From assembly GCA_964395755.1 (NCBI GenBank), contig CAYNBD010000002.1:1-35185 (forward strand): DNA of 35,185 nucleotides, written 5' to 3'. Both the position numbers and the translations under genes were made by a program. This stretch comes from an uncultured Gammaproteobacteria bacterium (GTDB lineage Bacteria; Patescibacteriota; Patescibacteriia; Patescibacteriales; CAYMCJ01). Every line of letters begins with the position of its first letter. Positions within the stretch are counted from its first letter, which is position 1. Under the pieces are notes generated by a model. It did no database searches. It saw nothing but the letters and a program-made list of their open reading frames with translations, and had not been told where the DNA came from. This document shows positions 1 to 35,185 of the stretch, one piece after another.

Positions 1-14
1 TAGACTTGTATTTT

Positions 15-88
15 GCCCTCATAGCTCAGCTGGATAGAGCGTCGGCTTCCGGAGCCGAAGGCCAGGGGTTCAAATCCTCTTGGGGGCA
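15..88 (+). tRNA. tRNA-Arg (anticodon CCG)
   Basis: A 74-nt cloverleaf read by hand. Acceptor GCCCTCA/TGGGGGC plus discriminator A. D-arm GCTC-AGCTGGATA-GAGC. Anticodon stem TCGGC/GCCGA with loop TTCCGGA (anticodon CCG). Variable AGGCC. T-arm AGGGG-TTCAAAT-CCTCT. CCA is not encoded. Confidence 0.9.
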
Positions 89-197
89 CAAATTAAGCTT
101 CTCAATTTTTTCTTTTTTCGGATGCTTGAGAAAAAAATTTTTGCTTATTTTGTTTTTCTATTAAAATATTATATACTGTAAATATCAAAATTTAGCT

Positions 198-362
198 ATG
201 TTTCAAGTAATAAATATCTTAAAATTAGATAATGAACGAGAGAAAGTAAATAATAACTTTTATCAAATTTTTGGTTTGGCATTAAAAACCTTCACGGTTT
301 TATTCTGCGCCGGTTTTTTGTTTTTTGGTGTTGCGGGGGAGGTTAGGGCTACGACGCATTAA
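198..362 (+). pseudogene. 54-codon truncated duplicate of the signal-anchor N-terminus of the 1226..4753 surface protein
   Basis: ATG 198 to TAA 360..362 translates to MFQVINILKLDNEREKVNNNFYQIFGLALKTFTVLFCAGFLFFGVAGEVRATTH. This parallels residues 1-45 of the 1175-aa protein (..VNNPHQIFGLALKTSMVLFCTSFLFFGL..). A 28-nt DNA block is identical at 262..289 and 1275..1302. Confidence 0.5.
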
Positions 363-393
363 TATTAAATAGAAAATTTGATATAATGAACAT

Positions 394-1224
394 ATGGAAA
401 TTGAAACTAAAATAGCGATTTTTAAAGGCAAACAAGTCAGAAAAATCATTTATAATAATGAATGGTGGTTTTCGGTTATTGACGTGGTGGAAGCTTTGAC
501 TGATAGTGTAAATCCTCGTGATTATTGGTTTAAGATGAAAATAAGAGTAAAGAATGAAGATGAAATTGAACTGTCGACAATTTGTCGACAGTTGAAATTG
601 CAAGCTTCAGATGGAAAAATGAGAGAAACCGACTGTGCCAACACCGAAGGTATGTTTCGTATTATACAATCAATTCCATCACCTAAAGCTGAACCCTTTA
701 AACGCTGGCTCGCTAAAGTAGGTTATGAACGAGTAAAAGAAATAGAAGATCCTGAGCTGGCAACCAAAAGAACCAGAACACTGTACAAGCTCAAGGGCTA
801 TCCAGATGATTGGATTGAAAAAAGAATGCGCGGTATCGCTATTCGCGAAGAATTAACAGATGAATGGCAGAAGCGAGGGGCTAAAGAGCAAAGAGAATAC
901 GAAATCCTGACGGCAGAAATATCCAAAGCCACTTTTGGAGTTACTCCGAGTCAATATAAAAAATTAAAAGGATTGAAAAGGGAGAATCTGCGCGATCATA
1001 TGGACGATTTTGAATTAATTTTTAATATGCTGGGAGAGCGCGCGACCACTGAAATTCATCGGACGGAAAACTCTCAAGGCGCGCCAAAGTTAAAAGCAGA
1101 TGCTAAAGCAGGGGGCAATATCGCCGGCGGGGCAAGAAAAAAATTGGAAAAAAGATTAAAAAGATCAATTGTTTCAAAAGATAATTTTAAGAAATTGAAC
1201 AATCGGAAAAAATTAAAAAAATAG
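394..1224 (+). CDS. Bro-N domain / DinD-like (phage antirepressor-type) protein
   Basis: The N-terminus IFKGKQVRKIIYNNEWWFSVIDVVEALTDS matches the Bro-N pattern. The C-terminal half (KGLKRENLRDHMDDFELIFNMLGERATTEIHRTENSQG) resembles the DinD C-terminal region recalled from E. coli. The tail is basic. The TAG stop lies 1 nt before the next ATG. Confidence 0.8.
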   Translation: MEIETKIAIFKGKQVRKIIYNNEWWFSVIDVVEALTDSVNPRDYWFKMKIRVKNEDEIELSTICRQLKLQASDGKMRETDCANTEGMFRIIQSIPSPKAEPFKRWLAKVGYERVKEIEDPELATKRTRTLYKLKGYPDDWIEKRMRGIAIREELTDEWQKRGAKEQREYEILTAEISKATFGVTPSQYKKLKGLKRENLRDHMDDFELIFNMLGERATTEIHRTENSQGAPKLKADAKAGGNIAGGARKKLEKRLKRSIVSKDNFKKLNNRKKLKK

Positions 1225-1225
1225 T

Positions 1226-4200
1226 ATGTCTAAAAATAAACTAAATGATAAGAGAGAGAGAGTAAATAACCCCCATCAAATTTTTGGTTTGGCATTAAAA
1301 ACTTCCATGGTTTTATTCTGCACCAGTTTTTTGTTTTTCGGTCTGACCAACCACGCTAGCGCGTCGACATATACAGTTTGTGCTAGTGGATGTAGCGAAA
1401 CCACTATCCAAGCAGTTTTTGATAATAATGATTTAGCTCCAGGAGACATTGTAGAAGTTCAAGCAGATACAGTTGGGGGATCTAAAACTTACAATGAAAT
1501 GGTTACTTGGGGTACTAATGATGTAGGAGATGCTACTAATCAAGTGATTTTGCAAGGAAGATCTGGGGATACTGTTACAATTGATGCTCAAGACACTCGT
1601 AATTATGTTATCGAATTGGGTGGAAATGATTATATTACTTTATCAAATTTAATTTTTAGTAATTCCATACTGAGAGGGCTAAACGGCAATAATGCAGATT
1701 CTCTTATTTTAACTGATCTTATATTTAATGGTGGTGTTGCTGGTTTTTACCTTCTAAGTGCGGATAATGTAACTTGTAATAATCTGACTTTTACAGGGCT
1801 GGATAGTTATGGCATGTATTTTTCTGGCGGTTCAGCCATTACTCTTAGTGGTACGATTAATGTAAATAACTCTGGTGCAGGTTCTACAAATTGGGGTTTA
1901 GGATTCAACAATGTTGACGGGGTAACTTCGACTGCAAATATTACTATTACGAATCAGGTAGGTCGAGGTATTTACATTAAGTCATGTGTGGGGGGCGCTA
2001 TAGATTTTGACGCTTCAACAATTATAATAACAGGAGGGACGCTTGGAGAGGGCGCTATTTATATCGCGGACTGCACTGCACAAATTTTTATAGGTGAAAA
2101 TGGTGCTGTATCAATTACTGGAAATGCTCAGCATGGTATTATGTGTTATACCTCAGCCTTAGCCACGGGTTCTGCATTTTATAATATAACCAGTTCGTCA
2201 AATACGGCGGGGGACGGTTTTCATATAGACAGGTGCAATAATATTGATATATATAACGCAATAGCAAAGGATAATTCAGGAATCTCTACTACTGGTTCCG
2301 GGATGCGTTTTTTGGGTTCTGCAAATATTAATATTTATGATTCTATAGCTGAAAGCAATCGGTGGGACGGCTTTAATATTTTAGAAGGTGTAGGGCCGAC
2401 ACAGTCCGACAATATTAAATTTTATCGATGTCAAGCAGCCAATAATGGTGATGCTGATGAGATTGTAAATGGTGCTGGTGATGGTTTCACATCACATGAT
2501 TCAAGCACGAATATTGAATTTTATTCTGGCATATTGGCAAATAACAAAAACTCTGGAGTAGCAAATATTGAAAGTTCATCTGGCAAGGTTGTTAATTCTA
2601 TACAATATAATAATGGAGTGGCGACCGCAACGCGGGCAGGTATTGCATCTTCTGCAACAGGCGGCTGGATTTATAAAAATAATATCTTAGAGGGAAATTA
2701 TCCTAGAGAGCTACAATTTACAACTACTGCCTACGTCGCTGACACAATTGATTATAATTTGTATTATCATGTAGGTAATGAGGTCACAGAAGGAATATTT
2801 GCATCTCTTAATGCAACTGACATAAACACTCCAGGAGTAGATCAGACTCAGGAGACATACTTAGGGCTGAATGAAGTTAATTCTATGTATGGGAGTCCTC
2901 TTTTCACCTCTGCTGCCACAAATGATTTTACTTTAAATTATCTTTCTCCCGCCATTGACGCTGGTACAGATGTCTCTCTTACCACCGACTACGATAGTAA
3001 CTCAATCTACGGCCTTCCAGACATCGGAGCGTATGAATATCAACCACCATATACAATAGGAACAGACAATATTCCAACCACAGGCTCAATTAGAATATAT
3101 TCTGATGGAAAATACAGAATGAAGACAGCTTCTTCAACTGCAGACACAATCAGTTTTAGCATAACTCCTCCGGAAGGTAGCTATTATTCAACAACCACCC
3201 AGTATATGGATATTACTATTGACTCATGGTTAACAACAGGGACAAAGAACAAACAATGGACGGCGACATCAACCGCGGGAGACTTTCTAACCCATGCTAC
3301 TTCTACTCTCTATACCATAGGCGACCTCTCACCCAATACCTACTACACTTTCAAATTAGACTCTACGGCCACCACCACAGCCATCACAGGCACTAACTGT
3401 ACAGATGGAGTATGTTTAGCAGATAGCAACGGAGAAATAATATTTACGTATTCAGGCGGCTATTCCACCCATACTTTCGCTCTAGAACAAGATGTTACTG
3501 GTCCTAATTCTTTCGTCCTTTCATCTCCTGCTAGTAATAGTTTGATATCGGCAACGCCGACCTTGTCATGGGGCGCTTCTTCTGATTCTGAATCAGGACT
3601 TTCTTATTACCAGCTATACATAGACGGCAGCTTGGACACAGATAATATTAGCGGTACTTCTGTTAATCCTGCCAGCTCCTTATCCTGCGGCAATCACACT
3701 TGGTATATCAGGGCATATGATAATAATGAAAACTATACAAATTCGAATACTTTTAATCTGACAATGGTTTGTGGCGGCGGTTTGCCCTCCGCAGCATATA
3801 TGCCCCCCGCTCCACCAGTTTCAAGCCCGGAAAATCCTCAAGGAGGATTTAAGGTCCTTGTTAACGATGGAATTGAGATAACCAATAATCGAGTTGTATC
3901 CCTCCTTTTTATTGTCGGACCCGACACGGTTGATATGGCTATTTCGGAAGACCCTGCTTTCAAGAATGTTTCTCTTGAGCCGTATCAGAATCAAAAAGAA
4001 TGGACGCTTTCCGAAGGTGACGGCCAGAAAATAGTTTACGTAAAATTCTATAACAAGTACGGCCAGGCAACAACTCCGATTGCTACCGCGATTACTTTGG
4101 CTGAAAGCAAATTTTCAACAATTGCCGCTCCGGCGGCGGTTGCAACTGATTCTGAAGGAAATATTTCCTTGGAACAAATAGAAAATGACGCGACAATCAT

Positions 4201-4753
4201 AATCACCGGCGATGTCAACCAACTTATTGCCGAAATCGGCGCTAAAAGAGATCTATTCGTTGAAGCCAATTACAGCCGGACAATCGTAGAAAAAATCGTG
4301 AAAGATACCGAAATGAGTGATCAAACAAGGAACGCTATCACCAATTTCGTTGCTTATGGGACCAAAACAACCCAACTGCTTGGCGCAGGGGAAAGAGCTG
4401 GCATTGTAAACAGTTTCAAAACTTCGTTCGGGAAATTACCCACCACACAGGAAGACTGGTTTGATATCATTAAAATCGCCAATGGCCGTTGGCCAAACCA
4501 GAGAAGTAAAACGGCAGAAGATCGGGCAACTATAAATTTCAGACAGGTGTATTTAAGAAATCCAGACCTGACTAATCCTCTTGATGATGCCGCCATAACT
4601 GTAATGGCTTATGGCCTAAGGCCAGCTGACAGAAACCTCAATAGCGAGAAAACGGCGATTAAATCTTTTAAAGCCATCTACGGATATACCCCATCTACCG
4701 CTACTGCCTGGGATGTGATTCGAGCGATTGCTTATAGCGGGGCGAAGAGATAA
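1226..4753 (+). CDS. large membrane-anchored/secreted surface protein with parallel beta-helix (PbH1-like) repeats, Fn3/Ig-like modules and a duplicated C-terminal helical module
   Basis: There is an N-terminal hydrophobic anchor, IFGLALKTSMVLFCTSFLFFGLTNHASAS. Many roughly 22-aa N/G/S/T-rich repeats follow (e.g. CNNIDIYNAIAKDNSG, SANINIYDSIAESNRWDGFNI, SDNIKFYRCQAANNG, STNIEFYSGILANNKNSGV), ending in DIGAYEY. An Fn3-like segment is present (PTLSWGASSDSESGLSYYQLYIDG). The C-terminal motif pair is SFKTSFGKLPTTQEDWFDIIKIANG and SFKAIYGYTPSTATAWDVIRAIAYSG. Confidence 0.75.
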   Translation: MSKNKLNDKRERVNNPHQIFGLALKTSMVLFCTSFLFFGLTNHASASTYTVCASGCSETTIQAVFDNNDLAPGDIVEVQADTVGGSKTYNEMVTWGTNDVGDATNQVILQGRSGDTVTIDAQDTRNYVIELGGNDYITLSNLIFSNSILRGLNGNNADSLILTDLIFNGGVAGFYLLSADNVTCNNLTFTGLDSYGMYFSGGSAITLSGTINVNNSGAGSTNWGLGFNNVDGVTSTANITITNQVGRGIYIKSCVGGAIDFDASTIIITGGTLGEGAIYIADCTAQIFIGENGAVSITGNAQHGIMCYTSALATGSAFYNITSSSNTAGDGFHIDRCNNIDIYNAIAKDNSGISTTGSGMRFLGSANINIYDSIAESNRWDGFNILEGVGPTQSDNIKFYRCQAANNGDADEIVNGAGDGFTSHDSSTNIEFYSGILANNKNSGVANIESSSGKVVNSIQYNNGVATATRAGIASSATGGWIYKNNILEGNYPRELQFTTTAYVADTIDYNLYYHVGNEVTEGIFASLNATDINTPGVDQTQETYLGLNEVNSMYGSPLFTSAATNDFTLNYLSPAIDAGTDVSLTTDYDSNSIYGLPDIGAYEYQPPYTIGTDNIPTTGSIRIYSDGKYRMKTASSTADTISFSITPPEGSYYSTTTQYMDITIDSWLTTGTKNKQWTATSTAGDFLTHATSTLYTIGDLSPNTYYTFKLDSTATTTAITGTNCTDGVCLADSNGEIIFTYSGGYSTHTFALEQDVTGPNSFVLSSPASNSLISATPTLSWGASSDSESGLSYYQLYIDGSLDTDNISGTSVNPASSLSCGNHTWYIRAYDNNENYTNSNTFNLTMVCGGGLPSAAYMPPAPPVSSPENPQGGFKVLVNDGIEITNNRVVSLLFIVGPDTVDMAISEDPAFKNVSLEPYQNQKEWTLSEGDGQKIVYVKFYNKYGQATTPIATAITLAESKFSTIAAPAAVATDSEGNISLEQIENDATIIITGDVNQLIAEIGAKRDLFVEANYSRTIVEKIVKDTEMSDQTRNAITNFVAYGTKTTQLLGAGERAGIVNSFKTSFGKLPTTQEDWFDIIKIANGRWPNQRSKTAEDRATINFRQVYLRNPDLTNPLDDAAITVMAYGLRPADRNLNSEKTAIKSFKAIYGYTPSTATAWDVIRAIAYSGAKR

Positions 4754-4823
4754 ATAAAATTTATTTGTCTGTTATATTTAGTTTATATGCTTTGTGCTTT
4801 AGGCGCAGGGCGGTTCAATCAAT

Positions 4824-5240
4824 ATGAGAAAAATTTATTTGATTTTAATTATTATTTTTGCTCTGGCCGTCTTACTGTTCATTGTTTTTCGGTTTATGCC
4901 CGCTCGGTATATCACCGCTATTCTGGGTCGGGACAACTCTTTGTCTTCCCTGGCCTGCTCTTATCCGGTTAAGGTGACCGGCGATTCCATGGAGCCGTAC
5001 TTTAAAAACGGTCAAACGGCTTATTTTAACAAATGCTTTCAGGTTGGTGACCTGGGCGTAAATAACATAATCGTTTTCAACGATGGCGAAGTGAACAGAT
5101 TGGGGGCGATAGACAAGATTGAAGATTTGGAATCCGGAATCGTTTATAAAATCGTTCAGCCTAATCGCGCTGACCTGGTTACCGACGTCTTCCCGGATCA
5201 AATCAGGGCGGTTTACAAAGAAGATTTTGACAGCCGTTAA
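4824..5240 (+). CDS. membrane-anchored S24/S26 (clan SF) serine peptidase, signal-peptidase-like
   Basis: An N-terminal TM helix (IYLILIIIFALAVLLFIVF) is followed by the catalytic-serine motif VTGDSMEPYF. The protein is short (138 aa) and lacks the GDN..S.DSR box of canonical SPase I, so the exact family is uncertain. Confidence 0.6.
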   Translation: MRKIYLILIIIFALAVLLFIVFRFMPARYITAILGRDNSLSSLACSYPVKVTGDSMEPYFKNGQTAYFNKCFQVGDLGVNNIIVFNDGEVNRLGAIDKIEDLESGIVYKIVQPNRADLVTDVFPDQIRAVYKEDFDSR

Positions 5241-5369
5241 AAATATATTTTGGCTTTTTGTCTTTTGTGGATAACTTTGGTCAGTTAATAATTTATTTGA
5301 ATCATTTTGTTTAATATTAGGAAATAATAAAAGAATTCCTTAATTTTTTAAAAAATATATTGATTTTTC

Positions 5370-5398
5370 TTGACAAATTTTTAGGCAGGTGTTAATAT
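5370..5398 (+). promoter_or_regulatory. sigma70-type promoter TTGACA-17 nt-TAATAT heading the rpoBC leader
   Basis: TTGACA at 5370..5375, a 17-nt spacer, and TAATAT at 5393..5398. An AT-rich UP-like tract lies upstream. It is the only near-consensus promoter between 5241 and rpoB. Confidence 0.6.
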
Positions 5399-5661
5399 AG
5401 CAATACTGTTGATTATTGGATAATTAATATATTTATAGAAAATTCCGCTAAACTGGAATTAAAATTTAAAGAAACGGAAAGAATTTGCGTAAGGATTGAG
5501 TTGCGCGCATAGAAGCCGTTTTTTTTGTTTGGTATTTTTATAAAATTAAAATCCCCGTGCTTTTTAAGTCTTAGCCATATTTTAAAGTGGTTATTGTTTT
5601 ACTTAATTAAATTTAATATTTTTGTCATTTAACCCGAGCCGGCAGGTTTGGGGAATTTTTG

Positions 5662-5718
5662 CGTTATCGCCCAGCGGCGAGCCCCGCTACGTTATCGCCC
5701 TGCGGGCAACCCGCGCTA
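5662..5718 (+). repeat. tandem 28/29-nt GC-rich repeat inside the rpoB leader
   Basis: Unit 1 is cgttatcgcccagcggcgagccccgcta (5662..5689). Unit 2 is cgttatcgccctgcgggcaacccgcgcta (5690..5718). Each unit has a small GC hairpin (GCGG..CCGC or GCGGG caa CCCGC). The repeat sits in an otherwise very AT-rich spacer. Confidence 0.6.
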
Positions 5719-5812
5719 CGAATGCGGGACATACGAATGATGGGGCAGAGGCGAATCATTGTTATGGCCTGGTGGCAAGGCTTAGATTAATTTAGAATGC
5801 AGCGCATAAACA

Positions 5813-8800
5813 TTGCAAATTATTATGACGACCGCGAGCAAAAAATTAACCGACAGAAAATCTTTTGATGGCGGTAATGGGGCCATACCCATGACCGATT
5901 TGATTGAAATCCAAAAAGATTCTTACCAATGGTTTTTGGATGAGGGTTTGGCGGAATTATTCGACGAGATTTCGCCGGTCACCGATTTTATCGGCCGTGA
6001 TTTGGAATTATATTTTGCAGATTATTATTTAGACGAGCCCAAATTTAACGAAAACGAAAGCAAAGCCAAAAATATCACTTATGAAGCCGCCTTGCGGGTT
6101 AAAACCCGTCTTTTGAACAAGAGAACGAGCGAAACCATAAACCAGGAAGTGTTTTTGGGTGATTTGCCTTTGATGACCAAGAACGGCACTTTTATCGTCA
6201 ACGGCATTGAAAGAGTGGTGGTTTCCCAGCTGATTAGGAGTGCGGGGGTGATTTTCACTTCGGAATTTATCAAGGGGAAAAAATATTACGGTGCCAAGAT
6301 TATTCCCAACCGGGGCGCTTGGCTGGAAATCGAAACAGACATCAATAAGGTGATTTGGGTGAGAATTGACCGTAAGAGAAAGGTGGCGGTAACCTCTCTA
6401 TTGCGGGCTTTCGGCTATGAGAGCGACGAAGAAATTCAGGAACTTTTTAAAGAAGTTGATTTATCCACCGAGAAAGATGCGGAGGGTTATATTGAAGCCA
6501 CCATTTCCCGCGATGCCGCCAAGAACGAAGCCGAGGGTCTGCAGGAGGTTTATAAAAGAATCAGGCCGGGTGATTTGGCCGCGACCGAAAATACCCGCCA
6601 ATTGATTTATTCAATGTTTTTCCGTTTTGACCGTTATGATTTCGGCCGGGTCGGCCGCTATAAATTAAATCGCCGCTTCGGACTGGACATTCCCAACACT
6701 AAAGAGAACAGGATTTTAAGGAAAGAAGATTTGGTTGACGTCATTAAAGAAGTCATTCGTCTTAATATTACCCAGGGCCAGGAAGATGACATTGACCATT
6801 TGGGAAATCGGCGCGTGCGGGCGATCGGAGAGTTGATTCAAAATCGGTTCCGGGTGGGATTGGCGCGGATGGAAAGAATCATCCGGGACAGGATGAGTAC
6901 CGCCGATATCAATACTTTAACGCCGAACAAATTGATTAACGCCCGGCCCGTAATCAGCGTGGTCAGGGAATTTTTTATGTCCTCCCAGCTTTCCCAGTTT
7001 ATGGACCAGACAAATCCATTAGCCGAGCTGGAGCATAAGCGGCGATTGTCGGCCATGGGGCCGGGAGGATTAACCCGGGAACGGGCCGGTTTTGACGTGC
7101 GGGACGTGCATATTACTCACTATGGCCGCATTTGTCCGATCGCCACGCCGGAAGGACCGAATATCGGTCTGGTTGGACACCTGGCCAGTTTTGCCCGTTT
7201 GAATAAATACGGTTTTCTGGAGGCGCCTTACCGGAAAGTTTTGCATGATCTTAGAAGTGACGCCTCGGAATTGGTCGGTAAAATCGCCCGGCGTGATATT
7301 TGCGCAATAGACTGTCGCGCTGACGATAAAGGAGAGGGCCAGAAGGAAATTTTGTATTCAGACGTACCTAGGGAAAAACGGGGAGAAGTAATTGTAAAAA
7401 AAGGCGAAACCATTGACGCGGCTGCGGCTAAAAAAATAAAGGAAAAACTAGGTAGCCGGATATTGGTTCCGATTAAGCCGGTGGTAACGGACGAAATCGT
7501 ATATTTGGACGCTTTTATGGAAGAAAAATACATCACTACCGCGGCTACAACGCCGGTTGATGCCAACGGTTACTTTTTGGTTGATAAATGCGAGGTCAGG
7601 CGTTACGGTCAGCCGGCCACCGAAGAGGTTACCAAAATTGATTTTTTCGGCGTAGCGGCCAACCAAATTATATCCATCGCCACTTCCCTGATCCCTTTTA
7701 TGGAACATGATGACGGCCAGCGGGCCTTAATGGGCACCAACATGCAGCGCCAGGCCGTGCCTTTGATAGTAAGCGAATCGCCGATTGTCGGCACCGGCAT
7801 TGAATCCCGGGCGGCCCGTGATTCCGGCCATATGCTCATCGCCGAGGAAGACGGCGAAGTGGTTAAAGTTGATGCCGCTGCCGTGGACGTCAAAAATAAG
7901 CAGGGTAAATTGAAAAGTTATCAGTTGGTTAAATTTGCCCGTTCCAATTCTTCCACCTGCATAAATCAGCGGCCGGTGGTTAATATCGGCGACAAGATCA
8001 AGAAAGACCAATTTTTGACCGACGGCCCCTGTATTGACAAAGGCGAATTGTCTTTGGGCAGGAACGTCTTGGTGGCCTTTATGACCTGGGAAGGGTTCAA
8101 TTACGAGGATGCCATTATTATTTCCGAAACATTGGTCAGAAAAGACATTTATTCCTCGATTCATATAGAAGATTATGTCATTGACGTACGCGACACGAAA
8201 TTGGGGCCGGAGATGGTCACCAATGACATTCCCAATATTTCCGAAGAGAAGCTGAAGAACCTTGATGAAGAAGGCATTGTCCGGATTGGGGCCGAAGTTT
8301 CTTCCGGTGACATTCTGGTCGGCAAGATCACACCCAAAGGGGAAACTGAATTATCGGCGGAAGAAAAATTATTGCGGGCGATTTTCGGCGAGAAAGCCAA
8401 GGATGTACGCGACTCGTCGCTTTATCTGGAGCACGGCGAACACGGCAAAGTCGTGGACGTCAAGATTTTTTCCCGGGAGGCCGGGGATAAGCTGCCGGCC
8501 GGGGTGTCAAAATCAATCCATGTTTCCGTCGCCAATTTAAGAAAAGTCCAGGTCGGAGACAAAATGGCCGGCCGCCACGGCAACAAAGGCGTTATTTCCC
8601 ACGTGGTGCCGGTTGAAGACATGCCATATTTGGAGGATGGTACGCCGGTAGATATTATTTTGTCGCCTTTGGGAATTATTTCCCGGATGAATTTGGGCCA
8701 GCTTTTAGAAACCCATTTGGGTTTTGCCGCGCAGAAACTCGGCTATAAAGTCATGACCCCGCCCTTGAATGGCGTGAACGAAGACCAGATCAAAGCGGAA

Positions 8801-9322
8801 TTGCAAAAAGCCGGTTTGCCGGCAGACGGCAAGGTGGTGCTTTATGACGGCAAAACCGGCGAGTCCTATAATAACAAAGTATCGGTCGGCCATAAATATA
8901 TGTTAAAACTCAATCACATGGTTGAGGATAAAATTCACCAGCGTTCCATCGGCCCCTATTCCCTGATTACCCAGCAGCCCCTGGGCGGCAAAGCCCAGTT
9001 CGGCGGCCAGCGTTTCGGCGAAATGGAAGTCTGGGCCCTGGAAGGTTATGGTGCTTCCCATACCCTGCAGGAAATTCTGACCATTAAATCGGATGACGTG
9101 CCGGGCCGGAGCAAGGCTTATGAATCCATTATCAAAGGGGAAGCGATCAAGAAACTGAATGTGCCGGAATCCTTTAATGTTTTAACCCGCGAATTAAAAA
9201 GTTTGTGCCTGGACGTGGAGTTGCTGGGTGGAAGACAGGCGATAGAAGAAGAAACTGATAATGAAAGACAGACGAAAGCAGAGAAAAAAGACGAAGAAAT
9301 CAAAAACAAAACGGATAAATAA
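5813..9322 (+). CDS. rpoB: DNA-directed RNA polymerase subunit beta
   Basis: Canonical beta motifs are present: [87 protein letters not shown] and [15 protein letters not shown]. The ORF-track start is a TTG at 5813. The ATG at 5825 (MTTASKK) is an equally plausible start. Confidence 0.97.
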   Translation: [1169 protein letters not shown]

Positions 9323-9348
9323 GATATAGAGAACAAGTTATAGGGAAA

Positions 9349-9432
9349 AATTTCTAATTTCTAAATTATAATTCCTAATGTGTTCCTGATGGATATTTAA
9401 TTTAGAAATTAGACATTATAATTTAGAAATTT
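9349..9432. repeat. imperfect inverted repeat (long AT hairpin) in the rpoB-rpoC spacer
   Basis: The left arm is aatttctaatttctaaattataatt (9349..9373). Its reverse complement aattataatttagaaattagaaatt is matched on the right by aatttagaaattaga (9399..9413) and attataatttagaaatt (9416..9432). Confidence 0.6.
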
Positions 9433-9441
9433 TATTGTTTT

Positions 9442-12400
9442 ATGTTAAATCCAATCAGGACAACTGATTTTGACGCCATTAAACTCAAACTGGCTTCGCC
9501 GGAAAAGATTTTGAGTTGGTCCCACGGCGAGGTCACCCGGCCTGAAACCATAAATTACCGCACCCAGAAGCCGGAAAAGGACGGCTTGTTTTGCGAGCGC
9601 ATTTTCGGTCCTTCCAAGGATTGGGAATGTTATTGCGGCAAATACAAAAAAATCCGTTACAAAGGGATTGTGTGTGACAAGTGCGGGGTGGAAGTGACCA
9701 GAAGCATTGTCCGTCGGGAAAGAATGGGCCATATTGCCATGCAGTCGCCCTGCGTTCATATTTGGTTTTTGCGGGGGATTTCTTCCAAAATCGGTTTAAT
9801 TTTGGATCTTTCCATGCAGGCCTTGGAAAAAGTGGTTTATTTTGCCAGTTTTATCATTACTGACGTGGACGAAGATTTGAAATTGGCCACCCTAGAACAA
9901 ATCAAAAACGAGTATAAACAGAAAAAGAAAGTGATTGAAACCGAATATGACCGCCAGGTAAACGAGACTAAGAATAAAAAAGGAAAAATGCTGCAAACCA
10001 AGGAGCGGGGGGAAGTGGAAAAGGCAATCTCTTCCGAGCTGGAATTTTTGGCCAAAGCCAAGGAAGAAAGGCTGGGCAAACTTAACGATGCTTTTGTCCA
10101 GGCGCAGAAAGAATTAAAGGATTTAAAGCCGCTGTTAATCATTTCCGAAAACGTTTATCAGAATTTAAGTTTGAAGTACGGCCATATTTTTGAAGCCGGC
10201 ATTGGCGCCGAGGCGATCAGAACATTACTGGCCAGGATTGATTTGGACAAGACTATCAAAGACCTGGAAAAAGAGCTGCTTAAAGCGATTGATTCCCGCA
10301 AGGAAAAAATAGTCAAACGTTTAAAACTGTTTAAGAGTTTAAAAATTAACGATATCAGGCCGGAATGGATGATATTGACGGTTATCCCGGTGATTCCGCC
10401 TGATTTGCGGCCGATGGTGGCTCTGGACGGCGGCCGCTTCGCCGCTTCCGACTTGAATGATCTCTACCGCCGGGTAATTAACCGCAATAACCGTCTTAAA
10501 CAGTTGGTTGATTTGAATGCGCCGGAAGTTATTTGCCGCAACGAAAAAAGAATGCTCCAGGAAGCGGTGGACGCTTTGATTGATAATTCCTCCCGCCACT
10601 CCAAGACCGTGGTCGCTTCCACCGGCCAGAAAAGAATACTTAAATCTTTGGCCGATTCCTTAAAAGGCAAGCAGGGCCGTTTTCGACAAAATTTGCTGGG
10701 CAAGCGGACCGATTATTCCGGCCGCAGCGTAATCGTGGTTAACCCTAAACTAAAATTGGATCAATGCGGTTTGCCTAAAATAATGGCCTTAGAATTATTT
10801 AAGCCCTTTGTCATCAGTAAATTGATTAAAGGGGAAGTTGTTCACAATGTCAGAAGTGCTTCCCGTTTTATTGAAGCCGGCCACGATGAAGTCTGGGATA
10901 TTCTGGAAGAAATTATTAAAAAATCATACGTTTTGCTTAACCGGGCGCCGACTTTGCACCGTCTCGGCATCCAGGCGTTTAAACCGATTTTGATTGAAGG
11001 CAAGGCGATTCAGATTCATCCCCTGGTATGCAGCGCTTTTAATGCCGACTTTGACGGTGACCAGATGGCGGTGCACGTTCCTCTGACCGAGGAGGCGGTG
11101 ACTGAGGCGCGCGACATTATGCTGTCAACGCATAATTTGCTCAAGCCGGCTACCGGCGATCCGGTGGTAGCCCCCAACCAGGACATAGTCTGGGGAGCTT
11201 TTTACATTACTTTTGAAAAAGCGACCGATAAACAGGACAAGGATTTGAAACATTTTAGCGGCGAGACAGAGGCCTGCCTGGCTTATGATTTGGGTTTTGT
11301 TGATTTGCGGGAGCCGATTATGGTGAGGTTGAAAACCGGTCAATTGAGGAGAACCACGGCCGGCCGGATTATTTTTAATAACATTCTGCCGGAAAAATTG
11401 CGTTACGTTAACGAGCTGGTCAGCAAAGGCAAATTAAAATCCTTGGTTAAAGATTGCCTGCTTTTTTACGGGGAAGAGAAAACCGTTCAGTTCATTGATG
11501 ATCTGAAAGATAAAAGTTTTGACTACATTACCAAGAGCGGTTTGTCTTGGGGCATCGGTGATTTACCGGACTTTGAACAACGGCAGCAGTTAATAGAGGC
11601 CGCCAATGCCAAGGTGGAAGAGATTCAGGAACAGTATGAAGACGGCTTGTTAACGGAAAGCGAGCGTTACAGCAAGGTAATAGAAGTTTGGACCGATACC
11701 AAGGAAAAAATTACCGAAGTCTGCCGGGAAGGGCTGCCGATTGATAATCCGGTTTATTCCATGGTGGAGTCGGGCGCGCGCGGAAGCTGGGCGCAGCTGA
11801 CGCAGATCTTAGGTATTAAGGGTTTGGTAACTTCTCCTTCCGGGGATATCATAGAGCTGCCGGTCAAAGGCAACTTTAAGCGCGGTTTCGGCGTTTTGGA
11901 ATATTTTATTTCCACCCACGGCGTGCGCAAGGGTTTATCCGATACCGCTTTGCGGACTGCCAATGCCGGTTACTTAACCCGGCGCCTGGTTGATGTTTCC
12001 CAGGACATTATAATCAGCCAAGATGACTGTAAAGATACCGAGGGACTGGTTATTTCCCGCCGGGAAAGCGAGGAGATGGGCGAAGATTTTTTCAAAAGAA
12101 TTATCGGCCGCTTTTTGGCCAAAGGCTTGAAAGATAAGCAAGGCCAGGTTTTAGCCAAAAAGGGCGAGTTATTATCCGAGGAATTAGTTGCTAAAATTAA
12201 GGATAAAGACATAGAGGCAGTGACGGTCAGGTCAATTTTGAGCTGCCAACTATCCCGCGGAGTATGCGCTAAATGCTACGGTTATGATTTGGGTTACAAC
12301 AAACCGGTAAAATTAGGTACGCCGGTCGGCATTATCGCCGCTCAGTCAATTGGCGAGCCAGGCACCCAGCTGACCATGAGAACTTTCCATACCGGCGGTG

Positions 12401-13392
12401 TGGCCGGCCAGGAAGACATCACCCAGGGTTTGCCCCGGGTGGAAGAAATATTTGAAGCCCGGCCGCCGAAAAGAAAAGCTTTAATGTCTGACGTTGCCGG
12501 CAAGGTCAAGATAGAGTTCGCCCAAAGAGCAATCAAGGACGAGAACGGCCGGGAAGTGTTAGTTGATAATCCCCAGTCCAAAATTTTAAAGATTTATTAT
12601 AGAGGCCAGGAAACGGACAAATATTATTTTTCCGAGAAAATTAACGAGTTGAAACTGGAAGCCGGTGAGAAAACGAGGGGCAAAAAACCGGAACCCAAGA
12701 TTATGGTTAAAGACGGGCAGAATGTCAGCAAGGGGGACGGTTTATTTTCTCTGGACAAAAAGATTATCAAAGCCAAAAACGGCGGTTTGGTTAAAATTGA
12801 GCCCAAGTATATCCGGGTGGACGCGGAAACCAATAAAGTCAGGGAGTTTATCATTCCCAAGGGAACGGCGATTTTGGTTAAAGACGGGGATAAAATCAAG
12901 AAAGGCGATCAACTGACCGAAGGCAGTCTTGACCTGCAGCAACTGTATAAATTGCGCGGCCGTTTGGATGCCCAAAAATACATTATCCGGGAAATTCAAT
13001 ACGTTTATTCCTCCCAGGGCCAGCCCTTGAACGATAAGCATGTGGAAATCATCGCCCGGCAGATGTTTTCCCGCCACTTCATTATGGAATCGGGCAACAC
13101 CGAACTTTTGCCCGGGGAAATCGTGGAAGAATCGGTATTGGCCCGGGTTAATAAAGATGCCAAGGAAAAAGCCAAAAGCGAACGCCTGCTTTTAGGTATT
13201 ACCAAGGCTTCGTTGACGACTGACAGCTTTTTGTCCGCCGCCTCCTTTCAGGAAACCGCCCGGGTTTTGATTGAAGCGGCCGTTAGCGGCAAGATTGATT
13301 ATTTGGAAGGGCTGAAAGAGAACGTGATTATCGGCCGTTTGATTCCGGCCGGCACCGGCTATCAGGGCCGAAAAGAAAGAGCGGAATATTAA
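9442..13392 (+). CDS. rpoC: DNA-directed RNA polymerase subunit beta-prime
   Basis: Zn-finger CYCGKYKKIRYKGIVCDKCGVEV. Catalytic NADFDGDQMAVHVP. Also RAPTLHRLGIQAF, and GEPGTQLTMRTFHTGGVAG in the trigger-loop region. Confidence 0.97.
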   Translation: MLNPIRTTDFDAIKLKLASPEKILSWSHGEVTRPETINYRTQKPEKDGLFCERIFGPSKDWECYCGKYKKIRYKGIVCDKCGVEVTRSIVRRERMGHIAMQSPCVHIWFLRGISSKIGLILDLSMQALEKVVYFASFIITDVDEDLKLATLEQIKNEYKQKKKVIETEYDRQVNETKNKKGKMLQTKERGEVEKAISSELEFLAKAKEERLGKLNDAFVQAQKELKDLKPLLIISENVYQNLSLKYGHIFEAGIGAEAIRTLLARIDLDKTIKDLEKELLKAIDSRKEKIVKRLKLFKSLKINDIRPEWMILTVIPVIPPDLRPMVALDGGRFAASDLNDLYRRVINRNNRLKQLVDLNAPEVICRNEKRMLQEAVDALIDNSSRHSKTVVASTGQKRILKSLADSLKGKQGRFRQNLLGKRTDYSGRSVIVVNPKLKLDQCGLPKIMALELFKPFVISKLIKGEVVHNVRSASRFIEAGHDEVWDILEEIIKKSYVLLNRAPTLHRLGIQAFKPILIEGKAIQIHPLVCSAFNADFDGDQMAVHVPLTEEAVTEARDIMLSTHNLLKPATGDPVVAPNQDIVWGAFYITFEKATDKQDKDLKHFSGETEACLAYDLGFVDLREPIMVRLKTGQLRRTTAGRIIFNNILPEKLRYVNELVSKGKLKSLVKDCLLFYGEEKTVQFIDDLKDKSFDYITKSGLSWGIGDLPDFEQRQQLIEAANAKVEEIQEQYEDGLLTESERYSKVIEVWTDTKEKITEVCREGLPIDNPVYSMVESGARGSWAQLTQILGIKGLVTSPSGDIIELPVKGNFKRGFGVLEYFISTHGVRKGLSDTALRTANAGYLTRRLVDVSQDIIISQDDCKDTEGLVISRRESEEMGEDFFKRIIGRFLAKGLKDKQGQVLAKKGELLSEELVAKIKDKDIEAVTVRSILSCQLSRGVCAKCYGYDLGYNKPVKLGTPVGIIAAQSIGEPGTQLTMRTFHTGGVAGQEDITQGLPRVEEIFEARPPKRKALMSDVAGKVKIEFAQRAIKDENGREVLVDNPQSKILKIYYRGQETDKYYFSEKINELKLEAGEKTRGKKPEPKIMVKDGQNVSKGDGLFSLDKKIIKAKNGGLVKIEPKYIRVDAETNKVREFIIPKGTAILVKDGDKIKKGDQLTEGSLDLQQLYKLRGRLDAQKYIIREIQYVYSSQGQPLNDKHVEIIARQMFSRHFIMESGNTELLPGEIVEESVLARVNKDAKEKAKSERLLLGITKASLTTDSFLSAASFQETARVLIEAAVSGKIDYLEGLKENVIIGRLIPAGTGYQGRKERAEY

Positions 13393-13423
13393 GAAATTGG
13401 AAATTGGTAATTTGTAATTTGGG
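13393..13423 (+). repeat. dispersed 31-nt element gaaattggaaattggtaatttgtaatttggg (copy 1)
   Basis: It starts directly after the rpoC stop codon. It is 29/31 identical to 18724..18754. The related words atttgtaat recur at 20191..20217. Confidence 0.6.
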
Positions 13424-13456
13424 TTCAGATTTGTCGAGGAATAAAATAATTAAAAT

Positions 13457-13494
13457 AAAAATGTACGTACTATGTATGTACATTTTTGTTTTTA
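13457..13494. terminator. bidirectional intrinsic terminator between convergent rpoC and NUDIX genes
   Basis: aaaaatgtac (13457..13466) pairs perfectly with gtacattttt (13478..13487). Inner pairs extend the stem (gtac/gtat). An A-run lies upstream and tttttgttttt downstream. Confidence 0.6.
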
Positions 13495-13502
13495 TCTGAT
13501 TA

Positions 13503-13526
13503 ATAGAGTCCTCTATAGAGTCCTCT
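13503..13526. repeat. perfect 12-nt tandem duplication atagagtcctct x2
   Basis: Read directly. The junction creates the 10-bp palindrome ctctatagag. The repeat overlaps the NUDIX stop codon at 13525..13527. Confidence 0.5.
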
Positions 13527-14013
13527 ATTTTTGTACGAGATGTTTAATTATACTTAAGGGATAACGCTGGCCGGCAAAATAATCTTTGATCAATTGTTTG
13601 ATATCCATGTCCCGCAGTTTTGTACTGTCCATAGCGTATATTTCTTCCGGACTAAACCACTTCAATTCGGTGACGTCGCTGGCCAGATTTTTTTGATTAT
13701 TCGTATCAACGTCGCCAAAAAAAATTATTTTTATGGCATGAGGGGTGCCGTTCAACAGTCCGGCAATGTCTGCCCGCACCAGGGAATAGACTCCCAGGAC
13801 CGCGGTCGGGGTAAAGCTAAAGCCGGTTTCTTCCTCAATTTCCCTTTTGGCGCCGGCAATCGGGTCTTCGCCCACATCCAGCCAACCGGCCGGCTGGTTC
13901 CATTTGCCGTCGTCCGGTTTAAAGCGGCTGGATTCCCTGACCAGGGCGATGCGGCCGTCTTTTTCTATCAAGCCGCCGACCACGCAAAAGGTTTGTGAAA
14001 AAATTCTGGGCAT
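13525..14013 (-). CDS. NUDIX hydrolase
   Basis: Nudix box GX5EX7REUXEEXGU is present as GWLDVGEDPIAGAKREIEEETGF. Confidence 0.9.
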   Translation of the reverse strand: MPRIFSQTFCVVGGLIEKDGRIALVRESSRFKPDDGKWNQPAGWLDVGEDPIAGAKREIEEETGFSFTPTAVLGVYSLVRADIAGLLNGTPHAIKIIFFGDVDTNNQKNLASDVTELKWFSPEEIYAMDSTKLRDMDIKQLIKDYFAGQRYPLSIIKHLVQK

Positions 14014-14025
14014 AAATTGAAATTA

Positions 14026-14709
14026 TTATATCAATAAATTTTCCAAATTATTTCTGTCCCGTTCCCATTTTAAGGGGTTGTTGATAATATATTGTCTGAT
14101 TCTGTTTAATGATTTTTCATCGCGGATTATATGGTCATAATATGATTTTTGCCAGGCGAATTGTTGGGAATAATAATTTTTGTTTTGATAACGGGAATAA
14201 TGGTTATTGTTTTGATAACGGGAATAATGGTTATTGTTTTGATAATGGGAACAAAAATTTTTGTTCCCTACGGCATTGTTGTCGCGGTACCAATTTTTTA
14301 CACCGATTTTAAACCCCCTGACAACGGATGACAACGAACGCGCCCATTTTGTTTGCCATGGTTGTCGTAGGGAACGCGGGGAACAATAATCATTGTTTCC
14401 TACGTTTTCATTTCCATCATCGGAACAATAATCATTGTTCCCTACGTTATGAATGATGACAATTCCATGAATATGATTTGGCATTATAATGAATTGATCC
14501 AATTTTGTATTGGGAAAATGCGTTGGGATTTCCTGCCAGCATTTTTTTGTTATTTTGCCAATGTCAGAAAATACGATCCGGCCGTTTATGATTTTACCGA
14601 AAAAATGTTCCCTGTTTTTCGTGCAGATGGTTATAAAATAGCAGCCGGCCCGCGAATAATTATATCCTTTTAATCTGTTTAATTTACGATTTTTAATTTG
14701 AATTTGCAT
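14026..14709 (-). CDS. IS200/IS605-like Y1 (HUH) transposase of the REP-associated RayT type, carrying in-frame repeat insertions
   Basis: The N-terminus is RLKGYNYSRAGCYFITICTKNREHFFG. The HUH motif is MPNHIHGIVII. Also present are SLSSVVRGFK and a catalytic-Tyr region WQKSYYDHIIRDE..IRQYIINNPLKWERD. Two low-complexity insertions (VGNNDYCS x2, and YQNNNHYSR-type x4) lie between the HUH and Tyr motifs. Confidence 0.85.
   Translation of the reverse strand: MQIQIKNRKLNRLKGYNYSRAGCYFITICTKNREHFFGKIINGRIVFSDIGKITKKCWQEIPTHFPNTKLDQFIIMPNHIHGIVIIHNVGNNDYCSDDGNENVGNNDYCSPRSLRQPWQTKWARSLSSVVRGFKIGVKNWYRDNNAVGNKNFCSHYQNNNHYSRYQNNNHYSRYQNKNYYSQQFAWQKSYYDHIIRDEKSLNRIRQYIINNPLKWERDRNNLENLLI
14166..14273 (-). 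repeat. four tandem 27-nt (9-codon) units inside the RayT CDS
   Basis: The units span 14166..14192, 14193..14219, 14220..14246 and 14247..14273. The last unit reads, on the gene strand, cGTAGGGAACAAAAATTTTTGTTCCC (GTAG plus an 11-bp perfect palindrome). The other three are degenerate versions (gggaataatggttattgttttgataac on the plus strand). Confidence 0.75.
14366..14445 (-). repeat. two further GTAG-prefixed hairpin copies inside the RayT CDS
   Basis: On the gene strand: GTAGGGAACAATgattATTGTTCCg (reverse complement of 14421..14445, 8-bp stem) and GTAGGAAACAATgattATTGTTCCCC (reverse complement of 14378..14403). An opposite-strand GTAGGGAAC sits at 14367..14375. Confidence 0.7.
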
Positions 14710-14729
14710 TTTTGATTTAGAATTGGTTT

Positions 14730-15194
14730 CTAACGATTTTTGATATAAGCGCGCCCGTAATGCCTGAATCCGGTTTTTTCATAAAACCCATGGGCGCGTT
14801 TTAGTTCGCGGCTTGATTCCAGGCGGATGGTTTTTATATTATTTTTCTTTGCCCATTTAAATACGGCCCGCATTAACAGCTGGGCCACGCCCTTACCCTG
14901 ATATTCAGGGGCGACATACAGGTCTTCAATTTCGGCACAATAGCCGCCGTTTCTGATTTGGGGAATTTTGTAGACCGTGGCAATGCCGATGTATTGCTTT
15001 TTCTCCTGCGCTAAGAAGATCGCTGCCGCGGGCGAGGCGATTGTTTTATCAAATACGGCTCCGCCTGATTTTTTCGCGCTCTGTGAAATAATTTTTTCTT
15101 CGGGCTTCATGATTGCGAGACAACAGGTCCTAAAATCATCCAATAATTTAAGCACGTGGTCTTTATGATATTTTTTCGCTTTGATTATTTTCAT
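14730..15194 (-). CDS. GNAT family N-acetyltransferase
   Basis: Acetyl-CoA binding motif A region LYVAPEYQGKGVAQLLMRAVFKWAKKNNIKTIRLES, followed by AHGFYEKTGF. Confidence 0.9.
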   Translation of the reverse strand: MKIIKAKKYHKDHVLKLLDDFRTCCLAIMKPEEKIISQSAKKSGGAVFDKTIASPAAAIFLAQEKKQYIGIATVYKIPQIRNGGYCAEIEDLYVAPEYQGKGVAQLLMRAVFKWAKKNNIKTIRLESSRELKRAHGFYEKTGFRHYGRAYIKNR

Positions 15195-15295
15195 ATTTGT
15201 TTTTTTATTAAAAATTAGATAGAATAAAGATGTTTAGGTCGTGGAAAGCGTGTTATATATTTTAATTATAAAGTAACTATTATATTTAGCAAGTT

Positions 15296-16798
15296 ATGAG
15301 GAAAAATTGGCTAAGTTTTAGAATAAAACTAAGAATAATTTTGTGGCTGATTTTGGCCGGGGTGGTAGGCTGGCTTTTGTATCGGGGCGTGGTGCCGGGC
15401 GGCAAGATTGAATACGTTTATAATTTCAGCCGTCCGGATTATTTTATCGGCAAACTGACGCCGGCCGAACGAGTGGAAGCCATTCAGGACGGAACGCAGA
15501 AGATTATCGGGGATCCGGTTTATTTTTCTTTGCGCACCCCGCGGCGGTTTGATCAGGCCAAATTGACTTTAAAATATAGAAATGAGGCAGAAACTAATTT
15601 TCCTGTAGGGAACTTAGTTTCTACGGGCTTGATTGAAGCCGGGGTTTTGGTTGACAAAATCATCTGGCGCTACGACCTAAAGCCGATTAAAAACCAGATG
15701 ATTGACAAGCTGGGTTTGGCCTGGGATAAAATGGAAGAAAACGGGGTTATGCTTCTGCAGCGCGAAAAAAAGTATAATTCTATCGGTGAATTTTTAAATA
15801 ATTTGCCGGGCCGAAATGAGATTGCTTTATATAATTATCAATTTGCCCCGGGCGAAGCGGAGTTTTTACTAACTGATTATGCGGCCGGGGAAGAAGAAAA
15901 GTGCTTGGGCCACAGTCTGCGGGGGGCGTATCAGTTTTATACTTACATTGATAACGAGGAATTGAATTTTAAATTTTCTTTTTTTGATTTAAACCAGAAC
16001 GGCGATTCGGATCCGATTGACCTTAATTTGTATTATGCGGGACAGTTGCTTGACAGCCGGCATTTGGCCGATGATGAATCCCCAGCCAGGCAATTGGATT
16101 TTCAGGCAGGTAATTTACCGGCCGGAGTTTATAAAATTGAACTGCGGGCCAACGATGATATCGTGACGGATGAGATTTGCACCGCCCAAACCAAACTGGC
16201 TCTTATCAATAAAATTTGGCTCTGGGAGAATGGCGGGCAAGAAATTGATTTGGTAACCGACAGCCGCCAACTGCAGGCCCAGACAACCAATCCGGCCAGC
16301 TTGCAGACGCTTAAAATCAGAACTTTGTCCAGCAGCCGGGATTATGACCAGACTTTGGACGTGGGCGCAACCTATAAACAGTTCAGTCTGGATTTGGCAG
16401 GAAACGATAATATGATCATTCTGGCGGCGGGAGATGTAATTTTAGCCGGAGACGGGGTTTTCAGTTTTTCTTTGGACAGTTTAATGAACCCTGATTTTAA
16501 AAAAGTTACCCCTAACCTGGACATCAACCAGGCCGGGATAAATTATATTTTGGCCGGCTACAGGGAGCCGCGCTCGGCCGGGGAATGGAAAATCGCTACG
16601 GCCGAGTTTGATTTAACCAATGCCTATCGCGAGGATGTTCGTTCCGGTCTTTTTGACAGCGGCCAGTACGGTTTTATTATTTCCGTTCCGGGCCTATCGG
16701 CCGAGGACGGGGTTGATGATTGGCTTGAGGTGGATGAGATTAAAATTGAGCTGGAGGGGAAGAGCTTGGGGGAAAAGTTAAAGGGAATTAGGGATTAG
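15296..16798 (+). CDS. hypothetical membrane-anchored (single N-terminal TM) extracytoplasmic protein
   Basis: A long uninterrupted ORF with an N-terminal TM helix (LRIILWLILAGVVGWLLY). I recognise no catalytic motif. Confidence 0.7.
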   Translation: MRKNWLSFRIKLRIILWLILAGVVGWLLYRGVVPGGKIEYVYNFSRPDYFIGKLTPAERVEAIQDGTQKIIGDPVYFSLRTPRRFDQAKLTLKYRNEAETNFPVGNLVSTGLIEAGVLVDKIIWRYDLKPIKNQMIDKLGLAWDKMEENGVMLLQREKKYNSIGEFLNNLPGRNEIALYNYQFAPGEAEFLLTDYAAGEEEKCLGHSLRGAYQFYTYIDNEELNFKFSFFDLNQNGDSDPIDLNLYYAGQLLDSRHLADDESPARQLDFQAGNLPAGVYKIELRANDDIVTDEICTAQTKLALINKIWLWENGGQEIDLVTDSRQLQAQTTNPASLQTLKIRTLSSSRDYDQTLDVGATYKQFSLDLAGNDNMIILAAGDVILAGDGVFSFSLDSLMNPDFKKVTPNLDINQAGINYILAGYREPRSAGEWKIATAEFDLTNAYREDVRSGLFDSGQYGFIISVPGLSAEDGVDDWLEVDEIKIELEGKSLGEKLKGIRD

Positions 16799-16916
16799 GA
16801 ATCTGGAATACATAACATAGAGCAAGGAACAGGCGGCTTGCAACATGCAACAAGGGACAGGGAACATAGGACGATTTTTCGGGGTAATAAGACATCCGAT
16901 GTCTATGACCATTAAA

Positions 16917-16943
16917 ATAAAAAAACCAGGTCGTTTGACCTGG
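16917..16943 (-). terminator. intrinsic terminator of the 16961..17425 gene
   Basis: The minus strand reads CCAGGTC-aaac-GACCTGG followed by a run of Ts (ttttttttatttt). It lies 18 nt after the stop codon. Confidence 0.75.
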
Positions 16944-16960
16944 CGCGGGGTGAGCCCTTT

Positions 16961-17425
16961 CTATATTGATTTGCCTTTTTCGTCTTGTTTTTCGTCTTGA
17001 TGGCGAAATTCCTCAATCACTTCAGATATATTTTCAGGAAGGAAATTTAGGGCATTAAAATAACGGAGTATTTCGTGGGAGTAAAGCGGTTCCTTGGGCT
17101 GTAATACTTTTGTCGGGAGCAATACGGTTTCGCCAATAATACCTTTTGTCCATTCATATTTTTCTTGCCCTGGGTATGCAACTTCAATTTTAGCCAGGAG
17201 AATTTCTTCGCCTTTCATCCAGAATAACCGAATGGGAACGACTGTTACAGAATGCCTGTTTATACCACAAGTAGACGCCCAGAATCCATAAAGAAATGGT
17301 TTACCGAGCGACTTTCCTTCCGGCGAAACGTTAGCTTTTGCTACTTTTGGGTCGGTTTTGCTTAGGACCATAGTTTCTACCGGTGCCCCATCTTCGTCCG
17401 TTGTTTCAATAATAAAAATAGTCAA
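16961..17425 (-). CDS. hypothetical protein (no recognisable domain)
   Basis: A 154-aa ORF with its own strong terminator and an acidic/lysine-rich tail. Composition resembles the neighbouring genes. Confidence 0.6.
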   Translation of the reverse strand: MTIFIIETTDEDGAPVETMVLSKTDPKVAKANVSPEGKSLGKPFLYGFWASTCGINRHSVTVVPIRLFWMKGEEILLAKIEVAYPGQEKYEWTKGIIGETVLLPTKVLQPKEPLYSHEILRYFNALNFLPENISEVIEEFRHQDEKQDEKGKSI

Positions 17426-17466
17426 TGTTTAGTTCAGTTTTGTTGTCAAAGTTTTGGTATAATAAT

Positions 17467-17652
17467 ATGAAAAAAAAAATATTTCAAATTTTCAAAGAAT
17501 TATTTTACGTTTTAACCGGGGCGTTAGTGATTTTCGTGTTGCTGGAAATTGTTTGGCCGGGGATAGTTTTGGCTTATATTAAAATAAATTTTGTCTTGAT
17601 TTTATGGCTGGGTAGTGGTATAGTTATATTAGTCAAAAGTGCAAAGTTATAA
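17467..17652 (+). CDS. possible small two-TM membrane protein
   Basis: From the internal ATG, MKKKIFQIFKELFYVLTGALVIFVLLEIVWPGIVLAYIKINFVLILWLGSGIVILV shows two hydrophobic helices. However, an extended -10 (TGgTATAAT, 17455..17463) sits only 3 nt upstream of the ATG. Expression as a CDS is therefore doubtful. Confidence 0.35.
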   Translation: MKKKIFQIFKELFYVLTGALVIFVLLEIVWPGIVLAYIKINFVLILWLGSGIVILVKSAKL

Positions 17653-17686
17653 AGTAAAAAGTTTTTAAAGTTCATAAAGTAGAAAG
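17644..17686 (+). repeat. ataaagt-word element (copy related to 24332..24420)
   Basis: aagttataaagtaaaaagtttttaaagttcataaagtagaaag. It shares an exact 16-mer, ataaagtaaaaagttt (17649..17664), with 24344..24359. Confidence 0.5.
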
Positions 17687-17709
17687 CTAAAAGGTATGAT
17701 ATATGATAT

Positions 17710-18162
17710 ATGATAAAAGATGTAGTTATAAAAAAATTAAATAAACACGATGATGAGCGGGGCTGGCTGGTCGAGATTTGGCGCAATGATGAAGGCGGCT
17801 ATCAGGCGGCGATGAGTTATGTGAGCGTTACCAAGCCGGGCACGGTTCGGGGTCCGCACGAGCACAAAGAGCAGACGGATTATTTCGTATTTTTAGGTCC
17901 GGGAAAATTTGAATTACATCTTTGGGATAGGCGGGCGGGCAGTCCGACCGAAGGCGAATACGTGAAAATCGCAGGGGGCGAAGATAACCCGACCGCGGTT
18001 TTGGTACCGCCCGGCGTGGTGCACGGCTATAAATGCGTTTCCGCTTGCCCCGGCTGGTGCGTTAATTTGCCGGATAAACTGTTCAGGGGCAAAGGTAAGA
18101 CAGAGGAAGTGGATGAGATAAGATGGGAGGACGATGAAGATTCTCCGTATGTTATAAAATAA
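17710..18162 (+). CDS. RmlC-like cupin (dTDP-4-dehydrorhamnose 3,5-epimerase family, short form)
   Basis: The pattern HDDERGWLVEIW..VTKPGTVRGPHEHKEQTDYFVFL..VLVPPGVVHGY is typical of RmlC-type cupins. It lies two genes upstream of rfbB, with the HIT gene in between. Confidence 0.7.
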   Translation: MIKDVVIKKLNKHDDERGWLVEIWRNDEGGYQAAMSYVSVTKPGTVRGPHEHKEQTDYFVFLGPGKFELHLWDRRAGSPTEGEYVKIAGGEDNPTAVLVPPGVVHGYKCVSACPGWCVNLPDKLFRGKGKTEEVDEIRWEDDEDSPYVIK

Positions 18163-18163
18163 G

Positions 18164-18236
18164 AAAAATAAGTAAAATAAGAACAAGAAGATTAAGCATT
18201 TTTATTTTATTTATTTCTCTTATTTTACTTATTTTT
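18164..18236. repeat. aataag-word hairpin with a 19-bp perfect stem, abutting the HIT start codon
   Basis: aaaaataagtaaaataaga (18164..18182) is the exact reverse complement of tcttattttacttattttt (18218..18236). The loop is 35 nt. The HIT ATG is at 18237. Confidence 0.7.
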
Positions 18237-18662
18237 ATGAAAGATTGTATTTTTTGTAAAATCGCAGCCGGAGAGTTGCCCTGCTATAAAGTGTATGAGG
18301 ATGATAAAATCCTGGCCTTTTTGGATATTCATCCGATTAATAAGGGCCATACTTTGATTATCCCCAAAGAGCATTACGAAAGCAGTTTGGGAACGCCGGA
18401 TGAATTATTAAAGTACATTGTAGTGGTAGCTAAAAAAATCGCTCTGGCGGTAATGAAAACGACCGGAGCTCTGGGCTGCAATATCGGCATTAACAACGGC
18501 GAGGCCTCAGGCCAATTGGTTTTTCATACCCACTGGCATGTCATGCCCCGTTTTGCCAATGATGGTTATGAACTGTGGCACGGTAAGGATACGGCTTACA
18601 GCGAGGGGGAGATGGAGAGCTTGGCTACGCAGATTAATGGGCAACTGATGGCCAAGGCTTAA
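18237..18662 (+). CDS. HIT (histidine triad) family protein
   Basis: The N-terminus CIFCKI..GELP and the histidine triad HTHWHVMPR. Confidence 0.9.
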   Translation: MKDCIFCKIAAGELPCYKVYEDDKILAFLDIHPINKGHTLIIPKEHYESSLGTPDELLKYIVVVAKKIALAVMKTTGALGCNIGINNGEASGQLVFHTHWHVMPRFANDGYELWHGKDTAYSEGEMESLATQINGQLMAKA

Positions 18663-18723
18663 AAGAGGTTATAAGAAATTAATTGTTATATGTTTTCATT
18701 GCTATATTGCTACATTGTTGAAT

Positions 18724-18755
18724 GAAATTGAAAATTTGTAATTTGTAATTTGGGG
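18724..18755 (+). repeat. dispersed element gaaattgaaaatttgtaatttgtaatttgggg (copy 2)
   Basis: 18724..18754 is 29/31 identical to 13393..13423. tttgtaatttgtaat (18735..18749) can pair, with four G-U pairs, with gttacaggttacaag (18802..18816), which is followed by tttttt. Confidence 0.6.
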
Positions 18756-18868
18756 TAAACACGAAAATAACGAATGTCTTTCATTTTTACATCGTTAAAT
18801 AGTTACAGGTTACAAGTTTTTTGTCGTTTGCTATCTAACCATTTAGCTAATTTAACCAAAAGATATTT

Positions 18869-19870
18869 ATGAAATTATTAGTGACCGGCGGCGCCGGGTT
18901 TATCGGCTCTAATTTTATCCATTATTGGCTGGGGAAATATCCGGCTGACAAGATTATCAACCTGGATGTTTTAACTTATGCCGGAAATTTGGAAAATTTA
19001 AAAGCGGTGGAAAAAAATAAAAATTATGAATTTGTTAAAGGTGATATTTGCGACCAGAAGCTGGTCAATGACTTGGTTTCAGGCGTTGATTTAATCGTCC
19101 ATTTTGCGGCCGAGTCGCATGTTGACCGTTCCATTATAAAGAGCGAGGATTTTATCAGAACCAATGTTGTGGGCACCAGGGTTTTACTGGATGCAGCCCG
19201 GGAGAAAAAAATCCGTTTCCATCACATTTCCACGGATGAAGTTTTCGGCGAGCTGGGAATGAACGAGCCGCCCTTTAGCGAAAAGACGCCTTATGATCCC
19301 CGCAGTCCTTACAGCGCTTCCAAAGCCGCGGCTGACCATTTGGCGCGGGCTTATTTTCATACCCATAAACTGCCGGTTACGATTTCCAACTGCACCAACA
19401 ATTATGGCCCCTACCAGTTTCCGGAAAAAATTATTCCTTTGTTTATCACCAATTTGCTGGAAAATAAGAAAGTACCGATTTACGGAGAAGGAAAGAATGT
19501 CCGCGACTGGATTCACGTTGACGACCATAACCGCGGCGTTGAATTGATTATCCAAAAAGGCCGGCCGGGCGAAACTTATTGTTTGGGCAGCAACCAGGAA
19601 ATTTCCAATCTTGATTTGACCAAAAAGATTTTAAAATTAATGAACCGGGGCGAAGAGATGATAGCATACGTTCAGGATCGGCCGGGCCATGATCTGCGCT
19701 ATGCCATGGATTATGCCAAAGCGAAAACCGAGTTGGGCTGGCGGCCCGTGATTAACTTTGATGACGGCCTGAAAAAAACGATTGCCTGGTATCAAGACAA
19801 TAAAAGCTGGTGGCAAAAGATTAAAAGCGGGGAATATCAGGAATATTACCGGCAGCAGTATGGGAAATAG
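18869..19870 (+). CDS. rfbB: dTDP-glucose 4,6-dehydratase
   Basis: Rossmann motif TGGAGFIGSNF, catalytic YSASKAAADHL, and overall RmlB-like length and motifs (DVLTYAGN, HISTDEVFG, TNNYGPYQFPEK). Confidence 0.92.
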   Translation: MKLLVTGGAGFIGSNFIHYWLGKYPADKIINLDVLTYAGNLENLKAVEKNKNYEFVKGDICDQKLVNDLVSGVDLIVHFAAESHVDRSIIKSEDFIRTNVVGTRVLLDAAREKKIRFHHISTDEVFGELGMNEPPFSEKTPYDPRSPYSASKAAADHLARAYFHTHKLPVTISNCTNNYGPYQFPEKIIPLFITNLLENKKVPIYGEGKNVRDWIHVDDHNRGVELIIQKGRPGETYCLGSNQEISNLDLTKKILKLMNRGEEMIAYVQDRPGHDLRYAMDYAKAKTELGWRPVINFDDGLKKTIAWYQDNKSWWQKIKSGEYQEYYRQQYGK

Positions 19871-19988
19871 GCGGCGGCAGTGATTGCCAAAAGGAAAATT
19901 TTAGACAGAGATAGAGACGACTTCATATAACATTAACCCTGGAAGCGGATTTAATTGGCATAGTTTTTTTGTTTCACCGCCTATCCAT

Positions 19989-20016
19989 TTGACAAATTAT
20001 ACTCAAATGGTATAAT
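19989..20016 (+). promoter_or_regulatory. promoter TTGACA-16 nt-(TGg)TATAAT for the efflux operon
   Basis: TTGACA at 19989..19994 and TATAAT at 20011..20016 with an extended -10 TG. The HlyD ATG lies about 240 nt downstream. Confidence 0.6.
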
Positions 20017-20032
20017 TTAGATAGTTATCTAA
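20017..20032. promoter_or_regulatory. operator-like palindrome TTAGATA-gt-TATCTAA overlapping the predicted start site
   Basis: Seven-bp perfect arms start immediately after the -10 hexamer. A further atatctaaata half-site follows. Confidence 0.4.
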
Positions 20033-20255
20033 ATATCTAAATAATCATTTATTTTAAGGTTGGTACGTTTTAGTTAACCAAGCTTTTGTGGTATAATTCA
20101 TTTAAACACCAATAAACGCAAATATACAAATATTGTTTATTATTACTACGCGTTATAGCCGTATTAACGCTTTAGTTTAATTTGCGTTATATTTGTAATG
20201 ATTTGTAATTTGTAATCTTATTATGCAATCTTACTAACAACGTACGATTATTATT

Positions 20256-22157
20256 ATGAAGTTAAGTAAAACAAAAATTATATTAATAATTGTTGTTCTG
20301 ATGGTTATCGGCGGGATTGTTTTTGCTTCCACCCGGGAGAAGAAGGTTGAATATACTACCGTCAAAGTTGAAAGAGGAAACTTAATTCAGACCGTGAGCG
20401 AGGTGGGTACTGTCAAAGCCGCGCAGGAAATAGAATTAAATTTTTTGCAAAGCGGCAAGGTGGGCAATGTATTGGTAAATATCGGAGACAAGGTGGTTAA
20501 AGATCAGGTTTTAGCCGAACTTGATTATGGTTCTTTAACCATTAAAGAGCAGGAAGCGCAGGCTAATTTAGATATTGCCCAGGCCCAGCTTAATAAATTA
20601 TTAAAAGGAGCGACCAGTCAGGAAATAGCGGTTAGCCAGGCCAATGTTGATAAGGCTCTGGCCGCTTATAATTCCGCCCTGGATGAACTGGAAAAAACAG
20701 AAGCAACCGTAGCCGAGGATATTGCCCAGGCCGGGAAGATCCTGTCCGACTTGGAATCAGACGGAGCGGATAATGTTACCTCCTACGAGCAGGCGGTTAC
20801 CACGGCGCAAGTTAATTTGGATAACGCCAAGAGCACCTATCAACAATCCATTGATAATAAAAAGAAAACCCTTTTAACGGCCATAGATAATAAATTAGCG
20901 GTCGCCAATACCGCTCTGGATAATATTAAGACTGTTTTAAACGATAGCGATGCCGATACGGTTTTGAGCAGAAAAAACCCGATTTATCTAAATTATACCA
21001 ACACTTCCTATAGCGCCGCTCTGGGTTTGTTAACTGCGGCCAAGAATAGTTTAATAACGGCAAAAGCCAATCAAACCGATATTAATATTGCGGCCGCGGC
21101 GGCTGATGCCGAAAGTTCTCTGGACAAAGCTTTTGAAGCTTTAAGTTATTGTTACAATGCTTTGGAAAATACGATTGTTTCTTCTTCTTTTACCCAGGCA
21201 GAACTTGATGCCTATAAAACCAGCATTAGCGCCCAGATAACGGCTGTTAGTACCGGCATTAGCGTGGTGGAAACGGCTGAGCAAGACTGGACCGAGGCCA
21301 AGCTTACTTATGAGACGAAGGCGGCGGCGGCGGAAGACAGTCTGTCTGACGCTCAAGTTGATTTACATGATGCCATTAACGCTGCCCGCAACAGTCTGGC
21401 TTCGGTCCAATTATCCGGCAACCAACAGATTGTAACCGCGCAAGCCAAGATTGATGCTAATTATAAGGCCTGGCAGGTGGCCAAGGCCCAATTGAATGAA
21501 TTAAAATCGCCGCCCCGGATTGAGGACGTGTCCCTGTCCCGCGCCCAGGTTAAACAGGCCGAAGCGGCGCTGGGTTTAGCCGGAAAACAGATTGAGGATA
21601 GCATTATCAAGGCGTCGATTAACGGCACGGTGATTAAAATAGAATATGAGGCCGGTGAGCAGGTGTTGGCCAATAAACCGGCCATTGCTTTGCTGTCGGA
21701 AAACAATTTTGAGATCGAGGTTGATGTTTCCGAAGCCGATATTGCTAAAGTCAGTCTTAATAATCCGGTGGAAATCACCCTGGACGCTTTCGGGGACGAA
21801 GTTAAATTTTACGGCAGTGTTTATTTTATTGAGCCGGCCGAGACCGTTATCCAGGACGTTATTTATTATAAGGTTAAAATCAGTTTTGATCCGGCTAAGT
21901 CGGATGTTAGTAATGTTAAACCGGGTATGACCGCCAACGTCATGATAACTACGGCCCGTAAAGACAATGTTTTAATAATTCCCGGACGGGCCATCGTGCA
22001 AAAAGACGGCGACCGCTACGTCAGAATATTGCGGGGCTCGGAGTTAACGGAATCATCGGTACAGACCGGCTTAAGAGGGGACGAAGGCATGGTTGAAGTT
22101 TTGTCCGGGGTTAAAGAAGGGGACGAGGTGGTTACTTACGTGCAAGACGGCGGATAA
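20256..22157 (+). CDS. HlyD/MacA-type periplasmic adaptor with a very long coiled coil
   Basis: An N-terminal TM is followed by a lipoyl-like half (GTVKAAQEIELNFLQSGKVGNVLVNIGDKVVKDQVLAELD). About 350 aa of A/Q/E/L-rich coiled coil follow. The second lipoyl half is IKASINGTVIKIEYEAGEQV, then a beta-barrel C-terminus. Confidence 0.85.
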   Translation: MKLSKTKIILIIVVLMVIGGIVFASTREKKVEYTTVKVERGNLIQTVSEVGTVKAAQEIELNFLQSGKVGNVLVNIGDKVVKDQVLAELDYGSLTIKEQEAQANLDIAQAQLNKLLKGATSQEIAVSQANVDKALAAYNSALDELEKTEATVAEDIAQAGKILSDLESDGADNVTSYEQAVTTAQVNLDNAKSTYQQSIDNKKKTLLTAIDNKLAVANTALDNIKTVLNDSDADTVLSRKNPIYLNYTNTSYSAALGLLTAAKNSLITAKANQTDINIAAAAADAESSLDKAFEALSYCYNALENTIVSSSFTQAELDAYKTSISAQITAVSTGISVVETAEQDWTEAKLTYETKAAAAEDSLSDAQVDLHDAINAARNSLASVQLSGNQQIVTAQAKIDANYKAWQVAKAQLNELKSPPRIEDVSLSRAQVKQAEAALGLAGKQIEDSIIKASINGTVIKIEYEAGEQVLANKPAIALLSENNFEIEVDVSEADIAKVSLNNPVEITLDAFGDEVKFYGSVYFIEPAETVIQDVIYYKVKISFDPAKSDVSNVKPGMTANVMITTARKDNVLIIPGRAIVQKDGDRYVRILRGSELTESSVQTGLRGDEGMVEVLSGVKEGDEVVTYVQDGG

Positions 22158-22303
22158 AATGATAATTTGAAATTCTAAATTGGTACTTGGGAAGTTGTTT
22201 TTTAAACATTTGGGATTGGCAATTTTAAATTATGTTTATTTTATGAAAGCGTGTAACACTTGAAAAGTTAGTATGCAGAAACAAAAAATAAATTTAGATT
22301 ATT

Positions 22304-23017
22304 ATGTTGATTAACGTTGAAAATCTGAAAAAAGAATATCGGAATGACGAGGTCGTGACCAAGGTTTTGCACGGCCTTTCTTTTAGTATTGATAAGGGTG
22401 AATTCGTAGCCATTATGGGACCGAGCGGCTCCGGCAAATCCACCCTCATGCATATTCTGGGATTGTTGGATCGGGCTAGCAGCGGCATTTATGAGTTGGA
22501 AGGGGAAAACGTGGCTGATTTTGATGATAATGAGTTGGCACATTTGCGCAACCAGAAAATCGGATTTGTTTTCCAGTCCTTTAATCTGCTGGCCCGGACC
22601 AGTGTTTTGGATAATGTCAAACTGCCCCTGACCTATGCGGCGGATAAACATGATATTGACCGGCGGGCCGAAGAAGTTTTGGAGAGCGTGGGCCTGGGAC
22701 ACCGTCTTCATTATTTTACCAATCAGATTTCCGGCGGGGAAAAGCAAAGAGTGGCGATTGCCCGCGCTTTGGTCAATCAGCCGTCGGTGATTTTTGCGGA
22801 TGAGCCGACCGGCAACCTGGATTCAAAATCCGGTATCCAGGTGATGGAAATTTTACAGCGCCTCAATAATGCCGGCAATACGATCGTGATGGTTACCCAT
22901 GAAAAATATACTTCCGAGCACGCCAAAAGAATTATCCAGATTAAAGACGGCATGATTACGCATGATTATGAAGTTAAAAATAGAAGGATAGCCCGGGACG
23001 GAATGTTTTTAAAGTAA
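22304..23017 (+). CDS. ABC transporter ATP-binding protein (MacB/LolD type)
   Basis: Walker A GPSGSGKST, signature LSGGEKQRVAIARAL, Walker B VIFADEPTGNLD, and an H-loop VTHE. Confidence 0.93.
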   Translation: MLINVENLKKEYRNDEVVTKVLHGLSFSIDKGEFVAIMGPSGSGKSTLMHILGLLDRASSGIYELEGENVADFDDNELAHLRNQKIGFVFQSFNLLARTSVLDNVKLPLTYAADKHDIDRRAEEVLESVGLGHRLHYFTNQISGGEKQRVAIARALVNQPSVIFADEPTGNLDSKSGIQVMEILQRLNNAGNTIVMVTHEKYTSEHAKRIIQIKDGMITHDYEVKNRRIARDGMFLK

Positions 23018-23019
23018 TG

Positions 23020-23051
23020 CGAATCTGTAAACCCGCCAGCTGGCGGATTCG
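23020..23051 (+). other. GC-rich hairpin between the ATPase and the first permease gene
   Basis: The perfect 14-bp palindrome CCGCCAGCTGGCGG (23033..23046) is flanked by cgaatc (23020..23025) and gattcg (23046..23051). No T-run follows. Confidence 0.6.
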
Positions 23052-23070
23052 GATAAATTAGGATTATATT

Positions 23071-24327
23071 ATGATGTTGAATTTAATAAAACAATGTATC
23101 CGCGTTTCCGCTACCGCACTTCTGGCTAACAAGGCGAGGAGTTTTTTAACTATGCTCGGAATTATAATCGGCGTGGGAGCGGTTATCGTTATTATGGCCG
23201 TGGGCGCCGGGGCGCAGAGTTTAATTTTGGCCCAGGTTAAGACTTTGGGGACTAATTTAGTGGGTATTATGCCGGGCAAATCGGAAGAGGAGGGTCCGCC
23301 CGCTTCGGCCATGGGCATCGTCATTACCACCCTAAATTACGAAGACGCTCTGTCTTTGGAAAACAAAAGTAAAGTCCCGAACGTTGCCGCCGTGGTGGCT
23401 TATACCAAGGGCATTGGCACGGTCAGCTGGGGGGCCAATACTTATGATACCAATTTGAGCGGTTGCACGGCCGGTTTTTTAGAGGTTGAAGACGGCGAGG
23501 TAGCCGCGGGTCGTTTTTTCAATCAGGAAGAGGAGAAGAATTTGGCGCGGGTGGTGGTTTTGGGCAGCACGGTTAAAGATGAACTTTTCGGGGAGTCAGA
23601 CGCTATCGGGCAGAAAGTTAAAATTAAGAAGCATACTTTTGAAGTCATCGGGGTAATGAAAGAAAGAGGCACAGTCGCTTTTCAGGATTATGACGATCAG
23701 GTTTTTTTGCCGTTAGCCACTATGCAAAAGTTGATTGCCGGCGTCAATTATGTGGGCTTAATTCGGGTTAAAGTTGACCACGAAGATAATATCCAGCGGG
23801 CGATGGCGGATATTGCCATGACCATTAGGGAAAACCATGACATTCACGACTCCAGCGGCACTGCGGACGATTTCACCGTTAGGAGCGCGGCCCAAGCCCT
23901 GGACGTGATTAAAACCATTACCAATGCCTTAAGATATTTTCTGGCCGCCATGGCCGCCTTGTCTTTAATCGTCGGCGGTATCGGCATAATGAACATTATG
24001 CTGGTGAGCGTCACCGAACGTACCCGGGAAATCGGCTTAAGAAAAGCCGTGGGGGCGAATAATGGCAATATCATGAGCCAGTTTTTAATGGAAGCGGTGG
24101 CGATAACCCTAACCGGCGGCATAATCGGTATTGCCGGCGGCTCCGCGGTTTCTTTGCTAATTGCGCTGGGAGCCAAAGTTTTGGGTTATGATTGGGCTTT
24201 TATCGTTTCGTTTTTTTCCGTGATTTTGGCCGTCGGGGTTTCTATGCTGGTGGGTTTGGTATTCGGTTTGTATCCGGCCCGCAAAGCCAGCCGCCTGGAG
24301 CCGGTAGAGGCCCTGCGGTATGAATAA
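23071..24327 (+). CDS. ABC transporter permease, MacB-PCD + FtsX family (paralog 1)
   Basis: An N-terminal TM, a large extracytoplasmic domain, and a C-terminal FtsX block: IGGIGIMNIMLVSVTERTREIGLRKAVGA ... YPARKASRLEPVEALRYE. Confidence 0.9.
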   Translation: MMLNLIKQCIRVSATALLANKARSFLTMLGIIIGVGAVIVIMAVGAGAQSLILAQVKTLGTNLVGIMPGKSEEEGPPASAMGIVITTLNYEDALSLENKSKVPNVAAVVAYTKGIGTVSWGANTYDTNLSGCTAGFLEVEDGEVAAGRFFNQEEEKNLARVVVLGSTVKDELFGESDAIGQKVKIKKHTFEVIGVMKERGTVAFQDYDDQVFLPLATMQKLIAGVNYVGLIRVKVDHEDNIQRAMADIAMTIRENHDIHDSSGTADDFTVRSAAQALDVIKTITNALRYFLAAMAALSLIVGGIGIMNIMLVSVTERTREIGLRKAVGANNGNIMSQFLMEAVAITLTGGIIGIAGGSAVSLLIALGAKVLGYDWAFIVSFFSVILAVGVSMLVGLVFGLYPARKASRLEPVEALRYE

Positions 24328-24331
24328 AAGA

Positions 24332-24420
24332 GTTATAAAGTTCATAAAGTAAAAAGTTTATAAAGTTATAAAGTTTGTAGTGTAATACTTTTAACTTTAT
24401 GAACTTTATAACTTTATAAC
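24332..24420. repeat. ataaagt-word hairpin between the two permease genes
   Basis: gttataaagttcataaagt (24332..24350) is the exact reverse complement of actttatgaactttataac (24394..24412). Additional registers are possible because the words repeat. Confidence 0.7.
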
Positions 24421-24427
24421 CGAAGTT

Positions 24428-25714
24428 ATGAATATTATTTTTACAATTCAAACCGCTTTGCAGGCGATGCGGGCCAATAAAGTCAGGACCGGCTTGACTG
24501 TTTTGGGGGTGGTTATCGGCATTGCCAGCGTTATTATCGTTTTTTCCGCCGGGGCGGGCATTAACAGCCTGATTTTAGGCGAGGTTGAATCCTTTGGCGG
24601 GTCGGACATGATTGAAACCGAAATTAAGGTCCCGAGCACGCAAAAAGGAACAAGCAGCGACATTCAGGCGGGGGCCAATTTGGCCCTGGGAGTGCAGGTA
24701 ACGAGCTTGACCCTGAAAGACATGGACGATATTGATAAATTGCCTTTGATAGAAAGAAGTTATGCCGGCATTATGGGCCAGGAACAGGTAAGTTATAGTA
24801 ATGAATTGCGCAAGGTTTTTTTGCTCGGCACTACGGCTGATTTTATTGAAATTGATAAAAGCGAAATAGATTATGGTCGGTTTTTTACCGAAGCGGAGGA
24901 TAAGTCATTGGCCCAGGTAGCTATTTTAGGCAGTAAAATAAAAGATAAGCTGTTTGGTGATTCTGATCCGATTGGCAAATCAATTAAAATAAGAAAAGAG
25001 AAATTTAGAGTAATTGGGGTGCTGAAAGAAAGGGGGGCGGTGATGACGATTGATTTTGATGATTTTGTTTATGTTCCTATTAGGACTTTACAGAAAAAAG
25101 TTATGGGTATTGATCATGTTATTTATTTAATGCATCAGGTTGTTGATCAAAACCGGGTGGACGAGGCGGCCGAAGAAATTCGTTATCTTTTGCGGGAGAA
25201 TCATGATTTGCCCCAGCCGGCAGAAGCGACCGGTTGGACCGGAGCGAGCAAGGATGATTTTCGGGTAACTGCCATGACTGAATCAGTGGAGATAATGGAA
25301 ACAGTGACCGGAGCGATTACGCTTTTGCTTTTGGCCATCGTGGCCATTTCTTTAATCGTGGGCGGGGTGGGCATCACCAACATTATGTACGTTGTTGTTG
25401 TTGAAAGGACCGCGGAAATCGGCTTGCGCAAAGCCGTGGGCGCCAGCTACGCCGATATAATGCGGCAGTTTTTGTTTGAATCGGTTTTAATTACGGTCGC
25501 GGGAGGAATCATCGGCATTATCGCCGGGGTGATGGTTTCCTTTGCAATTTATTTAGGGGCGAGCGCTTACGGGCTGGATTGGCGTTTTAGCATACCACTG
25601 GAAGCTTATATTGTAGCCCTGGGTTTTTCTTCGGTTTTTGGCGTCGCTTTCGGGGTTTATCCGGCGCGCAAAGCGGCCCGGCTGGAGCCGGTTGAGGCAT
25701 TGCGCAATGAGTAA
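24428..25714 (+). CDS. ABC transporter permease, MacB-PCD + FtsX family (paralog 2)
   Basis: Same architecture as 23071..24327: VGGVGITNIMYVVVVERTAEIGLRKAVGA ... YPARKAARLEPVEALRNE. Confidence 0.9.
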   Translation: MNIIFTIQTALQAMRANKVRTGLTVLGVVIGIASVIIVFSAGAGINSLILGEVESFGGSDMIETEIKVPSTQKGTSSDIQAGANLALGVQVTSLTLKDMDDIDKLPLIERSYAGIMGQEQVSYSNELRKVFLLGTTADFIEIDKSEIDYGRFFTEAEDKSLAQVAILGSKIKDKLFGDSDPIGKSIKIRKEKFRVIGVLKERGAVMTIDFDDFVYVPIRTLQKKVMGIDHVIYLMHQVVDQNRVDEAAEEIRYLLRENHDLPQPAEATGWTGASKDDFRVTAMTESVEIMETVTGAITLLLLAIVAISLIVGGVGITNIMYVVVVERTAEIGLRKAVGASYADIMRQFLFESVLITVAGGIIGIIAGVMVSFAIYLGASAYGLDWRFSIPLEAYIVALGFSSVFGVAFGVYPARKAARLEPVEALRNE

Positions 25715-25743
25715 TTGGATAGCCTAGACATTTTATTCAAATA

Positions 25744-25782
25744 AAAAAAGGCAAGGTCGTAATTCGCTTGCCTTTTATGGTT
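25744..25782 (+). terminator. intrinsic terminator ending the efflux operon
   Basis: aaaggcaag (25747..25755) pairs with cttgccttt (25767..25775), followed by ttttatggtttt. The upstream A-run would allow bidirectional function. Confidence 0.7.
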
Positions 25783-26030
25783 TTGGGGGAATGTCCCCAT
25801 TACTGCCCAGCGATTTTTTTTCGGTCATTGAGCATTATATTGTTTTGTTTCGCTATGAGCAGACATATATCTTGCGCTAACAAATTTTCCATCCGTCTTG
25901 ATTCTTGATTTTATTCCTCCATTTTTATGTGTTTTTGTATAAATAATGCTTAATGATTGCGTGAATTTTATTGACGTTTTATCTTATCAGAACCTTGCTT
26001 TCCCGTCAGATTTTAGGTATATTATAGAAT

Positions 26031-26118
26031 GTTACATTGTTAAATTGTTACATTGCTAGAATTGCTAAGCCGTGATTACTTCCAACAATTTAACAATATA
26101 ACAATTTAACAATGCAAC
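26031..26118. repeat. taacaat-word inverted repeat ending 4 nt before the DUF4012 start codon
   Basis: The left arm is gttacattgttaaattgttacattgc (26031..26056). The right arm, caatataacaatttaacaatgcaac (26094..26118), matches its reverse complement at 23 of 25 positions. Confidence 0.65.
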
Positions 26119-26122
26119 AATT

Positions 26123-28129
26123 ATGTTTAAGCTTTCCCATTCAAAAAATATCAATTTTGCCCGGATTGCCGCCAAATCTTTGGATTTGTTCAATTCCGTT
26201 CCCGCGGTTAAAAGAAGAAAAAAAATACAAAGGGCGTTTTTTGTTTTAAAATATTTCGGTTACGGAATTATCGGGTTGGGTATTTTATTACTGGTGATTT
26301 TCGGAACGTCTCTGGGGAATTTTTTTAACGTTTACCGCCAAGCCCTGGCCGGCAGAGATAATCTGGAGCAGGCAGTTGATTTAATTCAAAGCGGACGTGA
26401 TTTTTCCGCGGCGGCCGAGTTTTCTGCCCGGGCGGAAAATAATTTTCAGGCGGTGCGCACTGACCTGGAAGAAGCGGGCGTCGGTTTTTTCGTTTCCCGT
26501 CTGCCGTTCGTGCAGAATGAAATAACCGATTTAATTTATTTGGCCCGGACAGCGGAGATTTTAAGCAAAACCTTAAATCAGGGAGCGGTTTTAGGTCAAA
26601 GCGTGGCCGTGACTCTGGATAAGGCGGGCAATACCGGTTTTTCCAGCCTGACCGTTGAAGAAAAAAAGGAAGTTTTGCGCCTTATCTATCAGTCCGGACC
26701 GGAATTAAACGGTTTGAGCGCCGGTTTGGATTTAGCTTATTTGAATTTAGAACAAGTTAATCTAAGCCCCTGGTTTTTTCCCGTTCAGGGCCGGGCGGAG
26801 AAATTAAAATTGCAAATCCGGACGGCGCGTGATTTTATGTCCCGTCTGACGCCTCTCTCCCAGATTTTGCCGACGCTTCTTGGTTATCCCGAGAAGGGAG
26901 AATTTTTATTGATTTTAAATAATTCGGCTGAACTCCGGCCCGGCGGCGGCCGGCCAACAGTTTATGGGATTGCGGAAACGGCCAACGGTGACCTGGCGGC
27001 ACTTCACACCGCCGCCGTTTCCTCTTTGGACAAGGCGGCACAAAACAAGTTGAACATTAAGCCGCCCGCTTCCTTGGCCGAGAATTTGGGCGTTAACCGC
27101 TGGTTGCTGGGTACTGCCGGCTGGTCGCCTGATTGGCCCGCGGCCGCGGCGCGCATTGAATGGCTATACGGGCGGGAAAGAGAATTTTCTTCCACGCTGG
27201 CTGATAATTTTGCCGGAGAGTTCACTGGCGTTATCACATTGAATCCAGAATTTATTGTTGACCTGATGCGCCTGGTTGGGCCGGTGACGGTCGGGGGCAG
27301 CGAATATAACCAGGATAATTTTATTCTTTTGTTAAGGGAAGGCGAAAACGACCCGGCCGTGCTGGCGGACAAAGAAATCGTTGGTCGGGTGTTGAATGAA
27401 TTAAAAATAAAATTATTTTCCTTACCCCTTGATTATTGGCTGGAAACGGTTGATATTATGGAAGAGAATATTTTAGAAAAGAACATTTTGCTATTTTTTA
27501 ACCAACCGCCATTGCAAGATTTAGCCGTGGATTTCGGTTTAGCCGGAGAAATCAAGCAGACCGCGGGTGATTATTTAATGGTGGTTGACGCCAATTTGAC
27601 CGGCGCGGCCGTAGATGAATCCGTCAGCAAAAACATCAGTTACAGCCTTAATCAAAATGCCAATGGTCTGTTCGGCAGGTTAAAAGTTAATTACGCTTAC
27701 GGTCATAATTTGACCGGGCCGGACATTTCTTACAGAACCTATACCCGGGTTTACGTTCCGGCCGGCAGCCAGCTGGTAAAAGCCGAAGGATTTTCCGCGC
27801 CGGCGGCGGCCAGCGGCAGTGAAGCGGGAAAAACTTTTTTCGGCGGCCAAATTGCAGTGGCGCCGGGAGAAATCGCGAGTCTGTATCTGGAATATAAATT
27901 ACCGCTGGAATTGGCCGAGCGGCTGAATTCAGGGGTTTATGATTTATATATTCAGAGACAGCCGGGCAGCAGGATGGCCGGACTGACAGTTGACTTAAAT
28001 ACCGATAACAGGATAGAATCATATAGACCGACCGGTTTTTACGCTGACAGGTTGGATCAGGATAGAATCAGGTGGATTACCGGCCTGGAGACGGATAAGG
28101 CGTTTGGTATAGCAACGGATGCGCGATAA
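26123..28129 (+). CDS. DUF4012 domain-containing membrane-anchored protein
   Basis: An N-terminal TM (YFGYGIIGLGILLLVIFG) and the characteristic segment FLLILNNSAELRPGGGRPTVYGIAE, as recalled for DUF4012. Confidence 0.8.
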   Translation: MFKLSHSKNINFARIAAKSLDLFNSVPAVKRRKKIQRAFFVLKYFGYGIIGLGILLLVIFGTSLGNFFNVYRQALAGRDNLEQAVDLIQSGRDFSAAAEFSARAENNFQAVRTDLEEAGVGFFVSRLPFVQNEITDLIYLARTAEILSKTLNQGAVLGQSVAVTLDKAGNTGFSSLTVEEKKEVLRLIYQSGPELNGLSAGLDLAYLNLEQVNLSPWFFPVQGRAEKLKLQIRTARDFMSRLTPLSQILPTLLGYPEKGEFLLILNNSAELRPGGGRPTVYGIAETANGDLAALHTAAVSSLDKAAQNKLNIKPPASLAENLGVNRWLLGTAGWSPDWPAAAARIEWLYGREREFSSTLADNFAGEFTGVITLNPEFIVDLMRLVGPVTVGGSEYNQDNFILLLREGENDPAVLADKEIVGRVLNELKIKLFSLPLDYWLETVDIMEENILEKNILLFFNQPPLQDLAVDFGLAGEIKQTAGDYLMVVDANLTGAAVDESVSKNISYSLNQNANGLFGRLKVNYAYGHNLTGPDISYRTYTRVYVPAGSQLVKAEGFSAPAAASGSEAGKTFFGGQIAVAPGEIASLYLEYKLPLELAERLNSGVYDLYIQRQPGSRMAGLTVDLNTDNRIESYRPTGFYADRLDQDRIRWITGLETDKAFGIATDAR

Positions 28130-28294
28130 TTGAAAAAATAAGGGGTAAATGCGAAAGAAACGAAGGTGAAAAATAAATCAGATAAGAATGAGCAGAAGAC
28201 TGGAATCAGGAATTAGGGGATCTGGAATTAGGGCTTAGGTACTTAGGGCTTAGTGCGACTGATAAATAAGAATAAAATTGTTAAACTGCTGTAT

Positions 28295-28329
28295 GTTACG
28301 TGTTACGTGTTACGTGTTGCATGTTTACT
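28295..28329 (+). repeat. tandem heptamer array gttacgt x3 plus two degenerate units
   Basis: Read directly in the pyrimidine-rich half of the spacer upstream of mreB: gttacgt gttacgt gttacgt gttgcat gtttact. Confidence 0.6.
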
Positions 28330-28394
28330 GTCGTCTGTTTTCTGTTTACTATTTAATTTAACTAATTAACTATCTAACTGATTTAACCAATATT

Positions 28395-29402
28395 ATGTTT
28401 ATCAAGCGCATTGGCATTGATTTGGGCACAACCTATACTTTGGTGCATTTGCCGCGCCGGGGCATAGTTATAAATGAGCCCAGCGTGGTGGCGGTTTCCA
28501 TGGATGACCGGAAAATTTTGGCAGTGGGCAATGAAGCTAAAGACATGCTGGGCCGGACTCCGGATACGATTATCGCTTTGAAGCCGTTAAAAGACGGCGT
28601 GATTGCCGATTACCGCACTACCGAAGCCATGCTTAGATATTTTATCAATAAAGCTTTGGGCGGGATGAGACTTTTCCGGCCGGAAGTTATGGTAGCGGTG
28701 CCGGCCGGAATCTCTTCTACCGAACGCCGGGCCGTCACCGAGGCCACCATCGCCGCCGGCGCCAAAGCCGCTTATATCATTAAAGAACCGATTGCCGCCG
28801 CCATCGGAGCCGACATCTCCATTGGTTCGGCTTCCGGCCACATGATCATTGACATCGGCGGGGGAACCGCGGAAATGGCGGTTATCTCCCTGGGAGGAAT
28901 TGTTTCTTCCATTTCCGTACGCATCGGGGGCAATAAATTTGACGCCGCGATTTTGGAATATATCAGGCGCAAATATAATTTGGCCATCGGCGAAAGAACG
29001 GCGGAGGAGATAAAAATCAATATCGGTTCCGCCCTGTTTTTGGAAGATAAGTTAAGCATGGAAATCCGCGGCCGGGACATTATCAGCGGTTTGCCGCGCA
29101 GCATTACCGTTACCAGCGATGACGTGACCGAAGCGATTCAAAACGAACTGGAAGCCATCATCAATGCCACCAAGAAGGTTTTGCATGAAACCCCGCCTGA
29201 ATTGGCGGCTGACATTATGGACAAAGGCATAGTCCTTTCCGGCGGCAGTTCCTTATTGCGCAACATCGATCAGCTTTTGTCCCGCACCATCGGGGTGCCG
29301 GTTTACGTGGCCGATGACGCCCTGTTGTGCGTAGCCAAGGGCACCGGCATTGCTTTGGATAATCTTGATTCCTATAAGCGGAGCATTTTGGCGACTAAAT
29401 AA
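28395..29402 (+). CDS. mreB: rod shape-determining protein MreB
   Basis: Actin-fold phosphate motifs IGIDLGTTYT and MIIDIGGGTAEMAV, plus GIVLSGGSSLLRNIDQLL. The length of 335 aa fits. Confidence 0.95.
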   Translation: MFIKRIGIDLGTTYTLVHLPRRGIVINEPSVVAVSMDDRKILAVGNEAKDMLGRTPDTIIALKPLKDGVIADYRTTEAMLRYFINKALGGMRLFRPEVMVAVPAGISSTERRAVTEATIAAGAKAAYIIKEPIAAAIGADISIGSASGHMIIDIGGGTAEMAVISLGGIVSSISVRIGGNKFDAAILEYIRRKYNLAIGERTAEEIKINIGSALFLEDKLSMEIRGRDIISGLPRSITVTSDDVTEAIQNELEAIINATKKVLHETPPELAADIMDKGIVLSGGSSLLRNIDQLLSRTIGVPVYVADDALLCVAKGTGIALDNLDSYKRSILATK

Positions 29403-29471
29403 AAAATAAGAAAAATAAGAGAAATAAGAAATTTATCCTCTTGTTCTTATTTTACTTTTTATTCTTATTTT
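29403..29471. repeat. aataag-word inverted repeat (same family as 18164..18236)
   Basis: 29403..30 (aaaataagaaaaataagagaaataagaa) matches the reverse complement of 29444..29471 at 24 of 28 positions. In addition, cttgttcttattttactt (29440..29457) is the exact reverse complement of 18170..18187. Confidence 0.65.
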
Positions 29472-29482
29472 ATTTATTTTAT

Positions 29483-30766
29483 ATGGTGATAGGCATTGAT
29501 GCCTCCCGGGCTAATCGGGACCACAAAACCGGAACCGAGTGGTATTCATATTATTTAATCAGATGGTTAGCCAAGCTGGATTCCAAGAACCAGTATATTT
29601 TGTATACTGATCAACCGCTTAAGGGCGGCTTGTTGGATTTGGGCACTAAACAATATTTTGCCCCGGTCGCGGAAGAACCGGCGCCGGCATACGACCGGGA
29701 CGGCTATCAAAAAATCAAAAGTCCGCATCATAATTTTAAAGCCAAGGTTTTGGCCTGGCCTTTTGGTTTTTTTTGGACTTTAGGCAGGCTGTCCTGGGAG
29801 ATGCTGCTTCATAAGCCGGACGTTTTATTTGTCCCGGCTCATAGTCTGCCCCTGCTTCATCCCCATAAGACCGTTAACACTATCCACGACGTGGCTTTCG
29901 CCAGGGACAGACAGCTGTATCGGCAGGATGAGATGGGGCCGCAAGAAGCGAAATACAGGCACTTGCTTGATTTTTTTATTAAAGTTTTCACTTTAAATAA
30001 ATATCACGCCAACTCCCTTGATTATTTAAACTGGTCGGTCCGTTTTGCCTTAAAGCACGCCCGCAAGATCATCACCGTCTCCAATTTTTCCAAACAAGAA
30101 ATCATGGACATCTACGGCGCCAAGGCGGAGAAGTTAACGGTTATTTATAACGGTTACAATAAATTTTTATACAGGCAAATTGCCGACAATAATGAAATAG
30201 CAAAAATTTTAGACAAATACGGCATAGAAAGGCCGTATCTTTTGTATGTCGGCCGCCTGGAGAAAAAGAAAAATGTTTCCCGTTTGGTTGAGGCGTTTGC
30301 GATCGCGAAAGAGAGCAATAAAAACATAAAGCAAAAATTGGTCCTGGTGGGCGACGCCGGTTTTGGTTATGACGAAATTAATTACGTTATCCAGGAATTT
30401 AATTTGACGTCGGAGATAATCATGCCGGGCTGGATTGCGGAAGAATATATACCCGCCATTTATAACGGCGCTACGGCTTTTATATTTCCTTCGGAATACG
30501 AGGGGTTTGGCATTCCGGTTTTGCAGGCCATGGCCTGCCGGGTGCCGGTAGCCGCTTCGTCCATCCCGACTTTGCGGGAGGTGGCCGGGGAAGCGGCTTT
30601 GTTTTTTGACCCCGATGACGTTCGTTCCGTTGCCCGGGCGATTGAAAAAATATTAACGGACAGCAAATTAAGGGAACAATTAATCGGTCTGGGAGAGAAA
30701 CGAATAAAGAAATTCAGTTGGGAAAAATGCGCTCGGGAAACGCTGAAAGTCCTTAATGATTTATAG
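29483..30766 (+). CDS. GT4-family (group 1) glycosyltransferase
   Basis: The C-terminal half has PSEYEGFGIPVLQAMACRVPVAASS, the EX7E-type GT4 motif. The start is set at ATG 29483 (MVIGIDAS) because the upstream MFLFYFLFLFYLFY extension is translated from the aataag repeat. Confidence 0.88.
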   Translation: MVIGIDASRANRDHKTGTEWYSYYLIRWLAKLDSKNQYILYTDQPLKGGLLDLGTKQYFAPVAEEPAPAYDRDGYQKIKSPHHNFKAKVLAWPFGFFWTLGRLSWEMLLHKPDVLFVPAHSLPLLHPHKTVNTIHDVAFARDRQLYRQDEMGPQEAKYRHLLDFFIKVFTLNKYHANSLDYLNWSVRFALKHARKIITVSNFSKQEIMDIYGAKAEKLTVIYNGYNKFLYRQIADNNEIAKILDKYGIERPYLLYVGRLEKKKNVSRLVEAFAIAKESNKNIKQKLVLVGDAGFGYDEINYVIQEFNLTSEIIMPGWIAEEYIPAIYNGATAFIFPSEYEGFGIPVLQAMACRVPVAASSIPTLREVAGEAALFFDPDDVRSVARAIEKILTDSKLREQLIGLGEKRIKKFSWEKCARETLKVLNDL

Positions 30767-30787
30767 TTGGTCATCTCTTATATCAAA

Positions 30788-30817
30788 TTGTAAATTTTAG
30801 TAATTTTTTGTTATAAT
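30788..30817 (+). promoter_or_regulatory. promoter TTGTAA-18 nt-(TGt)TATAAT at the left edge of the AT-rich islet
   Basis: TTGTAA at 30788..30793 and TATAAT at 30812..30817 with an extended -10 TG. It lies about 200 nt upstream of the lipoprotein gene. Confidence 0.5.
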
Positions 30818-30851
30818 ACGAATAAGCTTTAATTGTTTTCTGGTTAAAATA

Positions 30852-30887
30852 ATGAACATACCAATGAACATACCATGGTATGTTCAT
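30852..30887. repeat. triple 12-mer: atgaacatacca x2 direct, then its exact inverted copy tggtatgttcat
   Basis: The three copies are at 30852..30863, 30864..30875 and 30876..30887. The last two form a perfect 24-bp palindrome about 30 nt downstream of the predicted start site. Confidence 0.75.
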
Positions 30888-31016
30888 TGATTAAATACAG
30901 AGCGATAAACCGGAGCGGAACGCGCACATTGTACGAAATAAATTTTTATCTTAGTGGAGTTTTAATATTTAGGCGTTTTGAACATGACAAAAATTTAATT
31001 TTTTAGTAATAATTAT

Positions 31017-31466
31017 ATGTATAAAATTTTAATAATACTTACTATTTTTTTAGCGGGTTGTTCATCCTTGAACCAGCACGATCAAAGTGATTCCGTAAAA
31101 TCAAGTATTAACACTAATTTAGATGACAGATTAAAAAAAGAGCTTATCGTCTATCTTCAATGCACAAAAGATGAAATAGATAAGGAGGGCACAGATTTTG
31201 ATATAACAATTGCAGAATGTCTTGATGTTAAAAACGCTCTTGTTGATATGATATATTACTCATGTTACGAAGAAAACAAGCAAGATTTTTTACTTGATAT
31301 AGATGAATTAGATATTGACAATAAAACACTACTTAGACAAAAAATCGATAACTCAAATGAAAAAATGCATATAATTATAAAACAGTGCGTTATTCATAAA
31401 CTTGAAAAAGAAAATTTAAAAGATTTATACAATGATCTGGAAAAAATTAATAATAAAAATAAATGA
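31017..31466 (+). CDS. small lipoprotein, Cys- and Asp/Glu/Lys-rich, unknown function
   Basis: Signal peptide with lipobox MYKILIILTIFLAGC. Very AT-rich. The TGA stop overlaps the next ATG (ATGA at 31463..31466). Confidence 0.7.
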   Translation: MYKILIILTIFLAGCSSLNQHDQSDSVKSSINTNLDDRLKKELIVYLQCTKDEIDKEGTDFDITIAECLDVKNALVDMIYYSCYEENKQDFLLDIDELDIDNKTLLRQKIDNSNEKMHIIIKQCVIHKLEKENLKDLYNDLEKINNKNK

Positions 31467-32158
31467 CAAATAAATATATTGGCTATAGAAAATTTTTCTT
31501 TGACCGATTTATTAAGGTAGCCCAAAACCCACTCAAAAAATTGAATAAGGCAAAAATTGACTCCAAAATAAAACTTAATGAAAAAGAATTATTTGTATTA
31601 AAAATCGGTCAGACTCTTGCGGAAATTGAAAGTCAATTAAGTTTGCTTAATTTTTTTCCAAAATTAATTAATTCTTCGAACTACTACCTAGAAAAAAAGG
31701 GTTTTTCTAAAATTGCACAATTCCGATATCACTTGGAGTGCTATTTTTCTGAAATCTATATACTAGATCAAAGACTGAAGAAATTAATAAAGATTCTACA
31801 AAATGAATTAGAGGATAAAAGCAAAAAAGAAATTTTAGGAAAATTAATAAAAAAACAGCACGAAATGCTTGACGGATTAATAAAGACCAGGGGACTTCAT
31901 GTGCATGAAAGAAAATATCAAGATGGCGATTTGTACTATATAGAACTATTGGATCAATATATAAAATCAAATCCACAAAATGAAAAAGTAGTGAAAGATG
32001 AAGTAAAATGTTTCTTAAATAGAAATAGAAAAAAATGGAAAAAAATCATTGAGAATAATATCCATAATATCAGCAGAAGCATTGATGAGATTTATTACAT
32101 TGTTTTTAAAGAACTAGAGTTATTAAAAAAGATTTTAGAAAATTTATCATCTCAATAA
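31463..32158 (+). CDS. hypothetical all-helical protein with an Rx4H (HEPN-like) motif
   Basis: A 231-aa ORF translationally coupled to the lipoprotein gene. The motif TRGLHVHER (R143..H148, nt 31889..31906) fits Rx4-6H. The protein has a K/E/L/I-rich helical composition. The family assignment is not verified. Confidence 0.65.
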   Translation: MTNKYIGYRKFFFDRFIKVAQNPLKKLNKAKIDSKIKLNEKELFVLKIGQTLAEIESQLSLLNFFPKLINSSNYYLEKKGFSKIAQFRYHLECYFSEIYILDQRLKKLIKILQNELEDKSKKEILGKLIKKQHEMLDGLIKTRGLHVHERKYQDGDLYYIELLDQYIKSNPQNEKVVKDEVKCFLNRNRKKWKKIIENNIHNISRSIDEIYYIVFKELELLKKILENLSSQ

Positions 32159-32164
32159 AACGTG

Positions 32165-32194
32165 AAGGAGTTTTAGATAAAGGGCATTCACCCC
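32165..32194 (+). repeat. 30-bp direct repeat, left copy (aaggagttttagataaagggcattcacccc)
   Basis: 29/30 identical to 33438..33467. It lies 6 nt after the stop of 31463..32158. Confidence 0.8.
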
Positions 32195-32225
32195 AATCTT
32201 ACTACAAAAAGTTTGTATATATCTG

Positions 32226-32254
32226 TTGACATAATATATACAAACTGCTATACT
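32226..32254 (+). promoter_or_regulatory. promoter TTGACA-17 nt-TATACT of the Fic gene, embedded in three tttgtatatat repeats
   Basis: TTGACA at 32226..32231 and TATACT at 32249..32254. The repeats are gtttgtatatat (32211..32222), its exact inverse atatatacaaac (32234..32245) and tttgtatatat (32254..32264). Confidence 0.6.
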
Positions 32255-32287
32255 TTGTATATATCTATATAAAGATGTAAACAAACT

Positions 32288-33436
32288 ATGAATATTATTA
32301 AAATCGGCTCAAATATTAAACAAAAACAAGGATTTAATGCTTTTATTCCCCGCCCTTTTCCACCAAAAGGGGGTTTTAATTTTGATCCAAAAATTTTAAA
32401 AAAAGACAATGAAGCCACGCGTTTGCTCGGCAAACTTGACGGTATAACCAAGCTTCTGCCTGACGCTGATTTTTTTCTTTTGATGTACTTGCGAAAAGAC
32501 GCGGCTTCTTCAAGTCAAATTGAAGGAACCAGGGCGACAATGATTGATGCGATTGAAGCCGATGTAAAAATAAAGTCAAATATACCGGAAGATGTTGATG
32601 ATATTTTGCATTATATACAGGCGCTTAATTACGGAATCAAGAGAGTCAAAACGGATAATTTTCCCATGGCGCTTAGATTTATACGAGAACTGCACAAACA
32701 GCTTATGCATAAAGCGCGCGCCACTCATTTTTCTGATCCGGGCGAATTTCGCAAAACACAAAATTGGATTGGCGGCACCAGGCCAGATAATGCCCGGTTT
32801 GTTCCGCCGCCTGTTGATAATATGCAAAGCGCTCTTAACGATCTGGAAAAATTTATTCATTCAAGCGATACTCTGCTAACTATAATCAAAGCCGGGCTTG
32901 TTCACGCCCAATTTGAAACTATTCATCCGTTCTTGGACGGCAATGGCAGAACAGGCAGAATGCTTATCACCTTTTATCTTTGGAAAGAGGGTTATTTGGA
33001 AAAACCGGTTTTATTCTTATCGTCTTTCTTTAAAAAACACCAAAAACTATATTATGAAAAATTATTCGGTTATCATAACGGAAATGTTAATGATTGGATT
33101 GATTTTTTTCTTGAAGGCGTAATCGAAATCGCGAATGAGGCCATTGATATTGTTGATAAAATAACCTCCTTGCGTGATAAAAACACATTAAAAATCCAAA
33201 AACTAGGGAAACGCGCTTCGGAAAGCGCCAGTTTGGTTTTACCCAAACTTTATGGCCAGCCCATAGTAAATATTAATGTCATTCAAAAATGGACAGGATT
33301 TACTCGCGCTGGCGCGCAAACTGTTGTTGATAGATTTATTAAAATGGGCATTTTATCACCCAAGAATAAAGATATAAAATACGGACAATCCTACATATAT
33401 AAAGAATATGTAGAAATTTTTAATAGTAATGAATAA
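32288..33436 (+). CDS. Fic family protein (class II, N-terminal inhibitory helix; probable AMPylase) with a C-terminal wHTH-like region
   Basis: The Fic active-site motif is HPFLDGNGRTGR. The inhibitory (S/T)xxxE(G/N) motif occurs as SSQIEG in the N-terminal region. The roughly 380-aa Fic_N + Fic + DNA-binding-like tail architecture fits. Confidence 0.92.
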   Translation: MNIIKIGSNIKQKQGFNAFIPRPFPPKGGFNFDPKILKKDNEATRLLGKLDGITKLLPDADFFLLMYLRKDAASSSQIEGTRATMIDAIEADVKIKSNIPEDVDDILHYIQALNYGIKRVKTDNFPMALRFIRELHKQLMHKARATHFSDPGEFRKTQNWIGGTRPDNARFVPPPVDNMQSALNDLEKFIHSSDTLLTIIKAGLVHAQFETIHPFLDGNGRTGRMLITFYLWKEGYLEKPVLFLSSFFKKHQKLYYEKLFGYHNGNVNDWIDFFLEGVIEIANEAIDIVDKITSLRDKNTLKIQKLGKRASESASLVLPKLYGQPIVNINVIQKWTGFTRAGAQTVVDRFIKMGILSPKNKDIKYGQSYIYKEYVEIFNSNE

Positions 33437-33437
33437 T

Positions 33438-33467
33438 AAGGAGTTTTAGGTAAAGGGCATTCACCCC
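33438..33467 (+). repeat. 30-bp direct repeat, right copy (aaggagttttaggtaaagggcattcacccc)
   Basis: It starts 1 nt after the Fic stop codon and has one mismatch to 32165..32194. Confidence 0.8.
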
Positions 33468-33523
33468 TTAATTCCCTCTGCTTTTTACCAACCGAAATTG
33501 ACTGATTATTTTTAATTGGACAT

Positions 33524-33550
33524 AATTGGATATAGTTAATATATCCAATT
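33524..33550. repeat. perfect 11-bp inverted repeat AATTGGATATA-gttaa-TATATCCAATT
   Basis: Read directly. It is preceded by a direct taattgga repeat. Confidence 0.6.
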
Positions 33551-33568
33551 AAATTTATAGGAAAAAAC

Positions 33569-33747
33569 GCCCAGCCATAAATGGCAGGGCTAAGATATAA
33601 AGCCCGATAAATCGGGCTGGATTAATAGCAAATATTCCGCTTTAGCGGGATTGAAAAATTTAGCCTAACCATTCATGGTTAGGCGGAGCTGAACGGAAGC
33701 GGAATGGAAAAGCCTGTCGGTCAACAAGGGGTTGTAACCCCTGGTTG
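33569..33747 (+). other. array of five different GC-stem / AT-loop hairpins with roughly 30-nt phasing (possible structured RNA or protein-binding array)
   Basis: H1 GCCCaGCC-ataaat-GGCaGGGC (33569..33590). H2 AGCCCG-ataaat-CGGGCT (33601..33618). H3 ATTCCGC-ttta-GCGGGAT (33634..33651). H4 GCCTAACC-attcat-GGTTAGGC (33663..33684). H5 CAACaAGGGG-ttgtaa-CCCCTgGTTG (33722..33747). Confidence 0.5.
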
Positions 33748-33792
33748 CGTAATTTTACTTGCATAAATAAAATATGTTATAATAGAGATGTT

Positions 33793-35185
33793 ATGCAGAA
33801 AAAAATAACATCTTTTTTTATAGGCTGGTTGTGCCTGGCAATAGCGGGCGGAATTTTTATGACCGGATTGCCTTTGCCGGCCCGAGGTAGCGGTGTGGCC
33901 GTCGGGGTTGATGATAATGATGGTAATAATATCGTTGATCTTGAGACGGCGACGGAATTGTTGGTTAAGTTTAGGAACAGGCAAGACGTCAGTCTTTTTA
34001 AGGTGACAACGCGCACCAAAGAGATGGTGAAGACATTGGCGGAGAATAAGGATAAATTTAACGTCGAATATATTGAACCGAATTATTTTTACCAAGCGGC
34101 GGTTATTCCCAGTGACACCTATTACAGTAACCAGTGGTATTTGGAAAGGATAAGGGCGCCGCAGGCCTGGGATGAAGTTAGGGGCAGTCCCAACATCATT
34201 ATCGCCGTGATAGATTCAGGCATCCAGATTAACCATCCTGATTTAAGCGATAATGTCTGGCACAATGAAGATGAAATCGCCGGTAACGGCATTGACGATG
34301 ACCGGAACGGTTTTATTGATGACGTGGCCGGTTGGGATTTTCTTGATAACGTACCCGACCCCGCGCCTAAATTTGAGGAGGGCTTTACCGAGGCGGGAAT
34401 TTTGCACGGCACGATTGTGGCCGGGATAGCGGCGGCTTCCGGCAACAACGGCGTGGGTATCACCGGTATTACCTGGCGGGCCGACATTATGGCTCTGCGG
34501 GTATTGAATGACGCTGGAGAAGGGAAAACCAGCGAGGTCATTAGGGCGATTGATTATGCCATCGCCAACGGGGCCGATATTTTGAATCTTAGTTTTACCG
34601 GTTTTGGTTATAGTCAGGCCCTGCAGGAAGCCATTGCCAGGGCTTACGATGCCGGTTTGGTGATCGTGGCCGCCGCCGGCAATGAGCAGGCCGAAGGGGC
34701 GGGCTATAGTCTGGATCAGGTTCCCATGTATCCGGCTTGCAACGACGGCAACAACGGTGAAAATATGGTTATCGGCGTCGCTGCCACCGATGCGATTGAC
34801 CAGAAAGCGGCTTTTTCCAGCTATGGCTTCAGCTGCGTTGACATTTCCGCTCCCGGAGTGAGTATTTTCAGCACGGCGGTTTACGCGCCGACTGAAAGTT
34901 ACGAGGGCAAGCCGTTTGACAAATATTATAATGGTTATTGGTCGGGAACTTCCATGGCGGCGCCGATGGTCAGCGGGGCCCTGGCTCTGATTGAAAGCGC
35001 TAACCCGAAATTAAACTACAACCAGGTGGTTGATACTGTGCTGGGGAGCGCTGACAATATCAGCCGTCTTAATCCTTCCTTTTTGGGCCAGTTGGGCAGC
35101 GGCCGGCTTAATTTAGAGCGGGCGGTTGACCAGGCGATTGAATTGTCAACCAACCAGGATATTAAAATACTGACTGCGCCTTACT
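33793..35185 (+). CDS. subtilisin-like S8 serine peptidase, secreted, 3'-truncated by the window end
   Basis: Hand translation from ATG 33793 runs open to the window end: MQKKITSFFIGWLCLAIAGGIF (signal) ... catalytic Asp IIIAVIDSGIQINHPDL, His GILHGTIVAGIAAA, Ser GTSMAAPMVSGALAL. It is absent from the ORF track because no stop is reached. The minus-strand track ORFs here are shadows. Confidence 0.9.
   Translation, partial: MQKKITSFFIGWLCLAIAGGIFMTGLPLPARGSGVAVGVDDNDGNNIVDLETATELLVKFRNRQDVSLFKVTTRTKEMVKTLAENKDKFNVEYIEPNYFYQAAVIPSDTYYSNQWYLERIRAPQAWDEVRGSPNIIIAVIDSGIQINHPDLSDNVWHNEDEIAGNGIDDDRNGFIDDVAGWDFLDNVPDPAPKFEEGFTEAGILHGTIVAGIAAASGNNGVGITGITWRADIMALRVLNDAGEGKTSEVIRAIDYAIANGADILNLSFTGFGYSQALQEAIARAYDAGLVIVAAAGNEQAEGAGYSLDQVPMYPACNDGNNGENMVIGVAATDAIDQKAAFSSYGFSCVDISAPGVSIFSTAVYAPTESYEGKPFDKYYNGYWSGTSMAAPMVSGALALIESANPKLNYNQVVDTVLGSADNISRLNPSFLGQLGSGRLNLERAVDQAIELSTNQDIKILTAPY

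Follow-up and report, generated by a model that had tools for sequence, protein, structure and literature searches.

In-frame REP-type hairpins in two predicted loop regions of a TnpAREP (RayT) gene of the subclass 2.4 type

TnpAREP subclass 2.4 was defined by Quentin, Siguier, Chandler and Fichant in 2018 (BMC Genomics 19:475, PMC6006769). Its members carry the motifs NH[IFV]H, WQ and YIxNNP, a variable β3-αC insertion domain, modelled as a peripheral extension, and a long HuH-to-Y distance with a median of 88 aa (PMC6006769). The REPs of this subclass are of a 'double foot' type, 5′ GT[AG]G ... 3′ C[TC]AC, and occur as in-frame insertions in tnpAREP itself, in the HuH-to-Y interval; in addition REPs are reported to flank most of the genes, which is not an absolute requirement (PMC6006769). 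The subclass was derived from complete genomes (Cyanobacteria, Bacteroidetes and various phyla), without mention of CPR/Patescibacteria, and no function is proposed for the internal REPs (PMC6006769). The TnpAREP/RayT of E. coli (YafM; 4ER8) belongs to subclass 2.2, with the motifs DHLH, WE and YIHYNP, and recognises the GTAG foot (4ER8; PMC6006769); the REPs of that species lie outside genes, are imperfect and single-footed, and occur in BIMEs. TnpA of IS200/IS605 has the same HUH/Y1 fold and the same recognition grammar of a hairpin plus a 5′ guide tetranucleotide, with hairpins that flank the gene and define a multi-copy mobile IS. Intragenic repeats have also been described, including GTAG and CGTC REPs and the Rickettsia palindromic elements (Di Nocera et al. 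2013, PMC3733652; Ogata et al. 2000 as cited therein). In the relevant passages of PMC3733652 these repeats lie in frame in functional host genes, often for DNA repair or translation (uvrA, uvrB, tRNA synthetases); the same source describes RPE-1 elements as insertions of greater length and the CGTC repeats as having no associated transposase.

The 35,185-nt stretch of DNA analysed here (the window) contains a gene which, judged by its sequence, is a TnpAREP (RayT) of the subclass 2.4 type (Table 1). The ORF is intact, as the initial annotation had stated, and its catalytic residues are intact. The NH[IFV]H motif is represented by P77-N78-H79-I80-H81-G82, the WQ motif, upstream of the Tyr helix, by W186-Q187, and YIxNNP by Y207-I-I-N-N-P212; H81 and Y207 are separated by 126 aa. 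The HUH motif is located on the strand modelled as E79-86. Tyr207 aligns with Y115 of E. coli TnpAREP (4ER8) and is invariant in alignment A2, as is W186, which together with Q187 lies within FAWQKSYYDHIIR and aligns with W94-Q95 of 4ER8. The best Foldseek match is 4er8_A TnpAREP (E = 1e-5), and 4er8, 2xm3 and 2a6m are matched at E = 1e-5 or slightly weaker. A Pfam search with the full-length 227-aa protein gives no match, but when both insert regions are deleted first the Y1_Tnp profile (PF01797) reaches 25.8 bits and so exceeds its gathering score of 23. With a profile above its gathering score and the matching fold, the protein is an HUH/Y1 transposase. At the sequence level, its profile match to E. 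coli TnpAREP has an E-value of only 0.0016, and the NCBIfam REP_Tyr_transpos profile scores 55 bits, under its cutoff of 80. The intergenic gaps on either side of the gene measure 12 and 20 nt.

Table 1. Features of the tnpAREP locus in the window
Feature	Positions	Strand	Description
tnpAREP (RayT) gene	14026..14709	-	Intact ORF, 227 aa, HUH/Y1 protein
HUH codons H79-I80-H81	14467..14475	-	Columns (nearly) invariant in alignments A1/A2; structure model
Insert region 1, ~residues 88-115	14365..14448	-	Predicted loop between HUH strand and long helix
REP copy 1, GTAGGGAACAATGATTATTGTTCC	14422..14445	-	GTAG + GGAACAAT/gatt/ATTGTTCC; encodes VGNNDYCS
REP copy 2, GTAGGAAACAATGATTATTGTTCC	14380..14403	-	GTAG + GAAACAAT/gatt/ATTGTTCC; encodes VGNNDYCS; repeat family D3
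3′ foot of ancestral double-foot REP, GTTCCCTAC	14367..14375	-	Putative; from comparison with relatives
Insert region 2, ~residues 146-182	14164..14274	-	Predicted loop between long helix and next strand
REP copy 3, GTAGGGAACAAAAATTTTTGTTCCC	14247..14271	-	GTAG + GGAACAAAAATTTTTGTTCC + C; encodes VGNKNFCS
Three degenerate 27-nt tandem units	14166..14246	-	From REP copy 3; Tandem Repeats Finder
Catalytic tyrosine codon Y207, in RQYIINNP	14089..14091	-	Alignment to 4ER8

Three hairpins and a tandem array are present in this gene, all between HUH (H79, H81) and Y207. By their stable stems with GT[AG]G at the 5′ foot, the hairpins are REPs of the GTAG class. Copies 1 and 2 lie 42 nt apart and are 96% identical over 27 nt. 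The initial annotation had described them as one hairpin occurring twice; both are present, but copy 2 has GGA and not GGG. Copy 3 has a perfect 11-bp stem and, as had been proposed, heads the array, whose units encode HYQNNNHYS, RYQNNNHYS and RYQNKNYYS and so conform to the degenerate YQNNNHYSR-type repeats already noted; the last unit still matches the REP core (..AACAAAAATTATTATTCCC). The array had been given as 4 × 27 nt at 14166..14273. The period of 27 is correct, but Tandem Repeats Finder delimits it to 14166-14265, with 3.7 copies and 87-93% matches. Each REP copy keeps its coding-strand 5′ GTAG, and the 3′ CTAC is lost or displaced: it is absent from copies 1 and 3, and copy 2 is separated by a 9-nt insertion from the 3′ foot GTTCCCTAC, the stretch encoding PRSLR. 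Because each copy is without a proper 3′ foot, the three look partly decayed. The copies had further been described as all lying in gene orientation, which is true of the coding-strand GTAG but says little, since the ancestral 28-mer is self-complementary and strand-symmetric.

Read on the + strand, the displaced foot gives GTAGGGAAC, a motif which the initial annotation had correctly located and had taken to create a larger BIME-like nested palindrome. That part is not upheld. At the equivalent position, adjoining WQTKW, the related loci L121, L102, L120 and L202 carry an intact GTAGGGAACAA...TTGTTCCCTAC; a BIME-like palindrome was accordingly rejected, and the alternating array of REPs with conserved spacer motifs that characterises a BIME is not found. 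From the sequence comparison, GTAGGGAAC is better read as the putative 3′ foot (CCCTAC) of one ancestral double-foot REP, shifted by the 9-nt insertion.

The locus shares with subclass 2.4 (PMC6006769) its motifs, the enlarged HuH-to-Y interval and in-frame REPs between HuH and Y, here as three GTAG hairpins whose double foot is degenerate in this gene and intact in relatives. It differs from the described members by degenerate feet in all three copies, by the occupation of a second loop, which carries the 27-nt tandem array, and by the absence of flanking REPs. No REP is found beside the gene or elsewhere in the window (35 kb), so that a REPtron arrangement (REPs ≤1000 nt from the gene) is not observed; all three copies lie within the ORF, at odds with the extragenic location expected of REPs, to which intragenic REPs are a documented exception (PMC6006769, and examples given in PMC3733652). 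Because hairpins in the enzyme's own gene were published in 2018 as a subclass hallmark, the window is a new example and not a new kind; what it mainly adds is a case, probably from Patescibacteria to judge by the source names of the closest homologues, with intact REPs seen only intragenically. With E. coli TnpAREP, its best structural match, the window protein shares the HUH/Y1 fold, the 5′ GTAG hairpin foot and the W, Q and R of the GTAG-recognition region, but its REPs are inside the gene. The same difference in location distinguishes the locus from IS200/IS605. No IS-like ends were found around the window gene. A 30-nt, 70% match between the 3′ end of the ORF and a segment that immediately precedes its start exceeds mononucleotide shuffles; as a terminal inverted repeat around the gene it was rejected, both arms lying in coding sequence and three relatives having no equivalent.

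In the structure model the strand 79-86 is followed by a low-confidence loop (87-120) and a helix (126-148), with pLDDT < 50 over residues 92-113 and 152-180, and both inserts are predicted to fall in low-confidence loops, as the initial annotation had anticipated. Insert region 1, where REP copies 1 and 2 and the displaced 3′ foot lie, coincides with the site of the variable β3-αC insertion domain of subclass 2.4. In close relatives insert region 2 holds a single degenerate unit (e.g. VLNKNFCS in P0007 and P0009). The central idea of the initial annotation, that the RayT gene contains in-frame hairpins of the type its enzyme uses as substrate and that a loop tolerates them, is supported and matches the published description (PMC6006769). 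The reading that we consider probable is that the gene encodes a subclass 2.4 TnpAREP with two peripheral loops that hold in-frame copies of the double-foot REP of its clade, GTAGGGAACAA-N6-TTGTTCCCTAC, as tolerated insertions.

The hairpins are not explained by chance or codon bias, which are ruled out by shuffles, synonymous re-encoding and family-wide enrichment. Allowing ≤3 mismatches, GGGAACAA-N6-TTGTTCCC has 5 matches in the window, 3 of them inside the tnpAREP gene; shuffles expect 0.17. As single-stranded DNA, copy 1 folds with -6.9 kcal/mol (z = -4.4) and copy 3 with -8.4 kcal/mol (z = -4.5). The HUH-to-Tyr interval of 80 related loci contains 3.26 strong hairpins per kb, against 0.26 in the rest of the ORF and 0.21 in distant flanks. 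It could be argued that the segments are low-complexity or functional loop repeats at the protein level, with the palindromic DNA a by-product of AT-rich codon usage, and peptides rich in N, K, Y and F in an AT-rich genome do yield chance palindromes: one 8-bp stem is reached in 17-24% of synonymous re-encodings of the protein. However, at least three stems of ≥8 bp are obtained in only 0.7-3.3%, and the hairpins fix codons that are rare in the rpoC gene of the window (CTA, 2% of Leu codons; GTA, 12% of Val codons). The identical 28-mer moreover occurs in intergenic DNA of other genomes. Between lineages the peptides are wholly different and the pairing is kept (VGNKNFCSL, VGAKNFSPL, VETQDFASL, VGNGLKPFPT, RGTACRAPT), and one and the same DNA serves in two reading frames, as VGNKNFCS in the window and as GEQKFLFHT at the second site of P0002, with both in P0012. 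A protein-level origin is therefore hardly credible. For the same reasons, i.e. conservation of the DNA with lineage-differing peptides, two frames and fixed synonymous sites, VGNKNFCSL, which looks conserved in alignment A1, was rejected as a functional peptide motif.

The initial annotation had allowed for homologous transposases with the same low-complexity segments and no palindromic DNA; this is not what the homologues show. A lineage-specific palindrome is present in the HUH-to-Tyr interval of 69 of 80 homologous loci (about 86%), in many phyla, and the stems keep their pairing. A tractable carrier of a subclass 2.4 gene is Tenuifilum thalassicum (P0085), with an element of the VGANNHSPL type. 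Among 40 distinct 28-mers 98.3% of cells are paired, a percentage inflated by the use of a hairpin finder to pick the set, and 11 of 13 pairs have changed on both sides. The internal element is usually a perfect palindrome of 28-29 nt, although the proteins are only 31-53% identical to the query, and among seven relatives the REP codons are 96% identical versus 57% for the other conserved codons in the gene. In the CPR clade the intact REPs are intragenic within the 16-35 kb surveyed, with no intact copies seen nearby; in three close relatives this holds within 16-20 kb. Together, these observations would also be expected if the internal REP were a maintained functional nucleic-acid element, either an operator or hairpin (as ssDNA or mRNA) by which the enzyme senses or restricts its own expression, or a protected master copy that links the REPs to the enzyme. 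The near-universal presence in the interval and the synonymous-site conservation exceed simple neutral tolerance, and a maintained function fits them equally well. Against such a role, copy number, exact loop position, frame and state of decay all vary, two different loops are occupied, 11 of the 80 loci have no internal hairpin, and all three copies in the window are without a 3′ foot. The element is also found in unrelated housekeeping genes, where the role cannot apply, and concerted evolution with genomic copies would yield synonymous-site conservation as well. On balance a maintained function of the internal REP seems unlikely, if still worth serious consideration, and tolerated insertion is preferred.

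The REP type of the window, GTAGGGAACAA-N6-TTGTTCCCTAC, is shared by no fewer than nine bacterial groups, with loci in Poribacteria, CPR groups, Desulfobacterales, Nitrospirales, Calditrichaeota, Bacteroidota, Spirochaetia and one gammaproteobacterium. In the genome collection the same palindrome is found at at least 120 loci, and 128 of the 132 matches are not in RayT genes, an outcome in favour of the initial annotation, which had named a lack of further copies in the genome as a refutation. In Poribacteria it is multi-copy (e.g. 5 copies in 8 kb of one contig). In CPR genomes the 28-mer stands in frame in housekeeping genes (YchF, UvrA, UvrC, TsaD, PheT, Tmk). This resembles the cases in the relevant passages of PMC3733652, with one 28-mer borne here by UvrA, UvrC, PheT, TsaD and YchF; those cases concern host genes, whereas in the window the transposase's own gene is involved. 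In the YchF of L004, compared with 1jal, the REP stands in place of a short variable loop, so that no exact insertion boundary can be defined. Two other arrangements were rejected: a CRISPR-like array, the spacing of copies being irregular in multi-copy loci, and carriage by phages, the viral contigs having no REP match and only 2 weak RayT relatives.

About 30 of the 80 related loci (e.g. L131, L144, L149, L153) have an identical core close to the gene on its 5′ and/or 3′ side, and L204 has degenerate REP-like copies immediately upstream of the start codon. Flanking direct repeats occur in only 10 of 58 loci and not in the window; as a general feature they were rejected. Within the gene, local duplication of one REP per site seems a better account of the extra copies than separate transpositions, and REP-seeded tandem expansions of a similar sort occur in relatives (NEPQR x10 in L137; repeats in L191, L135 and L136). 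The hairpins could have arisen and spread independently of the enzyme, by processes such as hairpin-promoted replication slippage or gene conversion between palindromes, the RayT link being historical. We know of no demonstrated mechanism of REP transposition. RAYT papers, PMC3733652 among them, treat REP mobilisation as a hypothesis in their abstracts. On the other hand, the REP stem type follows the protein subclade, many loci have identical copies beside the gene, E. coli TnpAREP (4ER8) recognises the GTAG foot, and slippage cannot account for the spread to many unrelated sites in Poribacteria. An origin of the hairpins without the transposase is consequently considered very improbable.

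If the hairpins are tolerated insertions, one REP may have entered each of two loops in an ancestor and may have been kept or renewed by the action of the enzyme on REPs, through re-insertion beside an existing REP or through conversion from other copies. Such a supply of copies by the enzyme is invisible locally, because the window has no REP outside the gene and the intact cores of the three relatives are intragenic. Each REP would then have seeded local duplications: at site 1 a second 27-nt unit at a distance of 42 nt, and at site 2 the 27-nt array. Only versions that keep the frame and contain no stop codon would survive, TAG falling in one of the three frames, and the encoded peptides (VGNKNFCSL etc.) would be by-products tolerated by the loops.

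Almost every member of this enzyme family carries its own putative substrate in frame, with the DNA conserved at synonymous sites; a test of this conservation could tell whether REP/RayT systems are self-regulating and how small repeats persist over long periods. One type of 28-nt palindrome is common to very distant phyla and, in bacteria with small genomes, lies in frame within essential genes. For annotation it matters that proteins show odd segments such as VGNKNFCSL or REQKFLFPT, and in the present protein the inserts also mask the Pfam domain. Besides the three variants borne by the gene, GTAGGGAACAAAAATTTTTGTTCCCTAC is a candidate single-stranded DNA substrate for the 227-aa protein.

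The RayT gene on the minus strand of the window (Table) is uninterrupted, in agreement with the initial annotation. Its full-length product has no match in a Pfam search and matches the NCBIfam model REP_Tyr_transpos under its cutoff; once the two hairpin-bearing segments are removed, Pfam Y1_Tnp scores 25.8 bits against a gathering score of 23. The family profile matches E. coli TnpAREP (4ER8), and alignment to 4ER8 places the catalytic tyrosine at Y207, within RQYIINNP and not within the segment WQKSYYDH; the HUH motif is H79-I-H81. In an AlphaFold model built with 116 homologs as input (mean pLDDT 78), pLDDT falls below 50 only at residues 92–113 and 152–180. These are the two insert regions, which occupy the loops between strand 79–86 and helix 126–148 and between this helix and strand 191–195, consistent with the loop location proposed earlier. 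A Foldseek search with the model gives 4er8_A as top match, followed by the ISDra2 and IS608 transposases. The protein shows every sequence feature of TnpAREP subclass 2.4 (NH[IFV]H, WQ and YIxNNP), for which a variable insertion domain between β3 and αC and 'double foot' REPs (5′ GT[AG]G and 3′ C[TC]AC) have been described (Quentin et al. 2018, PMC6006769). In-frame hairpins are an already published hallmark of this subclass, to which the window adds a further member. The same study does not mention CPR (Patescibacteria-type groups) and gives the internal REP no role.

Positions of the RayT gene, its hairpins and other repeats
Feature	Position	Strand	Sequence or product
RayT ORF	window 14026..14709	minus	227 aa
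Hairpin 1	window 14422-14445	gene strand (minus)	GTAGGGAACAATGATTATTGTTCC; VGNNDYCS
Hairpin 2	window 14380-14403	gene strand (minus)	GTAGGAAACAATGATTATTGTTCC; VGNNDYCS
Hairpin 3	window 14247-14271	gene strand (minus)	GTAGGGAACAAAAATTTTTGTTCCC; VGNKNFCS
27-nt tandem array	window 14166-14265		3.7 copies
Displaced 3′ foot	window 14367-14375	plus	GTAGGGAAC
30-nt inverted repeat	window 14026-14055 with 14719-14748		
AT-rich intergenic inverted repeat	window 9347-9433		
AT-rich intergenic inverted repeat	window 18155-18236		
AT-rich intergenic inverted repeat	window 24331-24413		
AT-rich intergenic inverted repeat	window 26025-26119		
AT-rich intergenic inverted repeat	window 29403-29471		
GC-rich 28-nt unit	window 5662-5720		CGTTATCGCCCAGCGGGCAACCCCCGCTA; 2.1 copies
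Housekeeping-gene copy, 28 nt	L004:3372-3399		
Housekeeping-gene copy, 28 nt	L085:4751-4778		
Housekeeping-gene copy, 28 nt	L072:752-779		
Housekeeping-gene copy, 28 nt	L086:3471-3498		
Housekeeping-gene copy, 28 nt	L040:7181-7208		
Housekeeping-gene copy, 28 nt	L107:451-478		
Housekeeping-gene copy, 28 nt	L024:2052-2079		
Housekeeping-gene copy, 28 nt	L017:718-745		
Housekeeping-gene copy, 28 nt	L014:614-641		
Housekeeping-gene copy, 28 nt	L013:1225-1252		

The in-frame GTAG hairpins that the initial annotation read inside the gene are real, and three were located; for the second, the GGG of the proposed sequence is actually GGA. Hairpin 3 indeed heads an array of period 27, with units translating to HYQNNNHYS, RYQNNNHYS and RYQNKNYYS, although the four copies first counted measure slightly fewer. 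The hairpin signal is well beyond chance: a degenerate REP-core pattern has five matches in the window, three of them inside the RayT gene, against 0.17 expected; the two best hairpins, folded as single-stranded DNA, have z-scores near −4.4; and only 0.7–3.3% of synonymously recoded versions of the gene contain three or more stems of at least 8 bp. At site 1 a 9-nt insertion separates the body of hairpin 2 from TTCCCTAC downstream, whereas in the close relatives L121, L102, L120 and L202 an intact double-foot REP adjoins WQTKW. The opposite-strand 9-mer formerly taken as a BIME-like partner is thus present, but as the displaced 3′ foot of this REP. The second 27-nt copy at this site, with hairpin 1 (96% identity), lies 42 nt upstream. 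At site 2 a good REP precedes three 27-nt units that have decayed; some relatives have a single degenerate unit there (VLNKNFCS), and in the homolog P0002 the REP is read in another frame (GEQKFLFHT). No REP flanks the window gene, nor is there a further copy anywhere in the 35-kb window. Contigs of three relatives (16–20 kb each) likewise contain intact REP cores only within the gene; in L204 degenerate copies lie immediately upstream of the start codon. Separately, a 30-nt inverted repeat (70% complementary; 21/30 matches, versus a maximum of 19 across 200 shuffles) connects the ORF's 3′ end with the stretch 10–39 nt upstream of its start, both arms lying within coding sequence; no counterpart was found around the RayT ORF among three relatives.

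Homologs in the protein database number 7064, chiefly from Patescibacteria metagenomes, with Calditrichaeota and Bacteroidota also represented. What at first looked in the alignment like a conserved protein motif, VGNKNFCSL[RQP], was rejected as such, the DNA beneath it being a perfect 28-nt palindrome (GTA GGG AAC AAA AAT TTT TGT TCC CTA C); the variant VGNNNYCS reflects a compensated palindrome, GGAACAATAATTATTGTTCC. Among 80 related loci from metagenomes, 69 have a hairpin in the stretch from HUH to Tyr, mostly GT[AG]G...C[TC]AC palindromes of 28–29 nt whose stems vary with lineage (VGAKNFSPL, VGVQNFEPL, VETQDFASL, VGNGLKPFPT, VGATHASPL, RGTACRAPT and others). Strong hairpins number 3.26 per kb in this interval, 12–15 times the density in the rest of the ORF (0.26) or the distant flanks (0.21). 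In 40 distinct 28-mers 98.3% of cells are paired, a value inflated by their selection with a hairpin finder, and 11 of 13 pairs show two-sided changes. Both feet are retained in 36 cases, the 5′ foot only in 12 and the 3′ foot only in 11, so strand bias is absent; most copies, 63, are read in frame 0 (VG...), the other two frames having 14 and 3. In about 30 loci the internal core recurs right upstream of the start or right downstream of the stop, matching the classic layout of a REPtron, a gene flanked by its own REPs. Tandem expansions seeded by REPs, comparable to that in the window, occur in L137, L191, L135 and L136. In these and L183, REP halves have given rise to large in-frame tandem expansions between HUH and Tyr (NEPQR about ten times in L137, a long series of VGATN/MGTTN-like units in L191), which marks the insert region as a recurrent repeat-expansion site. 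L121:3740-4297 has an additional segment, CLPAISLSASGDWQAG, after NPLR near the C terminus, lacking in the other six genes compared.

Codon identity was examined in seven genes of the VGNKNFCSL clade with 57–93% amino-acid identity in conserved blocks. Where the residue is the same, the codon is identical in 138 of 144 cases (96%) inside the REP, against 981 of 1709 (57%) elsewhere in the gene. The REP includes codons seldom used in rpoC of the window (CTA, 2% of Leu codons; GTA, 12% of Val codons). Judged from the sequences, the codon identity may be due either to purifying selection on the DNA or to continual renewal from other REP copies.

Copies elsewhere are numerous: a scan for GTAGGGAACAA-N6-TTGTTCCCTAC, with one genome per species, found at least 120 loci. 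Among the matches listed, the sources are Poribacteria, several CPR groups, Desulfobacterales, Nitrospirales, Calditrichaeota, Bacteroidota, Spirochaetia and one gammaproteobacterium; 128 of 132 lie outside RayT homologs, and the central hexamer is self-complementary in nearly every match (CGATCG 84 times, AAATTT 23 times). Viral contigs gave no match. In Poribacteria the palindrome is embedded in larger repeated elements, and single genomes supply many loci. The variant GTAGGGAACAACGATCGTTGTTCCCTAC is high-copy there (five copies in 8 kb and many loci per genome; L005:2367-7000 and many other Poribacteria loci within L001-L120). The longer elements around it are of two types or more and have conserved flanks, e.g. 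...aatcgggcaactacagcagag...gacc[REP]agaagtgcgtaagtcc; no RayT homolog was seen within the 8-kb Poribacteria loci carrying it. In CPR genomes the palindrome often lies in frame within housekeeping genes, as VGNKNFCSL or xREQKFLFPT, the third frame containing TAG. In-frame hosts in CPR and Poribacteria are YchF, UvrA, UvrC (two copies), TsaD, PheT (twice), Tmk, a TsaC/TsaE fusion, a thiamine pyrophosphokinase-like ORF and a GHMP kinase. By comparison with the solved structure 1jal, the palindrome in YchF fills a short loop. GTAG REPs within coding genes, repair genes in particular, and REPtrons were reported by Di Nocera et al. 2013 (PMC3733652); Nunvar 2010, Bertels and Rainey 2011 and Bertels 2017 treat non-coding flanks only.

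The most likely account is that each of the two permissive loops would have held one in-frame REP in an ancestor, that this REP was then renewed or conserved, being of the putative substrate type of the enzyme, and that local duplication and partial decay of the copies followed. A function of the internal REP itself seems rather improbable; if true, it would be the more interesting possibility.

The RayT gene has moved, since close relatives occupy different genomic sites. In the window (9442-14709) it follows rpoC at a distance of about 630 nt, in L202:5649-10305 it is just upstream of rpoB, and in L204:7691-13412 it is inside a type I restriction-modification operon, between its specificity and restriction subunits. 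IS-like ends are not evident. At 10 of 58 testable loci the ORF stands between direct repeats of the surrounding DNA, of 145 nt in L163, 54 nt in L193, 33 nt in L202 and 25 nt in L204; in L201:8868-9710 a 106-nt repeat stops 1 nt before the ATG and resumes 1 nt after the stop. This looks like a long target duplication at insertion of a gene cassette. The window has no direct repeats bracketing the ORF. Its five AT-rich inverted repeats (arms of 27–32 nt, 81–96% complementarity), each between co-directional genes, consist of short tandem 7-9-mers and, after these, the corresponding reverse complements; two share the unit AAAATAAGA, and none is related in sequence to the GTAG hairpin. The GC-rich unit precedes the long ORF 5813..9322 by about 90 nt; from its position before rpoC, this ORF is putatively rpoB.
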